This document shows, one piece after another, positions 1-64,000 of a stretch of DNA of 64,000 nt. This DNA is from Candidatus Latescibacterota bacterium. GTDB taxonomy: Bacteria > Latescibacterota > UBA2968 > GCA-2709665. The stretch covers positions 704,001 to 768,000 of the forward strand of contig CBDCOX010000002.1 of NCBI GenBank assembly GCA_965219995.1, given 5' to 3'. The notes under the pieces were generated by a model. It saw only the letters and a program-made list of their open reading frames with translations. It searched no databases and had not been told where the DNA came from. Each line of letters starts with the position of its first letter. The stretch's first letter is position 1. The translations under genes and the position numbers were made by a program.

Positions 1-102
1 ACCAACGTCGAATCGGGCAATACGTACATCTATCACGTGGTTTCCTTGAGAGGTGATGACATCAGCAGTCCGTCCGACTCGGTCGTTGTGGCCGTTCCGT
101 AA
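1..102 (+). CDS. 3' end of a gene truncated by the window edge; C-terminus resembles a fibronectin type III beta-sandwich
   Basis: Frame 1 reads TNVESGNTYIYHVVSLRGDDISSPSDSVVVAVP-TAA; the G-x-T-Y-x-Y-x-V...S-x-P-S pattern is typical of the last FN3 strands. Confidence 0.55.
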   Translation, partial: TNVESGNTYIYHVVSLRGDDISSPSDSVVVAVP

Positions 103-404
103 GACTTCCGGGTTGCATTCCGGTTGGCAAACGGCAGAGCGCTGTACCATGCGGCGCTCTGCCGTTTTGTTGTTCGGGCGAGGGATTCCCATTGGGTCGG
201 TGCTCGTCCGGCGACGGCCGGGCGTCAGCGACACAGGTGCGCCGATCATGAAATGTCGCACGGCGCGCGTCAGTCCGTACGCACTCTGTCCTTCAATACC
301 CGACAGCGCAGTACCGGAGAACGGCGTACGCAATTCCCCGGATCTGCCGCTTAGTTTCTGCAAAGGTGAGACTTGCATCAATTCCTTTCCCGTGGTCGTG
401 TCAC

Positions 405-421
405 CGGTACGCGGTCTGCAT
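405..421 (+). promoter_or_regulatory. Putative sigma-54 (-24/-12) promoter
   Basis: CGGTACGCGGTCTGCAT: GG(406-407)-N10-GC(418-419), close to TGGCACG-N4-TTGCW, about 50 nt upstream of the ATG at 473; weak IHF-like CATCAATTCCTTT near 376-388. Confidence 0.45.
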
Positions 422-472
422 AGCACCAGGAGTCCGACGGCTGTGTTTCCACGAAAACATGGAGGATCGTCT

Positions 473-1795
473 ATGCAGCACGTGCTTCTGGTGGATGGCG
501 ACAAGCAGTTCCGGGAGGAAATGAAAGGTCGTCTGACGCGGCGGGGGGTGAGTGTCGCGTGCGCGGGAACCGCACGCGAAGGCCTGAGGTTGTACAGGAA
601 CGGCCGCCCCGGATGTGTGTTCGCCGAGGCCGAACTCCCGGACGGTGATGGATTTCCGGTCCTTGAGGAAGCCCACCGGCACACGCCTGTGGTGATGGTT
701 AGCGAGGGATTTTCGCCGGGCCAGGTTTTCTCGGCCATCTCGGGCGGTGCGTATGACTGTCTGTCCAAGCCGGTGGACGACCCGACCCTTGACGGACTGC
801 TCTACCGTCTGCGCAGGGAGCGGAACCCGGCGCCGGCGGATGCCGGACCGGGCGAACACGTTCCGGACGTCGACGACGTTATGGTTGTCGGTCGTTCCCA
901 GAAGATGATCGAGGCGCTAAAGACGGTTGCCGCGGTCGCGCGCACGCTGACAACCGTCCTCGTCTGCGGAGAAAGCGGAACCGGCAAGGAGTTGATGGCG
1001 AGAGAAATCCACCGCGCGTCGGGCAGAACGGGGGCGTTCGTGGCCGTCAATTGCGTGGCTGTGATGGAAAGTCTCACCGAGAGCGAATTGTTCGGACACG
1101 AACGCGGCGCCTTTACGGGTGCGGCCGGCCGGCGCGCGGGTTGCTTCGAGCAGGCAAGCGATGGCACTTTGTTTCTGGACGAAATCGGTGATGCGCGCCC
1201 GACGTTTCAGGCGAAGCTGCTGCGTGTGCTGGACCGCGTTGAATTCGTTCGCGTGGGCGGCCAGGAAACGATCCGTCCCGACGTTCGGGTCGTGGCGGCC
1301 ACGAATGCCGACCTGGAGCATCTGGTCGCGAAAGGCACGTTCAGGGCGGACCTCTACTACAGACTCAGCGAGGTCACCTTGCAGTTGCCGCCGCTCCGGG
1401 ATCGTCTGCCGGATATTCCCTTGCTCGCGCGGCGCACACTCAGCGAAATTCGACACCGGACCGGTCGAAGCGTTGCGGGCATATCACAGGAAGCCATGCA
1501 TCGGTTGATGGTCTATCAGTGGCCGGGCAACGTCAGAGAACTGCAGAACGTGCTGGTCAGGGCGGCGCTTCATTGTCGGGGACGGACGGTCCATACCAAT
1601 CACCTGAAGGGTCTGATCCGGGACGGGTCGGACGAGACCGACGAATCGCTGACCCTGGCGGACGTGGAACGCAGGCACATCGAGCAGGTTCTGAATGCAA
1701 CGGGCTGGAACCGCGGCATGGCTTGCGACGTTCTGGGCGTTTCGCGACCGACGCTCCGAAGAAAGATCAGGGATTACGGGCTTCTCTCAGGATGA
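473..1795 (+). CDS. Sigma-54-dependent NtrC/AtoC-family enhancer-binding protein (atypical receiver, AAA+, Fis-type HTH)
   Basis: GGAGG RBS before ATG 473; Walker A GESGTGKE, GAFTGA loop, Walker B LFLDEIG, WPGNVRELQN, C-terminal LGVSRPTLRRK HTH. Confidence 0.93.
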   Translation: MQHVLLVDGDKQFREEMKGRLTRRGVSVACAGTAREGLRLYRNGRPGCVFAEAELPDGDGFPVLEEAHRHTPVVMVSEGFSPGQVFSAISGGAYDCLSKPVDDPTLDGLLYRLRRERNPAPADAGPGEHVPDVDDVMVVGRSQKMIEALKTVAAVARTLTTVLVCGESGTGKELMAREIHRASGRTGAFVAVNCVAVMESLTESELFGHERGAFTGAAGRRAGCFEQASDGTLFLDEIGDARPTFQAKLLRVLDRVEFVRVGGQETIRPDVRVVAATNADLEHLVAKGTFRADLYYRLSEVTLQLPPLRDRLPDIPLLARRTLSEIRHRTGRSVAGISQEAMHRLMVYQWPGNVRELQNVLVRAALHCRGRTVHTNHLKGLIRDGSDETDESLTLADVERRHIEQVLNATGWNRGMACDVLGVSRPTLRRKIRDYGLLSG

Positions 1796-1848
1796 GGGTA
1801 TCCAACCGAACGGCGAAAGCCGCGGGCCCTGACGCCGTACGGACGCGC

Positions 1849-1877
1849 TTGACTTCACGCGGGCTGAAGTGCATAAT
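1849..1877 (+). promoter_or_regulatory. Putative sigma-70 promoter upstream of thrC with an internal inverted repeat
   Basis: TTGACT-17 nt-CATAAT; ACTTCA-N7-TGAAGT inverted repeat overlaps the -35 and spacer. Confidence 0.5.
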
Positions 1878-1912
1878 TAGCCTCAATGTGAAAAAAGAAC
1901 ACCGAAAAATTG

Positions 1913-1943
1913 GCCACAAAAAGCACAAAAGGCACAAAAGGCA
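1913..1943. repeat. Short 9-nt-period tandem repeat
   Basis: GCCACAAAA AGCACAAAA GGCACAAAA GGCA in an AT-rich intergenic region. Confidence 0.7.
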
Positions 1944-2153
1944 TCCGTGCAAAGCGGCGTGTGTCATAACGCGGTGACCCTGCAATTCTTTCCTCACCGG
2001 ACCGAAAAGGTCGTCTGGAAGCACATTTTTCCGTTCACGTCCAGTGACCTGAAGTATCCTGGTAATCAGATGTTTAATCGCCTTTATCAACTTGCGTTTA
2101 TTCGAATTAACGTTACCGAAAAATGACGAATCAAGGTTCGGTTTGGAGGACGG

Positions 2154-3353
2154 ATGGGAACCCTGGTCGACCTGGAGTGTACCCGTTGCGGAAGGGCCCA
2201 TGAAAAGCAAAAACTCTGGAATCTGAGCGCCTGCTGTGACGCGCCGCTTTTCGCCAGGTACGATCTGGAGAAAGTGTCGAGATCCGTCGATAGAGCCGAT
2301 CTGGCGGGGCGGGAGGCGACAATGTGGCGGTACGAGGATGTCCTGCCCGTAGAACGAACCGCGTACCGGGTAAGCCTGGGAGAGGGGTTCACGCCGCTGC
2401 TGAAGGTCGAGGCCCTGGGGAGTCGGCTCGGTTTGCGCGAACTCTTCGTTAAGGATGAGGGGGTCAATCCAACCGGGTCATTCAAGGCGCGCGGGCTGTC
2501 GGCGGCGATCTCCAGGGCGGCGGAGTTGGGGGCGGCGGCAGTGGCCATTCCGTCGGCAGGGAACGCCGGCGGCGCAACCGCGGCCTACGCGGCGCGCGCG
2601 GGACTGCCCGCACATGTATTCATGCCGGCGGATGTTCCGGTGGCGAACAGGGTGGAGTGCGAGCGCCTGGGGGCGCAGGTGACGCTTGTGAACGGGTTGA
2701 TTACGGATTGCGGGAGGATGGTGGCCGATCGCAAGGCCGATCAGGGCTGGTTCGACGTCTCAACGCTCAAGGAGCCGTATCGGGTGGAAGGGAAGAAGAC
2801 GATGGGATATGAACTCGCCGAGCAGCTGGGCTGGGAACTGCCGGACGTCGTTCTGTATCCCACCGGTGGCGGCACGGGTCTGATCGGCATGTGGAAGGCG
2901 TTCGACGAAATGGAATCCATGGGATGGATCGGCGCGGCTCGCCCCAGGATGGTGGCGGTACAGGCCGCCGGCTGTGCGCCCATCGTCAGGGCATACGAGG
3001 CGGGCGCCGATTCGGCCGAAACATGGGAAGATGCGGAAACAGTCGCGTCCGGCCTGCGGGTTCCGGGCGCCGTGGGCGACTTTCTGATGCTTCGGGCGAT
3101 CCGGGAAAGCAACGGCACGGCCGTCGCCGTCACCGACGAGGCGTTGTTGGCGTGCGTCGAGGAAATGGCCTCGTCGACCGGAATCTTCCCGGCCCCGGAA
3201 GGTGCGGCGACGCTTGCCGGGCTAAAGAGACTCGTCTCGGACGGGTGGATCACTCCTGCGGACCGGGTGGTGCTCTTCAATACCGGAACCGGCTTGAAAT
3301 ATATCGAGGCCATTGAGTCGGCCGAAGGACTTTCCCGGACACGGATCGGATGA
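2154..3353 (+). CDS. thrC: Threonine synthase (PLP fold II)
   Basis: N-terminal CxxC Zn-ribbon, SLGEGFTPL, NPTGSFKARG (PLP lysine), SAGNAG, PTGGGTG, FNTGTGLKY. Confidence 0.88.
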   Translation: MGTLVDLECTRCGRAHEKQKLWNLSACCDAPLFARYDLEKVSRSVDRADLAGREATMWRYEDVLPVERTAYRVSLGEGFTPLLKVEALGSRLGLRELFVKDEGVNPTGSFKARGLSAAISRAAELGAAAVAIPSAGNAGGATAAYAARAGLPAHVFMPADVPVANRVECERLGAQVTLVNGLITDCGRMVADRKADQGWFDVSTLKEPYRVEGKKTMGYELAEQLGWELPDVVLYPTGGGTGLIGMWKAFDEMESMGWIGAARPRMVAVQAAGCAPIVRAYEAGADSAETWEDAETVASGLRVPGAVGDFLMLRAIRESNGTAVAVTDEALLACVEEMASSTGIFPAPEGAATLAGLKRLVSDGWITPADRVVLFNTGTGLKYIEAIESAEGLSRTRIG

Positions 3354-3435
3354 ACGCTCCCGGCGAGTCGCGCAGTCCGCTTCCGTCTACCGGGTTGAAC
3401 AACGGCGAAATCACACGACAGAAGGTACCCACGCG

Positions 3436-3825
3436 ATGAAGAAACGGGCGATCGGAAAATTCCAGAGTTTCGTTCTCGAGTCAGACGACACGGTCGTGCT
3501 GATGGGTAACCTGAAGGCCCACGCGGACTTCCTGACACGTCTCGGATTCATCCGGCACCCCGAGACCGGGGAGTTTGTCGGAACGGGCGCCAATCTTTAC
3601 GCCATGGCGCCAGACGATTTCTACGATCGGTTCAGTGCACGGACGGGCGCGGACCCGGAACTGACCGCGCAGGCCCACGACGGCGAGGATTTCTACCAGA
3701 TCGATGGACTGCCGCTGGCCGCGGCCCGTGCCGACGGCAAACCGTATATTGAGGCGATTACAGCCGTGGATATCGAGACCCGGGTGTATATCGAGCAGGG
3801 AGTGGCGAACTTCAGGGTGGGGTAG
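3436..3825 (+). CDS. Hypothetical protein (129 aa)
   Basis: Protein-like composition and GC3-biased codons; fills the gap between thrC and convergent hpnE; no motif recognised. Confidence 0.65.
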   Translation: MKKRAIGKFQSFVLESDDTVVLMGNLKAHADFLTRLGFIRHPETGEFVGTGANLYAMAPDDFYDRFSARTGADPELTAQAHDGEDFYQIDGLPLAAARADGKPYIEAITAVDIETRVYIEQGVANFRVG

Positions 3826-3836
3826 GCACAACCATG

Positions 3837-5162
3837 TTACGCATTCAGGTACTCGAGCGCGAGCGCTGCCGCCCGGTAACCGCTGTCCACCGCGCTTTCG
3901 ACGGTGGCCGGCAGACCGGTGTCGGTCCAGTCTCCTGCAATGTAGAGTCCGGGGGCGGTCGTGCGGTTGGGCGGTGGTGACTGGCCGCCGGGAAGGGCGA
4001 AAGTCGCATGTCGTTCCCGAACAACCAGATGGTGCTCCAGCGGATTCTGTCTCGTTGCGGGCAGAACGTCATGCAGGTCCCCCAGCGCAATTTCCACAAG
4101 TCTGTCGTCCGGCTGGTCCACCAGCCGGTCTGCGGCGCTTGCAACCAGGGTTACGTGCCCCGGCGACGCTTTGTCACGACCGTCGTAGAGCATCGGTTTG
4201 TTGAATATCCAGTCCATCCGGCCCGCGAGCAGGCCGACAAAAGGCCTGTCGAGAACGGGCTCCTCGAACCAGAGATTGACCGAAAGGATTGGAGAGGGAT
4301 AGAAGCGTTTCAAGCGTGTTTTGAGATCTTCGAAGCCTTCCGGCAGGATGCGGGCAAGCGCAGGAGGGGTGATTGCGCAGATTGCGGCATCCGCCGTCAA
4401 ACCCTCGCCCGATCTCAACCGGATTTCGATCTTTCCGCCTCCGACAACGTTCAGTGCCGCGACGGCATCGCCCACGCGGCACGTGCCGCCGCGCCGCTGG
4501 ATGAATTCCCTGGCCTCGCCCGTATACATCGCGCTGAGTCCGACGCCCGCATAGCCCATCAGGTTCGAATCCCTCTCACCGAGAAACGCCGATCTCAGTA
4601 CGGACGTCAGGTAGCGGGCCGGGGCCGCATCCGGCTGCTGATTCAGCGCGGAGATGCACAGCGGATCCCAGAACGCACGTCGGATGGCTGGCGATTGCCT
4701 GCACGCCTCCAGCCAGTCGTTCACGGTAAGGCCCGGCGCCGTGGGCTTGCTGAGGGCCGATCTGACGTGGCGCAGCCGGAGGACGTCCCCCGTGCCAACC
4801 GGCCTGTATCGCAGAAAGCCGGCCAGCAGATTGAGAGGAGGCGGCAACCGCCGGGGAAACGAAAGGACGGCGCGCCCCGTGCCGGGGTGGACGAAGTCCA
4901 GGCGAAACTCGTCCTGAAAACACAGACGGTCACCGGTCCCGATGGTCTCCAGGAACTCCCGGGTTCGGAGGTAACAATTCATGAAGAGGTGCTGGCCGTT
5001 GTCCACCGTATCGCCCGTTGCGCGATCGGTGAACGAATAGGCCCGCCCGCCCAGACGTTTTCTGCGTTCGAACAGGCTGACGTCGCAGTTGCCGCACGCC
5101 GCGAGGCGAACACCCGCGGCGAGACCGGCAAAGCCGCCGCCGATGACGATCACATGGCTCAT
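3837..5162 (-). CDS. hpnE: Hydroxysqualene dehydroxylase (squalene-associated FAD-dependent oxidoreductase)
   Basis: GGGFAG FAD motif, LGGRAYSF, DNGQH, AGDWTDTGLPATVESAV; overlaps hpnD by 4 nt. Confidence 0.92.
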   Translation of the reverse strand: MSHVIVIGGGFAGLAAGVRLAACGNCDVSLFERRKRLGGRAYSFTDRATGDTVDNGQHLFMNCYLRTREFLETIGTGDRLCFQDEFRLDFVHPGTGRAVLSFPRRLPPPLNLLAGFLRYRPVGTGDVLRLRHVRSALSKPTAPGLTVNDWLEACRQSPAIRRAFWDPLCISALNQQPDAAPARYLTSVLRSAFLGERDSNLMGYAGVGLSAMYTGEAREFIQRRGGTCRVGDAVAALNVVGGGKIEIRLRSGEGLTADAAICAITPPALARILPEGFEDLKTRLKRFYPSPILSVNLWFEEPVLDRPFVGLLAGRMDWIFNKPMLYDGRDKASPGHVTLVASAADRLVDQPDDRLVEIALGDLHDVLPATRQNPLEHHLVVRERHATFALPGGQSPPPNRTTAPGLYIAGDWTDTGLPATVESAVDSGYRAAALALEYLNA

Positions 5163-6019
5163 GTCGGCTTCTCGCGCGTTCCAACCCGGCTGCGAAGGCA
5201 GAAATCCAGTGCGATGCCCAGCTTCTTCAGATTGTTCACGCGAATCGGGTATTCATACACGTTGTAATTGACCGCTTCGATGCGGCTGAGAAGGCGGCTG
5301 TAGATGCATCCCATGATTTCCGCCGGAAAGAGGCTTCGCCGATCTTCCTCGGGCAGACATTCCGCCGCTTTCCTGTAATAGCTCCATGCCCGCCCGCACT
5401 GGTATTTCATCAGACTGCGAAACCCGGAAGTGGAGGCCCCGGCGAAGAGGTCTCTTTCCGTGTAGTCGAATCGTCTCAGATCTTCCAGCGGCAGATAAAT
5501 GCGATCGCTCATCGCGTCGGATTTGATGTCCCGAAGGATGTTGGTGAGTTGGAGAGCGATCCCGAGGTTGACCGCGTAGTCCTGAGACGCCCGTTTGGTG
5601 TAGCCGAAGATTTCGATGCAAATGAGACCGACGATCGAGGCGACGCGGTAACAATATTCGTACAGTTCGCCGAAGGTCTGGTAGCGGTTCTTGACCAGGT
5701 CCATCTCGACGCCGTCGATCAGCTTGAGGAAGTGTTCTTTCGGGATATTGAAATGCCTGAGGGCTTTGTGAAGGTTTGCCGTAATCGGGTGTTGCGGTCT
5801 GCCGACGAAACAGGCGTGGGTCTCGGCGCGCCAGCTCGACAGATTTCGGGCTGCGGTTTCCCGGGAAGGCGCGTCGTCAACCAGGTCGTCGGTGTGACGG
5901 CTGAACGCGTACGTGGCAATGATGGCGTCGCGCTTGGTTCTGGGCAGGAATACGAACGCGTAGTAAAAGTTGCTGCGCGCCTTGCGCACGAGCGCCGAAG
6001 TGTAGGATCGGATATTCAT
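5159..6019 (-). CDS. hpnD: Presqualene diphosphate synthase
   Basis: SNFYYAF, DDLVD, YCYRVAS, LGIALQLTNILRD, RIYLP; located between hpnC and hpnE. Confidence 0.9.
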   Translation of the reverse strand: MNIRSYTSALVRKARSNFYYAFVFLPRTKRDAIIATYAFSRHTDDLVDDAPSRETAARNLSSWRAETHACFVGRPQHPITANLHKALRHFNIPKEHFLKLIDGVEMDLVKNRYQTFGELYEYCYRVASIVGLICIEIFGYTKRASQDYAVNLGIALQLTNILRDIKSDAMSDRIYLPLEDLRRFDYTERDLFAGASTSGFRSLMKYQCGRAWSYYRKAAECLPEEDRRSLFPAEIMGCIYSRLLSRIEAVNYNVYEYPIRVNNLKKLGIALDFCLRSRVGTREKPT

Positions 6020-6945
6020 ACCGCAGGCGACCTGGATTCGCGGCTCCGACGCGGATTCCAGAACAGGGCGTGGAAAAACAGGCCGAAAATATCCCGTTTT
6101 TCGACGGTGGGGCGTCGACGGAAAATATCGTAGCCATTGGCACGGATCTTGTCCAGGACCTTCAAGCCGCCGAGACAGGTCAGCCGGAGTTCGTACTTGA
6201 GCCGGCCGGAAACGAGGTCCGGCAGTTCGGACCCCTTCTCGAAAAGGATCCTGGTGCGGTCGATCTGACAGGCCATCAGGGCTTTGAAGCCGTCCGTGAG
6301 CCGCTGTTCCGCCAGATCGCTCTCGGTGACGCCGAACCGGTCCATGTCGTCCTGCGGCAGGTAGATGCGATCCCGGGAAAAGTCGACTGCAGCGTCCTGC
6401 CAGAAGTTGGCCAGCTGGAGTGCCGTACAGATCAGGTCTGAATGATACCGACGGCGTTCGTCTGAATGGGAAAACAGATGCAGAATGAGGCGACCCACCG
6501 GCGCCGCGGAGTACCGGCAGTAGGCCAGCAGATGGTTGAATGTCCGGTGCCTGTGCGTGACCACGTCCATCTTGAAGGCATGAAGCAGGTCATGCAGGTG
6601 TCGGCGGGGTATCCGTTGCGATCGGATCGTCTCCCCCAGGGCGATCAGAATAGGGCCTTCGGGTGTATCCGTGCACCTGGCGAGCTTCGCGTCCCAGTCG
6701 TCCAGCCGCCGTGTGCGTTCGGCAGGGTCCAGGCCGGGTTCGTCGGCCCAGTCGTCGGCCGTGCGCGCAAAGGCATAGATGCTGTAAACATGCGGTCGTA
6801 TTCTCGCGGGAATGAGGCGGGACCCCACCGGGAAATTCTCGTAGTGGCTTCGGGTCAGCGACTCGCAATAGGCGAAGGCTTCCGCGAGTGACGTACTTGA
6901 ATTTGCGCGCGTCTGTGAGGCCGCTCGTCCGGTATCGGGTTCCAT
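6016..6945 (-). CDS. hpnC: Hydroxysqualene synthase
   Basis: HYENFPVGS, YAFARTADDWADE, YCRYSAAPVGR, ALQLANFWQD; start placed at MEPDTG because the track's longer 5' extension overlaps cobO. Confidence 0.9.
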   Translation of the reverse strand: MEPDTGRAASQTRANSSTSLAEAFAYCESLTRSHYENFPVGSRLIPARIRPHVYSIYAFARTADDWADEPGLDPAERTRRLDDWDAKLARCTDTPEGPILIALGETIRSQRIPRRHLHDLLHAFKMDVVTHRHRTFNHLLAYCRYSAAPVGRLILHLFSHSDERRRYHSDLICTALQLANFWQDAAVDFSRDRIYLPQDDMDRFGVTESDLAEQRLTDGFKALMACQIDRTRILFEKGSELPDLVSGRLKYELRLTCLGGLKVLDKIRANGYDIFRRRPTVEKRDIFGLFFHALFWNPRRSRESRSPAV

Positions 6946-7043
6946 GCAAGAAAGATAATTGAAATGATTCGACTCCGCCAGCCCTTGTATCCGAGAAGAA
7001 GCGGGCTCTGACGGTATGCCTTTGGCGAAGAGGGGACTCCTGA

Positions 7044-7655
7044 ATGAACGAACGAACGCGCGCGTCCACACGGCCTCGGGTGATACCACCGGCAAGAGAT
7101 GACGAGAAGCAACACCAGGTCCACGTCTATTTCGGGTACGGCAAGGGGAAGACGACGTGTTGTGTGGGGTTGGCAATCCGTGTCCTGGGTGCCGGCGGGC
7201 GAGTCGCACTCGTACAATTCGACAAGGGGTACGACGGAGAAGACGAACATTACTCGGAGCGGCACGTGTTGCGGGAACTGGACGACGTCGAGTTGCATCC
7301 CACGGGATGTGAGCGCATGATGCCGGACGGGACGTTTCGATTCGGCGCGGAGCCACAGGACACTGAGGAGGCCCGGCGCGGGCTCGCCATCGCACGGCAG
7401 TTGTTGCGGGCGGGTGGGCAGGATCTGTTGATTCTGGACGAGATCCTGGCCGCAGTTGCCTATGGACTTCTGCAACGGCCGGACGTGATGGAACTTCTGG
7501 ACCTGTACGACGAGGATCGCCGGTGCGAACTCGTTCTATCGGGGCACAAGGTCTGGGACGCGCTCGTCGATCGTGTCGATCTGGCGACCGAGATGCGCAA
7601 GGTGAAGCACTACTACGCGAAGGGGGTTCCCGCAAGGAAGGGAATCGAATTCTAG
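7044..7655 (+). CDS. cobO: Cob(I)yrinic acid a,c-diamide adenosyltransferase (CobO/BtuR family)
   Basis: GYGKGKTT P-loop, VQFDKG, LILDE, TEMRKVKHYY..G..ARKGIEF C-terminus. Confidence 0.85.
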   Translation: MNERTRASTRPRVIPPARDDEKQHQVHVYFGYGKGKTTCCVGLAIRVLGAGGRVALVQFDKGYDGEDEHYSERHVLRELDDVELHPTGCERMMPDGTFRFGAEPQDTEEARRGLAIARQLLRAGGQDLLILDEILAAVAYGLLQRPDVMELLDLYDEDRRCELVLSGHKVWDALVDRVDLATEMRKVKHYYAKGVPARKGIEF

Positions 7656-7847
7656 TGTTCTGCGGGACGGCGCCCCGAGCCCCAGCCGATGTTTATGCGT
7701 TGCCGGCAACTGGTCCCTGGGGGGCTCGACGGGATGCGGGCCGCCGACGGCCTGGAGGTTTTATCTGCCAAGGGTATCGGAAAAGTGTTTGTTTCACCCC
7801 GACTGCGCGTTTATCTTGGGGCCGTTTCGAATTCTGCGTTGCGGTCC

Positions 7848-7887
7848 AAAAAAGACCCCCGGATCTATGTTCCTGAGGTCTTTTTTT
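7848..7887. terminator. Probable bidirectional intrinsic terminator between convergent cobO and vapC
   Basis: AAAAAAGACC-CCCGGA...TCCTGA-GGTCTTTTTTT imperfect stem flanked by A- and T-tracts. Confidence 0.55.
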
Positions 7888-7908
7888 AAATGGAATCAGG
7901 CGATCCGT

Positions 7909-8337
7909 TCAATCGTCGCCCGGCGCTCGAACCTCGAGGCTTTCAAAGCGGGAAAAATGCCGGCGGTCGAACGTGTAGACGGCCTTCAAGTCGCGCAACG
8001 GCATCAAGGCCGCGTTATATGCGTCTCCGAAATCCACGTTCTTGTCCACATAGTGGGAAATGGCCTCGGAGATGATATCTCGATCGTCCACGTCCAGGCC
8101 AGGCGTGTTGATAATGGCCCGAACCCTGGCCTGAATATCATGTCGCGGGAGGTTGTAGAAGGACTCCAGCGTCCAGACAATCTCGGCAATCACCAGAATC
8201 CCGGTAACCAGCACCACGTCGCCAGCCGCGGCCCGGCGCAACAGACGTTCTACCGCATCGGCCTGTTCCGGTACATCGTTGGTCAGGTAACGCAAGAATA
8301 CATTGGTATCGACGAAAACACGTTCAGGAACTGCCAT
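7909..8337 (-). CDS. vapC: Type II TA toxin, PIN-domain ribonuclease
   Basis: FVDTNVFLR, AEIVW, DFGDAY, YTFDRRHF acidic PIN motifs; overlaps the antitoxin gene. Confidence 0.88.
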   Translation of the reverse strand: MAVPERVFVDTNVFLRYLTNDVPEQADAVERLLRRAAAGDVVLVTGILVIAEIVWTLESFYNLPRHDIQARVRAIINTPGLDVDDRDIISEAISHYVDKNVDFGDAYNAALMPLRDLKAVYTFDRRHFSRFESLEVRAPGDD

Positions 8338-8575
8338 CTGGTCTCTTGCGGGCCCTGGATTTCCGGACCTGGTCGCGAATGTCGTCGAAATTCTGAGGGC
8401 CGGACACAGTCACGCTTCCCCGCATGTCCAGCAGGGTCTGGTTCAGCGGCTGAACCGAAAACTCGTGACGTCGTTGAACGAACACAATATGGTCGCCCTC
8501 TCGAACGTCGAGCGCGTTGCGAACTTCCCGGGGCAATGTCATCTGTCCGCGACGTCCCACCTTTGCAATTGGCAT
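8324..8575 (-). CDS. AbrB/MazE/SpoVT-family antitoxin
   Basis: KVGRRGQMTLPREVRNALDVREGDHIVF swapped-hairpin motif directly upstream of the PIN toxin. Confidence 0.88.
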   Translation of the reverse strand: MPIAKVGRRGQMTLPREVRNALDVREGDHIVFVQRRHEFSVQPLNQTLLDMRGSVTVSGPQNFDDIRDQVRKSRARKRPDGSS

Positions 8576-8600
8576 GGCAATCTCTCTTATTGAACGTATG

Positions 8601-8626
8601 ATTTGAATTTGACTGTCAATTCTAAA
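8601..8626. promoter_or_regulatory. AT-rich palindrome, probable TA operator in a divergent promoter region
   Basis: Core TTGAC-T-GTCAA (8609-8619) with imperfect flanks; gives TTGACA on the - strand and TTGACT on the + strand. Confidence 0.45.
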
Positions 8627-8798
8627 TATGCCTGATAATAGTTAAATTGCAAGCTATTTTTGCGGCCTGGAAATGGGCCGCCGGCTGCGCCTGTCGTTGT
8701 AAGCGGCAATCGCATTACGCCACCCCCTGAATCCGGTTCCCTTCCGCTCTGTGCGAGGATCCGGTGCCGATTGTCCATTTTTGGAGTGAACCCGGCGA

Positions 8799-11198
8799 AT
8801 GCAGGACAACAATCTCATTCCTGACAGCCGAGTCGGGATCATCGGAACTGCAGCGCCCGACGTCGCGTGCCTCTGGGACGGCAACATGGAAACCGCGGTA
8901 AAATGGCCGTCTGTGTCCGGAGAATGTGGGTTCGAGGTCCGGTTCGACGGCCATTTCGATTGTCAGGCGGTGGTGCTGAGGTGGCAGGCGATGCCCGCGG
9001 ACTACGATGTCGCCGTCCGCACGTCACATACGTGGCAGGCGGTGGATGCGGTTCGAAACAACGTGGTACTCGGGCCCAGGGTGAAACTGCATCTGCTCGA
9101 AGATGTCCGGGCCGACGGGCTGCGGGTCCGGATATTGCAACCCGTAAGCGAAGACCTGCACGGCAGAAAGGCAGACCCGGGCGGAGCTGTCGCTCTGTGC
9201 GGGGTGGAGGCGTATGCCGCGAATCGGCTACCGGCATATATCCAGTCATTTCTGGATCGGGACTCCCCGGGTCTGGTGACCATCCAGGACGGGCGGTCGC
9301 CCCGCTGCCGCGAAACGCCGGACCCTACCCTGTTGGATGCCTCGGTCCCCACCTGGGAGCCCATCCCGAAGCGGCTCTACAACGGGCAGCAGACAGGGCG
9401 CGAGGTCAACGAAAAGGATTCCGCGAGACGTGCGGCGCTTCAGGGGTGCGCCGAAGCCTTTGCAACAACGGGCGACCCGCGGTATGCCTTGAAGGCGCGG
9501 GAAGTATTGCTGGCAAACATAGCCCATTATGACCGGTACCAGTCGTTCCGGTTCACCGGAATAGACTGGAAAGCCGTCACCTTCCAGGATCCGGCGTATA
9601 ACCTGAGGGAGATGATGGGGGCGTACGACCTGCTCGTCGGGTCGCCGCACCTTGGGTTATCGGATAGACTGCGTTTCCTGTTTTTTCTGTTGGATCTTGG
9701 CGAGTTCCAGTACCTGGCGATGAGGGACCGGTTCGTCGCGCGCGAGAACTGGGCTTCCTGTTCTCTGGCAGAGATGGTCTTTCTGGCGTACTGTCTGCAG
9801 GGTTTTCCGGAGGCGCGCCGATGGCTGAAGTTGGCCGATGAGCTGTATGGGTCCTGTTTCGAGCCCTTCCTGGGCGACGGATACTGGTGGGAATGTTCGC
9901 CTTCGCACTCGGTTTACATGATCCGGGGGATGTGCAGGTACGCGCTGGGCAGGCATCTGTTGGGAGACCCGATATGGTCGAAAGCGTACAGCGGGAAGTC
10001 GCTGGAGTACGTTCTCGAGGCGTTGTGCAAGACCCTGACACCCTTTGGGGAGATCCCGTCCATCAACGACTCCAACGGGAACGACGGCCATCTGCTGACG
10101 GACTATCCGGAACTCCGGGTACCGCTTTACCTGATCGGGCGCGGGGACCTGTTGCGGATGGCGGGGGACACCGGGCCGGCGCCGTCCATGCGCGGGGTAG
10201 CGATCAAGCCCGTCCGGCAGGAGGATCCTCCCTATTCCTCGGCGATGTTGCCCGACGCGGGGCTGGCGGTGATGCGCGACGGGTGGAACCGGGAAGACGC
10301 GTATCTGATTCTCGATTTCGGGCCTCACGGAGGCGGACACGGGCACCCCGACAAGCTGAGCTTCGTGATGTTCGCCAACGGGCACCACTGGATTCCGGAC
10401 GCATCGAATTCGCCGCATTACGGCATCTTCCCGGAGCAGCACACGTGGCACAAGCAGACCATTTCGCACAATACCGTGCTTGTGAATGACCGGAGCCAGA
10501 ACGAATGCACCGGTCAACTGGTATTCTGGCACACCGATGGCGACATCGATATCGTCAGCGCGAATCATAGCGAAGGCTACGAAGGCGTCGTGCACCGCCG
10601 TACAATCGTCCATCCGCGGCGTGGATATTTTCTCATCCACGACGTACTCGATACCGAAGGCGATGGTTTCGACCTGGACTGGCTGTTGCACGTCAATGGC
10701 GAGGTCGAGTCGCAGGCGTCCGGCCGGGTGTGCTTCCGAAACGGGAATGGAAATCAACGGCTGCTGTGGCTTTCCGAGGATATCGGATCCGCGCCCCTGC
10801 CCGTTCATCGCGGCCTGTGCGGCGGATTTCGGAAGCGGGCCTGGAAAGGCCGGGGGTACCCGCCCAAAGGGGGGCCGGGCTGGGTTTATATTCCGTATTT
10901 CCGCCTGCCGAAGCGGATTGAGCCGGGCGGCGGACGCGCCGAGTATTTCTGCGTTCTGTATCCTTTTGCCGGAGACGTGCCGGACGTGGTCGTCGACCGC
11001 GTCGACGACGAACAGGGGCGGGCGTCCGGAATCAGTATCGCCCACGAAGGCATCGTGGATGTCTACGCCGGCGCCGCGCCAGGCTATGACGCCGGACGGC
11101 ATGGCGCCTTTATGTGCGGCGATATAACCGGACGTTCCAGAGCCGTATTCGAGCGGCGGGCCGAGACGGGCGCGGTCTATCGCAAGGAGTGTGACTGA
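8799..11198 (+). CDS. Heparinase II/III-family polysaccharide lyase-like protein with N-terminal discoidin/CBM-like domain
   Basis: DGYWWECSPSH, AGLAVMRDGW, DFGPHGGGHGHPDKLSF, QTISHNTVLVN, HRRTI, FDLDWLLH; no obvious signal peptide. Confidence 0.8.
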   Translation: MQDNNLIPDSRVGIIGTAAPDVACLWDGNMETAVKWPSVSGECGFEVRFDGHFDCQAVVLRWQAMPADYDVAVRTSHTWQAVDAVRNNVVLGPRVKLHLLEDVRADGLRVRILQPVSEDLHGRKADPGGAVALCGVEAYAANRLPAYIQSFLDRDSPGLVTIQDGRSPRCRETPDPTLLDASVPTWEPIPKRLYNGQQTGREVNEKDSARRAALQGCAEAFATTGDPRYALKAREVLLANIAHYDRYQSFRFTGIDWKAVTFQDPAYNLREMMGAYDLLVGSPHLGLSDRLRFLFFLLDLGEFQYLAMRDRFVARENWASCSLAEMVFLAYCLQGFPEARRWLKLADELYGSCFEPFLGDGYWWECSPSHSVYMIRGMCRYALGRHLLGDPIWSKAYSGKSLEYVLEALCKTLTPFGEIPSINDSNGNDGHLLTDYPELRVPLYLIGRGDLLRMAGDTGPAPSMRGVAIKPVRQEDPPYSSAMLPDAGLAVMRDGWNREDAYLILDFGPHGGGHGHPDKLSFVMFANGHHWIPDASNSPHYGIFPEQHTWHKQTISHNTVLVNDRSQNECTGQLVFWHTDGDIDIVSANHSEGYEGVVHRRTIVHPRRGYFLIHDVLDTEGDGFDLDWLLHVNGEVESQASGRVCFRNGNGNQRLLWLSEDIGSAPLPVHRGLCGGFRKRAWKGRGYPPKGGPGWVYIPYFRLPKRIEPGGGRAEYFCVLYPFAGDVPDVVVDRVDDEQGRASGISIAHEGIVDVYAGAAPGYDAGRHGAFMCGDITGRSRAVFERRAETGAVYRKECD

Positions 11199-11297
11199 TC
11201 GCCCGCCGGGCTTCCGGGCAGGCTCGCGGGTGTTCCGCAGGGCAAAGCGTCGGTGTGGCACGGGAGGGGCGGTCCGCGGAAAAGGAGGTTGTGCGTT

Positions 11298-12083
11298 TTG
11301 GACAGCGAACATGTCTTTGGAGGGTTGGATGGCCGGCAGCGGCCCGGAAAACCCCGCGACGTGGGGTTGACCATGGTGGTGGACTGGGGTCTTGGGCCGG
11401 GGGCGCAGTCTGATTTGATAGAGACCTCGGCACAATTTCTTGATTTCGCGAAGGTTGCCGTCGGCATTTCGAGGCTCCTGGCCAACGATGTTCTCAAGAC
11501 GAAGATACGTCGCTATCTGGAAGCCGGCATCGAGCCGTTTCCGGGCGGTCAGTACCTGGAATATGCACAGGTTCAAAGAAAGGCGGACCTCTATCTTCCC
11601 GCTGTGGCCGCGGCCGGCTATCGCTGGGTCGAAGTGTCGGACAACATGGCGGTGGTGACCCACGAATGGAAGCTGAAGATGATCCGGCAGGCAGTTTCTT
11701 TACATGGACTGATGGTGTTGGGGGAGGTCGGGCGGAAGGAGGGGCTGGACGCCGCTATTCCCATGGCCGACGACGTGAAGGCGTGTCTCGACGCTGGATC
11801 CCGCGTTGTCCTGCTGGAAGCGGCCGAACTGGTTGACGACGATGCCGACACGGCGAGGCAGGTGGAGCAGGCAGTGGAGGCCGCCGGCCTTGAAAACGTC
11901 ATGTTCGAATTGCCGGGGCCATGGATCTCCGGGGTGAACCCGCACCACGTCCACGCGATGCGGCGAACCCTCGTGGATCGGTACGGTGCGGAGGTAAACC
12001 TGGGCAACGTGCTGCCGGACGATCTGATGACGCTGGAAGCCTATCGCCGGGGACTGGGCGTCAATGCGGGGAGCGACCAATGA
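11298..12083 (+). CDS. Phosphosulfolactate synthase (ComA) family protein, divergent
   Basis: AGGAGG RBS then TTG; KPRDVGLTMVVD, PGGQYLE, VEVSDN, EVGRK, VNLGNV, LEAYRRGL. Confidence 0.8.
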   Translation: MDSEHVFGGLDGRQRPGKPRDVGLTMVVDWGLGPGAQSDLIETSAQFLDFAKVAVGISRLLANDVLKTKIRRYLEAGIEPFPGGQYLEYAQVQRKADLYLPAVAAAGYRWVEVSDNMAVVTHEWKLKMIRQAVSLHGLMVLGEVGRKEGLDAAIPMADDVKACLDAGSRVVLLEAAELVDDDADTARQVEQAVEAAGLENVMFELPGPWISGVNPHHVHAMRRTLVDRYGAEVNLGNVLPDDLMTLEAYRRGLGVNAGSDQ

Positions 12084-13270
12084 GACTTGTGGATGACGGT
12101 GCCGGAATCCGGATCGACGACGAGTTTCCATGCAGCAGCGCCGGCGAGATGCGGGTCGAAGGCGACGGCAGCTACGAAATCGGGTACCAGCCGGAGGAGA
12201 TACCTCGATGGTTTCAGGACCTGCTGGACGAGCTGTTCGACGGGGCGGGGGTACCCAAAGAATACATGGCCCACGTGCGCGTGCGCAATTCGAGCGACGC
12301 CGCACGGCGGGTGAAGCTGCGGTTTCTGCTGAGCCGAAAGGGGTCGAACTACATGTATCCGCCCTGGTGGGTGTGGCGGGGGGACACGGGATGGGCCTGG
12401 CTGGCGCCTGAAGATACGGACTACCACGAGCATGAATACATGGACGCATACGTTGAAGTCCGCCCGGGCGAGGCCGTCCGCGTGGCCTCGGCGCCCTATG
12501 AGACGCCGGACACGGTACTCGAGAAGGCGCGCCGGCTTGCGGAATGTTCAGACGTCTGGACCTGTCGGGAGATCGGGACATCGGCCCAGGGGCGCCCCCT
12601 TCCGGTCCTGGAATCGCCGCCACGCGAACTGAAACTCCTGGTGGACGCGACCATGCAGTCCTGCGAGCCGGTTTCGTGGGGGATCATGCACGTCGCGCAC
12701 TGGTTGACCATTCCTACGTCACGCGCGCAGCGGCTGCTGGAAAACGTGCAGTTCTGCCTCATGCCGATGTTGAATCCCGATGGCGTATTCGCGGGTCACA
12801 GCGTGACCAACGCGGTCGGCGAGGTGCCCAAGTTCGGGATCAACAACCTCGTTGAAGGCAGGGGCGCCTCAAGGGAAACCGAAGCCCTTTGGAAGTATCT
12901 GCTGGATGTCCGGCCGGACGCGTCGATCGAGGTGCATGCCCATTTTACGCGGGAGGGATTCAACCGGAGCATCGGCATGCACGACAAGGATTCCATGCCG
13001 CGGGCACTGCGCGAAAAAGGCGCCGTCGTCGAGGCGGCGATTGTGGAGAATTATCACGTTCCACCACTGGAAAACCGGAAGGTACTGATCGATCCCAGAG
13101 AGCCGGAACATAACGTGTATGGAGACCGCTACGTCAGCGAACACGCGGGCACGATCCGGACGTTTCTTCAGGCTGTTCCGGATAGCATCGAGTCCCATTG
13201 CGCCGACGTGAGAGAGATGACGGAGACCATCGCGAACGCCCTGATTTCGTGGAAGGAGCGCGGCGCATAG
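12080..13270 (+). CDS. M14 zinc-carboxypeptidase-fold protein with atypical metal site
   Basis: ATGA overlap with the ComA-like gene; IGTSAQGRPL, PMLNPDG, ETEAL, IEVHAH; HxxE motif reads QSCE. Confidence 0.7.
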   Translation: MRLVDDGAGIRIDDEFPCSSAGEMRVEGDGSYEIGYQPEEIPRWFQDLLDELFDGAGVPKEYMAHVRVRNSSDAARRVKLRFLLSRKGSNYMYPPWWVWRGDTGWAWLAPEDTDYHEHEYMDAYVEVRPGEAVRVASAPYETPDTVLEKARRLAECSDVWTCREIGTSAQGRPLPVLESPPRELKLLVDATMQSCEPVSWGIMHVAHWLTIPTSRAQRLLENVQFCLMPMLNPDGVFAGHSVTNAVGEVPKFGINNLVEGRGASRETEALWKYLLDVRPDASIEVHAHFTREGFNRSIGMHDKDSMPRALREKGAVVEAAIVENYHVPPLENRKVLIDPREPEHNVYGDRYVSEHAGTIRTFLQAVPDSIESHCADVREMTETIANALISWKERGA

Positions 13271-13340
13271 AGTCGGAAGGGCGGAGGGACATTGCCGCCG
13301 TTGCGGAAACCGGAAACAGGCTCACCCCGAGGAGAGGACC

Positions 13341-14141
13341 ATGAAAATTGGCGTGACACAGATTATTCTGGGTCGGCTGTCGCTGGACGAAACCCTGGAG
13401 CTGTGCGGGACAGCGGGTTACGAGGCCCTGGAACTGGTGTTCAGCGACGGCGGCGACCCCGACGTGAATATGAGCGACGACGAGATCCGGACGGTACGCG
13501 GGAAATGCGATGCCGCCGGCCTGGAAATCGGGAGTTCGATCGCGCAATACCAGGATCGCGGGAACTTCCTGAGCCTGAATTCGGGCGACCGCGAGCAGGG
13601 CGTCAGGTGTCTTGCGCGGTCCATTGAAATCGCGCACGTTCTGGGAATCGACTCGGTGCTGCTGCACCCCGGACAGCTCAATGCCGAGGGCTCGTACGAC
13701 CAGGCCTGGGACCTGATGCTGGGCGCAATCCGTGACCTGGCGCCGTCCGCCGAGGAAAAGGGCGTGTCCGTGGGCATCGAAAACGTATGGAACAAGTTCC
13801 TCCTGAGCCCGAGGGAAATGGCGGCGTTCGTGGACGCGGTCGGGAGCCCGCGCGTGGGCACGTATCTCGACACCGCGAATATGATGGCCTACGGCTTCCC
13901 AGAACACTGGATTCGAGGCCTCGGGAGTCGCATCGTACGCGTGCATTTCAAGGATTTCAGCCGCCGCGAACACCGGTTCGTGGACCTCATGGACGGCGAT
14001 ACCGACTGGTCCACGGTGATGGCCGAATTGCGCGCCATCGGCTATCGTTCTCCGGTGGTCCACGAGGTTTCGGGGAATCGCGAGGCGCAGATCGAGACGG
14101 CGAGGCGAATGAGGAAGATCGTGGCGATGTCGCAGGGATGA
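13341..14141 (+). CDS. Sugar phosphate isomerase/epimerase (xylose isomerase-like TIM barrel)
   Basis: GYEALEL, IENVWNKFLLSP, YLDTAN, RVHFKD, GDTDW; GAGGAG RBS. Confidence 0.85.
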   Translation: MKIGVTQIILGRLSLDETLELCGTAGYEALELVFSDGGDPDVNMSDDEIRTVRGKCDAAGLEIGSSIAQYQDRGNFLSLNSGDREQGVRCLARSIEIAHVLGIDSVLLHPGQLNAEGSYDQAWDLMLGAIRDLAPSAEEKGVSVGIENVWNKFLLSPREMAAFVDAVGSPRVGTYLDTANMMAYGFPEHWIRGLGSRIVRVHFKDFSRREHRFVDLMDGDTDWSTVMAELRAIGYRSPVVHEVSGNREAQIETARRMRKIVAMSQG

Positions 14142-14201
14142 CGGGCGCATCGGGTGCAGGGTTCGGGATCCATCGCCCTGATGGCTGATCCAGGAGTGTT
14201 G

Positions 14202-16214
14202 ATGGCGGAACCGGATAGGATTTCCACACGGGGATTGGCCCGTGTGGCGAGAAACCCCGTGGACACGGCCGTGGAAGACCGAGGCACGACGGTTCGTGCG
14301 CTGGCGTTCGGTCTGTGCGTGGCCCTTGTCATCAGCGTACTGGGCAACGTCGTACGGTATATCCTTCACTCCTCGTTTATGGCGTATAGCCATATGCCGA
14401 TGGGGAACCTGATCGTCTGGCTGCTGTCGATCCTTGTCTGTTCGGCGCTGGCGAAAGGATTCGGCCGGAGGTTCGCGTTCTCCGCCAGCGAGTGGATCAC
14501 GGTCTTTGCCATGGGGTTTATCGCGTCGCTTGGACCGACGTACGGCGTGAGCGGCTACCTCGTGGGCGTCATCGTGACACCCTATTATTTCGCCACGCCC
14601 GAGAACCGGTGGGCCGAGTTTCTGCATCCGTACCTCCCGGAATGGATGATCCCGACCAACAAGGAAGGGGCGATGACCTGGTTTTACGACGGGTTGCCCC
14701 AGGGCGCACCCATTCCGTGGGAAGCATGGACGATGCCCCTGTTCTGGTGGTTTACATTCGTCTGTGCGGTCGCGCTGGCGTGTCTGTGCGCGTCGGTGAT
14801 CATCCACAGGCAATGGTCGGAGCACGAGAAGATCGTGTTTCCGGCGATGGAACCCATTGTGGAGATGGCGGCAAACGCCGGCAAGGGCCGAAGATGGCTC
14901 CCGGAATTCATGGCCGGCAAGGCCTTCTGGACCGGATTTGCAATCGTCTTTTTCGTGTTCAGCTGGAATTTCATCGGATGGTTCAAACCGGGATTTCCCG
15001 TCTTTCCCACGGCGAGGGGTACCTGGATTCCGCTCGGGCAGGCCTTCCCGCCGCAATGGATTTTCGTAAGCACGGTCGTCATCTGTTTTTCTTATTTTGC
15101 CAGCCTCGAGGTGTTGTTCAGTCTCTGGTTTTTCGATCTGGTGTTTATTTTCGAAGGCGGGTTCCTGAACCGGCTGGGGGTTGAGGCGATTTCACCTCAC
15201 TATATGACGGGGCGGTACGGCTGGCAGACGGCGGGCGCTTTTATTGGCATTGCCTTCTGGTGGCTCCTGGTCTCGCGAATCCATCTCTGGCAGGCGTTCC
15301 GGAAGGCGCTGCGGCCCGAGAGCAGCCCGATAGACGACCGGCGCGAACTGATATCCTACCGTGCGGCGTTCATCTGGCTGGGCATCTCAACGCTCTATAC
15401 GATCGCCTGGTTGTGGCAGGCGGGAATGGACCTGAAGGTCATCTGCCTTCTGATTCCCACCATGTTTCTGATTTACTTCGGGGTGGCCAAGATTCTGGCC
15501 GAGACCGGTCACATCTACATCGGATCGGCGACCAGGGGATGGGAGTTGGCGGCCGCCGCGCTGGGGGGCGCCAGCGCCGTGCCGGCGGCCACCCACGCGG
15601 TCATGTACCCGGCATCGGTATCAATCAATCATTTTCGCGCGTACACGTTCTCGCTGGGGATGCATCTGAACCGGCTGGGAGATTTCCTTGCCGGAGGGCA
15701 CAGGTGGTTTTTTGGCGGGGTTTTCGGTGCATTCATCGTGGGTGTGGTGGGATCCACCCTGTTTACGATCTGGTTAGGGTATACCATCGGCGGGTACAAC
15801 TTTCAGCCCAACTGGCTGATTATCCGTGCCGGCGTCGGTGGGTACCAGCGCGGCGTAAACGATATTCTATCGCCGGAACCGACCGAGGTGGAAGACTACT
15901 GGTTCTTTCTGGCGGGCTTTGTCGCGATGATGGCGCTGAACCTGTTGCGGTACCGTTTCAGCTGGTGGCCCGTTCATCCGGTGGGGTTCGCCATCTCGGG
16001 CGCGTGGCTGACGCGGCTGACGAGTTTCACGCTGTTCCTCGCCTGGCTGGTAAAGTTCATCCTGCTGAAGCTGGTGGGGGCGGCGTTCTACAGGAAGTCA
16101 CGTCCATTCTTCATCGGGGCGCTGGCGGCATATATTCTGGTTACAATGCTCGGGCTGATCGTAGACGCCGTATTCTTCGGGAAGCAGGGGCACACGCTCC
16201 ACAAATGGTATTAG
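14202..16214 (+). CDS. Large polytopic membrane protein, DUF6785/DUF6784-type putative transporter (paralog 1)
   Basis: Many TM segments; PYYFATPENRW, RQWSEHEKIVFP, EVLFSLWFF, RYRFSWWPVHPVGF, PFFIG; AGGAG RBS. Confidence 0.8.
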   Translation: MAEPDRISTRGLARVARNPVDTAVEDRGTTVRALAFGLCVALVISVLGNVVRYILHSSFMAYSHMPMGNLIVWLLSILVCSALAKGFGRRFAFSASEWITVFAMGFIASLGPTYGVSGYLVGVIVTPYYFATPENRWAEFLHPYLPEWMIPTNKEGAMTWFYDGLPQGAPIPWEAWTMPLFWWFTFVCAVALACLCASVIIHRQWSEHEKIVFPAMEPIVEMAANAGKGRRWLPEFMAGKAFWTGFAIVFFVFSWNFIGWFKPGFPVFPTARGTWIPLGQAFPPQWIFVSTVVICFSYFASLEVLFSLWFFDLVFIFEGGFLNRLGVEAISPHYMTGRYGWQTAGAFIGIAFWWLLVSRIHLWQAFRKALRPESSPIDDRRELISYRAAFIWLGISTLYTIAWLWQAGMDLKVICLLIPTMFLIYFGVAKILAETGHIYIGSATRGWELAAAALGGASAVPAATHAVMYPASVSINHFRAYTFSLGMHLNRLGDFLAGGHRWFFGGVFGAFIVGVVGSTLFTIWLGYTIGGYNFQPNWLIIRAGVGGYQRGVNDILSPEPTEVEDYWFFLAGFVAMMALNLLRYRFSWWPVHPVGFAISGAWLTRLTSFTLFLAWLVKFILLKLVGAAFYRKSRPFFIGALAAYILVTMLGLIVDAVFFGKQGHTLHKWY

Positions 16215-16322
16215 CGTTCCGTGCGGAAAACGGATTGCCGAATGGCGACGACCTTCCAGGGCGGAAAACCGGGGATTCCCCGGGAGTCCATTGTTCTATC
16301 TCCTGTCTGATTGGGGAATTCG

Positions 16323-18323
16323 ATGGCTGAAACCGGCGCGGCCGTTCGGAACGCCGCGCGACAGAATCCCGATTCGCTTGCGGCGGAGGATCGGGGCATC
16401 ACGCTTCGGTCGATCGCATTCGGCCTGTGCCTGGCCGTAGCCGTAAGTCTCCTGGCCAACACCGTGCTCTACCTTGTCCACGGTTCGCTGATGGCGTACA
16501 GCCATATGCCCATGGGCAACCTGATATTGACCCTGCTGTCCATGGTTTTCTGTTCGGCATTGGCCTTTCGGTTCGGAAGGCCGTTCGTGTTTTCCCGGAC
16601 CGAGTGGTTCACCATTTTCACCATGGGGTTCGTGAGTTCGCTGGGTCCCACCTATGGCGTGAGCGGTTACCTGGTGGGCGTGATCGTGTCCCCGTACTAT
16701 TTCGCCACGCCCGAGAATCGATGGTCCGAGTTTCTGCATCCGTATCTTCCGGAATTCATCTTTCCCCAGAACAGGAAGGGAGAGATGAGCTGGTTTTACA
16801 ACGGTTTGCCCCCGGACGCGGCCGTGCCTTGGGAAAGCTGGGCGGGGCCGCTGTTCTGGTGGTTCACGTTTATCGGAGCGGTGGCGTTCGCCTGCTTTTG
16901 CGCGTCCATCATCATCCACCGGCAGTGGTCGGAATATGAAAAGCTCGTCTATCCGGCCATGGAGCCCATCGTGGAAATTGCGTCCTTCGGGGGTTCGGGG
17001 AAGCGGCTGCTGCCTGAGTTGATGCAGGGTCGGATGTTCTGGTCCGGGTTTTCGGTCAGCGCCTTCATCTATTGCTGGAATATGATCGGCTGGTTTTTTC
17101 CGGCCTTTCCGAGCTTTCGCATGACGCCGGGTTGGTACCTTCCTCTCGCGAGAGACTTTCCCGCCCTGTGGATTTCCTTCAATACGTTTGTGATCTGCTT
17201 CGCCTATTTCGCCAGCCTGGAGGTCCTGTTCAGCCTCTGGTTTTTCGACCTGTTCTTTGTCGTCGAGTCGGGAATCCTGACCCGCCTGGGAATGCCGTCC
17301 TGGCATTCCTACCGGTCCGCCGGCCCGTATACATGGCAGACCACGGGCGCATTCGTCTGTCTGGCCGTTTTCTGGGTCTTGATTTCTCGGCGTCACATCA
17401 GGGACGCATTTCTGAAAGCGCTGAATCCACGCAGCGATCATATAGACGACAGCCGCGAACTCATTTCCTACCGTGCGGCGTTCATCGGTCTGGGTGTCGC
17501 CTGCTGTTACGCCGTCGCCTGGCTCTGGAATGCGGGAATGAACACCGGCGTGATCGCGCTGACGATGCCGACGATGTTTCTCGTCTATCTGGCGATGGGC
17601 AAGATTCTCGCGGATTCGGGTCTGGTTTTTCTGAGTTCGCCGACGTCGGCCCGCAACCTCGTACAGGCTGCATACGGCGGACCCAAAGGCATTCCGGCGG
17701 CGACCCACGCTCTGTTCTATCCGACCGCGGTGGCATTGAGCCATTTCAAAGGAACGATATTCACGTTCGGCATGCACGCCAACCGGCTGGGCGACTTTGT
17801 CGCGGGCAACAAGAGGCGGTTGTTCTGGTCGGTGTGCGCCGCGTTTCTGGTGGGGCTGGTGGCATCCACGCTGTACGTGGTCTGGCTGGGGTACACGGTC
17901 GGCGGGTATAATTTCGAGCCGAACTGGCTGGTGACGCGGGCCGGTCACAGCGGGTTCCAGGGGGCGGTCAGCGACATTATTTCGCCCAAACCGATGCAGT
18001 CGAGCGAATATGTGTTTTTCGTCGTGGGCGTGCTGGCCATGGGGATCATTACGTTCATGCGGTACCGTTTTGCATGGTGGCCGTTTCATCCCATCGGCTT
18101 CGCGCTCTCCGGATCGGCGCTTTCGCATCTGACCGGATTCACGATCTTTCTGGCGTGGAGTCTGAAGGCGATTTTGCTGAGATTTTTCGGGGCCGCGTTT
18201 TACCGGCGTTCACGCCCGTTCTTCATCGGGCTCCTCATCGGATACGTATTTGCGATCGCACTGGGGCTCGTGCTGGATGCCGTCTGGTTCATGCCCCAGG
18301 GCCACCGTATCCATGTATATTGA
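16323..18323 (+). CDS. DUF6785/DUF6784-type putative transporter (paralog 2, tandem duplicate)
   Basis: Same motifs (PYYFATPENRW, RQWSEYEKLVYP, RYRFAWWPFHPIGF); colinear with paralog 1. Confidence 0.8.
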   Translation: MAETGAAVRNAARQNPDSLAAEDRGITLRSIAFGLCLAVAVSLLANTVLYLVHGSLMAYSHMPMGNLILTLLSMVFCSALAFRFGRPFVFSRTEWFTIFTMGFVSSLGPTYGVSGYLVGVIVSPYYFATPENRWSEFLHPYLPEFIFPQNRKGEMSWFYNGLPPDAAVPWESWAGPLFWWFTFIGAVAFACFCASIIIHRQWSEYEKLVYPAMEPIVEIASFGGSGKRLLPELMQGRMFWSGFSVSAFIYCWNMIGWFFPAFPSFRMTPGWYLPLARDFPALWISFNTFVICFAYFASLEVLFSLWFFDLFFVVESGILTRLGMPSWHSYRSAGPYTWQTTGAFVCLAVFWVLISRRHIRDAFLKALNPRSDHIDDSRELISYRAAFIGLGVACCYAVAWLWNAGMNTGVIALTMPTMFLVYLAMGKILADSGLVFLSSPTSARNLVQAAYGGPKGIPAATHALFYPTAVALSHFKGTIFTFGMHANRLGDFVAGNKRRLFWSVCAAFLVGLVASTLYVVWLGYTVGGYNFEPNWLVTRAGHSGFQGAVSDIISPKPMQSSEYVFFVVGVLAMGIITFMRYRFAWWPFHPIGFALSGSALSHLTGFTIFLAWSLKAILLRFFGAAFYRRSRPFFIGLLIGYVFAIALGLVLDAVWFMPQGHRIHVY

Positions 18324-18398
18324 GCGCCCGGGAGTTACCCGTCGGTACGTTAACCTGCACATTACAACGGATAATTGGTCAGAAAGAGGAGCGAACAT

Positions 18399-19445
18399 AT
18401 GCCAGATGGTCTTCGCAAGGTAGCGGCCAAGGACGGCGCCGGGCGGATCGTCGTCATCGAGGAACCGATCCCACAGCCTGGTCCCGGCCAGGTCCAGATC
18501 GAGGTCAGGGCGAGTTTTGTGAGTCCGGGTACGGAATTGGGCGCCGTGAGGAGGATTCGGGAGAATCCCGGCGGCGGCCCCGCCCGGCCGTTCGGATATT
18601 CGAATGCCGGCGTGGTCGTCGGACAGGGCGAGGGTTGTGAAGATATACCGATGGGAACCCGGGTGGCCTGCATGGGCGGTGGCTATGCACTGCACGCGAC
18701 TCACGCCTGCGTACCCAGGAATATGGCGGTACCCATGCCCGAGGCCGTGCATTTCGAGGATGCGTCGTCCATCCATCTCGTTGCAACGGCATTGAATGCC
18801 GTGCGGCGGGCCGAGCTGACCCTGGGCGAATACGTTGCGGTTGTGGGACTGGGTCCGGTGGGGCAGTTTTCCTGCCAGTGGGCCCGGCTTGCAGGGTGCC
18901 ATACGCTCGCGCTGGACCGGTTGCCGATGCGCCTTGCAGTTGCGGAAAAGACCGGTGCGGACCGGACTGTGAACGCCGGAAAAGAGGACGCCGTGGCCTC
19001 GGCTGCGGAATTTACACGGGGATACGGCGTGGACGCCGGCATTCTCGCGTTCGGTGGAGACGGCACCGAGGCCTTCAGGATGCTCGCGGCGATGATGAAG
19101 CGTGCGCCCGATACGCACCAGATGGGCCGGATCACAATCGTCGGCGGCGCGAAGATCGAGCACGTGTTCGCATCGGGGCTGGGCAACCTGGACGTTCGGA
19201 GTGCGGCGCGGACGGGCCCCGGATATCACGATGAAGCGTGGGAGCACGGACGCGACTATCCGCCGGTATTCATGCAATGGACCACGCGGCGGAACCTGGA
19301 GGAGTGTCTCGCGTTCATGGCTTCCGGCGGGATGCTGGTCGAGCCGCTGATCACCCACCGGGTGGCGCTCGACGACGCGCCGGAGGCGTGCGAGGCGCTG
19401 ATTCAGCGGCCCAATGAAGCGCTGGGTGTCGTGCTGCTGCCTTAG
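18399..19445 (+). CDS. Medium-chain (alcohol dehydrogenase-like) oxidoreductase
   Basis: SPGTE, FGYSNAGVV, VVGLGPVG NAD-binding motif, PLITHR. Confidence 0.82.
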   Translation: MPDGLRKVAAKDGAGRIVVIEEPIPQPGPGQVQIEVRASFVSPGTELGAVRRIRENPGGGPARPFGYSNAGVVVGQGEGCEDIPMGTRVACMGGGYALHATHACVPRNMAVPMPEAVHFEDASSIHLVATALNAVRRAELTLGEYVAVVGLGPVGQFSCQWARLAGCHTLALDRLPMRLAVAEKTGADRTVNAGKEDAVASAAEFTRGYGVDAGILAFGGDGTEAFRMLAAMMKRAPDTHQMGRITIVGGAKIEHVFASGLGNLDVRSAARTGPGYHDEAWEHGRDYPPVFMQWTTRRNLEECLAFMASGGMLVEPLITHRVALDDAPEACEALIQRPNEALGVVLLP

Positions 19446-19491
19446 ACTCTATCCATCGGCAGGAAAACACGAATCGTAACGGGAGTTTCCC

Positions 19492-20574
19492 ATGTCTGGA
19501 AAACAGTATCGAGGCGGTGCGATCGGCAGGACGGGCCGGGGCGGTTACGGGCACGGACTGCATCTGGGCCTGGCTGCAGCGGACGCAGTGGATCTGGTGG
19601 CTGTGGCGGATCCGGACGCGCAGGGGCGTCGGGAGGTCGCGGAGGCCACCGGCGCGGAACGCACCTATGAAGACTATCGGGAGATGCTGGAGAAAGAAGG
19701 GCTGGACATCGTCACCGTGGGGCCCCGCTGGGTGGACTGCCACGAAGAGATGGTGCTGGCGTGTATCGAGGCTGGCTGCCACGTCTATTGCGAGAAACCG
19801 ATGGCCGGCACGCTCGATTCGGCGGATCGCATGGTGTCCGCGGCACGGCGGGCGGGCGTCAAACTGGCCGTCGCGCATCAGGGCGTCTATCTGCCCCAGG
19901 TCCAGGCCGTGAAACGGCTGCTGGACGGCGGCGGCATCGGACCGCTGCAGGCGATTTACGCAACCGGAAAGCAGGACCATCGCGGCGGGGGCGAGGATAT
20001 GATGGTCCTGGGGACGCACCTGTTCAACCTGATGCGATTCCTGGGTGGCGACGTGGCGTGGATGAGCGCGCAGGTCATGGTTGGAGAGCGAGAACTCCGG
20101 ATTGGCGATGCCCGCGAGGCAAACGAGCCGATCGGTCTGATTGCGGGCGACCGCGTACGGAGTTTCTTCGCGTTTCAGAGCGGCGCCGCGGGCTTCTTCG
20201 TTTCCCGGGCCGATCAGCCCGGGAACGGAGCGTGTTTCGGCCTGGAGCTGGTGGGGCGGGACGGACGCCTGATGCTGCGCGGCGGCGCGCCGACCGTGAT
20301 TGCCGCTTATCCCTTCAGCGTCTGGCTTCCGGAGGACGGGTCGCGCGCCTGGGAAGTGCTGGACCTGGAGACCGCGCCGCTTCCCGATGGCAACAGGCGC
20401 GCGATTCTGGATCTGATCGATGCGATCGAGCACGACCGGCAGCCCCTGTCCAGCGGTGTGGATGCGGTGAAGGCCCTTGAAATGGTGCTGGGCGCCTATG
20501 CATCGCAGATCTCGGGCGGGCGCGTGTCGTTTCCGATGGCCGACCGAACCCATCCGCTCGAGGGCCATGCATAG
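19492..20574 (+). CDS. Gfo/Idh/MocA-family oxidoreductase
   Basis: GRTGRGGYGH, HVYCEKPMA, GGGEDMMVLGTH. Confidence 0.88.
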   Translation: MSGKQYRGGAIGRTGRGGYGHGLHLGLAAADAVDLVAVADPDAQGRREVAEATGAERTYEDYREMLEKEGLDIVTVGPRWVDCHEEMVLACIEAGCHVYCEKPMAGTLDSADRMVSAARRAGVKLAVAHQGVYLPQVQAVKRLLDGGGIGPLQAIYATGKQDHRGGGEDMMVLGTHLFNLMRFLGGDVAWMSAQVMVGERELRIGDAREANEPIGLIAGDRVRSFFAFQSGAAGFFVSRADQPGNGACFGLELVGRDGRLMLRGGAPTVIAAYPFSVWLPEDGSRAWEVLDLETAPLPDGNRRAILDLIDAIEHDRQPLSSGVDAVKALEMVLGAYASQISGGRVSFPMADRTHPLEGHA

Positions 20575-20715
20575 CCGTCAACTCAAGTACGGATACTTTG
20601 GATATCCTGTTGGATTGTCGTATATTGTCCGAAGTATATCCTTGCAGCAGGGGATTGCATCGGTTTCCGGCCCGTTCATTCGGCATCCGGCCCCCAGGCG
20701 GAAGGTGGAATCACG

Positions 20716-21678
20716 ATGAATGCGAGAATCACCAGGGATATTTCTGATCGGATGCGCCCTTCGATTATGCTGGCCGCGTGGCCGGGCATGGGGAGCGTGG
20801 GCGTCGGGGCGCTGGATTACCTGCGGCGGAAGCTGGACGCGGCGCCGTTCGCGGAGATCGACATGAGCGAATATTTCGCGCCGGAGGCGGTGGTTGTCGA
20901 AAAAGGACTCGCCCGCTCGTTTTCCGACCTGCCGAGCCACGTTTTCTATTACGTGGAGGAGCCGCCGCTGATCATATCCGAAAGCGAAGCGCAGATACCC
21001 GGGATGGGTGGCACGGTCCTTATGGGCCACATGCTCGATCTTGCGCAGCGGTTCAAGGTGGAAACCATCTATACGGGGGCGGCATACGCAATGCCAATCA
21101 GCCACAACGAACGCGTTCAGGTGCTCGGCGCGGCCAACCAGGAAGCGCTTCGGGACGCGCTCGGCCAATATGGCGTGGAGATCCTGCAGGAAGGACATAT
21201 TGCCGGTCTGAATGGACTGTTGCTGGGGTCGGCCGGGCTGCGAAATATCCGGGCGGCCTGCCTGTTGGCGACCATGCCGATGTACGCCCAGATGATGCCG
21301 AACCCCAAGGCGTCGCGTGAGATCGTTCGCGTCTGGTCGGAAATGTTGCAGCTGGACGTGAATATGTCGGAGATCGACCAGGCCGTTGAACGCATGGACG
21401 ACACCATGTCCCAGATCGAAGAGAAGATCCGTACCACCTTCTCCACCATGGAACCCGAGAACGAGGATGAAATCGAACTCGAAGAAGTGGACGAAGAGCA
21501 GGTGCCTCAGGTGGTCATGGAGCGGATCGAACGCCTCTTCGGCGAGGTCGAACACGAGACGACCAAAGAGAAGGCGGCCCTGTTGAAGCGGGAACTGGAC
21601 CGGTGGAACCTGTATGGACTCTACGAAGACCGGTTTCTGGGTCTGTTCCGAAAGGACAGCGGCCCCAATCGCGGGTAA
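20716..21678 (+). CDS. PAC2 (proteasome assembly chaperone 2) family protein
   Basis: AAWPGMGSVG, YTGAAY, GHIAGLNGLLL, AACLLATMP, PNPKAS; acidic linker and helical C-terminal extension. Confidence 0.78.
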   Translation: MNARITRDISDRMRPSIMLAAWPGMGSVGVGALDYLRRKLDAAPFAEIDMSEYFAPEAVVVEKGLARSFSDLPSHVFYYVEEPPLIISESEAQIPGMGGTVLMGHMLDLAQRFKVETIYTGAAYAMPISHNERVQVLGAANQEALRDALGQYGVEILQEGHIAGLNGLLLGSAGLRNIRAACLLATMPMYAQMMPNPKASREIVRVWSEMLQLDVNMSEIDQAVERMDDTMSQIEEKIRTTFSTMEPENEDEIELEEVDEEQVPQVVMERIERLFGEVEHETTKEKAALLKRELDRWNLYGLYEDRFLGLFRKDSGPNRG

Positions 21679-21856
21679 CGAGGTGTACCGTCAACCCATT
21701 CGCGTTCTGAAGTTACGAGGAACGCGGCGATACCCGGGATCCAACGCTCGGTTCGGCAAGATCGGTTTGCCGCGCTGAATTCGCTCATTCCCCCCGTCGT
21801 CTGATCCGCCCGCCACGTCCCAACCCGTCACAACCGTTGAAGACAAGGAGACAAAA

Positions 21857-22933
21857 GTGTATCCGGAGCCCGTCGACAGTGCCCAGTTGAAAATCGATCT
21901 GTACAGCGATACGGCAACGAAACCCACCCGGGAAATGCGGGAGTTCATGTGCGCGGCGGAAGTCGGCGATGAGCAGCGCGGGGAAGACCCGTCGGTGAAC
22001 GAACTTCAGGACATGGTGGCCGAAATGCTGGGCAAGGAATCCGCATTGCTGCTGCCGTCGGGCACGATGTGCAATCAGATCGCCTTTGCGGTTCACTGCC
22101 GACCCGGTGATATGGTTCTGCTCGAACGGAACGCCCACCCGCTGCATTCCGAAGCCGGCGGCGCCGCGGTCCTCGCAAGCACGACTCTATATCCGGTGGA
22201 CGGCGTGAACGGGCACTTTACAGCCGGGCATGTCGTGGCGGAAGTCCAGCCGGCCACCCGTTACTGGCCGGGCTTCCGGCTGGTGGCCGTGGAGCAGACC
22301 ACGAACCGGCCGGGCGGCCGCGTCTGGCCGCTGGAGCAGATGCGGGAGGTCTGCGAGGCGGCGCACGAGCGGAATCTGCAGACGCACATGGACGGCGCCC
22401 GACTGTTCAATGCGGTGGTCGCGTCCGGGATACCGGCGGTGGAATACGCCCGCACATTCGACTCGCTCTGGATCGATCTGAGCAAGGGCCTGGGCGCGCC
22501 TATCGGGGGTGTCCTGGCGGGCTCGCGCGGGTTCATCGAGTCCGCATGGCAGTGGAAGCAGCGGATCGGCGGCGCGATGCGGCAGGCGGGGTTCGTGGCG
22601 GCCGCCGGGATCTACGCGCTGCGGCACAACATCGACCGGCTGGCTGAGGACCACGCCAACGCCAGGCGGCTTGCGTTAGGGATTTCGGACGCGCCGGGGA
22701 TTCAGGTGAATCCGGACGAGGTCGAAACCAATATGGTCAAGTTCGACGTGGGAGGAACGGGAATCGGTTCGAAGGAATTTGCGAGCCGGCTGCTCGCCGA
22801 TTGGGGCGTCCGGGTGAGCACGCCGGGCCCAACGGCGATTCGCGCCATCCCGTATCTCGGCATCAGCCGGGATGACGTCGACGAAGCCACGCGCGCGATC
22901 TGCTCCGTGGCAGAGGAACTTGCGGAGGGGTAA
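21857..22933 (+). CDS. ltaE: Low-specificity L-threonine aldolase family (PLP)
   Basis: DLYSDTATKPT, VGDEQRGEDPSV, PSGTMCN, HMDGARLFNA, LSKGLGAP, GGAMRQAG. Confidence 0.85.
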   Translation: MYPEPVDSAQLKIDLYSDTATKPTREMREFMCAAEVGDEQRGEDPSVNELQDMVAEMLGKESALLLPSGTMCNQIAFAVHCRPGDMVLLERNAHPLHSEAGGAAVLASTTLYPVDGVNGHFTAGHVVAEVQPATRYWPGFRLVAVEQTTNRPGGRVWPLEQMREVCEAAHERNLQTHMDGARLFNAVVASGIPAVEYARTFDSLWIDLSKGLGAPIGGVLAGSRGFIESAWQWKQRIGGAMRQAGFVAAAGIYALRHNIDRLAEDHANARRLALGISDAPGIQVNPDEVETNMVKFDVGGTGIGSKEFASRLLADWGVRVSTPGPTAIRAIPYLGISRDDVDEATRAICSVAEELAEG

Positions 22934-22942
22934 ACATAGCCA

Positions 22943-23761
22943 ATGCGAATCATCGATCCTCACGTACACGTCTGGGTGAACGACCCCGCGTATCCCTGGG
23001 CGCCGGACAACCCGAATCCGCCGGCAGAGGATGCAACCTGCGAGATGCTGCTGGAGGAGATGGCGCGCAACGGTACGGAAAAAACCGTGCTGGTTCAGGT
23101 GATCCACTACAAATGGGACAACCGGTACGCGGGCGACTGCCTGAGAAAATATCCGGACCGCTTCGAGGGCGTCTGCCGCGTGGACCCGGAGAATCCTGCC
23201 GCGGCAGACGATCTGAGCCGATGGGTGGAGGAATACGGTTTCAGAGGAGTGCGGCTGAGTCCGGGCGCGGGCCGGGAGGGAGACTGGTTCACAGGCCGCG
23301 GCCTGGACCGCCTGTGGCGGAGGACACGCGACCTGAACGTGCCCATGTGCATCCTGACGTCGCAGGGACGATTGCCGGACCTGGAGCGCTGGATTCGAAA
23401 ATACGATGATGTACAGGTTTGTGTGGACCACATGGCCTGGCCGCCGGTCGACGGCACCGGCGACGCCGCGAATCTGCTTCGGCTCGCCCGTTATCCGGAG
23501 GTGTACGTGAAGATATCGGGCACCTGGGGTGTGTCGCAGGAATCGTATCCCTACCGGGACACGCACGCGGTTGTCAGGCAGGTCTACGACGCGTTCGGCC
23601 CGGAACGGCTCATGTGGGGCACCGACTGGCCGCTCGTCGAACGGAAATGCGGCTATGCCGGAGCGCTGGATATCGTAAGAAAAGAACTCGCGTTTCTGAA
23701 TGACACGGATCGGGAGTGGATACTCGGAAAGACCGTGCTCAGGCTCTGGCCGTTCGACTGA
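22943..23761 (+). CDS. Amidohydrolase_2 family protein (sugar lactonase-like)
   Basis: IIDPHVHVW, VDHMA, YVKISG, AFGPERLMWGTDWP. Confidence 0.85.
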   Translation: MRIIDPHVHVWVNDPAYPWAPDNPNPPAEDATCEMLLEEMARNGTEKTVLVQVIHYKWDNRYAGDCLRKYPDRFEGVCRVDPENPAAADDLSRWVEEYGFRGVRLSPGAGREGDWFTGRGLDRLWRRTRDLNVPMCILTSQGRLPDLERWIRKYDDVQVCVDHMAWPPVDGTGDAANLLRLARYPEVYVKISGTWGVSQESYPYRDTHAVVRQVYDAFGPERLMWGTDWPLVERKCGYAGALDIVRKELAFLNDTDREWILGKTVLRLWPFD

Positions 23762-23785
23762 CGGCGGGCCGTTCTGGAGGCATCC

Positions 23786-24604
23786 ATGTACAAGGTGTCG
23801 TACGACGGTACGAACAAGAAGATCCTCTGGCAGGAGATGTGGCGGCACGAGTTCGAAGAGGCCCTGAAACACGATCCTGTCGTAATATTGCCCACGGGTT
23901 CGGTGGAACAGCACGGCCCCCACTGCCCGATGGACGTGGATATCGTGGGTCCGTTTTATATGGCGGCGCGCGTGGCGCAGCGGGTGGACGATTTCCCCGT
24001 GATCGTCGCCCCGCCGATCTGGTCCGGATTCACCCACTACAACAAGGGTTTTGCGGGAACCATCAGCCTGCGGATCGAGACCTACCTGAACCTCGTCGGC
24101 GACGTCTGCAGGAGCATCTATGACAACGGATTCAAACGCATCGTGATGGTGAACGGGCACGGGGGCAATATGGCGCCCAACCACGTGGTTCGGGACACCA
24201 TCGCGGAAGAGAACGTGTTTGTGGTCGCCTATAGCTGGTGGCAGTCCGTCGCGGACGAGATGCTGGCGTGGAGCGATGCGGACAACGGCAGCGTCGGCCA
24301 CGGCGGCGAGTGGGAGACGTCGGTACAATTGTATCTGCGGGAGCATCTTATCGAGAAATCTCTGATGAATGACGACATCTTTCCGAATCCGTTCAGCGAG
24401 GATCTCCGGCACTTCGGCGGGTTTTCGGAACGCCGCAGGGATACCCGCGACGTCACCGGCACCATGGGCAGTTCGAGCGTTGCCAGCAGGGAGAAGGGGG
24501 AGCGGGTCTTCAACCTGGCGGTAGACCGCCTGGAGCGCCTGGTCCGGGAGTACCACGACCAGCCGGTCAGACAGTACAGGGAGTTCGGCTCGCATTGTCC
24601 CTGA
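23786..24604 (+). CDS. Creatininase-family amidohydrolase
   Basis: PTGSVEQHGPH..MDVD, VNGHGGN, GHGGEWETS. Confidence 0.88.
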   Translation: MYKVSYDGTNKKILWQEMWRHEFEEALKHDPVVILPTGSVEQHGPHCPMDVDIVGPFYMAARVAQRVDDFPVIVAPPIWSGFTHYNKGFAGTISLRIETYLNLVGDVCRSIYDNGFKRIVMVNGHGGNMAPNHVVRDTIAEENVFVVAYSWWQSVADEMLAWSDADNGSVGHGGEWETSVQLYLREHLIEKSLMNDDIFPNPFSEDLRHFGGFSERRRDTRDVTGTMGSSSVASREKGERVFNLAVDRLERLVREYHDQPVRQYREFGSHCP

Positions 24605-24637
24605 GAACCGATTGCGAATCTGCAGGAGGCAAAGGGC

Positions 24638-26245
24638 ATGTCGGATCTGCTTTATTTCGATTGTCACGCGACCGTCGGGCAGCGACCCATGAAACATCCC
24701 CGGGTGCGCTGGTCCACCGAGCACCTTCTCGAAGATATGGACCTTGCCGAGATATCCGGCGCGCTGGTCACGCACGGCGTCGCCCGGAGTTACGATCCCG
24801 TGTACGGAAATCGCCGGTTGCAGGCGGAACGGGCAAAGGCGCCCGGCAGGCTGTTCGGGGCGTGGTGTATCGTTCCGCTGGGAGACCCCGGTTTCTTTGC
24901 CGATGGCGATGCGTTGATCGCGGCGATGGAGGAGGATGACGCCCGGGCCGTGCGTCTGATGCCGGGGGGTTTTCCCCTGCATCCGGAACTGGTGGGTCCG
25001 ACCTTCGAGGTCCTGCAGCACCACGGCATCCTGACGCTGCTGGAGGTCGGCTGGGGAATGCCGGACATATTCGGATTCTTCCACGACCTGCTGTCCCGGT
25101 ACCCGCGGCTGCCGGTATTGCTGACGGACCACGTCTGGAGCCAGCAACGCCACGTCTACGCGTTGATGCAACGGCACCGGAACCTGCACCTGGAATTCTC
25201 ATCCTACCAGATCAACCGGGGAATCGAGAAGTACGTGGCGGACTTTGGAGACGAGCGCCTGCTTTTCGGTACCGGGGGCACCGAAAAGTCGCCCGGCGCC
25301 GCTCGCTTTTACGTGGACTACGCGCAGATTCCGGATGCTTCCAAACGCCGGATTGCGGGCGGGAATCTGAAGCGGTTATTGAAGGGACAGGGTCCGGCAC
25401 AGCCGGCGCCGCCCTCGAGCAACGCGGATGGCATCATGGCAGAGGCCAGGTCGGGCCGGCCGCTGTCGGTTCCGGTCCTCGACGCGCATTCCCACGTGTT
25501 GCACGAAGGCGGGCAGACGGCGGGTGTGAATTATCTCATGTACGACGGCGACGCCGAACACATGCTGGCCCTGAACGCGCGTTGCGGCATCGACAGGACC
25601 GCAATGATGAGCTGGAATGCGCCGGTCTGCGTGGATGCGCAAGACGGCAACGAGATCGTCTGGCGGGCCATGCAAAGGTTCGGCGACCCGGTGATCGGCG
25701 TGGCGGTCATCGATCCGACCCATATGACGCCTGCCGAGATGCAGGCCGAGATCCATCTGCGGTATATGGATCAGGGATTTGTGGGCATGAAACCCTACGT
25801 GCGGATGAACATGAACTATGAAGACGAGAAATTCATGCCCTGGTGGGAGTTCGGAAACGAGCACAGCCTCTACGCGTTGATGCACGTGGCCGGGCACACG
25901 GGCGGCGTGGCCGGCATCGGCAGATTGGCGGAGCGGTTCCCGGATGTCAGTTGGCTGATTGCGCACGCGGGCGGCAGTTACCACTTCGCGGAGGAGGTGG
26001 CGGCGTGTATCCGGGAGCACCCGAACGTGTACGCCGAGATCACGCTGACGCCCGTAACGAACCGCGTCGTGGAGTTTCTGGTTTCGGCAACCGACGAGGA
26101 TCACGTGCTGTTCGGCACGGATGCGCCGATGAGAGATCCCAGGCAGCAACTCGGATGGGTGGTCTGGGCACAGTTGCCCCTGGCGGCGAAAGAGAAGGTT
26201 CTGGGCGGGAATTTCCAGCGGATACTGGATCGGGTGAGGTTGTGA
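24638..26245 (+). CDS. Tandem two-domain amidohydrolase-family protein
   Basis: Two TIM-barrel units: FDCHAT...ERLLFGT...IAGGNL and LDAHSH...IAHAGG...VLFGTDAP...LGGNF. Confidence 0.8.
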   Translation: MSDLLYFDCHATVGQRPMKHPRVRWSTEHLLEDMDLAEISGALVTHGVARSYDPVYGNRRLQAERAKAPGRLFGAWCIVPLGDPGFFADGDALIAAMEEDDARAVRLMPGGFPLHPELVGPTFEVLQHHGILTLLEVGWGMPDIFGFFHDLLSRYPRLPVLLTDHVWSQQRHVYALMQRHRNLHLEFSSYQINRGIEKYVADFGDERLLFGTGGTEKSPGAARFYVDYAQIPDASKRRIAGGNLKRLLKGQGPAQPAPPSSNADGIMAEARSGRPLSVPVLDAHSHVLHEGGQTAGVNYLMYDGDAEHMLALNARCGIDRTAMMSWNAPVCVDAQDGNEIVWRAMQRFGDPVIGVAVIDPTHMTPAEMQAEIHLRYMDQGFVGMKPYVRMNMNYEDEKFMPWWEFGNEHSLYALMHVAGHTGGVAGIGRLAERFPDVSWLIAHAGGSYHFAEEVAACIREHPNVYAEITLTPVTNRVVEFLVSATDEDHVLFGTDAPMRDPRQQLGWVVWAQLPLAAKEKVLGGNFQRILDRVRL

Positions 26246-26301
26246 GGGTGCCGCCGCCGGCACCTGGTGAAGAACCAGACTGAGGGAGATCGTTCGCAGA
26301 C

Positions 26302-27375
26302 ATGGATACCATACGTGTGGCGCTGTTCGGACTGACGCATCCGCACTCGCTCGCGCACCTGAAGACGTTGCAATTGTGCGATATGGTGCGCGGTATCGTG
26401 CTGTATGACGACGACGCGGGGGTTGTCGCGGGAGTCCGGAACTCGACGGACGACAAGATCGACGGGGGGTACCACGATCTGGAGGAAATGCTGGAGAAGG
26501 AATCCTTCGACGTGGGAGTTGCGGACTTTCAGAATCACGTGAACGGGTCGCTTTGCCTCAGATTGATCGACCGGGGCGTCCACGTGATCAGCGAGAAGCC
26601 GATTTCCAATTCCTCCTCGGAACTGTCCCGGATTGTCCGCGCGGCGTCGCGGGCCGAGGTGAAGCTGGGCGTTATGTACCAGAACCGGTACCACCCGGTC
26701 GCCCGGGAGGCGCGCCGCCTGGTGCGGGAAGGCATCGTCGGCCGGGTTACGGGATGCGAAGCGAGGATGATCACCTCGCAGGTCCGATTCAGGAATCCCG
26801 GTCACTGGCTGTTCGACAGACGGAAAGCGGGCGGCGGGATTCTGTCGTGGCTGGGTTGCCACTATATCGATCTGTTGCGCTATGTAATGAACGACGAGGT
26901 TGTCGAGGTTGTTGCGCTGACAGATACCCTCAGCGGTGAGGACATCGACGTGGAAGACGTGGCGTCGCTGGGATTCCGGTTCGGGCGGGGCGCCATCGGC
27001 AGCCTGCACGCTGGATATCAGCTCGCGATGAGCGTCCCCGGCTATTCCGGCGCCACGTACGACACCTACGTGGGGTTTCGCGGCACCGAAGGCAGGGTGT
27101 ACTGGAATCCTGTCGACCGGCCGCCCGAGTTGCACGCGGAGAGCGCGAATCCGGCCTGGCAGGCCTCGCCTGCGCGCTCGTATCGTTACGCGTTGCCGGA
27201 ATTGGACTGTTACGGCGGCGCCTTTGGCATTGCGTTCATGGAACGGTTCTTCCGATCGGCGCAGGGCGACGGAGAGCCGCCGGCCACGGGAGACGACGCG
27301 CTCAGGGTGTCCCGGATCATCGAGGCGGCGTACGAATCCAGCGAAACCGGCCGCCGTGTCAGCCTCTCGCTTTAG
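26302..27375 (+). CDS. Gfo/Idh/MocA-family oxidoreductase
   Basis: VHVISEKP, GGGILSWLGCHYIDL, EDVAS, IIEAAYES. Confidence 0.88.
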   Translation: MDTIRVALFGLTHPHSLAHLKTLQLCDMVRGIVLYDDDAGVVAGVRNSTDDKIDGGYHDLEEMLEKESFDVGVADFQNHVNGSLCLRLIDRGVHVISEKPISNSSSELSRIVRAASRAEVKLGVMYQNRYHPVAREARRLVREGIVGRVTGCEARMITSQVRFRNPGHWLFDRRKAGGGILSWLGCHYIDLLRYVMNDEVVEVVALTDTLSGEDIDVEDVASLGFRFGRGAIGSLHAGYQLAMSVPGYSGATYDTYVGFRGTEGRVYWNPVDRPPELHAESANPAWQASPARSYRYALPELDCYGGAFGIAFMERFFRSAQGDGEPPATGDDALRVSRIIEAAYESSETGRRVSLSL

Positions 27376-27396
27376 GAATAGAAGCGAACATTTGTA

Positions 27397-28266
27397 ATGA
27401 CGGGAAATTCGGGTACCGGTTCCACACGTCGGATCATGGACGGTTACGTGAAATTGAGGACGCTGGCGGGTAGTGCGGTCCGGCCGCTGGGGCTTGCGGG
27501 TTCGCCGGATACGCAAGGCGAGTTCGCTCCAATCGCACGGCGGGCGGGGGTGAATTTCTTTTTCTTCTACGGTTTGAACTTTGGCGGTATGATCGACGGC
27601 GTCCGGCGTCTGGTCCGGGAGCGCCGCGAAGACGTTTTCGTCGCCACCGGCACCGAGTCCCGCGATCCGCATGAAATGCGGAACTGTCTCGATGCGGTGC
27701 GCCAGGCGCTGTCCGTGGACGTGGTCGACCTGTTTTTTGCGGAGTATGTATCGCCTGCGGATGAACTTGATGACGTGCTCGGAAACGGCGGCGCGATCGA
27801 CGAAATCCGGAAATGGAAGAACGAAGGAAAGGTGCGTTACGTCGGCGCAACGGCGCACAGCCGGCCGATTTCGCTGACCCTGATTGAGAGTGGCCGGGTG
27901 GAGGTGCTGATGCACCGGTACAATATGGCGCACCGGAAGTCGGAGGAGGCCGTGCTTCCCGCGGCCGTCGCGGCGGGCGTGCCGGTGGTCGCGTTTACCT
28001 GTACGCGCTGGGGATCGCTGCTCGAGGGCCATGTCGATTGGCGGGGGCAGACCCCCTCGGCGGCCGATTGCTACCGGTTCGTCCTGCAGCACCCGGCCGT
28101 CTGTCTGGCGCTGACCGCGCCGGCCACCGAAGACCACCTGATTGAGAATCTCAACGTGCTGACGGAAGCTGCCGAACCGGGTCCGGACGAAATGGCGGCC
28201 TGGAGGGCGTACGGTGATCTGATATACGGAGAAGGCGGTGATGCATTTGAAACGCGCTGGCCATAA
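27397..28266 (+). CDS. Aldo/keto reductase-fold protein, divergent
   Basis: KNEGKVRYVGATAH, LMHRYNMAHR, YRFVLQHPAV; start could be 27436. Confidence 0.75.
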   Translation: MTGNSGTGSTRRIMDGYVKLRTLAGSAVRPLGLAGSPDTQGEFAPIARRAGVNFFFFYGLNFGGMIDGVRRLVRERREDVFVATGTESRDPHEMRNCLDAVRQALSVDVVDLFFAEYVSPADELDDVLGNGGAIDEIRKWKNEGKVRYVGATAHSRPISLTLIESGRVEVLMHRYNMAHRKSEEAVLPAAVAAGVPVVAFTCTRWGSLLEGHVDWRGQTPSAADCYRFVLQHPAVCLALTAPATEDHLIENLNVLTEAAEPGPDEMAAWRAYGDLIYGEGGDAFETRWP

Positions 28267-29047
28267 GCCGGGAGCATGCCTCGCGGCGCTTCACGCATTG
28301 CTGTTCCTGCTGTTGTCGCCCGGGGACACTTTGTGTACCGAGAATCCGGCGGCGGACGGGTTCAATTCAGCCGGTTCGGACGTTCGGGCGATTGAAATCG
28401 CCGACGCCGTCATGAAAGAGATGGGCGGGCGGGTGAACTGGGACCGGACCCGGTATCTCACGTGGAGGTTCTTCGGCCGGCGACTGCATGTGTGGGACCG
28501 CTGGACCGGCGACGTCCGCTTCGAGGAGGCCGACCGCGTCACGCTGATGAACGTCCATAGCCGGGAAGGGCGGGTATGGCAGGGAGGAGGGGAAATCGCG
28601 GAGCCGGATTCGCTGAAGAAATATCTGGACAGGGGTTACCGCGCGTGGATCAACGATTCCTACTGGCTGGTGATGCCGTACAAGCTGAAGGACTCGGGGG
28701 TGACGCTGAAGTACGCCGGCGAGGCAAAGATGGAAAATGGCCGTGAGGCGTTCGTATTAACGCTTACCTTCGAAGACGTCGGCGTAACCCCTCAGAACAA
28801 ATACGACGTCTACGTCGACAAGGAGCGGATGCTGGTCGAACAGTGGGCGTTCTACAGGAAGGCGTCCGACCCGGAGCCGCGCTTCGTCGGCCCGTGGACG
28901 GACTGGGTTCCGCACGGCGGAATACTGCTGTCCGCAAATCGCGGCCGTACGTCGCATACGGACGTGGCGGTCTTCGACGACCTGCCCCGCGCGATCTTTG
29001 AGAGCCCTGAACCCGTGGACATGATGGCATTTGAGAAAGCGAGGTGA
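28238..29047 (+). CDS. Exported hypothetical protein (DUF6503-like)
   Basis: Hydrophobic N-terminal stretch; MGG..NWD..RYL.W.FFGRR, WINDSYWLVMPYKLKDSGV, VGVTPQNKY. Confidence 0.7.
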   Translation: MMHLKRAGHKPGACLAALHALLFLLLSPGDTLCTENPAADGFNSAGSDVRAIEIADAVMKEMGGRVNWDRTRYLTWRFFGRRLHVWDRWTGDVRFEEADRVTLMNVHSREGRVWQGGGEIAEPDSLKKYLDRGYRAWINDSYWLVMPYKLKDSGVTLKYAGEAKMENGREAFVLTLTFEDVGVTPQNKYDVYVDKERMLVEQWAFYRKASDPEPRFVGPWTDWVPHGGILLSANRGRTSHTDVAVFDDLPRAIFESPEPVDMMAFEKAR

Positions 29048-29246
29048 AGATAGGCTGCACAGATGTCGTGACAGACTCACTGCTATGGCAAATCGGATAA
29101 TGAATCTTGGCCCTTCGCTCAGCGAGGGCCGTTTTCGTTGCGGGTTCGCCGCGAGGCGAATTCCAGGCGCATTCTGCTACGAGTTGCGCAGACGTTTGTC
29201 GGTGAAAGACAGGACGGCGATTCATGGACAGCGAGGGTTCCCATTC

Positions 29247-29275
29247 TTGACTTGAATGGTCGATTTGCTTATGTT
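29247..29275 (+). promoter_or_regulatory. Putative sigma-70 promoter
   Basis: TTGACT-17 nt-TATGTT in AT-rich intergenic DNA upstream of the dockerin-tailed gene. Confidence 0.55.
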
Positions 29276-29448
29276 GTGAAGACTTTTCGCAAATGAGATC
29301 ACGTCGAGTCTTTCAGGTTCCGATGATCTTGTCCGGCAAGCAATAGCTTCATCAGAATGGCCGTCGGGTCGACAATCCGCTTCACGGAACGGCATCGTCT
29401 GAAACTCGGTCCAAAAGTCATGGATAACCAACTTAAGGGAGGGTGACC

Positions 29449-30225
29449 ATGCGATTCCCGGTTCGATACATTCTGATAGGATTGCCGTTGCTGTGGCCGG
29501 CAATCGCAGATGCGCAGCTTATGGATAGAGGGTCGGAGAAGCCCAGACCCGGGGGTGGCGACCCTGCGGGCGCGTGGATGGCCGACTCAACCGCAATGCC
29601 CGTATGGGCGTCGTCCGCACTGCTGGCTCTAGTCGCTGATCCGTCCATCGATGGAACCGTATCGGGAACGCTGACACTGGATGCTGATTCCGACACATAC
29701 GAGGCGGACTACGTCACATCGGTAAATGTTAAGCTGACCATACCACTCTTGGGTCAGAGCATCGACAGTACTTTTGTCGACACATTCAAGGAAGCCGGCG
29801 CGTTCAATATTGAGGATGCCAATCTGATTCTGGCGCCGACAGTTGAGGACGGCGAAACGGCCGTTAGCGATACGCTTGGCTTTACGGCCAGGGACGACTC
29901 GCTATTTCTGATCCAGGTCGTACCCCTGCCCCCTCAATATGCGAGTATCATGGCGAGCTTTCAGCTGGAAGCCCCGCTGGCGATCCTGGGCTTCGCAAAA
30001 GTCGAGGACGATTCCGAACCCCCTCCGGTTGAACCGCCGGAACCCGGGACGTCGGCTGACTTCAACGGGGACGGGAGTGTGGATTTTTCGGACTTTATCG
30101 CGTTTGCACAGAATTTCGGGCGGAACGACGGGGACGATAACTACGATGCGAAGTTCGACCTGACCGGAGACGACAGAGTCGACTTTTCAGATTTTATCGC
30201 GTTCGCCCAGCAATTCGGCAAGTAG
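29449..30225 (+). CDS. Secreted protein with Pro-rich linker and C-terminal dockerin/EF-hand-like duplicated Ca-binding motif
   Basis: Signal peptide ending ..PAIADA; EPPPVEPPEP linker; DFNGDGSVDFSDFIAFAQNFG and DLTGDDRVDFSDFIAFAQQFG. Confidence 0.8.
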   Translation: MRFPVRYILIGLPLLWPAIADAQLMDRGSEKPRPGGGDPAGAWMADSTAMPVWASSALLALVADPSIDGTVSGTLTLDADSDTYEADYVTSVNVKLTIPLLGQSIDSTFVDTFKEAGAFNIEDANLILAPTVEDGETAVSDTLGFTARDDSLFLIQVVPLPPQYASIMASFQLEAPLAILGFAKVEDDSEPPPVEPPEPGTSADFNGDGSVDFSDFIAFAQNFGRNDGDDNYDAKFDLTGDDRVDFSDFIAFAQQFGK

Positions 30226-30248
30226 CCGCAGAGGTGGGGCCGTCGCTT

Positions 30249-31019
30249 CTACGGGACGCCCGCGAGGAGGAGGCCGCCGTCCACGGGGAGTGAGACGCCG
30301 TTGATGCTGGCGGCCTGCGGACTGCAGAGAAAGACCACCGCACGTCCGATGTCTTCCGGCGTGCCGTACCGTCGCGTGGGGATGAAGCCGTGGAGGCGTT
30401 CGGGCGCGCTGCCGCGATCGGGGGCCGCCTGCCCGAAGGCGTGTTCGGTGTCCATATAGCCGGGCAGGATCGTGTTGCAGCGTATGCCGAGGGGCGCCAG
30501 TTCCCACGCCATGCTTCCGGTAAGCCGAAGGATGCCCGCCTTCGCGGTTCCGTAACAGGTATCGTTCTCCCACACGGCCTGGGCGTGCACCGACGAAATG
30601 CTCACGATGCTCCCGCCCTCGCCCCGTGCCGCCATATTCCGGGCCGCCGCCTGGCTGCAGAGGAAATACCCTTTCAGACACACGTCCAGCGTGCGGTCCC
30701 AGATCGCTTCGGTGATTTCCAGAAAAGGCCGGTTTTCGGAAGCATAGGGGTTGTTGACCAGGATGTCGATTTGGCCGAAGCGATCCAGAAAGTCCTCGAA
30801 CATCCGGTTCACCGCCTCCGCGTTTGAGATATCGGCATCGAAATAGGCCGCCTCGCGGCCCGCTTCCCGAATCAGGTCCAGAGTTGCATCGGCATTGGCG
30901 TCTCGCTCGATGTCGTTGATGCCCACGTCGCATCCGGCTTCCGCCAGGGACTGGGCGATGCCCCGGCCGATGCTGCGCCTGGCGCCGGTAACGAGTGCTT
31001 TCCTGCCTTCGAGCAACAT
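30249..31019 (-). CDS. SDR-family oxidoreductase
   Basis: ALVTGARRSIG, DILVNN, SISSVHA, YGTAK, INGVSLPVDGG. Confidence 0.88.
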   Translation of the reverse strand: MLLEGRKALVTGARRSIGRGIAQSLAEAGCDVGINDIERDANADATLDLIREAGREAAYFDADISNAEAVNRMFEDFLDRFGQIDILVNNPYASENRPFLEITEAIWDRTLDVCLKGYFLCSQAAARNMAARGEGGSIVSISSVHAQAVWENDTCYGTAKAGILRLTGSMAWELAPLGIRCNTILPGYMDTEHAFGQAAPDRGSAPERLHGFIPTRRYGTPEDIGRAVVFLCSPQAASINGVSLPVDGGLLLAGVP

Positions 31020-31228
31020 AGAGGTACCTCGCTTGAAATGGAGCATGGAACGACTTTCGGATTCGAGGCATGAAATATGCACTCGATTTTCGTCTGTCAA
31101 ACAGAAAAAGGGGGAGGTTGGATTCCCGTCCTCTCCGGTGTTCCGACCCGGTGACAGGTTGGCCGATTGCTAGGATATTTCCGGGACAGGACACCAGAGC
31201 CCGGGCGTTTTGTCGAAGGAGAGTACCG

Positions 31229-31930
31229 TTGAAGCCGACGTTGAGGGTTGCCGCTGTCCTGCTCTTTCTTACGGCTCCCGCCATTTCCCGGGTTCCGGGT
31301 CCGACCGTATCTGCGGTAGAAGACAGCCTGTACGTCGCCGCGGATTCAGCGATCGTCATCATGGCGCCGGAACTGCATGCTGCAGCGGCCGCAATGGAAG
31401 CGGGAGATTATGCAATGGCGGCAGCCGAACTCGAGGCGCTTACCGTGGCGGATACCGCCAACGCCGGTGCGCTGCGTATGCTCGCGAGCGCCTATCTGCG
31501 GCTGGAGGCCTATGCCTCGGCCGTTCCCGTCTGCGAACGGATTGCAGTACTGGATTCCACGGATGCGGGGGTCAGGGTGGCGCTGGGTTTCCTCCAGGGA
31601 AAGCTGGGAAACGCGGAACGCGCTCTGGATGCCTATCGGGAAGCGGTTGAGGTGGATGCCGAGACGGTTCAGGCGTATCAGGGCATGGGATGGATCCATC
31701 TGCAGCGTCGCGAACTTCAGGACGCCATGAATATGATCGCGAAGTCGACCGAACTGGCGCCGGAATACGCCCCGAATTACGTGCTCATGGGGCGGGTTCT
31801 TACCTCGCAGGGTTTTTTCGAAAATGCCCGGCAGGCCTTTGAGACCGCATTCAGGCTCGACCCCAGGCTGCGCGAGCAATATGGCATTCTGCTCCAGGAG
31901 CTTGTATTGAGACACCGGCTTGACCAGTGA
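31229..31930 (+). CDS. Exported tetratricopeptide repeat protein
   Basis: AAGGAG RBS then TTG; hydrophobic signal; about 5 TPR-like helical repeats (ALGFLQGKLGNAERALDAYREAVEVD). Confidence 0.75.
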   Translation: MKPTLRVAAVLLFLTAPAISRVPGPTVSAVEDSLYVAADSAIVIMAPELHAAAAAMEAGDYAMAAAELEALTVADTANAGALRMLASAYLRLEAYASAVPVCERIAVLDSTDAGVRVALGFLQGKLGNAERALDAYREAVEVDAETVQAYQGMGWIHLQRRELQDAMNMIAKSTELAPEYAPNYVLMGRVLTSQGFFENARQAFETAFRLDPRLREQYGILLQELVLRHRLDQ

Positions 31931-32075
31931 CGGGTCCGGTAGAGGCAACACCGGATCTCCTGCGGGCGGCAATCGCCTTACGGGCAATCCTGCTGCCGGA
32001 GTCGGTCAGAAGTGCGTGCGCGGGGCGGTTGAGCGCGGCGGTGGGAAGAAACGGGGCGGGATAACCGGGGTTACG

Positions 32076-32834
32076 TTACTTGAGCGAAAAGCCGATGGGC
32101 ATCACCATCCAGACCTTTCGCTTCTGGCCTTCGTGCTTTCCGGGGCGGAAACGGAACTGGCGCGCGGCCGCGATGGCGTTGTGTCGAAAGACCTCGGGTC
32201 CGCTGAGCACCTCGGCCTTTTCCACGCGGCCTTTTTTGTCCACCAGCACCCGAACCATAACCGTTCCCTCCTGTTTCGCCTTGTGGGCGGCACGGGGATA
32301 TTCGGGCGCGACGATCCGGATGGGATGCGGCTTGTATTCGATGTCGAACTCGTCCATCGGAGCATCGGTCGGCGGTCCTTTTGCTATCGGACCCTTCAGA
32401 CGAAGGTCCAGAGGGAGCGCATCGAGATCCAGTTCGGTGGTTTCAATGGTGACGTCTTCAGGCACTTCCTCACCTTCAACTTCGATCGGAACGCTCGGAC
32501 GGGGCGGCGGCGGCGGACGGTGGGCCTGGGATGTCTCCGGAATCTGCGCCCATTGTTCCACCTCGATCGGCGGTTCGTTCAACACCACGGTGGGAATATG
32601 CTCCGGGTAGAGGAGTACGGTGACGACCATGAAAAGAAAGGACGCGCCCAGCGATTTGAGAAAGCGGGTCCGATAGTCGCGCTTCAGGTCCATCTCGGGG
32701 TCTTTCGAGCGAACCGAAACGCGAACGCCCGTCGGATGATCCTTCAGCAGGCGTAGAAACCTTTCCTGGCGCTCACGAAATCGCGCCAGTTGTGCCAGGA
32801 GTGAATGACTGAAGCGATGGTGAACGATATTCAT
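32076..32834 (-). CDS. tonB: Energy transducer TonB-family protein
   Basis: Single TM, PPPPPRP linker, C-terminal PEYP..A....QEGTV.VRVLVDKKGRV...A..AARQFRFRPG. Confidence 0.85.
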   Translation of the reverse strand: MNIVHHRFSHSLLAQLARFRERQERFLRLLKDHPTGVRVSVRSKDPEMDLKRDYRTRFLKSLGASFLFMVVTVLLYPEHIPTVVLNEPPIEVEQWAQIPETSQAHRPPPPPRPSVPIEVEGEEVPEDVTIETTELDLDALPLDLRLKGPIAKGPPTDAPMDEFDIEYKPHPIRIVAPEYPRAAHKAKQEGTVMVRVLVDKKGRVEKAEVLSGPEVFRHNAIAAARQFRFRPGKHEGQKRKVWMVMPIGFSLK

Positions 32835-32863
32835 TGTTCAGTGTAATGAGGATGTGTTGGGAT

Positions 32864-33106
32864 TGCGAGGGTTCCGGCGCCCGGAACGGACTCGCTCTTC
32901 GTTCCTGATCGCGCTTCGAATTACCCTGTAAATTCGGGTCGGGGATCGTCGAAGACGGGCGGGTTCGTCTCTTTTCCACTTATACCCGCAAACCGGGAAA
33001 AGGTTCCGGGCCGACGGCTGTCCTCAGCCCGGCCCGGCAGATGCTGAGACGACCCTGATCCCACGCGTGAACAACGGATCCACGGCGCTGGCGTAGACCG
33101 TCTCAG
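32864..33106 (-). other. Highly structured 5' leader of tonB (candidate cis-regulatory or small RNA)
   Basis: Minus strand: CUGAGACGGUCU/GGGUCGUCUCAG stem with G-U pairs enclosing GAUCC/GGAUC; CCGGGCCG-GGCUG-AGGA-CAGCC-GU-CGGCCCGG hairpin; GCGAG..GUUCCGG/CCGGAAC..CUCGC hairpin near the start codon. Confidence 0.4.
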
Positions 33107-33121
33107 AAGCCATAAATCACT

Positions 33122-33149
33122 AAGTTAGCCCAGACGTTTGAAATGTCAA
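33122..33149 (-). promoter_or_regulatory. Putative sigma-70 promoter for the tonB leader
   Basis: Minus strand TTGACA-16 nt-TAACTT. Confidence 0.45.
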
Positions 33150-33189
33150 GCCCAAACTTGAAAATGGGTTCCTGATCGGCGGTTACGGC

Positions 33190-33549
33190 ATGAACGAAGG
33201 AACAGGCACACCCGTCCGAATCAACGTGCGGCGCGGCGACGGGGAGATGGAAATCGAGTGGCGCGGCGGCCGCGTGGACCGCCTGCCGCTGTCCGGGTTG
33301 CGCCGCTGGTGCCCATGCGCGCTTTGTTCGGACCAGCGCGAGAGCCAGGCCCGCGATCAGGGTTTGCACATGTTGTCAGACCAGGAGCGCGAGGCGACGG
33401 CCGACGTGGAGGAAGTGATTCCGGTGGGCCGGTACGCGATACAGATCAGGTGGGGAGACGGTCACGATACGGGGATCTATACGTACGATTCGCTGCGGAT
33501 AATGGGCGAAGGCAACGCAGCGAAACGGGCTGAAACGTCGGGAGATTGA
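33190..33549 (+). CDS. DUF971 / gamma-butyrobetaine hydroxylase N-terminal-like domain protein
   Basis: LRRWCPCALC, PVGRYAIQIRWGDGHDTGIYTY. Confidence 0.88.
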   Translation: MNEGTGTPVRINVRRGDGEMEIEWRGGRVDRLPLSGLRRWCPCALCSDQRESQARDQGLHMLSDQEREATADVEEVIPVGRYAIQIRWGDGHDTGIYTYDSLRIMGEGNAAKRAETSGD

Positions 33550-33710
33550 CGCGGTGACGATTGGACAGGACGCCAGGTACGGCAGGATTGACGGCCGCGT
33601 ACGACGGCTCGCAGGCTGGAACAGTGATTGACAGGCCGGGCAAAGCGTCGCCATATTCGAGATGTACGCAAGAGGGAGTGTCTGCGAAACCTCATTTTCG
33701 GGAGAACGAC

Positions 33711-34634
33711 ATGGCACAGTCCATTGAAAGCGGTCTTTTCGCGAAGGGTACGGAACAGACGTCGATGCAGCTGCCCCGGCGCGTGCTGGGCAGAACGGGC
33801 GTGCGGGTGCCGATCCTCGGGTACGGCTCGGCCCCCGGCGGGCTCGGGATGGACGACGACGATGCCATTTCTCTCTGCCACCGGGCAATCGACCTCGGCG
33901 TCACACTCATCGACACGGCGCCCGGGTATGGCCGCGCGCATCTCCAGCTGGGGCAGGTCATGGCCAGCCGCAGGCATGAAGTCTTCCTGGTCACCAAGAC
34001 ACCGGCCGACAACGCGGACGAGGCGTTGTCGATGTTGGAGAAGGGCCTGAAAGACCTTCAGACAGACCAGGTTGATCTGGTTTACGTGCATTCGATGGGC
34101 AATCGGGACGTGGACAGGGTGCTGGCTGCGGACGGCGCGCTCGAGGGCCTGCGGGAAGCGCAGCGTCGGGGATGGACCCGGTTCATCGGCGTGACGGCGC
34201 ACAACGCGCCCTGGCGCACCGCCCGCGTATTGAAAGAAGCGGAAATCGACGTCGTGATGCTTGCCATGAACATCGCCGACCGATATACGTACAACTTTGA
34301 GAACGAGGTTCTGCCGCTCGCCATCGAAAAGAACGTCGGTGTCGCGGCGATGAAAGTGTACGGCGGGGCGTTGGACATGAATTACGACAAGCCTGCGCCT
34401 TCGGCTCTCGCCGCGCACGGACCCCACGATCATGAAACGGCCCTCCGGTATGCGCTGGGGCTGCCCGGGGTCGGCACGGCGGTTGTGGGCGTTTTTACAG
34501 AGGATGAACTCGTGCAGAACGTGGCGTGGGCGCGGGGAATCAAGCCGCTGGATGGGCCGGACAGCCTCGTCGCTGAGCGCACCGGGCGGCAGGTAGCCGC
34601 CGACTGGGGGCCGCATTACGGCGCGGTGGAATAG
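33711..34634 (+). CDS. Aldo/keto reductase
   Basis: RVLGRTG, IDTAPGYG, FLVTK, LVYVH, AMKVYGG; catalytic tetrad intact. Confidence 0.88.
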   Translation: MAQSIESGLFAKGTEQTSMQLPRRVLGRTGVRVPILGYGSAPGGLGMDDDDAISLCHRAIDLGVTLIDTAPGYGRAHLQLGQVMASRRHEVFLVTKTPADNADEALSMLEKGLKDLQTDQVDLVYVHSMGNRDVDRVLAADGALEGLREAQRRGWTRFIGVTAHNAPWRTARVLKEAEIDVVMLAMNIADRYTYNFENEVLPLAIEKNVGVAAMKVYGGALDMNYDKPAPSALAAHGPHDHETALRYALGLPGVGTAVVGVFTEDELVQNVAWARGIKPLDGPDSLVAERTGRQVAADWGPHYGAVE

Positions 34635-34650
34635 AAAGCGATCAGGTCAG

Positions 34651-35790
34651 ATGATGACACACAGCCGTGCAGGCGCGCGATCTATACAACCCGCGGCCGG
34701 AGGACGGCGGGTTCTGCCCGGCGTATGGTCCGTCCTCGCCGGAGCGGCTCTGTGCGCGTGCGGGGTGGACGAATCCGGCTCACCGCTGGGCGCCGTGACG
34801 CCCCGGTCCTTTGGCGCGGCCGGGCCGCTGGTCCAGCCCAGGAGGGACCATACGGCCACCCGGCTGTCCGACGGCACCGTGTTGATTGCCGGAGGGATAC
34901 ACGTGGTTACCGCCGGCGTTGAAGATCCGTTGACGAGCGCGGAGGTCTTCGATCCGGCCACGGGAAGGTTTCGGCAAACCGGCAGCCTGCCCGAGGGACG
35001 CACCGGGCACGTGGCCGCCATGTTGAATGACGGCAAGGTGTTGATTGCGGGAGGCGGCCGGCAATCCATGGTTCTGTACGATCCCGGTTCCGGCTCCTTC
35101 CTCGCCAGCGCGGCCGGCAGCAGAATCCAGCGCCCGAGAGCGGCGACGACGCTGCGGGATGGAAGGGTGCTGCTGGTGGGCGATCTGACCTTTGCCGCGG
35201 AAATCTACGACCCTGAAGAAGACGATATCGTAAAGACGCTCACTGTCGGTACGATACGGGTGCAGCAGACCGCGACGTTGCTCAGCAACGGGGCGGTACT
35301 CATCGCGGGAGGAGCGAGAGGGCTTGCCGAGCGGTTCGACCCGACAAATGACGCGTTTGCATCGCCCGGCAGCGGCAGCCTGCGGGTCGTCCGCTTCGGG
35401 CATACCGCGACGTTGCTGGCCGATGGACGCGTGCTGCTGGCAGGGGGCAGCGCGGAGATTGGCGGCGGCGTATTCACGCCGGTGAGCAGCACCGAGATTT
35501 TCGATCCGGATTTCCCGTCGTTCCACGCCGCGGGATCGATGCGAACGCCGAGGTTTGGGCATTCGGCCACGCGGCTGCGGGATGGAAGCGTGCTCATCGT
35601 GGGCGGCGCGTCCGCCGATGCCGAGCTGTTCGATCCCGATACCGGGTCGTTTCAGTTCGTGGGCGGTGACGCGGGCCGGGTCCGAAGCGGCGCTACCGCA
35701 ACCCTGCTGAACGACGGCCGGGTGCTGGTGGCCGGCGGTGTGGACGAGGGTTTCCTGTATCTGGAACAGGCCCTGGTCTACAATCCCTGA
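34651..35790 (+). CDS. Kelch-repeat beta-propeller protein, probable lipoprotein
   Basis: About 7 repeats of R.GHTATLL.DGRVL.AGG...E.FDP; lipobox-like LCAC. Confidence 0.85.
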   Translation: MMTHSRAGARSIQPAAGGRRVLPGVWSVLAGAALCACGVDESGSPLGAVTPRSFGAAGPLVQPRRDHTATRLSDGTVLIAGGIHVVTAGVEDPLTSAEVFDPATGRFRQTGSLPEGRTGHVAAMLNDGKVLIAGGGRQSMVLYDPGSGSFLASAAGSRIQRPRAATTLRDGRVLLVGDLTFAAEIYDPEEDDIVKTLTVGTIRVQQTATLLSNGAVLIAGGARGLAERFDPTNDAFASPGSGSLRVVRFGHTATLLADGRVLLAGGSAEIGGGVFTPVSSTEIFDPDFPSFHAAGSMRTPRFGHSATRLRDGSVLIVGGASADAELFDPDTGSFQFVGGDAGRVRSGATATLLNDGRVLVAGGVDEGFLYLEQALVYNP

Positions 35791-36026
35791 CGTTTCCCGT
35801 CAACGATCGGCGGATGCGGCACGACCGGGGGCTGAATCCCGCATGGGCGGCCTCTGTTTTTTTGTTCGATTCTCGCCCCCGGCGTACTTTCGGTATCATG
35901 GTTGACTGTCGGCCCACTGTGTGGCTTTTGCAGTCCGGAACCTCGATCGTCCCTCGGCGCTGAATCCCTCCCGCAGGAGCGGATGTTCCCGTACGGACGA
36001 ATCTGTCAACGCAGGTTTGATATGTC

Positions 36027-38024
36027 ATGAGCCAGCCCGAAACCCTCCACACGACCGCGCGACCGGAAGATTCGTCGAACTCGGCTGCGGAAAGCCTCCG
36101 CGGAACCGTCATCGCGCTCTCGGTTGCCATGCTGGTTTTCGCGTGTATCGCGGCGACGTTTCTGGAATTCAGGTCCCGCTCGGCGCATATGGCCATGGCG
36201 AACCTGCCGCTGGCGGTTTTGTTGCCCTTTGTCGTATGGCTTCTGGCAAATGCCCTGTTGAAGCGGTTTGTTCCCTGGCTTTCCCTGACTTCGGCCGAGT
36301 TGAGGCTGGCCCTGAGCATGCTCTGGGTGGGCGGTTCATTTGCCGGGTATAACTGGATCACGCAGTGGGTGGGCGCCATGGCGGCCCCCCGGTATTACGC
36401 CTCGCCGGAAAACAGGTGGCAGGAGTTGATTTTCGACTATCTGCCGTGGTGGATGTTTCCAACGGATTTTCCGGGCGTCACCGAGGGTTTTTTCCTTGGG
36501 ATCGAGAAGGGCGCCGGGGTGCCGTGGGGGGCGTGGCTCGGCCCCGTTTTCTGGGCGATGTCCGCCGGCGCGGCGATGACCGCCATCGGGTTGGGACTGA
36601 CGGCGGTCTTCCAGAAGCAGTGGGTCCGGCACGAGCGACTCACCTATCCGCTGGCGCAGGTGCCGATCGATCTGACGGAAGGCTTCGACGGGAAACGAGG
36701 CTGGCCGCCGTTTGCGCGGCGGTGGCTTTTCTGGGTCGGCTTCGCGATATCGGCCGTCCCCCTGCTGTGGAACCTGATCGAATACTGGAGTCCCGGGTTT
36801 CCCCGCCTGGCGATTTTCGACGCCTACTACGGTCCGACCGGCCCAAGGGGCGCGGAATTATCGCGTTATCTGCAGCCTTTTTCTTACCGCATGCTGCCCA
36901 CCGTCCTGGGCTTTACGTTCCTGTGCGACCTGAACATCCTGTTCAGCATCTGGTCGTTGTGGATCTCCGGACAACTGGGCCTGTACGCCATGTCCAGGGT
37001 TGGATTTTCCGTGGGTCTGGTCGGGCAGGAAGCCAAACCGTCCACAATACTCGGTCTGTTCACCCACGGCGTCAGCATGGGCCTGGTGGTATGGACCCTG
37101 TGGGCCGCCCGGGGTCACCTGAAGAGAATATTCCGGCAGGTGATCCTGCCGCGAGCCGATGAAGAGCCGGAAACCGCGATTCTGTCTCCCCGGCTGGCTC
37201 TGTCCGCGGTATTGGCCGGCGGTATCTATATGGTCTTCTGGCTGAACAGGGCGGGCTACAGCGTACCCATCGGTCTGTGCTGGTTGCTGCTCTTCTGGGC
37301 GAGCATTCTGGTTGTGATGAAATTCCTGGCCGCAAGCGGGTTTGCCTATCTGTTCCCCAGTTTCGGCACCTCGATTCTGAACATGACCGTGGGCGCAAAC
37401 CGGATGAACGAGTCCACCCTGGTGGGGCTTCGCCTGGTGAACTGGCGACTTCTGGCGGGCTGGCGGCTGCCGGCGGCGCTGCCGCACGTGGAACGGCTGG
37501 TCGGGAGATCCGGGCGTACGGGATGGGTGGTGGCCGTCAGCCTGGTCGCGGGCATGCTGGCGGCGATCGTCTATACGGTGTCCATCTGTTACCAGGAGGG
37601 CGGCAGCACGTTCCGTACGTGGTCTCTGGTAGGCGCGCCAAGGGGAATGTACGAGGGAATCGCGAAAGCGGTTGCGGATACGGACCCGGAGGTCACCGAT
37701 CCGGGGAAAATCGGCGTGTGGGTCCTCGGAGCCCTGACTGCCGGCGCCATACAGTTGATGCAGAGCCGGTTCTCCTGGTGGCCGCTTCATCCTCTCGGGG
37801 TCATGCTGATGTCGAGCGGTTACGTTCGGCTTTACGTGCTCGATATTTTCCTGGTGTGGCTGGCCAAGTTGACGGTCCTCCGTTTCGGCGGCATTTCACT
37901 CTACCGTCGCGTCAAACCGTGTTGTTACGGTTTGATCGTGGGCTACGTTTTCGCGGTGGGCTGTTCCTTTCTGGTGGACCTGATCTGGTTTCCCGAAGGC
38001 GGGCACTATATCCATGGGTATTAG
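36027..38024 (+). CDS. DUF6785/DUF6784-type putative transporter (paralog 3, more diverged)
   Basis: PRYYASPENRW, KQWVRHERLTYP, NILFSIW, RFSWWPLHPLG, GLIVG. Confidence 0.8.
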   Translation: MSQPETLHTTARPEDSSNSAAESLRGTVIALSVAMLVFACIAATFLEFRSRSAHMAMANLPLAVLLPFVVWLLANALLKRFVPWLSLTSAELRLALSMLWVGGSFAGYNWITQWVGAMAAPRYYASPENRWQELIFDYLPWWMFPTDFPGVTEGFFLGIEKGAGVPWGAWLGPVFWAMSAGAAMTAIGLGLTAVFQKQWVRHERLTYPLAQVPIDLTEGFDGKRGWPPFARRWLFWVGFAISAVPLLWNLIEYWSPGFPRLAIFDAYYGPTGPRGAELSRYLQPFSYRMLPTVLGFTFLCDLNILFSIWSLWISGQLGLYAMSRVGFSVGLVGQEAKPSTILGLFTHGVSMGLVVWTLWAARGHLKRIFRQVILPRADEEPETAILSPRLALSAVLAGGIYMVFWLNRAGYSVPIGLCWLLLFWASILVVMKFLAASGFAYLFPSFGTSILNMTVGANRMNESTLVGLRLVNWRLLAGWRLPAALPHVERLVGRSGRTGWVVAVSLVAGMLAAIVYTVSICYQEGGSTFRTWSLVGAPRGMYEGIAKAVADTDPEVTDPGKIGVWVLGALTAGAIQLMQSRFSWWPLHPLGVMLMSSGYVRLYVLDIFLVWLAKLTVLRFGGISLYRRVKPCCYGLIVGYVFAVGCSFLVDLIWFPEGGHYIHGY

Positions 38025-38790
38025 TGAAACGGCGCGTGAAGCGGCCATCGACGTCCGCGGCGTGAACAAGGTGTTCGAAAGCGACGCCGGGCGGGTGGAG
38101 GCGCTGAGGGACGTGAACCTGCAGGTTTCGAAGGGCGCTTTCGTGAGTGTTGTCGGCCCCTCGGGTTGCGGCAAGACCAGCCTGATGCGCATCGTCGGTG
38201 ACCTGGAGGTCCCCACGTCGGGAACCGTTCGCGTGAACGGGAAGATGCCGGGGGAAGCGAGAAAAGCCAGGGAAATCGGTGTGGTTTTTCAAAGTCCCGC
38301 GTTGCTCGGCTGGCGGACGGTGGCAGAGAACGTGGGGTTGCCGGGGGAGATTTTCAACGATACCGGTGTGGCGGCCAGGGTCCATGAAATGGTGCGGACC
38401 GTGGGACTGGAAGGTTTCGAGCAATCCTATCCGAGGCAACTGTCCGGTGGGATGCAGTCGAGGGTGGCCATCGCTCGCGCGCTGACGTACAGGCCCGCGG
38501 TGCTGCTGATGGACGAACCGTTCGGCGCCCTGGACGAAATGACGCGCGAGCGAATGCAGTTGGAACTGCTCCGAATCTGGAGGGGTGCAAGTCCCGCGGT
38601 CCTGTTCATTACACACAGCATTGCCGAGGCCGTTCTGCTTTCAGACCGCGTCGTGGTGATGTCGCCGCGTCCGGGCCGGCTGGTCGAAGACCTCGCGGTG
38701 GATCTGCCAAGACCCAGAAACATGGAATTGCTCACCCGTCCGCGTTTCGTGGAAATGGTGGCGCACCTCAGGACGCTGCTGGGGAGCTGA
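38014..38790 (+). CDS. ABC transporter ATP-binding protein, NitT/TauT family
   Basis: GPSGCGKT, YPRQLSGGMQSR, LLMDEPFGALD, FITHSIAEAVLLSDRVVVMSPRPGR. Confidence 0.92.
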   Translation: MGISETAREAAIDVRGVNKVFESDAGRVEALRDVNLQVSKGAFVSVVGPSGCGKTSLMRIVGDLEVPTSGTVRVNGKMPGEARKAREIGVVFQSPALLGWRTVAENVGLPGEIFNDTGVAARVHEMVRTVGLEGFEQSYPRQLSGGMQSRVAIARALTYRPAVLLMDEPFGALDEMTRERMQLELLRIWRGASPAVLFITHSIAEAVLLSDRVVVMSPRPGRLVEDLAVDLPRPRNMELLTRPRFVEMVAHLRTLLGS

Positions 38791-38826
38791 ATGCCCGGAA
38801 ACGCTACGGAAACCGTACCTGCGCGA

Positions 38827-39798
38827 TCAGGGCACAGGGGGCAGCAGGTCGGCAACGAAGAGCCTTGAAATTTCGATCTTTCGGTCGATGAGACCCAGAT
38901 CGTACAGAATGTCCTGCGTATGCGACCACCGTTCCGTGGTTTGCGCACCCAGCCCGAAGCGCTCCACGTCCGGGCTCATCAATATTGGGATCAGCCGTTC
39001 GAAATTGGCGCGATTGAATCCGGCATCGCTCTCCGGGCGTTCGGCCATGTACGCGGCAACGGCGTCTTCCGGGTGGTCGACGGCGTAACGCCAGCCTTTG
39101 AGGCTCGCGTGGACGAATCTGCGCACGACGTCGGGATTGTCTTCAAGGTAGTCGGCGTTGGCAATGATGTTGGTGCTGTACAGGTCGATGCCGTAATCGG
39201 CGAATGAAATGCGGGTTACGGCCCGCCCCCGGAGTTCGACGGTGACCGGCTGGTCTTCGGTATACCCCAGCATGGCGTCGACCTTTCCGGCAAGCAGGGG
39301 GGCGGGGCTGGACTCCGTCATTCCCATCACCTGCAGACTGTCTTCATCGATGCCCACCTTCTTGAGGAAAGCCTGGAATTCCCGGTGTTTGGTGCCGCCC
39401 ACGTTAACGCCGACCCGTTTGCCGATCAGATCCTCCGGTGTTCGGATGTTGTTCTCTTCCAGCGCGTACACCACAACCGGCGAGTGCTGGTTGATCACGG
39501 CGAGGGAGACCACGGGGATGTCTCTCGCGCGGGCAATGAGCGTGGCCGATCCGCTGGAAATCCCGAGCTGGTATTTGCCGCTGCCCACCAGACGCGCCGT
39601 TGTGGGTGCGCCGGTGCCTTCGAGTATCTCAACCGAGATGCCCTCGGCGTTGTAATATCCTTCTGCCTTTGCCACAAAGAAGCCGGCGTGCTCCATCTGA
39701 GCCTTCCAGTCCAGAAGCAGCTGAATCCGGTGTCGTGTCTCGGGCGGACTGCCGCACGCAGTCAGCAATGCGAAGAGAAGCCAGACAAGACGGTTCAT
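38827..39798 (-). CDS. ABC transporter substrate-binding lipoprotein, NMT1/THI5 (SsuA-like) family
   Basis: Lipobox LTAC; LLLDW...HAGFFVA..EGYY..EGI.VEI, DLIGKRVG. Confidence 0.88.
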   Translation of the reverse strand: MNRLVWLLFALLTACGSPPETRHRIQLLLDWKAQMEHAGFFVAKAEGYYNAEGISVEILEGTGAPTTARLVGSGKYQLGISSGSATLIARARDIPVVSLAVINQHSPVVVYALEENNIRTPEDLIGKRVGVNVGGTKHREFQAFLKKVGIDEDSLQVMGMTESSPAPLLAGKVDAMLGYTEDQPVTVELRGRAVTRISFADYGIDLYSTNIIANADYLEDNPDVVRRFVHASLKGWRYAVDHPEDAVAAYMAERPESDAGFNRANFERLIPILMSPDVERFGLGAQTTERWSHTQDILYDLGLIDRKIEISRLFVADLLPPVP

Positions 39799-39831
39799 CG
39801 AGACCCTCCCGGTAAGAGGTCTGCGTTGAAG

Positions 39832-40623
39832 TTAACGCCGGAGCGGCTCATGGAAATCACCCCAGCGTCTGAGCAGAAGTTTTTCCAGGCCTTCAACGAT
39901 CAGGAAGAGAAGTGTGCCCATCGCGCCCAGCACCACCAGCGCGGCGAACATGAGATCGGTTGCCAGCTCGGAGTTGGCCAGCCGCGTGAGATGTCCCAGA
40001 CCGGCGCTCGCGCCCACGAATTCTCCCACCACCGCGCCGATAACGCTCAGGGTGACGCAGATCTTCAGGGCGGCGAAGAGATATGGAATCGCATGCGGAA
40101 GGCGGACTTTGATCAGGATCTGCCGTCTTCCCGCGGAAAGCGCTCGCATCAGATCCAGGATGAGCGGATCCACGGCGAGCAGGCCGCGTGTCGTGTTGAT
40201 GATGACGGGGAAAAAGGAAATGAGCGCGGCGATGACGACCTTGGGAAACAGTCCCAGGCCGAACCAGACGATGAAGAGAGGGGCCAGCGCTTCTTTCGGG
40301 AAGGTCTGGGAAGAGACGACGATGGGATAGAGCATTCGCTCGATAATGGGCGATCGAGCCATCAAAACGGCGCCCGCGACGCCCGTACCGGCCCCAAGCA
40401 GAAAACCCCAGAGCGCCTCCTGCAGGGTCACCCATGCATGGGACAACAACGTGTAGCGCGCCGAAATCAGTTTACCGAGGATTCGGGACGGCGCGGGCAG
40501 GATATAGTCGGCGACGTTCCAGGCCGTTACCAGAAGTTCCCAGATGCCGAGCGTGACGATAACGAAACCAAGGGACAGGCCGTACTCCCGGACGAGGACG
40601 CGGACGACGTTGACCAGGATCAC
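39832..40623 (-). CDS. ABC transporter permease, NitT/TauT family
   Basis: LPAPS, PKEALAPLFIVWFGLG, FFPVIINT..GL, LPHAIPY, GAVVGEFVGASAGLG; GTG start overlaps upstream gene. Confidence 0.9.
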   Translation of the reverse strand: MILVNVVRVLVREYGLSLGFVIVTLGIWELLVTAWNVADYILPAPSRILGKLISARYTLLSHAWVTLQEALWGFLLGAGTGVAGAVLMARSPIIERMLYPIVVSSQTFPKEALAPLFIVWFGLGLFPKVVIAALISFFPVIINTTRGLLAVDPLILDLMRALSAGRRQILIKVRLPHAIPYLFAALKICVTLSVIGAVVGEFVGASAGLGHLTRLANSELATDLMFAALVVLGAMGTLLFLIVEGLEKLLLRRWGDFHEPLRR

Positions 40624-40997
40624 CGCTCGAACAGGATGATCTGGGCCTGGATCGCGCCGGCCTGGTTCTGGTACTGGGGGTTTTCGTTCATCGCCATAAA
40701 GAGGGGTCCCTCGTAGGGTGAGAAAAGGTCGAAATAGACCCCCGCCGCCAGGGGCGGGTTCTCCGTTCCGATTCTGCAGATCAGGGCGCCCGCGTTTGTG
40801 CCCGGGAGAAGGTATTCGTCACCGGCCAGGAGGCCTTCAATGCCGTTCGCGCCGCACCACGTGATCGTGGCGGGGCGCATCTCCGGCGACCAGATGCCCT
40901 CGGCCGAAATGACGAGCCGCTGATCCTTCTGTACCCGCAGGTACATTTCCTGCCAGATCGCATTTGGCCGGACGGTCTTGCTGATGGTCAGCGGCAT
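40620..40997 (-). CDS. Small LecA/PA-IL-like lectin-fold protein
   Basis: By eye resembles PA-IL: V..N..WQ, I.A.G.WS, WCGANG, GALICRIG, G.LFMAMNE...Y.NQAG.I; 125 aa. Confidence 0.55.
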   Translation of the reverse strand: MPLTISKTVRPNAIWQEMYLRVQKDQRLVISAEGIWSPEMRPATITWCGANGIEGLLAGDEYLLPGTNAGALICRIGTENPPLAAGVYFDLFSPYEGPLFMAMNENPQYQNQAGAIQAQIILFER

Positions 40998-41148
40998 GGG
41001 GCGGAACGCTCGATTGCGGGTCTGATAAGAGGATTCGGGAGCCTGCTACAAGATAGGACCACGTACCGCCAATGTCAAGGGGGAGGTCCGAGGGCGACCT
41101 GCTGCCGGTCGAGCCGCGGAACTGATCGCAACGCCGAAGGGGTCCGCG

Positions 41149-42912
41149 ATGGATTTCCATATGACCCTGGACTTCAGGGATGACTTCACCGCCGCAGAGG
41201 CGCCATGGACCGCCGAACGGTTCCGTGAATATATCCGGCTCGTGGCCGACCTGGGAATGCAGGGCATCCATTGGATCGAGATGGGCGATAGGGAGATGGG
41301 CAAGTGGGATCGGGGTTCCTCGACCGACCTCAGGGGTGGCGCCCGCGCGTTCGTGGAGGCCGTTCCCGATCCCCTCGCGTTCCTGTGCGAAGAGGCGCAT
41401 CGCGCCGGTATGAAAGTATACGCGGTACACAAGATCAACGATATGGCCAGCTTCGGGCCGGGCCGGTTTTATCCGCTGGGTGCGGCGCCCGACGTATTGC
41501 CGGGCATTCCCCAGATCGGCGGCTCGGGCCAGATGGCGTTCCGGTGGCTTCGCGAGCATCCGGACCGGCGCGTGGAGATTCATCCGTCTCTGTTGGAACC
41601 GCCCCGCGTCCGGAAACCGGTGCGGACCATCCGCTTCTGGCACGAAACCGACCGCCTTGAACGGGTTCCGGACGTTCAGTTGTTTGTCAGCGAGACGAAT
41701 GCGCAATACGTGCCCTACCGGGGCGGCATCAGAACCGACGTTTCCGTACGGAGGAGGAACCCGCCGGTTTATACGCCCGCGCCGGGGAAGCGTCTGGCGG
41801 CGGCAGGGGAATTCGCCTGCATCGAGATTTCCGGGCTTGAGTTATCGCAATCGTTTTTCTGCATCCGTTTTTCTGGCGAAACCGGCCTTACCAATACACT
41901 GGCGGCCCTCATGGAGGTTGAGGACACCTCCGGAGAGCCCGTCGCTTTCACCTGGGGATTCTTCCCGAGGTCCGACTATTCGAGGTCTCTCGGGTCGTTC
42001 GAGGAAGCCGGCATCGGGTTTGACGCCAACTGGCACATTCCGTTTGAAGACCGTCCGGGAGAACACGACTGGCAGAATTCCGCGGGAAGGTACCGGCTGA
42101 ACCTGGATAAGGTGCCCTTTGTCGGAATCGCCCGCGGGAGAAACCGGTACCTGACGTCTGCGGTCGAACTCGGGTATCCCGACGTCAGACGCTGGCTGCT
42201 CGATATCGTTCAGTATGAGCTGGACGCCGGCTGCGACGGAGTGGACATTCGGGTCGAAAGCCATACCCAGAATATGGATCTCGAAAATTACGGATTCGGA
42301 CAGCCCGTTGTTGACGCGTTTCGGGAACGATACGGCGTGGACATCACGCGCGAACCCTTCGACCGCGGCGCATGGCGGGAACTGCGTGGAGAACACTTCG
42401 ATGTTTTTCTCAAGGACGCATCCGACCTGGTCCGATCGCATGGGAAAGAGCAATGGATACACCTGACCGGATATCCCGGCATGGACCGTCAGCCCCGGCA
42501 GCCGAGTCTGCATCAGATGTACTGGAACTGGCGGAAATGGCTGGCGGAAGGCTGGGTGGACGTTGTGAATTTCAAGCGATTCCAGCTGAGAGGTCTTTCA
42601 CCCGGTCAGCAGAAGGAAATCGACCGGTTCTATAGTACGGCGCTGAACGTCTGCCGGGAGCTCGGATTGCGAATGGCCTGCACCCCCAATCCGAGATACG
42701 AGGGCATGAACGAGCGGGATTTCGTGGAAATGGAGCTGCGGAACATCCATCGTATCGCACGGGACGGGTTCGAGGTCTACAACTTCTATGAGGGGTGTAC
42801 GTACATTCGCCTGACCGAGCACGGATTCCGTGTTGGCGCCGAGGACTTGTGGCGGAGAATCCGCGATTGGCGTCGGGAAGACAATCGCGCACCTGGGCGA
42901 GTCGGCTCTTGA
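41149..42912 (+). CDS. Hypothetical protein, probable glycoside-hydrolase-like TIM barrel with an insertion
   Basis: CEEAHRAGMKVYA, ELGYPDVRRW, GCDGVDIR, YGFGQPVVDAFRERYGVDI, WRKWLAEGWVD resemble GHL10-type proteins. Confidence 0.6.
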   Translation: MDFHMTLDFRDDFTAAEAPWTAERFREYIRLVADLGMQGIHWIEMGDREMGKWDRGSSTDLRGGARAFVEAVPDPLAFLCEEAHRAGMKVYAVHKINDMASFGPGRFYPLGAAPDVLPGIPQIGGSGQMAFRWLREHPDRRVEIHPSLLEPPRVRKPVRTIRFWHETDRLERVPDVQLFVSETNAQYVPYRGGIRTDVSVRRRNPPVYTPAPGKRLAAAGEFACIEISGLELSQSFFCIRFSGETGLTNTLAALMEVEDTSGEPVAFTWGFFPRSDYSRSLGSFEEAGIGFDANWHIPFEDRPGEHDWQNSAGRYRLNLDKVPFVGIARGRNRYLTSAVELGYPDVRRWLLDIVQYELDAGCDGVDIRVESHTQNMDLENYGFGQPVVDAFRERYGVDITREPFDRGAWRELRGEHFDVFLKDASDLVRSHGKEQWIHLTGYPGMDRQPRQPSLHQMYWNWRKWLAEGWVDVVNFKRFQLRGLSPGQQKEIDRFYSTALNVCRELGLRMACTPNPRYEGMNERDFVEMELRNIHRIARDGFEVYNFYEGCTYIRLTEHGFRVGAEDLWRRIRDWRREDNRAPGRVGS

Positions 42913-42956
42913 TCACTCGGCCGTTGTCCGGGTGCGGGAAAGGGGAACCTTGAGCG

Positions 42957-44504
42957 ATGCGGAATGACGTAATCGACGTGGGTACCGGAAAACAGTTGTT
43001 TGTGGATTCGAAGTTTGTCGAAACGAGCGCGGGCGTGTCGTTTATCATGAACCCGCCGTATCAGGTGGACGAACCGGTATTGTTGCCTGATACGCCCTGG
43101 GAACGGCTCGCCGGAGCGTGTTTCGGCATCTATAGCAGCATCCTCAAAGGAGACGACGGCAAGATCCGCGTCTGGGTTCACGTTCGCACCGGAGTCTACC
43201 AGTCCGGCCGGGACGAAGCCCACGTTGCCTACGCCGAGTCCGCCGACGGCATCCATTTTACCCGGCCGGTGCTGGATCTGGTCGAATCGAATGGAACAAA
43301 AGAAAACAACGTCGTAATCCCGGCCAACATCGGCGGAAGTTCCGCATGGATCGATCCGCACGCGCCGCCCGAATCTCGCTACAAGACCCAGGCGAAAGTC
43401 TATTCGCCACCCGAGGTATGGGGGCATCTGCACATGCACGGATCTCCCGACGGGATTCACTGGAAGCTCTTGTACGACGTGGAGTTGAGTCGCGGCGGGT
43501 GGGATACGCAGACCATCGTGTTCTGGGATCCGGCGGTCGGGCGTTACGCGATGTATACCCGGCACTGGTTTGCGAAACGGCATGGGACGGCAGAGGGCAA
43601 CCTGAACTACCGGACGGTGCGCAGGCTGGAATCCGAGGATTTGCAGGAATGGGGAAATCAGCAAATCGTCATGCGGCCCGACGACACCGATATGGACACT
43701 TACGATACGCCCTATCCCCTTCGCCCGGAAGGACCGGAACGTCCCTACGGGCGGACGCCGATGGACTACTACGGGGCATCGGTGTTCAAATATCCGGACC
43801 CCGGCGGCGTGTACGTCATGCTGGCGAACGCAAACTGGTACTGGTTCGACCGCGAACCCGTGGTCACCGTGGTCCGCGACGACACGGGCGTTGCGCGGGA
43901 AGAGACGCAGAATATCTACGGCCCCAGCCGTTTCGACGCCCGGCTGTCCGTCAGTCGGGACGGCGTCGAATTTCAGCGATGCGGCGGGCGCAAGCCCTTT
44001 CTGAAGCCCGGCAGGGAGGGAAGTTTCTCGTCCCGCATGGTGTGGGCGATGCCGAATCCCATTCAGATGGAGGACGAGCTGTGGATCTATTATAGCGGCA
44101 TGAACAGGGACCATGACGGCATCGTCGATCCAGCGGCGGGGAAGCTTCTCAGCGGCATCGGGCGCGCCGTGATGCGCCTGGATGGATTTGTGTCTGCGGA
44201 TGCCGGTTACGGAGGCGGTGAACTGGTCACGCCTCCGGTTCGATTTGGCGGGACGCAACTGGAATTGAACCTGGATACCGGCGGGGGAGGCACGGTGAAG
44301 GTGGAACTGCAGGATCGCCTGGGCAGGCCGATCACAAACTACGCCGAAACTGACGCGTCCTATCTCTGCGGCAATTCGGTTCGGATGCCCGTTCGTTGGG
44401 GCGAGAGAACCCGTGTGGGCGAACTGTCGGGCCAACCGGTCAGGATACGCTTCGTCATGCGCGATTGCAAACTGTATGCGTTTCAGTTCACGTCACCGGA
44501 GTGA
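42957..44504 (+). CDS. Five-bladed beta-propeller glycoside hydrolase-like protein (GH32/GH43/GH130 clan-like)
   Basis: KQLFVD, YAESADGIHFTRP, SPDGIHW, WDTQ, SRDGVEF, MRLDGFVS, C-terminal beta-sandwich ending KLYAFQF. Confidence 0.7.
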   Translation: MRNDVIDVGTGKQLFVDSKFVETSAGVSFIMNPPYQVDEPVLLPDTPWERLAGACFGIYSSILKGDDGKIRVWVHVRTGVYQSGRDEAHVAYAESADGIHFTRPVLDLVESNGTKENNVVIPANIGGSSAWIDPHAPPESRYKTQAKVYSPPEVWGHLHMHGSPDGIHWKLLYDVELSRGGWDTQTIVFWDPAVGRYAMYTRHWFAKRHGTAEGNLNYRTVRRLESEDLQEWGNQQIVMRPDDTDMDTYDTPYPLRPEGPERPYGRTPMDYYGASVFKYPDPGGVYVMLANANWYWFDREPVVTVVRDDTGVAREETQNIYGPSRFDARLSVSRDGVEFQRCGGRKPFLKPGREGSFSSRMVWAMPNPIQMEDELWIYYSGMNRDHDGIVDPAAGKLLSGIGRAVMRLDGFVSADAGYGGGELVTPPVRFGGTQLELNLDTGGGGTVKVELQDRLGRPITNYAETDASYLCGNSVRMPVRWGERTRVGELSGQPVRIRFVMRDCKLYAFQFTSPE

Positions 44505-44626
44505 TGGTGGCAGCGCAGATGAATGTCCCGGTTTTACGGTTCCGAATTTCCGGATGTCAGGAATGATGCTCTTGAGTAAACTCCCCCTTTGGAATCCCGA
44601 CGCCGCGCATCGAAATGGAGAAGCTG

Positions 44627-45085
44627 ATGTCCGAATATAAAGTCGTTGTCAAGTCCGTAAAACCGATCCGGGTTGCTTCCCGGCGCGAATCCATTCCGGA
44701 CTTCAGCGCGATCGGTTCGGCCATGGACCGCATGTACAAACATGTCGTCGCGCATATCGGCGAAAACAACGGAAAGATCGCAGGACCGGGAATCACCATC
44801 TGGCACGGCTCACTGGACGCGGAGGCGGCGCTGCCCGTCGATAGGCCGCTGCCGGACGGCGGTCGCGTCAGGGTTCGGGAGTTGCCGGGAGACGAAATGG
44901 CCTGCGTGGTCCACCGCGGCGCTTTCGACGGTTTCCGCAAGGCATACGAGTCCGTTCGCCGGTGGATCGGGAACAACGGTTACCGGATCACGGGACCGAG
45001 CCGTGAAGTCTACCTGCACTTCGTACCCGGAGGAGACCCGAAAGCCAACGTGACCGAAATCCAGTTTCCCGTGGCCAAAGCGTAG
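44627..45085 (+). CDS. Stand-alone GyrI-like small-molecule-binding protein
   Basis: RELPG, CVVHRGAFD, W...NGY...GPSREVYL, TEIQFPV; GGAG RBS. Confidence 0.85.
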   Translation: MSEYKVVVKSVKPIRVASRRESIPDFSAIGSAMDRMYKHVVAHIGENNGKIAGPGITIWHGSLDAEAALPVDRPLPDGGRVRVRELPGDEMACVVHRGAFDGFRKAYESVRRWIGNNGYRITGPSREVYLHFVPGGDPKANVTEIQFPVAKA

Positions 45086-45095
45086 CGCACCACGA

Positions 45096-45914
45096 CTATG
45101 CATGTTTTTCGAGAAGCGCCTTGCTTTTCAGAACACCCTCGAAATCGTCGGTTCTTCCTTCGAATTCGATTCCGTAGGGATTTCCGTATCCCGCGCCCCT
45201 GAGGATGCCGATGGCGGCGGCGCAGTCGATTTCCCGCGACTCGCCGTCCGCGTCAAAGCTCAGGAATTTTGCGTGGGTCGCCCAGGCGTACGGAGCGATC
45301 CTTCTGAGGTTTTCAAGCTTGTCGTCTTCGGGCGGCCAGTTGAGAAAATCGGCGAGGACGCGGCAGTGGTCGCTTCCCACCGCCTCCATAATCCGCAGGA
45401 TGTTGTCCGGCGAGACCGATACGCCCCCGTGATTCTCCATCAGCAGTCGAATGTCCGCCTGCGCGCAAACTTCGGTGAGTTCGCCGAAGCTGTTGATGCA
45501 CTGTTCAATATGCGTTTCCGTGACCGGCCCGCCGCGGGTTGGGCCGGTGTTGGCGCGAAATGCGTCACAACCCAGCGCCAGGCAGGCGTCGATCCATTTC
45601 CTGTGATTCTCAACGCCCTGTTTTCGTTCGTTTTCGTCCGGAGAGGAAAGGTCTCCGTGCCCGTCCACCGCGATGTTGAGCAGCCGTACGCCGGCGTCGT
45701 CCGCCCGCTGACGAAGTTCGTCAAGATATCCGTCGGCCAGTCGACTTCCGGCCGGGTTATGAGGATCGTCGTACACAAAGAAGGGGCTGTTGAGTTCCAG
45801 CAGGCGAGTATCGAATGCTTCAACGGCCAGAGCGGGGAAGTCCAGCAGACGCAGTGGGTTCTCGGCATTCCTGAACCGCCGGTGAATGCTCCAGCCCGTG
45901 AGCGAGATTTCCAT
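45096..45914 (-). CDS. Sugar phosphate isomerase/epimerase (xylose isomerase-like TIM barrel)
   Basis: ISLTGWS, LLMENHGG, LADFLNW, HAKF, YGIEFEG; GGAGG RBS. Confidence 0.83.
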   Translation of the reverse strand: MEISLTGWSIHRRFRNAENPLRLLDFPALAVEAFDTRLLELNSPFFVYDDPHNPAGSRLADGYLDELRQRADDAGVRLLNIAVDGHGDLSSPDENERKQGVENHRKWIDACLALGCDAFRANTGPTRGGPVTETHIEQCINSFGELTEVCAQADIRLLMENHGGVSVSPDNILRIMEAVGSDHCRVLADFLNWPPEDDKLENLRRIAPYAWATHAKFLSFDADGESREIDCAAAIGILRGAGYGNPYGIEFEGRTDDFEGVLKSKALLEKHA

Positions 45915-46067
45915 GGGATTGCCTCCGTGGTTGGTTCGGGTTTGCGCTTGCTTTTGCGGTGACGCGGAAATATAATATCCCGCCGTACGGTGTGCCAGCG
46001 CAACCGGTACTTCCCACGTGCGGCGCAGCACAACGTGTGGAAGCGACGGACGCCGGATCGTGCTGAC

Positions 46068-47705
46068 ATGTCGACGGCCGCGCGTGAACGAGTCTCTCAC
46101 GGCCGGGGTGCCGCCCCGCAATGGAAAGGAAACCGAGTGAAAGGCATGGTGACCGCCCCGCAGCCGCTGGCGGTGGACGCGGGCGTAAAGGTACTTGCCG
46201 ATGGCGGAAATGCCGTCGACGCGGCCGTAGCGGCGGCGTTCGTTCAGATGGTGGCAACGCCGCGCAGCTGTGGTGTGGGCGGCTTTGGCATGATGTATAT
46301 CCATACGCCCCAATCGGATACGATTCTGGATTTTCACGGCAAGGCCGGCGCTCGCGTGCGACCCGACATGTGGGAAGCTGAGATCGTCCGGGAGAACGCC
46401 ACCGGGTACGGATACACGCTCAGGGGGCGCGTCAATGAAGTCGGTTACGGCGCGGTTACAACGCCCGGTACAGTAGCCGGTTTATACATGGCCCAGACGG
46501 ATTTCGGGAGCATGCCGTGGCGGGACGCGCTCCAGCCCGGCATCGCGGTTGCAACCGAAGGTTACGAGGTGACCCGGGCGGAGGCGGCGTCCTGGAAACG
46601 GATCCCGACTCCGGAGACGACACCGTGGATCACCGTGGCGACGTCGCCCCACGAGGGTGGGGGTGAGTTTATCGCCAACCCGGATATGGCCCGGACATTC
46701 TCAATCCTGGCCGAAGGCGGGGAAGAGGCCTTCTATCGCGGGGAGATGGCCAGGATAATCGCCGGCGATATGGAGCGGGGCGGCGGATTCGTGACGCTGG
46801 ATGATCTCAACCGTTACGAGGTCACGGTTACCCGGCCGCTCCAGGCCCCGTATCGTGAATATACCGTCGGCACCAACCGGCCTCCCGGCGGGGGCCTGAC
46901 CATCCTGCAGATGCTCAAGATCCTGGAGGGTTACAACCTTGCGGACCTGACGTATCTTTCGTCGGAATACGTATATATCGTATCGATGGCAATGAAGGCC
47001 GCCTGGGCGGACCGGGCGAATCTCATCGGCGATCCCGCCTTTGTGGACGTGCCGGTGGGAGAATTGCTGTGCGAAGAACGGGCGGCGGCCTGGCGCCGGC
47101 GCATCGACGCCCGGGAGAAGATCGCGATCCCGCGTTGGCAGCCGCAGGAGCCACCCTGTACCACGCACATCTCCGTTGTGGACCAGTGGCGTAACGTCGT
47201 GGGTCTCACCCACTCGCTGGGATCGGGTTCGGATGTGGTTACCCCCGGGTTGGGCTTCATGTACAATAACTGTATGAACTGTTTCAATCCGGTGCCAGAG
47301 CAGGTGAATTCGATCGATCCGGGCAAGTCAAGAACGACGGGAATGGCGCCGACGCTCGTAAAACTGGGCGACGACCCCTTCTTCAGCGTGGGCGCACCCG
47401 GGGGAACGCGGATCGTAACCGGGATTCTTCACGCGATTCTGAACGTCATCGACAAGGGCATGTCGGCCACCGAGGCGATTGCGGCCCCCAGGTTCGATTG
47501 CCAGAGCGATGTGATCGTCGCCCATTCCAGAATCGCGCCGTCCGCGTGTGATGGCGTCAGGGCAATGGGTCACGAGGTCCAATCCCTGCTGAACGGTTAT
47601 GGCGGAATTGCGTCGGTTCACGGCATCATTCTCGATCCGGAAACGGGGACCCTGGACGGGGGAGCCGATCCCGGTTCGCCCGGAATGGCAATGGCCGTGC
47701 AATAG
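46068..47705 (+). CDS. Gamma-glutamyltransferase-family Ntn hydrolase
   Basis: GGNAVDAAVA, TPGTVAG, FYRGE.A, TTHISVVD autoproteolytic Thr, GAPGGTRI; start may be GTG 46137; no signal peptide. Confidence 0.85.
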   Translation: MSTAARERVSHGRGAAPQWKGNRVKGMVTAPQPLAVDAGVKVLADGGNAVDAAVAAAFVQMVATPRSCGVGGFGMMYIHTPQSDTILDFHGKAGARVRPDMWEAEIVRENATGYGYTLRGRVNEVGYGAVTTPGTVAGLYMAQTDFGSMPWRDALQPGIAVATEGYEVTRAEAASWKRIPTPETTPWITVATSPHEGGGEFIANPDMARTFSILAEGGEEAFYRGEMARIIAGDMERGGGFVTLDDLNRYEVTVTRPLQAPYREYTVGTNRPPGGGLTILQMLKILEGYNLADLTYLSSEYVYIVSMAMKAAWADRANLIGDPAFVDVPVGELLCEERAAAWRRRIDAREKIAIPRWQPQEPPCTTHISVVDQWRNVVGLTHSLGSGSDVVTPGLGFMYNNCMNCFNPVPEQVNSIDPGKSRTTGMAPTLVKLGDDPFFSVGAPGGTRIVTGILHAILNVIDKGMSATEAIAAPRFDCQSDVIVAHSRIAPSACDGVRAMGHEVQSLLNGYGGIASVHGIILDPETGTLDGGADPGSPGMAMAVQ

Positions 47706-47841
47706 GTATCGGAACTGGCTCAAGCCGTGTCCCGGCCGGCTTTCATCCGCGGCGCGACGCGATGGAATTCACAATGATTCAGAAAGATCATGTCGTTTGT
47801 CCCCGTTAATAAGGTCAGGTAGAACCTGGAAAGGAAACGAG

Positions 47842-49053
47842 ATGTTCGAAACGCTTGAGATGGCACCCGCGGACCCCATTCTGGGATTGACCGCGGCATA
47901 CAACGAAGATACCCACCCCCATCGAATCAATCTCGGCGTCGGCGTCTATAAAGACGGAGACGGCAGTACCCCGGTTTTTGACTCAGTGCAGCAGGCGGAA
48001 GCCCGGATCCTGGATCGACAGACCACGAAGGATTACCTGGAAATTTCGGGCGGACCCGAATATGCGGCGGCGGTACAGGCCCTCTTGTTCGGTCCGGATC
48101 ACGAGATCGTTTCCGACAAGCGGGCGGCGACTGTACAGGCCCCGGGCGGGACCGGGGGACTTCGCATTGCCGGTGATTTCGTCCACAAGCTGTATCCGGA
48201 TGCAAGGATCTGGCTGAGCGATCCGACGTGGGCGAATCATGCCAACGTCTACCGGCACGCGGGTGTGGCGGTGGAGACGTATCCCTATTTCGACGAGGCG
48301 GCGAACGGTCTGGATTTCGCCGCCATGCTGGAGGCCCTGAACGGGATTCCCGCGGGAGACGTCGTACTGTTGCACGGATGTTGTCACAACCCGACGGGTA
48401 TCGATCCCACCCCGGAACAATGGGCGCAGATCGCCGACGCGGCCGGCGCGCGCGGCTGGATCCCGCTTGTGGATCTCGCCTATCAGGGCCTCGGGGACGG
48501 GATCGAGCGTGACAGCGCGGGATTGAGGTCGCTGTGCCGGCCGGGCGCCGAGTTGATGGTCTCCAGCTCGTATTCGAAGAACTTCGGCCTTTACAACGAG
48601 CGCGTCGGCGCGCTGACGCTTGTCGCGTCGTCTTCCAGGGCGGCGCGTGCGTTGATGAGCCAGGTGATGATCTGTATCCGGGCCAACTATTCGAATCCGC
48701 CGGCGCACGGCGCGGCCATTGTGACCGAGGTACTCAACGATTCGGGCCTTCGCAGCCGGTGGGAAGGCGAGGTGAAGCAGATGCGGAACCGGATCAACCG
48801 GATGCGGGCGTTATTTGTGGATACCCTCGAGCGGAAGGGGGTGCGGCGCGATTTTTCATTCATCGCCAGGCAGCGGGGGATGTTTTCGTTTTCGGGGCTG
48901 AATGCCGAACAGGTGGACGCCCTCCGGGAAAACTATTCAATTTACATGGTGGGTTCAGGGCGGATAAACGTGGCGGGCATTACCGAGGCGAACGTCGACT
49001 ATCTTTGCGAGTCGATTGCCGCGGTACTGGAGGCGGCGTCACACCGCGGGTGA
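47842..49053 (+). CDS. aspC: Aspartate/aromatic amino acid aminotransferase (AspC/TyrB)
   Basis: APADPILGL, INLGVGVY, GGTGGLR, LHGCCHNPTG, DLAYQG, SYSKNFGLYNERVG, GRINVAG. Confidence 0.9.
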   Translation: MFETLEMAPADPILGLTAAYNEDTHPHRINLGVGVYKDGDGSTPVFDSVQQAEARILDRQTTKDYLEISGGPEYAAAVQALLFGPDHEIVSDKRAATVQAPGGTGGLRIAGDFVHKLYPDARIWLSDPTWANHANVYRHAGVAVETYPYFDEAANGLDFAAMLEALNGIPAGDVVLLHGCCHNPTGIDPTPEQWAQIADAAGARGWIPLVDLAYQGLGDGIERDSAGLRSLCRPGAELMVSSSYSKNFGLYNERVGALTLVASSSRAARALMSQVMICIRANYSNPPAHGAAIVTEVLNDSGLRSRWEGEVKQMRNRINRMRALFVDTLERKGVRRDFSFIARQRGMFSFSGLNAEQVDALRENYSIYMVGSGRINVAGITEANVDYLCESIAAVLEAASHRG

Positions 49054-49060
49054 GTAAACG

Positions 49061-50563
49061 ATGGGCCATTCGCTGTTCTGGGGAGACCTGCACGCGCACT
49101 GTGCGGTCAGCTATGGATACGGCAGTCTGGAGCGGGCCTTCAGACTGGCGAGCGAGCATCTGGATTTCTGTTCGGTGGTGGGGCATGCGACGTGGCACGA
49201 CATGCCGGTCGATCGGAAGCGGCACGGCTTCATCATCGACTACCATACGGAAGGGTTCGCCAGGCTGAAGCGAAACTGGAAGCATGTGCAGGAAACGGTC
49301 AGACGCTACAATCAGCCGGGGCGGTTTGTTTCTATTCTCGGTTACGAGTGGCACTCGTGCGCCTACGGCGACCATAACGTCTATTATCCGGGCGATGACG
49401 GCGAAATTGTCGAGCGCGACAGCCTGGAGGAACTGGACGAGGCGTTCGACGGACGGGACGTCATGGTCCACCCCCACCACATAGGCTACGGTGAAGGCTT
49501 CAGGGGGATAAACTGGTCTCACTTCGACGCACGCCGGTCTCCGGCGGTCGAAATACTGTCCGGCCACGGGGGGTCGGAGCGGGACGGCGGCCCCTACCCC
49601 ATGTATCATACCATGGGTCCCAGACAGTACCGGGGCACGGTCGCGTACGGACTCGCGCTCGGGCACAGATTCGGATTCCTGGGAGGCACGGACCATCACG
49701 GGGGGTATCCCGGACATTACGGCGAGGGAAGAACCGGCGTGTACGCGAGGGCACTCACTCGCGAAGCCATCTGGGACGCGATTCGCGCCAGACGATGTTA
49801 TGCGGTAACGGGGGATCGCATCGTGCTGTGCTTTGCCATAAACGATGTGAATATGGGGGAGGAAACGACCGGTACCGGCGCCCGGGAAATCAGGGTGTCC
49901 GCGAGCGGCGCCGACGCACTGGACCGGATCGAGGTGGTGAAGAACAACCGGCCGCTGAAGCGGGTGTTCGGACCCGCGCCTTCGGTGGCGCCGCCCGATC
50001 CCGTCCGGGCGAAGGTGCGGGTGGAATGGGGTTGGGGCGACAAAGACGAATGGGTGCGATGGGACGCGGCCGTGCGGCTTTCCGATGGACGGCTGGTTTC
50101 GGTCGAACCCTGCTTCACGGGCGACCCCGTGCTGGCGCCTTCGGCGGACGGCGCGGTATCGACGACTGGCGAGGAACCCGTTCACGGTATCGTGGCGCAG
50201 GATGAACGGCACGTGGCGTGGTTCTCCCATACCCGCGGCAATGCCCATCCGTACCTGCGCGGGACGAACGCACTGATTCTGGAACTGGACGCCCCGCACG
50301 CCGCGGCTTTGAAATTCAGCATCAACGGCACGACCTGTCGATATCTGCTTTCGGACCTCCTGGTGGGTTCCAGGAGCGAGTTCATCCGGGGATGGCGGTC
50401 GGAGGCAATGCTCGTGCACCGCGCGGTACCCGCAGGGCAATTGCAGACGGAGGTTGCGTTTGAAGACGCCGGGCCGGAGCGCGAGACCGATTTCTACTAT
50501 GTCCGCGTGGCGCAGGAGAATGGCCAGTGGGCCTGGTCCAGCCCCATCTGGGTGTCGGGCTGA
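49061..50563 (+). CDS. DUF3604 / PHP-like metallohydrolase
   Basis: WGDLHAH, GYEW, DHNVY, HPHH, VEILSGHG, GGTDHH, AIRARRCYA, YYVRVAQ..G.WAWSSPIW. Confidence 0.8.
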   Translation: MGHSLFWGDLHAHCAVSYGYGSLERAFRLASEHLDFCSVVGHATWHDMPVDRKRHGFIIDYHTEGFARLKRNWKHVQETVRRYNQPGRFVSILGYEWHSCAYGDHNVYYPGDDGEIVERDSLEELDEAFDGRDVMVHPHHIGYGEGFRGINWSHFDARRSPAVEILSGHGGSERDGGPYPMYHTMGPRQYRGTVAYGLALGHRFGFLGGTDHHGGYPGHYGEGRTGVYARALTREAIWDAIRARRCYAVTGDRIVLCFAINDVNMGEETTGTGAREIRVSASGADALDRIEVVKNNRPLKRVFGPAPSVAPPDPVRAKVRVEWGWGDKDEWVRWDAAVRLSDGRLVSVEPCFTGDPVLAPSADGAVSTTGEEPVHGIVAQDERHVAWFSHTRGNAHPYLRGTNALILELDAPHAAALKFSINGTTCRYLLSDLLVGSRSEFIRGWRSEAMLVHRAVPAGQLQTEVAFEDAGPERETDFYYVRVAQENGQWAWSSPIWVSG

Positions 50564-50679
50564 TTGCGGAAGAATCGGAAGGCGAACGCGGCGTGTCGGC
50601 GGAAACAGTCGAGGCGGAGTCAACCCGCAGGTGTTTCGGTCGAACGCTGCCGATGCATTGCCAGGAATGGAGGACCATC

Positions 50680-51453
50680 ATGGTGCTGAAAGACCGCGTG
50701 GCCATCGTGACGGGCGGGAGTTCGGGAATCGGCCGAGGGGTGGCCCTCGAATTCGCAAAAGAAGGCGCGGCGGTCGTGGTGGCAGACGTCCGGGAAGCGC
50801 CGAAGCAGGGCAAATATCACGAGCAGGAGGTCCGGACGTCCACCATCGAAGAGATACGGGAACTGGGAGGTGAAGGGATTTTCGTTGAAACCGACGTGGG
50901 CGACGCAGCCTCGGTCCGGGCTCTGGTGGACGAGACGGTCGGCGCCTATGGCGGGCTGGACATTCTGGTGAACAACGCCGGCATCCATATTCCCGGGGAC
51001 AGCCAGACACTGACGCTGGAGGCGTGGGACCGGGTGATGGGCGTCAATATCCGCGGCGTCTTCGTTGCGTCGAGCGCAGCGATCCCGCACCTGAAGCGGT
51101 CTCCGGCCGGGAGGATCATCAACATCGCGTCGGTGCATTCGTTTGGTGGGGGCGGGGGTCCCGCGTACGCGCCGGCCAAGGCCGGTGTGGTCAACCTGAC
51201 GCGCGACCTGGCGATGGAAGTGGCTCCCGAGGGCGTTACGGTGAACGCAGTCTGTCCGGGCTACATCGAGACCGCCATCCAGGACTATCTGACGGAGGAA
51301 CAGATCCGGGATGCGCTGGAAAAGACGCCGCTTCCCCGATTCGGACTGCCCAGGGATATCGGCCGGGCGTGCGTCTTCCTTGCGTCCTCTGACGCGGAGT
51401 GGATCACGGGAGTGGCGTTGCCGGTGGACGGCGGCTGGCTGGCGCCCGTTTGA
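50680..51453 (+). CDS. SDR-family oxidoreductase
   Basis: TGGSSGIG, LVNNAG, NIASV, YAPAK, PVDGG. Confidence 0.9.
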   Translation: MVLKDRVAIVTGGSSGIGRGVALEFAKEGAAVVVADVREAPKQGKYHEQEVRTSTIEEIRELGGEGIFVETDVGDAASVRALVDETVGAYGGLDILVNNAGIHIPGDSQTLTLEAWDRVMGVNIRGVFVASSAAIPHLKRSPAGRIINIASVHSFGGGGGPAYAPAKAGVVNLTRDLAMEVAPEGVTVNAVCPGYIETAIQDYLTEEQIRDALEKTPLPRFGLPRDIGRACVFLASSDAEWITGVALPVDGGWLAPV

Positions 51454-51521
51454 AACGAGTTGTCAATGGTTCGCCCTGCGGAAAGGCTGCACGCCCACAG
51501 GGCCCGTAATTTGGGGCGACG

Positions 51522-52589
51522 ATGGAAATCCGGGCTGTCCGCGAGGACGAAATCGAGGAGACGCTTGAACTGCAGCGGCTGGTATTCCGGCCGGACGAGG
51601 GGGAAGGAGCGCTCGATCGGTACCGTTCGTACGTACGGGACGACCCGAGCTACCGTCCGGAACAGTCGCGGGTTCTCGTCGAAGACGGGCGAATCGTTGC
51701 GCATCTGCGGGTCTGGGATCGGGAAATCCGCGTACGGGGCGCCTTGTTTCGAGCCGGCGGAATCGGCAGCGTGCTGACCCACCCCGATTTCCGGGGCAGG
51801 GGATACGCGCGCGCCCTGATGCGGAATACCGAGAAGGTTCTGCTTGGCGCCGGGTACGACGTGGGGCTCCTGTTTTCGATTATCGGCACACCGTTTTACG
51901 AAGCGCTTGGCTGGACGCCCGTCCCGCTGCCGACGTTTACCGTGGACATGAAGTCGGAGCCCGGCGACCGTCTGCCAACCGGTGTGCGCGCCCTGCATAT
52001 GGACCGGGACCTGGATGCCGTGATGGCAATTTACGCACAATGTTCCGGTTGCCTGACCGGTCCGGAGTCCCGGCCGAGAGAGTACTGGAGCGCCGGCCCC
52101 TCGAGGCTGCGGGGCGTTTTCCCGGCGTGGGGCGTGGGGCGGGGTTCGGACTTGCGGGGCTACGCGACCTTCGACGCGTCCGCCGATCGGATCTGGGTAA
52201 AAGAGGGATGCGTTGAGCCGGCGCACGAGGATGCATTCGACGACCTGGCAACGTGGATCTGCCGGTGCGCCCGCCGGCGCGGAGCGACGCGGGTAGAGGG
52301 CAGTCTCCCCGCGGGCAACGGATTGGTGAGCGCGTTCGAACGGGTCTGTGGTTCCGCCGCAAGGTGGAACAGCCACGATGAAATGATGTTGAAGGGGATC
52401 AACTGGCGCACGATCGGCGACAGGTTGAACGCGGATCCGCCACGAGGTTTCCCGCCTGCGGACGAGGGCGCATTCTGGCGCGCGTTGTACGGTCAGGACG
52501 TGGAAGGCCTGGATGAGTCGCTGGCGGGATGGATGGCCTCGCTGCCGAAGTGCGAAGGACCCTTCTACTGGTGGAGCGATATATTTTAG
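51522..52589 (+). CDS. GNAT-family N-acetyltransferase (Eis-like, tandem GNAT)
   Basis: GGIGSVLTHPDFRGRGYA, FYEALGW. Confidence 0.85.
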   Translation: MEIRAVREDEIEETLELQRLVFRPDEGEGALDRYRSYVRDDPSYRPEQSRVLVEDGRIVAHLRVWDREIRVRGALFRAGGIGSVLTHPDFRGRGYARALMRNTEKVLLGAGYDVGLLFSIIGTPFYEALGWTPVPLPTFTVDMKSEPGDRLPTGVRALHMDRDLDAVMAIYAQCSGCLTGPESRPREYWSAGPSRLRGVFPAWGVGRGSDLRGYATFDASADRIWVKEGCVEPAHEDAFDDLATWICRCARRRGATRVEGSLPAGNGLVSAFERVCGSAARWNSHDEMMLKGINWRTIGDRLNADPPRGFPPADEGAFWRALYGQDVEGLDESLAGWMASLPKCEGPFYWWSDIF

Positions 52590-54421
52590 GCGATGCGCGA
52601 TTCGGCCTCGTCCACCATACCTTCCAGAATCTGCGACGCAAGCCGGTCGATTGCGGTTTTCGTGGCCTGCAGGTTGGTTCCGCACAGGCGGGGATGGTCC
52701 ACCGATCCGGCGGAGACGTAGTATTTGATCTTGGGTTCTGTTCCCGACGGTCTTGCGGTAACGCGAGTATGGCCGGCGGAGGTGAACGTGAAGGCGATGA
52801 CGTCGCCCTTTGCACCCCCGATCGTCCGGGTGGTCCCCGTGTGCGGATTCAGCGCACTTCCTTCCCTTCTGTCGATGATCTCCACGACTTCGCGGCCGCC
52901 TATCTTTCGCGGTGGACGATTCCGCAGGGATTCCATAATGCGAACGATGTCCCGGCTCCCCCGTGCACCGGCCCTGGACACGGACCGCTGGATCTCCCTG
53001 AAGTAGCCGTATTCCTCATAGATATCATCCAGGTATTCCCGCAATGTGCGCCCACGGGTTTTGAGGTGGGCGGCGCATTCGCACAGAAGGACGGCGGCAG
53101 CGGCCGCGTCCTTGTCTCTGGTGAACGAACCGGCCAGATAGCCGTGGCTTTCTTCGGCGCCGAACAGGAATTCGGACCCGGGCGGAAGATCGGCGATGAC
53201 CCTGCCGATGTATTTGAAGCCGACCAGCAGGTCGTCCGCCACCCTGGCGCCAAAGGCGCGTGCAATGATGGACGTCAGGTCCGTTGTGACGATTGTTTTC
53301 GCGACAATCCCGTCCGCCGGCAGTTTCCGGCGGTTCTTTTTTGCCTGCAAGAGGTAGTGGCAGAGAACAACGGCGATCTGATTGCCATTGAGCGCAAGCT
53401 CTTCGAGGGGCGCGTCCCACCCGGCGCGGGAGTCCGGAACGGCGCAACCGAGCCGGTCGGCATCCGGGTCGCTGGCGATGACTATATCGGCGTCGGTCCG
53501 GGCGGCTTTTTGTACGGCCAGAGCCAGGGAGCGGGGATCTTCCGGGTTGGCGACGCCTTCGGGTACCGTGGGGAAGTTGCCGTCGGGTTGCGCCTGCGAA
53601 GGCACCATATGGAGGTCTGCGTAGCCGAGGACTTCGAGCACCGGCAATATCGACGTCGCCCCAACGCCGTGGAGAGGCGTGTAGACCACCCGGACGTTTC
53701 GTTCCGTTCCCAGGGAAAGGTTGGCCAGCTCACGTTGGTAGCGGGTGTCGACGGCACGGTCGAGTGTTTCGATGAGACCCTGTTCGACCGCCCGGTTGAA
53801 GTCGAGTCTTTCTATCGTGCGTACCGAGTTGACTTCCGCGGTAATATTTCTGTCGTGAGGGGGTACGATCTGGCCGCCGTCGGACCAGTACACCTTGATT
53901 CCGTTGTCGCCAGGCGGGTTGTGGCTTGCGCTGATCACCACGCCGGCGACCGCGTTGGTCAGCCGGACCGCGAAGGAAAGTTGGGGGGAAGACCGGCAGG
54001 ACTCGAAGATTCTGGCGCGGATCCCGTTTCCGGCGAGAATGGCCGCCACCTCGCCGGCGAAACCCTTTGAATTGTTGCGAGTGTCATATGCGATGACTGC
54101 GCCGCGCCGCGGAGCATCGGTACCGGATTCGAGGAGGTATTGTGCGATGCCCTGTGCGGCTTCGCCGACGGTCCGCAGGTTGATGCGGTTCGGGCCCGGC
54201 CCCATGGCGCCGCGCATGCCGCCGGTGCCGAATGCGATCCGGGCGCGAAATGCGTCTTCCAGTTCGTCCAGGTCTCCAGCCTGCATCAGGGTTCGGATTT
54301 CCTCGACGAACGCGGCGTAACCCGGATCGGTAAGCCAGAGTGCGGCGTTCTCTCCGGCGGCTTTGGAAAGTCCGCCCTCGTCGACCCAGACCTGGATTTG
54401 TCTGATCGGGTCCATTGCCAT
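52586..54421 (-). CDS. pgm: Phosphoglucomutase/phosphomannomutase (phospho-sugar mutase)
   Basis: FGTGGMRG, SASHNP phosphoserine motif, DPDADR, GAEESHG, RPSGTEPKIKYY. Confidence 0.9.
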   Translation of the reverse strand: MAMDPIRQIQVWVDEGGLSKAAGENAALWLTDPGYAAFVEEIRTLMQAGDLDELEDAFRARIAFGTGGMRGAMGPGPNRINLRTVGEAAQGIAQYLLESGTDAPRRGAVIAYDTRNNSKGFAGEVAAILAGNGIRARIFESCRSSPQLSFAVRLTNAVAGVVISASHNPPGDNGIKVYWSDGGQIVPPHDRNITAEVNSVRTIERLDFNRAVEQGLIETLDRAVDTRYQRELANLSLGTERNVRVVYTPLHGVGATSILPVLEVLGYADLHMVPSQAQPDGNFPTVPEGVANPEDPRSLALAVQKAARTDADIVIASDPDADRLGCAVPDSRAGWDAPLEELALNGNQIAVVLCHYLLQAKKNRRKLPADGIVAKTIVTTDLTSIIARAFGARVADDLLVGFKYIGRVIADLPPGSEFLFGAEESHGYLAGSFTRDKDAAAAAVLLCECAAHLKTRGRTLREYLDDIYEEYGYFREIQRSVSRAGARGSRDIVRIMESLRNRPPRKIGGREVVEIIDRREGSALNPHTGTTRTIGGAKGDVIAFTFTSAGHTRVTARPSGTEPKIKYYVSAGSVDHPRLCGTNLQATKTAIDRLASQILEGMVDEAESRIA

Positions 54422-54556
54422 TCTTTGCTCAGTTGCGCTCCTGCTGAATACACGCCGGCAACGTCGAGTACGGTAAGGAAGAGCCCCCGTGCGAAGATGC
54501 CGATACCGCGTTTTCTAATATATCCTTTGTGAAGCTGCGATCAACAGATAAATCGC

Positions 54557-54586
54557 TTGACTTTCGGAAGGCATTGTGCATATTGT
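54557..54586 (+). promoter_or_regulatory. Putative sigma-70 promoter for the ytfI/ytfJ-like and ATP-grasp operon
   Basis: TTGACT-18 nt-TATTGT; AAGGAG RBS before ATG 54620. Confidence 0.45.
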
Positions 54587-54619
54587 TCGTAAGTGAAACA
54601 GTTATAAGGAGTTGGTCAC

Positions 54620-55321
54620 ATGACTATACTCTGTTTATTGCTGCTTGCGCTCGCCATGATCGTTCTTCCGCCGTTCCGTCTCCGGGCGCGCGGCCACAAT
54701 GGCGGCGGGCGGGAGCCGGCGCTGGAGATACGTTTGAGACCGTGGATCGGCGTCGCCGGTTTCCGGCTTTTCTACGCTGACGGCGGCTGGCGCGCCGGCG
54801 CGCTTCTGGGCTGGTGGGCCGTGGGGGCATCGCCGTTGACGAAGGAAGAGGGTCGAAAGAAGAAACGAAGCGGCGGGGAACGCATCGGAAAGGAGCCGGC
54901 CGATCCGGACGGCTTCCCGGCAATGGTCGAACGGCTGGCGAGGGCCGGCGTCCATATCAAGAGACAGTGGGCGCCCCTGCGGCGTTCCGCGTTCCGTTTC
55001 CTGAACGGCTTTCGTCTTCGCAGCATCAAATGCAAGGTGACGTTCGGAGCATCCGATCCGGCCATCACGGGGCAGGTTTTCGGATATAGCATGGCTGCCA
55101 CGTCCCTGATCGGGATCAGGGCATTCGTAGACGTAACGCCCGATTTCACGAGACAGCGTCTGGATGGGGATGCTGAACTGGAAATCTGGATATATCCCCA
55201 CCGGTTATTATGGGCGTTCGCCTGGTTCGGGTGGCGCGTGGGGCTTACATGGATATCGGAACGACGAAGACGGGAACGCCATGTCCAGGGCGTCGTAAGT
55301 GGTGGCGCGACGAGTTGTTAA
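54620..55321 (+). CDS. DUF2953 (YtfI-like) membrane-anchored protein
   Basis: N-terminal TM; FGASDPAITG..FG, V.VTPDF; precedes a ytfJ-like gene as in the canonical pair. Confidence 0.72.
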   Translation: MTILCLLLLALAMIVLPPFRLRARGHNGGGREPALEIRLRPWIGVAGFRLFYADGGWRAGALLGWWAVGASPLTKEEGRKKKRSGGERIGKEPADPDGFPAMVERLARAGVHIKRQWAPLRRSAFRFLNGFRLRSIKCKVTFGASDPAITGQVFGYSMAATSLIGIRAFVDVTPDFTRQRLDGDAELEIWIYPHRLLWAFAWFGWRVGLTWISERRRRERHVQGVVSGGATSC

Positions 55322-55330
55322 GGAGGAATC

Positions 55331-55729
55331 ATGTCTGTCGAGGATCTCATCAAAACGGTAATGACGGAATTCCGGCAAATCGTGAAAGCGGAGACGGTCG
55401 TGGGTGAGCCGATCGACGTGGAAGGCACGGTTGTGGTACCTGTCTCCAGGATTTCGTTCGGCTTCGGCGCGGGCGGGGGTTCGGACAAGTCGGACGGTGG
55501 CGGGAGCGGCACCGGAGGCGGGGCATCCGTCGAACCCCTGGCATTTGTCGTCATTCGAGACGGAAAAGCCCAGATCCTGCCCGTTCAGGAGAAAGAGGGC
55601 TCCATAAAGGGGCTACTGGATCTGGCGCCGGACATTCTGTCGAAGGTAAGAGGGTTCAAGGAGAAGAGAGAACGCAGGAAAGCCGAAACCGACGCCGAGA
55701 CGGATTCCAACGACGATGTGAGCGCATAG
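55331..55729 (+). CDS. ytfJ: GerW/YtfJ family protein
   Basis: ETVVGEPI, VVPVSRISFGFGAGGG, GGGASVEPLAFVVI; AAGGAGG RBS. Confidence 0.88.
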   Translation: MSVEDLIKTVMTEFRQIVKAETVVGEPIDVEGTVVVPVSRISFGFGAGGGSDKSDGGGSGTGGGASVEPLAFVVIRDGKAQILPVQEKEGSIKGLLDLAPDILSKVRGFKEKRERRKAETDAETDSNDDVSA

Positions 55730-55741
55730 TCCGGGGCAGCC

Positions 55742-56971
55742 ATGGTCCGGCTTCTGCTCCTCCTTCCGACAACGACCTATCGCACGCACGACTTCATGGC
55801 GGCGGCTGATGCGCTCGAGGTCGCCGTGGTCGTGGGCTCAGAACGCCGGCAGGCGCTTGCCGCTGAGACACCCGGGAGCACGCTGGTACTGGATTTCGCA
55901 AGGCCGGCCGCGTCGGTCGACAGGATTGTCGCCTTTGACAGGGAATACCCGGTCCGGACGGTGGTCGGGGTAGACGACGAGACCGTCGTGCTCGCCGCGA
56001 TGGCCTGCAGGGCGCTCGGACTTCCGCACAACTCGGTGGCGTCCGTCCGTGCATCCCGATACAAACACATCATGCGCCGCATGCTTGCGGAAAAAGGCCT
56101 GCCCTCGCCCGGGTTCAGGCTTTTTTCGTGTTCGGAAAGTCCGGAAGCCGCCGCCGCGACGGCCGACTACCCGTGCGTACTGAAACCCGTGTTTCTTTCT
56201 GCCAGCCGGGGTGTGGTCCGCGCGGATGACGAGGCGGAATTCGTGGCGGCGTTCCGCCGTATTGCAAAAATGATTTCGGGGTCTGCGCACGACACGGCGG
56301 AAGGCGGAGATTGTATTCTCGCGGAAGACTACATTCCCGGCCGGGAGGTGGCGCTGGAAGGATTGCTGGTCGAGGGAGAGTTGCAGACCCTGGCGCTGTT
56401 CGACAAGCCGGATCCCCTGCGCGGTCCGTATTTCGCCGAGACGCTGTATATCACGCCCTCGCGGCTGGCCGAATGTATCCAGGCGCAGATACGTGAAACC
56501 ACGCAGCAGGCCGCACGGGCTCTAGGGCTGAGCGTAGGGCCCGTGCACGCGGAACTTCGCCTGAACCGACGCGGTATCTACGTGGTGGAAATCGCCGCGC
56601 GGTCCATCGGCGGGCTGTGTTCGCGCGTCTTGTGCTTTGACGCCGGCGCCTCGCTCGAGGAGCTGATTCTGCGCCAGGCGAGCGGGTTGCCTCCCGGCGA
56701 CTTGCGGATGGAAGACGGCGCGGGCGGCGTAATGATGCTGCCGGTGCCGAAACGGGGCGTTCTGAGGTACGTGCGGGGCACGGCAGCGTCACGGCGCGTG
56801 CCCGGTATCAGCGACGTCGCGGTCACGGTTCCTTTGGGTCGGCGTGTACTGCCGCTGCCCGAGGGAGACCGTTACCTGGGGTTCATCTTCGCACGCGCGA
56901 AGACGCCCGCGGCCGTGGAAGCGGCGCTCAGGGAGGCCGGGGGTCTGCTCGATATCGGGATTGAGGCGTAG
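55742..56971 (+). CDS. ATP-grasp ligase (L-amino acid ligase-like, with C-terminal LAL_C2-type domain)
   Basis: YPCVLKP..LSASRGV, AEDYIPGREVALEG, FDKPDPL.GPYF.ET.Y.TPS, HAELR, EIAARSIGG, YLGFIFA. Confidence 0.85.
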   Translation: MVRLLLLLPTTTYRTHDFMAAADALEVAVVVGSERRQALAAETPGSTLVLDFARPAASVDRIVAFDREYPVRTVVGVDDETVVLAAMACRALGLPHNSVASVRASRYKHIMRRMLAEKGLPSPGFRLFSCSESPEAAAATADYPCVLKPVFLSASRGVVRADDEAEFVAAFRRIAKMISGSAHDTAEGGDCILAEDYIPGREVALEGLLVEGELQTLALFDKPDPLRGPYFAETLYITPSRLAECIQAQIRETTQQAARALGLSVGPVHAELRLNRRGIYVVEIAARSIGGLCSRVLCFDAGASLEELILRQASGLPPGDLRMEDGAGGVMMLPVPKRGVLRYVRGTAASRRVPGISDVAVTVPLGRRVLPLPEGDRYLGFIFARAKTPAAVEAALREAGGLLDIGIEA

Positions 56972-57017
56972 AAAGTCCGCAAACCGGCTGTCGCTCGGGT
57001 TTTCCTCTGCGGTGCCT

Positions 57018-57056
57018 CGGATTACACAAGAGCAAACTGCTCTTCGGTGGGCTCCG
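57018..57056 (-). promoter_or_regulatory. Putative bacterial SECIS element
   Basis: Directly after the in-frame UGA: CGGA-GCC-CAC-CG-AAGAGCA-GUU-UGCUCUU-GUG-UAA-UCCG; perfect 7-bp upper stem, loop G 21 nt after the UGA. Confidence 0.7.
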
Positions 57057-58449
57057 CTCAGCAGTACCAGGGTTCGGTGAGGCGGGGAACGGGCCGGAGG
57101 GGCGGGTCGAGATCCGGAATTCGAACGGAAGTCGGTCGATCCAGCCGCGTGTCGACAGTCGAGCGGATCCGGTGAAAGATCCGGCGCCGGGTGGCGTCCC
57201 GATTCTGGAGCCGCGTGACCAACAGGGTGAGTTCGCGCTGAAGCCGGTCCAGACGGGCATCGGGATGGGTCCACGGGTACGTCAGGTCTTCGTCTGAAAA
57301 CGGCCCGACCAGGCCCCGGACGCGGGCGAGTTCCAGCAGTCTCGATCCTCGGGGAATGAGAAGCCGGATGGTCAGCTGCACCGGGGATACGTTTTCAATC
57401 AGGTCCAGTTCGGCGAGGGTATCAAGGAAACCGGCGTACTGATCCGCGGTGGTCCAGGGTGTGAAGGGGATGAACGTGGGGTTCAAGATCAGGCCGTACC
57501 GGCGGAAGAGTCGTACGACCCGGATGAAGTCGTCGGCCGTATGGCCCTTGTCCATCAGCGTGAGGACGCCGTCGTCGAGTGACTCCACGGCGGTCGTAAC
57601 AATGGCGCACCCGGTATCCCGCAGTACTGGAAGAAAACGGCGGTATTTCAGGAGGTGTTCGATCTTGACGGTAATATCGTACGTCAACTCGGGAAATCTC
57701 GCGTGGAGTTTCTGAATCAGGGGTACCGCGTGTCCGATTCCGTTGAAAAAGTCGGGATCGCCGAACGTGATGTGTGTAGCCCCGGCGTCAACCTGTTTCG
57801 CGACGTCGTCCAGTACGACGTCCGCCTGCACGATGCGGAATCTGCCGTTGTATACGGGAACCACCGGGCAATGGCGGCAAAGGTGCTTGCAGCCCCGGCT
57901 GGCCTCCGTATATCCCACGGTCTTTTCCTGTCCGGCGCCCGTGGAGAGCCGTGCGTATTTTGAAAGGTCCGGCAGACCCTTTCGGTCGGGCGGAAGAAAC
58001 TGCTGTCTGCCCAGGAAAACAACGGGTTCGGACCGGCGGTGCGGGTTCTCCGGGTTCCCCCTCAGCCTGTTGCAGAGACGGAGCAGGCCCGTTTCGAATT
58101 CCCCGCCGAGGACCGTCTGCGCGCCCAGACCGCGCAGGTATGATTCATTGACCGGCGCGTACAGACCGTAGAAGCACAGGTGGGCGCTGGCGTTCAGGCC
58201 ACGTACCTTCCCCACCAGGGGTACGGCCAGCCGCGTGGCGGTATGCATCGGGACGTAGAACGCCACCAGGTCGGCGGAACGCACGGCCTCGTGCGGAAAA
58301 CCGTCGATCGAGACGTCCGCGAGAACGACGTCCATTCCATGTGCCCGCAACCATGCGGCCGGCGATGCCAGACCGAATGGCTGACGCCCGAGTTCGTATG
58401 TCGAAACGAGTACGATCCGAAACGGAGATGTCCGGACTGTTGTTTGCAT
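57022..58449 (-). CDS. CUAEP-tail radical SAM selenoprotein (B12-binding-like N-terminus; Sec at UGA 57058-57060)
   Basis: STYELGRQPFGLAS, CKHLCRHC (CxxxCxxC), TFGDPDF; C-terminus PRLTEPWYC-TGA-GCG GAG CCC ACC GAA GAG CAG TTT GCT CTT GTG-TAA = WYCUAEPTEEQFALV*. Confidence 0.88.
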
Positions 58450-58473
58450 GACCTTTTCGAATGCCCGAAAACG

Positions 58474-58515
58474 CAACGGCAGACGCGAGGGGAGACCCCC
58501 GGTCGTCTGCCGTTG
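58474..58515 (-). terminator. Strong hairpin between nfuA and the radical SAM gene (terminator or transcript-stabilising stem)
   Basis: CAACGGCAGACG...GGGG-AGA-CCCC...CGTCTGCCGTTG, 12-bp perfect outer stem; only a weak U-tract (CGUUUU) on the - strand. Confidence 0.5.
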
Positions 58516-58529
58516 TATTTCCTCCGGTG

Positions 58530-59114
58530 TTATTTTGAGGACTGGTAGTACGGGTTTTCGCCGTCCGCGTGCTCGGTAATGTCGAGAATCTCGTCAATTT
58601 CGGGCACGGCCTCCTTAATCAGCACCTCGACACCCTGCTTGAGTGTCACATCGACCATGCCGCAGCCCTGGCATCCGCCCCCGAACTGAATGTATGCTTT
58701 GTTGTCCTTCACGTCCACCAGAGAGATGTTGCCGCCGTGCATCGCGACGCTGGGATTGATTTTCTCGTCGATGATGTTCTGGATCTTCTCCGCGGCGGTT
58801 CCCTTAAGGTGCGGCGGCACCTTGTTGGGATTCTCGATTTTGAAGCCGCGTCCCATCAGGCTGTCCACAAAGTCCAGCGTGATGTCCTGTGCGTACGGGG
58901 CGCTTTCCGGGTCGACGTAGATATTGAATCCGTCGAATGGCGTGACCTCGTCCGCCTCCTCTTCCTGTCCGTGGGCAACAAACGCGAGGCGGTAGTTGGC
59001 CTGCAGCGGCGACACCGCTTCCGCCTTGACACGAACGCCAACGATGGCCGATTCCTGGTTCCGAATCAGGTTGACGACCTCCTTCTGCGCGGCTTCTGTA
59101 ACCGTGATGTTCAT
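58530..59114 (-). CDS. nfuA: Fe-S cluster biogenesis protein NfuA (degenerate A-type domain plus Nfu domain)
   Basis: ITVTEAA, GFKIENPN, INPSVAMHGG, GGGCQGC, TLKQGVE, DITEHADGENPYY. Confidence 0.9.
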   Translation of the reverse strand: MNITVTEAAQKEVVNLIRNQESAIVGVRVKAEAVSPLQANYRLAFVAHGQEEEADEVTPFDGFNIYVDPESAPYAQDITLDFVDSLMGRGFKIENPNKVPPHLKGTAAEKIQNIIDEKINPSVAMHGGNISLVDVKDNKAYIQFGGGCQGCGMVDVTLKQGVEVLIKEAVPEIDEILDITEHADGENPYYQSSK

Positions 59115-59154
59115 ATCGGCCCTCCCCTCAGAGAGATGTGCGTTGCCAGGGTGG

Positions 59155-59649
59155 TCAGGATTCCAATGCCACTGTTGGCTTCGCAGGATGTTCCCGGTCG
59201 ATTTTTTCCTGGATCTTCATCAGCGCGGACAGCAGATCCTCGGGGCGGGGCGGACAGCCGGGCACATAGATATCCACCGGCAGGAACTGATCGACGCCCT
59301 GCACCAGGGTATACGTATTGAATACGCCCCCTGACGATGCACATGCGCCCATCGAAATCACCCATTTCGGATCCGGCATCTGATCGTAGATTTTCTTGAG
59401 TACCGGCATCATCTTGATCGAAATCCGTCCGGATACAATGAGCAGATCGGACTGACGGGGCGAAAACCGAACCGCTTCGGCGCCGAACCGGGCCATGTCG
59501 AAGCGCCCCGAGAGCGTGGCCATCATTTCGATGGCGCAGCAGGCCGTGCCGAACGGCATCGGCCAGAGGGATGACTTGCGCGCCCAGTTTATCATCTTGG
59601 ACAGTGTGGTCGTGATAACATTGTCCCCGAGTCCCGTCTCAAGTCCCAT
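59155..59649 (-). CDS. nuoB: NADH-quinone oxidoreductase subunit B-like Fe-S protein (stand-alone)
   Basis: [57 protein letters not shown]; all four N2-cluster Cys present. Confidence 0.92.
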
Positions 59650-59753
59650 CGATCACCTCTGGCAGAATGGATGGATTCGTTACTTTTGGTTACCTTCGGC
59701 GGCATTTCGCCGCCGGCAATCCGTCCGCCTGGCCCAAAAAACCGGGCAGGCTG

Positions 59754-60233
59754 TCAGTCCGTTACCTGAATCAGTTCCTTTGTCACGTGCTGCAGACACG
59801 CATCCGTGGCCTGCTCGTCTCCCAGCAGGTCATTCAGGGTAACGCGGCTCAGCAGCTGATCGATCACGGACTGTACGGAGGTCCAGAGCGACCGGATCGA
59901 ACAGTCGACGGAGTGCGTGCACAATGCTTCTTGGCCGGCGTGTTCGTCGCAGAATTCCGGACTGAAGAGGCGACCGCCGAGCGCCGCCAGTACATCGCCA
60001 ACCACAACCAGGTCGGCCGGCTGCGCGAGTACGTACCCTCCCGACTGACCTCGAACGCTCTCCACGAATCCCCCGAGGCGCAGGAGGCGCATCAGCTTTG
60101 CGACATTGGGGACGGAAAGTCCCTCAATCTGGCTGATCTCCGAAATGGAGAGGCCGCCGCCGGTTTCTCTCTGCCGCCGGCCGATCTGAAGCAGGCACCG
60201 AAGCCCGTATTCTTCCCCAGCGCTCAATTTCAT
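59754..60233 (-). CDS. Rrf2-family transcriptional regulator (IscR/SufR-like)
   Basis: EYGLRCL, SVRGQSGGYVL, C-x9-C-x5-C (FCDEHAGQEALCTHSVDC). Confidence 0.88.
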   Translation of the reverse strand: MKLSAGEEYGLRCLLQIGRRQRETGGGLSISEISQIEGLSVPNVAKLMRLLRLGGFVESVRGQSGGYVLAQPADLVVVGDVLAALGGRLFSPEFCDEHAGQEALCTHSVDCSIRSLWTSVQSVIDQLLSRVTLNDLLGDEQATDACLQHVTKELIQVTD

Positions 60234-60376
60234 GGCGCTATCGAATTCCTCTGTACGGGTTGGAGGTCTGGATCATTCCATCCGCCCGGTCAACGGTCGC
60301 ACGAATTTCCCAACGCCGCGTGTCCGGAATCCGTACTCCCGGCGGACGCCTGTTACCGCCGGACGCTGAAACACGG

Positions 60377-60880
60377 CTATAGCAGTCCCAGTTCGAGCCT
60401 TGCGGCTTCGGACATCATCTCCGGGTTCCAAGGCGGGTCGAAGGTCAGGTCCAGGTTGACGTCCCGGACGCCGTCGACCGATCGGGTGGCGCTTTCTACC
60501 TGTCCGGGAAGGATTCCCGCGGCCGGACAGGCGGGGGAGGTGAGGGTCATGCGGACGTACGTCATCCCGGAGGGTTCGACCTTGATGTCGTAAATGAGGC
60601 CGATGTCGTAGATGTTGACAGGAATCTCCGGGTCGAATACCGTACGATGGGCGGCGATGATGTTCTCCCTTACGGCCTCGGTGTCTACCGGGCCGTCGGA
60701 TTCGGCCGTATCGGCCGTTGCCTGCCGTTCTTCCGCGCGTCCGGCGGCGTGCGCTTCCAGGGCGCTTGTGTCGACGGGAGTCGCATTGTCTTTCGCGCCT
60801 GCGTCCGGTACGCCTTCTCGAGCCGCATCCTCGTCTTCCCTGTCGTTACTGTACAGACGGTTCAGCAATCGGTCGAGCAA
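60377..60880 (-). CDS. sufT: SufT/DUF59 Fe-S assembly protein with acidic N-terminal extension
   Basis: VFDPEIPVNIYDIGLIY, MTLTSPACP, FDPPW...MSEAARLELG; TTG start after GAGGAGG. Confidence 0.88.
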   Translation of the reverse strand: MLDRLLNRLYSNDREDEDAAREGVPDAGAKDNATPVDTSALEAHAAGRAEERQATADTAESDGPVDTEAVRENIIAAHRTVFDPEIPVNIYDIGLIYDIKVEPSGMTYVRMTLTSPACPAAGILPGQVESATRSVDGVRDVNLDLTFDPPWNPEMMSEAARLELGLL

Positions 60881-60903
60881 AGCGAATTCCTCCTCATCTT
60901 CGA

Positions 60904-61356
60904 CTACTCGGTGGTTACCGGCCGGCTGCTGTTTTCAAGCGCGGCCAGAAGGGTGTGCCAGGCGAGGGTTGCGCATTTGATGCGCACGGGAAATTCGCGC
61001 ACCCCGGTAAAGACGGCCAGTTTCCCGATACCGTCCGTATCGGGCGGGGACGAAACATCGCTGGTCACCAGGTCGTGGAACTTGCCGAAGAGCGACTCCG
61101 CTTCCCGCAGTGTCCGGCCCTTGACCGCGTCGGTCATCAGGGAAGCCGACGCCTTCGAAATGGCGCATCCGGCGCCCTGAAAGGCGATATCCGCGATCCG
61201 GTCGCCCTCGAATTTGACATAGACGTTCAGGTGATCGCCGCACAGCGGATTGTGACCTTCGGATTCCCTGTCCGGATCGACCATGACCCGGAAGTTCCGC
61301 GGACTCTTGTTATGGTCCAGGATGACCTGCTGGTAGAGTTCCCGTAGGTCGGACAT
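60904..61356 (-). CDS. sufU: SufU sulfur-transfer protein (NifU-like)
   Basis: LYQQVILDH..SPRN, NPLCGD, GCAISKAS, FPVRIKCA.LAWH. Confidence 0.92.
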   Translation of the reverse strand: MSDLRELYQQVILDHNKSPRNFRVMVDPDRESEGHNPLCGDHLNVYVKFEGDRIADIAFQGAGCAISKASASLMTDAVKGRTLREAESLFGKFHDLVTSDVSSPPDTDGIGKLAVFTGVREFPVRIKCATLAWHTLLAALENSSRPVTTE

Positions 61357-62636
61357 CAGCGGAATACCTCACTGGCCGTATGCAGGGCACTTACAAGCGT
61401 GTCGATGTCTTCGCGCGTATTGTAGAACGCGGTGGCCGCCCGCGTCGTTGCGGGGATGTTGAAATGGCGCATGACGGGCTGGGCGCAGTGGTGTCCGGCG
61501 CGGACCGCCACGCCCTGCTGGTCTACGATGGTGCCGACGTCGTGCGGGTGGAGGCCATCCATTACAAAGGAAATGACGCTGACCTTCTCTTCCGCCGTGC
61601 CGATGATACTCAGATCGGCAATCTCGGAAAGGGCGTCCGTAGCGTAGGCGAGCAGGTCGTTCTCGTATGCGGCGGCGGCTTCCAGGTCGACACGGTTCAG
61701 GTAGTCGATGGCGGCGCCCAGGCCGATACAACCGGCAATATGGGGCGTGCCCGCCTCGAAGCGGGCTGGAGGATCGGCATAGGTGGTCTTGTCGAATGAA
61801 ACCTCGCGAATCATCCCGCCGCCGCCCCGGTAGGGCGGCATCGAGTCCAGCAGTTCGCTTCTTCCGTACAGGACTCCGATGCCGGTCGGCCCGTAGAGCT
61901 TGTGCCCCGAAAATGCGTAAAAATCGCATCCCAGCTCCTGAACGTCCACCTTGAAGTGGGGGACCGCCTGGGCTCCGTCCAGCAGAACGGGGATTCCCCG
62001 TTCTCGTGCGAGCTCTACGATGGCGGAGACGGGATTGCGGGTGCCGAGGACGTTCGACACGTGAACGACAGCGACGAGCTTCGTGCGCTCGTTCAGCCGC
62101 CGTTCGTACTCTTCAATCAGCAACTCTCCCCGCTCGTTCATGGGAATCACGCGCATTCTTGCGCCTTTTTCCTCGCAGAGCATCTGCCACGGCACGATAT
62201 TCGAGTGGTGCTCCATGGCGGACACGAGAATTTCGTCTCCCGAATCCACGTGCTTGCGTCCGAACGTCTGCGCGACCAGATTGATGCTGTCCGTCGTACC
62301 GCCGGTGAATACGATTTCCCGGTCGTGGGCCGCGTTCAGAAACTGACGGACCTTGCCTCGCGCGCCCTCGTAGGAATCCGTTGCAACCTGGCTGAGATGA
62401 TGGACCCCGCGATGCACGTTGGCATTTGCCGCTTCGTAGAAGACTTCGAGGACGTCGAGTACATCCCTGGGCTTCTGGGTTGTCGCGGCATTGTCAAGGT
62501 AGACCAGCGGTTTACCCCGTACGGATTGACCCAGAACCGGAAAATCCCGACGGATACGGTAGGGATCGAATGGCCCCGCACGCTCGACGAGCGGGCATGA
62601 GAGCCTTTCGGCGAGGGCATGTGCGGACGGGCTCAT
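61356..62636 (-). CDS. sufS: Cysteine desulfurase SufS
   Basis: YLDNAATTQKP, NVHRGVH, EHHSNIVPW, FSGHKLYGPTGIG, RAGHHCAQP. Confidence 0.95.
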   Translation of the reverse strand: MSPSAHALAERLSCPLVERAGPFDPYRIRRDFPVLGQSVRGKPLVYLDNAATTQKPRDVLDVLEVFYEAANANVHRGVHHLSQVATDSYEGARGKVRQFLNAAHDREIVFTGGTTDSINLVAQTFGRKHVDSGDEILVSAMEHHSNIVPWQMLCEEKGARMRVIPMNERGELLIEEYERRLNERTKLVAVVHVSNVLGTRNPVSAIVELARERGIPVLLDGAQAVPHFKVDVQELGCDFYAFSGHKLYGPTGIGVLYGRSELLDSMPPYRGGGGMIREVSFDKTTYADPPARFEAGTPHIAGCIGLGAAIDYLNRVDLEAAAAYENDLLAYATDALSEIADLSIIGTAEEKVSVISFVMDGLHPHDVGTIVDQQGVAVRAGHHCAQPVMRHFNIPATTRAATAFYNTREDIDTLVSALHTASEVFR

Positions 62637-63958
62637 GGCAGATTCCCGGTGTCTCGCGCCCGTTCGAATTTTTCCATGACAATCCGTTCCAGATAGCTTC
62701 GAACGGGTTCGGGCTTGACTCTGTTCAGGATGTCGATCGCGAATGCGTGCACCAGAATACGCTGTGCCGTGCCATAATTCAACCCGCGCGAGCGCAGGTA
62801 GAAGACCGCGTTCCGGTCGAGCTGTCCGATGGTCGCACCGTGTGAGCACTTGACCTGATCGGCGTAGATTTCGAGTTGAGGCTTGGTGTTGATGTCCGCA
62901 TCGTCGGAGATGAGCAGGCTCTGGTTGCTCTGGTAGGCGTCGGTCTCCTGCGCTTTCCGGTGAACGTGAATCTTGCCGCGGAACACGCCGCTGGACCGGC
63001 CGCCGAGGATTCCCTTGTATAGTTCGTGGCTGTTGCAACTCGGTTCGGCGTGTTCGATCAGGGTATGATTGTCGATATGCTGCTCGCTGTCGGTCAGATA
63101 GAATCCGTTGACCGTGGCTTCACCGGCTTCACCGGCCAGCAGCGCGTTGACTTCGTTACGCACCAGTTTGCCGCCGAGAGAAATGGCGTGCGTTGAGAGG
63201 TCGCTCCGCGCGCCCTGCCGGCATTGCATGGTGGCGATATGAAACGCCTCCGGGCTCTCAAGTTCCAGCTTGTAGTGGTCCACCACGGCACTGTCGCCTG
63301 CGATGACTTCCGAAACGGCGTTGGTGAAATAGGCGCCGCCGCCGGTATAGGTTTCGACAATCGTGGCCTGGCTGTTTTCTTCGGCCAGGACCAGCATGCG
63401 GGGGTGCGAGATGGAAGCCGCGTCTGAAACCGATGAAACGAAAATCACGTGAATGGGCGCTTCCACGGCGGTGCCCCGAGGGATGTAAATAAAGGCGCCG
63501 TCCTGAAGGAATGCGGTATTGAGGGCGACGAAAGGACGCTCTTCGAAGGCGGCGTGCCGCGCGATATGGTCTTCAACCCATTCGGGTTCGGTTGCCAATA
63601 GCTCCGCAAGGCTACCGGCGCGTACGCCGTCGGGAAGATCTCCCGTCCGTGAGTTTTCGGCGCTGAAGAAGCCGTTGATGAAAACCAGGCGCGACGTCGC
63701 CAGATCCTCGATGGCGTCTTCCGTTTTCCAGACCCGATGTGCATCGGCGCCCGTCGACGTGCGAAACGAAGTGCGGACGAGCGATGCGACATTCGTGTGA
63801 AACCAGGCTTCGTCTCTCGTGCCCGGAAACCCGAGTTCCTCGAATCGTCTGATTGCCGACCTGCGAAGTTCGTTCAGGGGTGCCGCGGATCGGCCGTTCA
63901 GGCTCTCTTCAAGTGTGGCGAATGCCGTCAGGTAGGCGTGCATGCCCGTGTTGACCAT
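62633..63958 (-). CDS. sufD: Fe-S cluster assembly protein SufD
   Basis: P..RDEAW..T, ALNTAF, HIDNHT, KPQLEIYADQVKCSHGAT, FYLRSRG; GGAGG RBS. Confidence 0.93.
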   Translation of the reverse strand: MVNTGMHAYLTAFATLEESLNGRSAAPLNELRRSAIRRFEELGFPGTRDEAWFHTNVASLVRTSFRTSTGADAHRVWKTEDAIEDLATSRLVFINGFFSAENSRTGDLPDGVRAGSLAELLATEPEWVEDHIARHAAFEERPFVALNTAFLQDGAFIYIPRGTAVEAPIHVIFVSSVSDAASISHPRMLVLAEENSQATIVETYTGGGAYFTNAVSEVIAGDSAVVDHYKLELESPEAFHIATMQCRQGARSDLSTHAISLGGKLVRNEVNALLAGEAGEATVNGFYLTDSEQHIDNHTLIEHAEPSCNSHELYKGILGGRSSGVFRGKIHVHRKAQETDAYQSNQSLLISDDADINTKPQLEIYADQVKCSHGATIGQLDRNAVFYLRSRGLNYGTAQRILVHAFAIDILNRVKPEPVRSYLERIVMEKFERARDTGNLP

Positions 63959-64000
63959 GGTGCGGCTTCCTCCCTTAATCATCGGCGAGTCGGACCGTCG

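Follow-up and report, generated by a model that had tools for sequence, protein, structure and literature searches.

A radical SAM gene of a Candidatus Latescibacterota bacterium whose in-frame UGA very probably encodes selenocysteine, with a conserved SECIS hairpin and a neighbouring amino-acid ligase gene

Does the UGA codon at which ordinary gene callers end a radical SAM gene of a Candidatus Latescibacterota bacterium close the reading frame, or does it encode selenocysteine (Sec), and what might the enzyme do with the resulting tail? The gene lies in a stretch of 64,000 nt (positions 704,001 to 768,000 of contig CBDCOX010000002.1, assembly GCA_965219995.1), which is referred to here as the window. 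A prediction made from the sequence alone had proposed that the frame runs on past the TGA to AEPTEEQFALV and a TAA, and the same reading was obtained on the minus strand: after ...TEPWYC and TGA (57060-57058) the codons are GCG GAG CCC ACC GAA GAG CAG TTT GCT CTT GTG, and the in-frame second stop is TAA. The predicted features of the gene are as follows.

57022-58449, minus strand: full reading frame of the radical SAM selenoprotein with CUAEP tail, 475 aa from ATG 58449, with Sec as residue 464 and TAA at 57024-57022
57868-57891, minus strand: radical SAM cluster motif C187-x3-C191-x2-C194 (GCKHLCRHCP)
57058-57060, minus strand: in-frame UGA read as Sec, which yields a vicinal Cys463-Sec464 dyad
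57025-57057, minus strand: post-UGA tail AEPTEEQFALV, 11 codons
57028-57044, minus strand: SECIS upper stem-loop AAGAGCA-GUU-UGCUCUU, within the EEQFAL codons

The first in-frame start is TTG 58476, an alternative to ATG 58449. The match to the family profile NF040546 begins 11 residues past the ATG, the congeneric database proteins are 463 aa long, which equals the ATG-to-WYC length, and ATG 58449, the start chosen in the original prediction, is plausible on these sequence comparisons. The database entries of two relatives (P0002 and P0003) end in EPWYC, and the prediction that gene callers truncate the protein was borne out in that the gene models of close relatives break off at WYC. Because ordinary gene callers cut at ...WYC, the protein loses Sec and the tail.

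The protein belongs to the family that had been named for it, NF040546 ("CUAEP/CCAEP-tail radical SAM (seleno)protein"): a profile search of the protein gave a full-length match of 611 bits against a cut-off of 500; residues 21-482 aligned on profile positions 1-467 of 468, tail included, and a whole-genome search returned 604.5 bits with one in-frame TGA. The Pfam domain Radical_SAM (PF04055) scored 48.9 bits against a cut-off of 29.5. In alignment A3 the cluster residues C187, C191 and C194 do not vary, and the same holds for E459, P460, W461, C463, C/U464, A465, E466 and P467; this alignment combines 9 Sec forms, that of the window among them, with every one of the 28 Cys forms from the first scan and therefore leans towards the Cys forms. 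From the N-terminus, the protein consists of a Rossmann-like (B12-binding-like) domain, a radical SAM barrel with the CxxxCxxC motif, a linker that varies and an invariant EPWYC-U-AEP tail. With NF040546 the protein shares the full-length match above the curated cut-off, the CxxxCxxC core, the EPWYC-[U/C]-AEP tail and the Sec/Cys alternation, and there is no structural difference. The family was already known and is named a (seleno)protein by NCBI. It is mentioned as uncharacterised in the available text of the Haft preprint (10.1101/2022.07.06.499078), and its accession and motif names were found in no other paper of the literature searched. What this analysis adds is the covariation study of the SECIS, the association with a ligase and the lineage. 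The nearest record among the matches listed is a Candidatus Latescibacterota MAG (94% identity); at least 531-564 relatives were found in species-representative genomes, and all 8000 of 8000 scored clusters had E <= 1e-20.

If the UGA were a genuine stop, the enzyme would end in ...EPWYC and the conservation downstream would reflect an element of the transcript, namely a terminator or a regulatory hairpin. The annotation of a stop at the UGA by gene callers speaks for this reading, as does the hairpin's position close to the gene's 3' end, in the 50-nt gap ahead of the convergent gene. It conflicts with the codons found at the Sec464 column in 132 distinct homologous loci (two scans, many phyla), which are TGA in 89 and TGC or TGT in 43, with the same AEP... 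peptide following in frame; AEP was present in all 132, and a Cys opposite the UGA with AEP conserved after it is the pattern for which the original prediction had suggested searching. The best 80 loci comprised 51 with TGA, 28 with Cys codons and one without the motif, and at least 13 switches between Sec and Cys were found on a tree of 154 distinct proteins. Cultured carriers include Solirubrobacter taibaiensis KCTC 29222 (L215), with TGA, and Nonomuraea sp. NPDC050783 (L062), with a Cys codon.

Within the phylum of the window, each of the 33 matches contains exactly one TGA. The peptide from AEP[TSP].. to the second stop is kept in 30 of 30 loci, whose differences in the first four post-UGA codons (GCN GAR CCN ACN) are all synonymous; the 25 residues preceding EPWYC vary freely in the same loci. 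Similarity stops at the second stop, past which the sequence is unrelated between genera. The synonymous substitutions argue against a genuine stop, and so do the alignment of the NF040546 profile through the tail, the decay of the hairpin exactly where UGA became Cys, and the absence of a T-run past the hairpin. We consider termination at this codon very improbable.

The minimum free energy (MFE) fold of positions 57075-57000 contains all helices that had been named in the original prediction (CGGA/UCCG, CAC/GUG and AAGAGCA-GUU-UGCUCUU), the last consisting of AAGAGCA at 57044-57038, GUU at 57037-57035 and UGCUCUU at 57034-57028. Among 68 distinct TGA-bearing homologues, the AAGAGCA/UGCUCUU helix proved to be conserved and the outer helices did not: each CAC/GUG pair forms in only 24-54 of the 68 sequences, and the outer helices were rejected as a conserved part of the SECIS. 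The 6-bp upper stem is paired in 91.2% of cells in these homologues, a value reached by 0 of 500 shuffles and compared with 45-54% in slid controls; both sides have changed in 49 compensatory cells, and all 68 share the G and the U of the loop. The 28 Cys forms, in contrast, have the upper stem paired in 44.6% of cells, no better than shuffles, and the mean MFE of the local hairpin is -9.25 kcal/mol in TGA forms versus -2.14 kcal/mol in Cys forms. As the Gln codon, 66 of the 68 TGA forms use CAG; the 28 Cys forms have CAG (18), CAA (9) or CGC (1) at this position. The MFE of the 55 nt after the codon did not differ between the two groups (TGA -16.0 versus Cys -14.7 kcal/mol; Mann-Whitney p = 0.22), and only the position-specific hairpin, not the MFE of the whole tail, separates TGA from Cys forms. 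The window sequence by itself folds with -24.8 kcal/mol (z = -1.86; 10 of 200 shuffles as good), and because this single-sequence fold is only mildly unusual, the proof of the hairpin rests on the comparative data.

The bacterial SECIS consensus in the Fig. 2 legend of PMC13188914 has a loop of 3-9 nt with a G in the first two loop positions, an upper stem of 4-16 bp, a distance of 16-37 nt from the UGA and an MFE <= -7.5 kcal/mol. The element in the window agrees with these published values throughout, as had been predicted for its geometry: the 3-nt loop GUU begins with the G, which is the 21st nucleotide after the UGA, the upper stem has 7 bp, the distance from UGA to loop is 20 nt, and the MFE is -15.8 kcal/mol for UGA plus 45 nt (-6.6 kcal/mol for the 17-nt hairpin alone). 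An Rfam scan of positions 56800-57300 (E <= 10) returned only a chance match to a human mRNA element; since no curated bacterial SECIS model in Rfam matched, the case for a SECIS rests on the alignment made in this analysis.

The genes for Sec insertion, which had been named as a check on the prediction, are all four present in the same genome. The scores of selA (558.9 bits), selB (366.8 bits), tRNA-Sec (selC; 73.4 bits) and selD (359.9 bits) are all over the cut-offs, selD has an in-frame TGA of its own, and the anticodon of tRNA-Sec is UCA (ARAGORN: tca). Three of them (selA, selB and tRNA-Sec) are clustered at C2:1802582-1806100, and selA is present in 32 of the 33 genomes of the phylum that carry the radical SAM gene. 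The UGA at 57060-57058 would accordingly be a Sec codon and not a stop: the hairpin beginning 14 nt past it would recruit SelB with Sec-tRNA(UCA), Sec would be inserted, and 11 more codons would be translated up to the TAA. On the strength of the family match, the Cys/Sec alternation, the SECIS, the Sec machinery and the truncated relatives, we regard the gene with high confidence as a typical member of the catalogued selenoprotein family NF040546 with its UGA recoded as Sec, a confidence that covers identity and recoding only.

The nearest characterised relative, judged by a profile-based comparison, is ArsL, an enzyme of arsinothricin biosynthesis. Its family NF040542 was second-best (299.8 bits, E = 3.6e-89, below the cut-off of 450), matching residues 21-414 on profile positions 1-405 of 423. 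Both proteins have the same domain order and carry, behind the catalytic body, a short tail rich in Cys. According to the available parts of two reports on ArsL (10.1101/2024.02.01.577332; 10.64898/2026.04.29.721666), its C-terminal motif RCCLKC with three Cys binds As(III), the tail thereby holding the acceptor of the SAM-derived 3-amino-3-carboxypropyl (ACP) moiety, and ArsL without this motif still cleaves SAM and forms no product. The tail differs in that C-U/C-AEP provides two chalcogen residues here, and the partner is an amino-acid ligase instead of a methyltransferase or permease. Among the neighbours of the radical SAM gene no ars genes were noticed, and ArsM (NF008823), with which ArsL works in the arsQML context, was not found over its cut-off in the genome, where the best match, outside the window, reached 63.7 versus 263 bits. 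The accessible text of the Haft preprint (10.1101/2022.07.06.499078) lists HgcA, SAO-locus proteins and some MerT as other selenoproteins with a CU motif, and argues that an adjacent Cys-Sec pair lends itself to holding a heavy or soft atom.

An AlphaFold model built on alignment A3, with Cys replacing Sec, had pLDDT values of 54 for the linker (residues 441-450) and 69-78 for residues 451-470, which fit a C-terminal tail acting as a tethered arm. The Cys-Sec pair on a flexible tail that had been predicted is supported as to the pair; flexibility is compatible with the low pLDDT of the linker and is only inferred. The best structural match to the model was AprD4 (PDB 6fd2; Foldseek E = 2e-18, TM 0.67); TsrM and OxsB, radical SAM enzymes of class B, had TM values of 0.56-0.66. 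All three share a Rossmann-like N-domain followed by the radical SAM barrel, but sequence identity is 14-20% and a Cys-Sec tail is absent from each. The Pfam B12-binding domain (PF02310) scores only 16.2 bits versus a cut-off of 32.1, and the sequence therefore gives no clear indication of cobalamin use. A PDB sequence search with the family profile returned only a weak match (9ccb_A, 25.7 bits) and no structure of ArsL or of the family.

The radical SAM gene stands between two genes that bear on its possible function.

55742-56971, plus strand: L-amino-acid-ligase-type ATP-grasp gene, convergent, the likely pathway partner
58530-59114, minus strand: gene for an NfuA-type Fe-S carrier, immediately upstream of the radical SAM gene

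The ATP-grasp gene contains the Pfam domains ATP-grasp_4 (111 bits), LAL_C2 (51 bits) and ATPgrasp_N (48 bits). Of 168 genomes of the phylum, 33 carry the ligase gene, and these are precisely the 33 that carry the radical SAM gene. Neighbours were counted by tblastn with thresholds set in this analysis (>=100 bits for the ligase, >=60 bits for others); of 101 well-flanked loci, 75 have the ligase next to the radical SAM gene and 26 do not. Among five genomes of the latter kind, a ligase orthologue was not found with the window query in three, two of which (G168 and G171) gave weak paralogues only and one (G169) no match. In two actinobacterial loci without the ligase, GCS2 or a circularly permuted ATP-grasp ligase adjoins instead.

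On the other side lies a suf-type run (SufBD, SufS, SufU, SufT-like, Rrf2, NuoB-like, NfuA), whose last member, NfuA, directly precedes the radical SAM gene. The radical SAM/ATP-grasp pair might be a stress or Fe-S maintenance factor, not a small-molecule pathway; the radical SAM enzyme would have Fe-S proteins as its targets or co-workers and would deliver S or Se or repair clusters with NfuA and YggX as partners, the ATP-grasp enzyme modifying a protein C-terminus. The place of the gene at the end of this run, directly after NfuA, favours this reading, together with the NfuA-like genes that adjoin the radical SAM gene in 14 of the 101 well-flanked loci (several phyla), the YggX-type iron-trafficking genes beside it in 56 of them, and the aconitase gene that lies divergently upstream in both acidobacterial loci scanned (Pfam check in L080 and L112 only). 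The neighbours vary by lineage, however, and adjacency alone is weak evidence; suf genes occur in most bacteria with or without the radical SAM gene, and LAL_C2 is a domain of free-amino-acid ligases. We judge a maintenance role to be decidedly unlikely. No count is given for aconitase because clusters of shadow ORFs, which are numerous among stop-to-stop ORFs in GC-rich DNA, muddied the neighbourhood clustering; clusters 1, 6 and 8 were rejected as shadows or low-complexity merges (GC3 analysis).

Mammalian thioredoxin reductase (TrxR) has a C-terminal Gly-Cys-Sec-Gly that acts in redox shuttling on a mobile C-terminus. The Cys-Sec tail of the radical SAM protein could likewise be a redox arm and not a substrate holder, combined with conventional 5'-deoxyadenosyl chemistry on an organic substrate; the dyad would cycle between selenenylsulfide and selenol/thiol, and would quench the product radical (H atom/electrons) or be re-reduced by thioredoxin. 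The likeness to TrxR, as to HgcA, SAO-locus proteins and MerT, is limited to the adjacent Cys-Sec motif, and folds and contexts are unrelated. A vicinal Cys-Sec pair on a tethered C-terminus nevertheless defines the TrxR-type mechanism, Sec and Cys swap as freely as in redox selenoproteins, and the neighbours in other lineages include thioredoxin (L132), redoxin (L112), oxidative-stress-type YggX, aconitase and G6PD. Thioredoxin, on the other hand, is adjacent in only 3 of the 101 well-flanked loci, and a redox arm leaves no role for the co-inherited ligase; ArsL, the closest characterised homologue, binds its substrate with the Cys tail, which is not a redox element in the available parts of the ArsL reports. 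A redox arm is possible, if somewhat unlikely.

The reading that we prefer, tentatively and with rather less than even confidence, is that the enzyme carries out chemistry like that of ArsL on an atom bound to the Cys-Sec arm and hands its product to the ligase. The [4Fe-4S] cluster would cleave SAM, by homology with ArsL, and the dyad on the tail would carry into the active site a soft atom, either a metalloid or a chalcogen (for instance a persulfide or perselenide), on which a carbon-heteroatom bond would be formed there; the amino-acid product would then be used by the co-inherited L-amino-acid ligase. Several observations speak against this proposal: the score is below the ArsL cut-off, the tail offers two chalcogen residues versus the three As-binding Cys of ArsL, no ArsM over its cut-off and no adjoining ars genes were found, the ligase is not adjacent in 26 of the 101 loci and gave no orthologue in three of five such genomes, and the recurrent neighbours (NfuA, YggX-type, aconitase, G6PD) are housekeeping or redox genes, not a biosynthetic cluster. 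A more specific and undescribed two-step pathway, which we regard as quite unlikely, would transfer the ACP group of SAM to an S, Se or metalloid atom bound to the arm as an adduct, and this atom could come from the neighbouring SufS/NfuA-type machinery; the first product would be an amino acid resembling homocysteine or selenohomocysteine, or one with another heteroatom, from which the ligase would form a dipeptide.

For annotation, this case shows that a selenoprotein cut short by gene callers can be recovered correctly from the raw sequence. The CUAEP/CCAEP family is very large and common in phyla of soil and groundwater, and its sisterhood with ArsL, together with the strict co-occurrence of the ligase and the replacement of the ligase in two actinobacterial loci, makes its function experimentally addressable, with two concrete questions: which atom is held on the Cys-Sec arm, and which amino acid is made by the radical SAM/ligase pair. 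If the two-step pathway were true, its product would be a new low-molecular-weight thiol or selenol, or an antimetabolite, that is widespread in Acidobacteriota, Latescibacterota, Methylomirabilota and Chloroflexota.

The radical SAM gene lies on the minus strand, and the original prediction had assigned it to a CUAEP/CCAEP-tail family and read it through an in-frame UGA into a Cys-Sec tail.

58449 (ATG; or TTG 58476) to 57060-57058 (TGA), minus strand: radical SAM frame from start to first stop, ending ...PRLTEPWYC
onward to 57024-57022 (TAA), minus strand: the same frame continued for 11 codons, AEPTEEQFALV

The read-through protein scored 611 bits against NCBIfam NF040546, "CUAEP/CCAEP-tail radical SAM (seleno)protein" (curated cut-off 500), and the gene product belongs to this family. 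Residues 21-482 aligned with profile positions 1-467 of 468; the tail is therefore part of the family model. The Pfam radical SAM core scored 48.9 bits and a B12-binding-like N-domain remained below threshold (16.2 bits vs 32.1). A whole-genome search recovered NF040546 as a single copy with one TGA within the match.

The genome (5.44 Mb, 2 contigs) encodes the selenocysteine machinery that the original prediction would require, on contig C2.

C2:1802582-1806100: selA (558.9 bits), selB (366.8 bits) and tRNA-Sec (73.4 bits; ARAGORN anticodon tca), adjoining one another
C2:2652925-2653848, outside the window: selD (359.9 bits), with one in-frame TGA of its own

Because of this TGA, the selenophosphate synthetase is probably also a selenoprotein.

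NF040546 was found in 33 of 168 genomes of the phylum, with exactly one in-frame TGA in all 33 matches. Among the best 80 loci from species-representative genomes, which span Latescibacterota, Acidobacteriota, Methylomirabilota, Chloroflexota, Gemmatimonadota, Actinomycetes and others, the second codon of the dyad was TGA in 51, TGC in 22 and TGT in 6; only in locus L111 was no motif match obtained. After a second scan the motif was present in 154 of 157 loci, of which 132 were distinct (89 TGA, 34 TGC, 9 TGT), so that cysteine stands opposite the UGA in 43. A tree built with FastTree from an alignment that excluded the dyad and the tail, and covering 154 distinct proteins (111 Sec, 43 Cys), required at least 13 changes between the two states. 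In 30 of 30 phylum loci the peptide AEP[TSP][EA]E[QP].. follows the UGA up to the second stop, where similarity between loci stops altogether, while the 25 residues ahead of EPWYC vary freely. Within the four codons that follow the UGA, differences are confined to synonymous third positions (GCG/GCA, GAG/GAA, CCN, ACC/ACT). By this pattern of conservation, the tail past the UGA is judged to be translated. Many acidobacterial members (L065, L067, L069, L073 and others) have a longer tail, about 25 residues past AEP and ending in ..[DE]xF[VFL] (example AEPTRDQLVPIARAKESLRQAESFV); the SECIS stem of their TGA forms occupies the same place with a wholly different sequence (GGGACC/GGUCCC).

The predicted SECIS-like hairpin was upheld in its upper stem-loop. 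All the helices originally named are present in the fold of the window sequence, whose energy is unremarkable alone (z = -1.86; 10 of 200 shuffles equally good), but the outer helices CGGA/UCCG and CAC/GUG are not conserved among the homologues. The upper stem was scored as alignment columns 23-28 paired with 34-39.

Upper stem-loop in 68 distinct TGA forms and 28 Cys forms (TGC/TGT at the second codon of the dyad)
Stem cells paired: TGA forms 91.2%; Cys forms 44.6%
Shuffles reaching the observed pairing: TGA forms 0/500; Cys forms 500/500
Pairing in slid controls: TGA forms 45-54%; Cys forms 27-39%
Mean local hairpin MFE: TGA forms -9.25 kcal/mol; Cys forms -2.14 kcal/mol
Hairpins at <= -7.5 kcal/mol: TGA forms 51/68; Cys forms 0/28
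Gln codon giving the loop G: TGA forms CAG 66, CCG 2; Cys forms CAG 18, CAA 9, CGC 1

Since pairing is high in TGA forms and at shuffle level in Cys forms, the hairpin appears only where it is needed. In the 68 TGA forms, both sides of the stem had changed in 49 cells, and the loop G and U were invariant (68/68). Unpaired cells came mostly from the acidobacterial variant GGGACC-AGUU-GGUCCC, which on our reading of the alignment makes the same hairpin with its register shifted by one base. The 3-nt loop with G first, the 7-bp upper stem, the UGA-to-loop spacing of 20 nt and the energy of the UGA plus 45 nt (-15.8 kcal/mol) agree with the bacterial SECIS criteria in the legend to Fig. 2 of PMC13188914; no Rfam model matched the hairpin.

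A true stop at the UGA would accord with the nearest database proteins, P0002 (97% identity) and P0003 (75%), which terminate at ...EPWYC. This is the truncation by gene callers that had been foreseen, and the Cys-form relatives P0030 and P0081 extend through CCAEP. A true stop is very unlikely: machinery, Cys/Sec alternation, translated tail and RNA hairpin are four independent lines that indicate selenocysteine, and all comparative criteria place it at residue 464. Both the observation and the interpretation of the original prediction were correct.

The radical SAM gene is genetically linked to an amino-acid ligase.

55742-56971, convergent with the radical SAM gene: L-amino-acid-ligase-type ATP-grasp enzyme (ATP-grasp_4, LAL_C2, ATPgrasp_N)

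Among named proteins, BacD and DdaF come closest to it, with low scores. At E <= 1e-40 the ligase occurs in 33 of 168 phylum genomes, identical to the 33 carriers of the radical SAM gene; these represent 4 of the 14 families and 12 of the 49 genera. Since the carriers are related to one another, the counts make the cases look more independent than they are. Judged by coordinates, 30 carriers have the two genes no more than 4 kb apart, and in three (genomes G038, G039 and G040) they are unlinked. Across phyla, 56 of 80 loci have the ligase next to the radical SAM gene, as do 75 of the 101 distinct loci flanked by 2 kb or more on either side; it is mostly on the same strand and directly downstream. 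Five genomes in which the ligase does not adjoin the radical SAM gene were examined for an orthologue elsewhere: two had one (E = 4e-103, 5e-98), two actinomycetes had only weak paralogues, and one small genome gave no match. Both actinomycete loci carry a different carboxylate-amine ligase in divergent orientation beside the radical SAM gene.

L062:4156-5709, minus strand (Nonomuraea locus): GCS2 glutamate-cysteine-ligase-family protein
L132:4525-5898 (minus strand), 3691-4443 (minus strand) and 7419-8150 (plus strand): circularly permuted ATP-grasp protein, accompanied by a thioredoxin and a DUF169 protein

Immediately upstream of the ATP-grasp gene of the window, on the same strand (54620-55729, plus), two proteins of sporulation-associated families are encoded in this non-sporulating phylum: one of DUF2953 and one GerW/YtfJ-like, the latter scoring 82.5 bits where 116.3 is the cut-off.

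The remaining recurrent neighbours are lineage-specific and of iron-sulfur or redox flavour. A suf-type run (SufBD-SufS-SufU-SufT-Rrf2-NuoB-like-NfuA) ends with NfuA directly upstream of the radical SAM gene in the window; NfuA flanks 14 of the 101 well-flanked loci, a YggX-type iron-trafficking protein 56 and DUF169 16, and acidobacterial neighbours include aconitase, G6PD, 6PGD and glucokinase. A role in Fe-S or stress maintenance, to which such neighbours could point, is unlikely. The SufS-type cysteine desulfurase ORF (61356-63038, minus strand) also matches NF041166, the family 2A encapsulin cargo desulfurase (666 bits, below the cut-off of 800); its roughly 160 extra N-terminal residues may be a mere artefact of the first-start rule because they overlap the SufBD ORF (62633-63982). 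The stand-alone NuoB-like gene (59155-59649, minus strand; NADH-quinone oxidoreductase subunit B family, 240.8 bits) lies between the Rrf2 regulator and NfuA, and no further nuo genes were seen beside it in the window.

The second-best family of the radical SAM protein was ArsL, the radical SAM enzyme of arsinothricin biosynthesis (NF040542; 299.8 bits, E = 3.6e-89, residues 21-414), below its cut-off of 450. ArsL moves the 3-amino-3-carboxypropyl group of SAM onto arsenic bound by its tail. According to 10.1101/2024.02.01.577332, the C-terminal RCCLKC motif of ArsL binds arsenic, and without it SAM cleavage persists with 2-aminobutyrate as the only product; 10.64898/2026.04.29.721666 has As bound by all three ArsL cysteines and proposes an Fe-C organometallic intermediate. 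The body of the NF040546 protein is the same, whereas its arm differs and carries two chalcogen residues, and the arsinothricin context is missing; no ArsM above cut-off was found in the genome (best 63.7 vs 263 bits). The AlphaFold model was confident (mean pLDDT 88.4, pTM 0.88), with values of 54 in the linker and 69-78 in the EPWYCU region; AprD4, TsrM and OxsB are its best structural relatives. Tentatively, we infer that the Cys-Sec arm may deliver a soft atom to an active site resembling that of ArsL, yielding an amino-acid product that the ligase would use. Nearly as likely, though less likely than not, the Cys-Sec pair might instead form a thioredoxin-reductase-like redox arm, which the redox flavour of some neighbours would suit.

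NCBIfam already records the family as one of selenoproteins, and several relatives bear its name. The bioRxiv preprint 10.1101/2022.07.06.499078 lists the family, as uncharacterised, among the few CU-motif selenoproteins; a full-text literature search on CUAEP, CCAEP and NF040546 returned no other relevant paper. A 2026 review of prokaryotic selenoproteomes includes other radical SAM selenoproteins (TIGR04167, TrsS), and the NF040546 accession is absent from its main text. The gene is a typical representative of a selenoprotein family already on record, and its novelty is low. The remaining interest lies in the chemistry of the family, for which the sisterhood with ArsL and the partnership with the ligase provide a testable lead.
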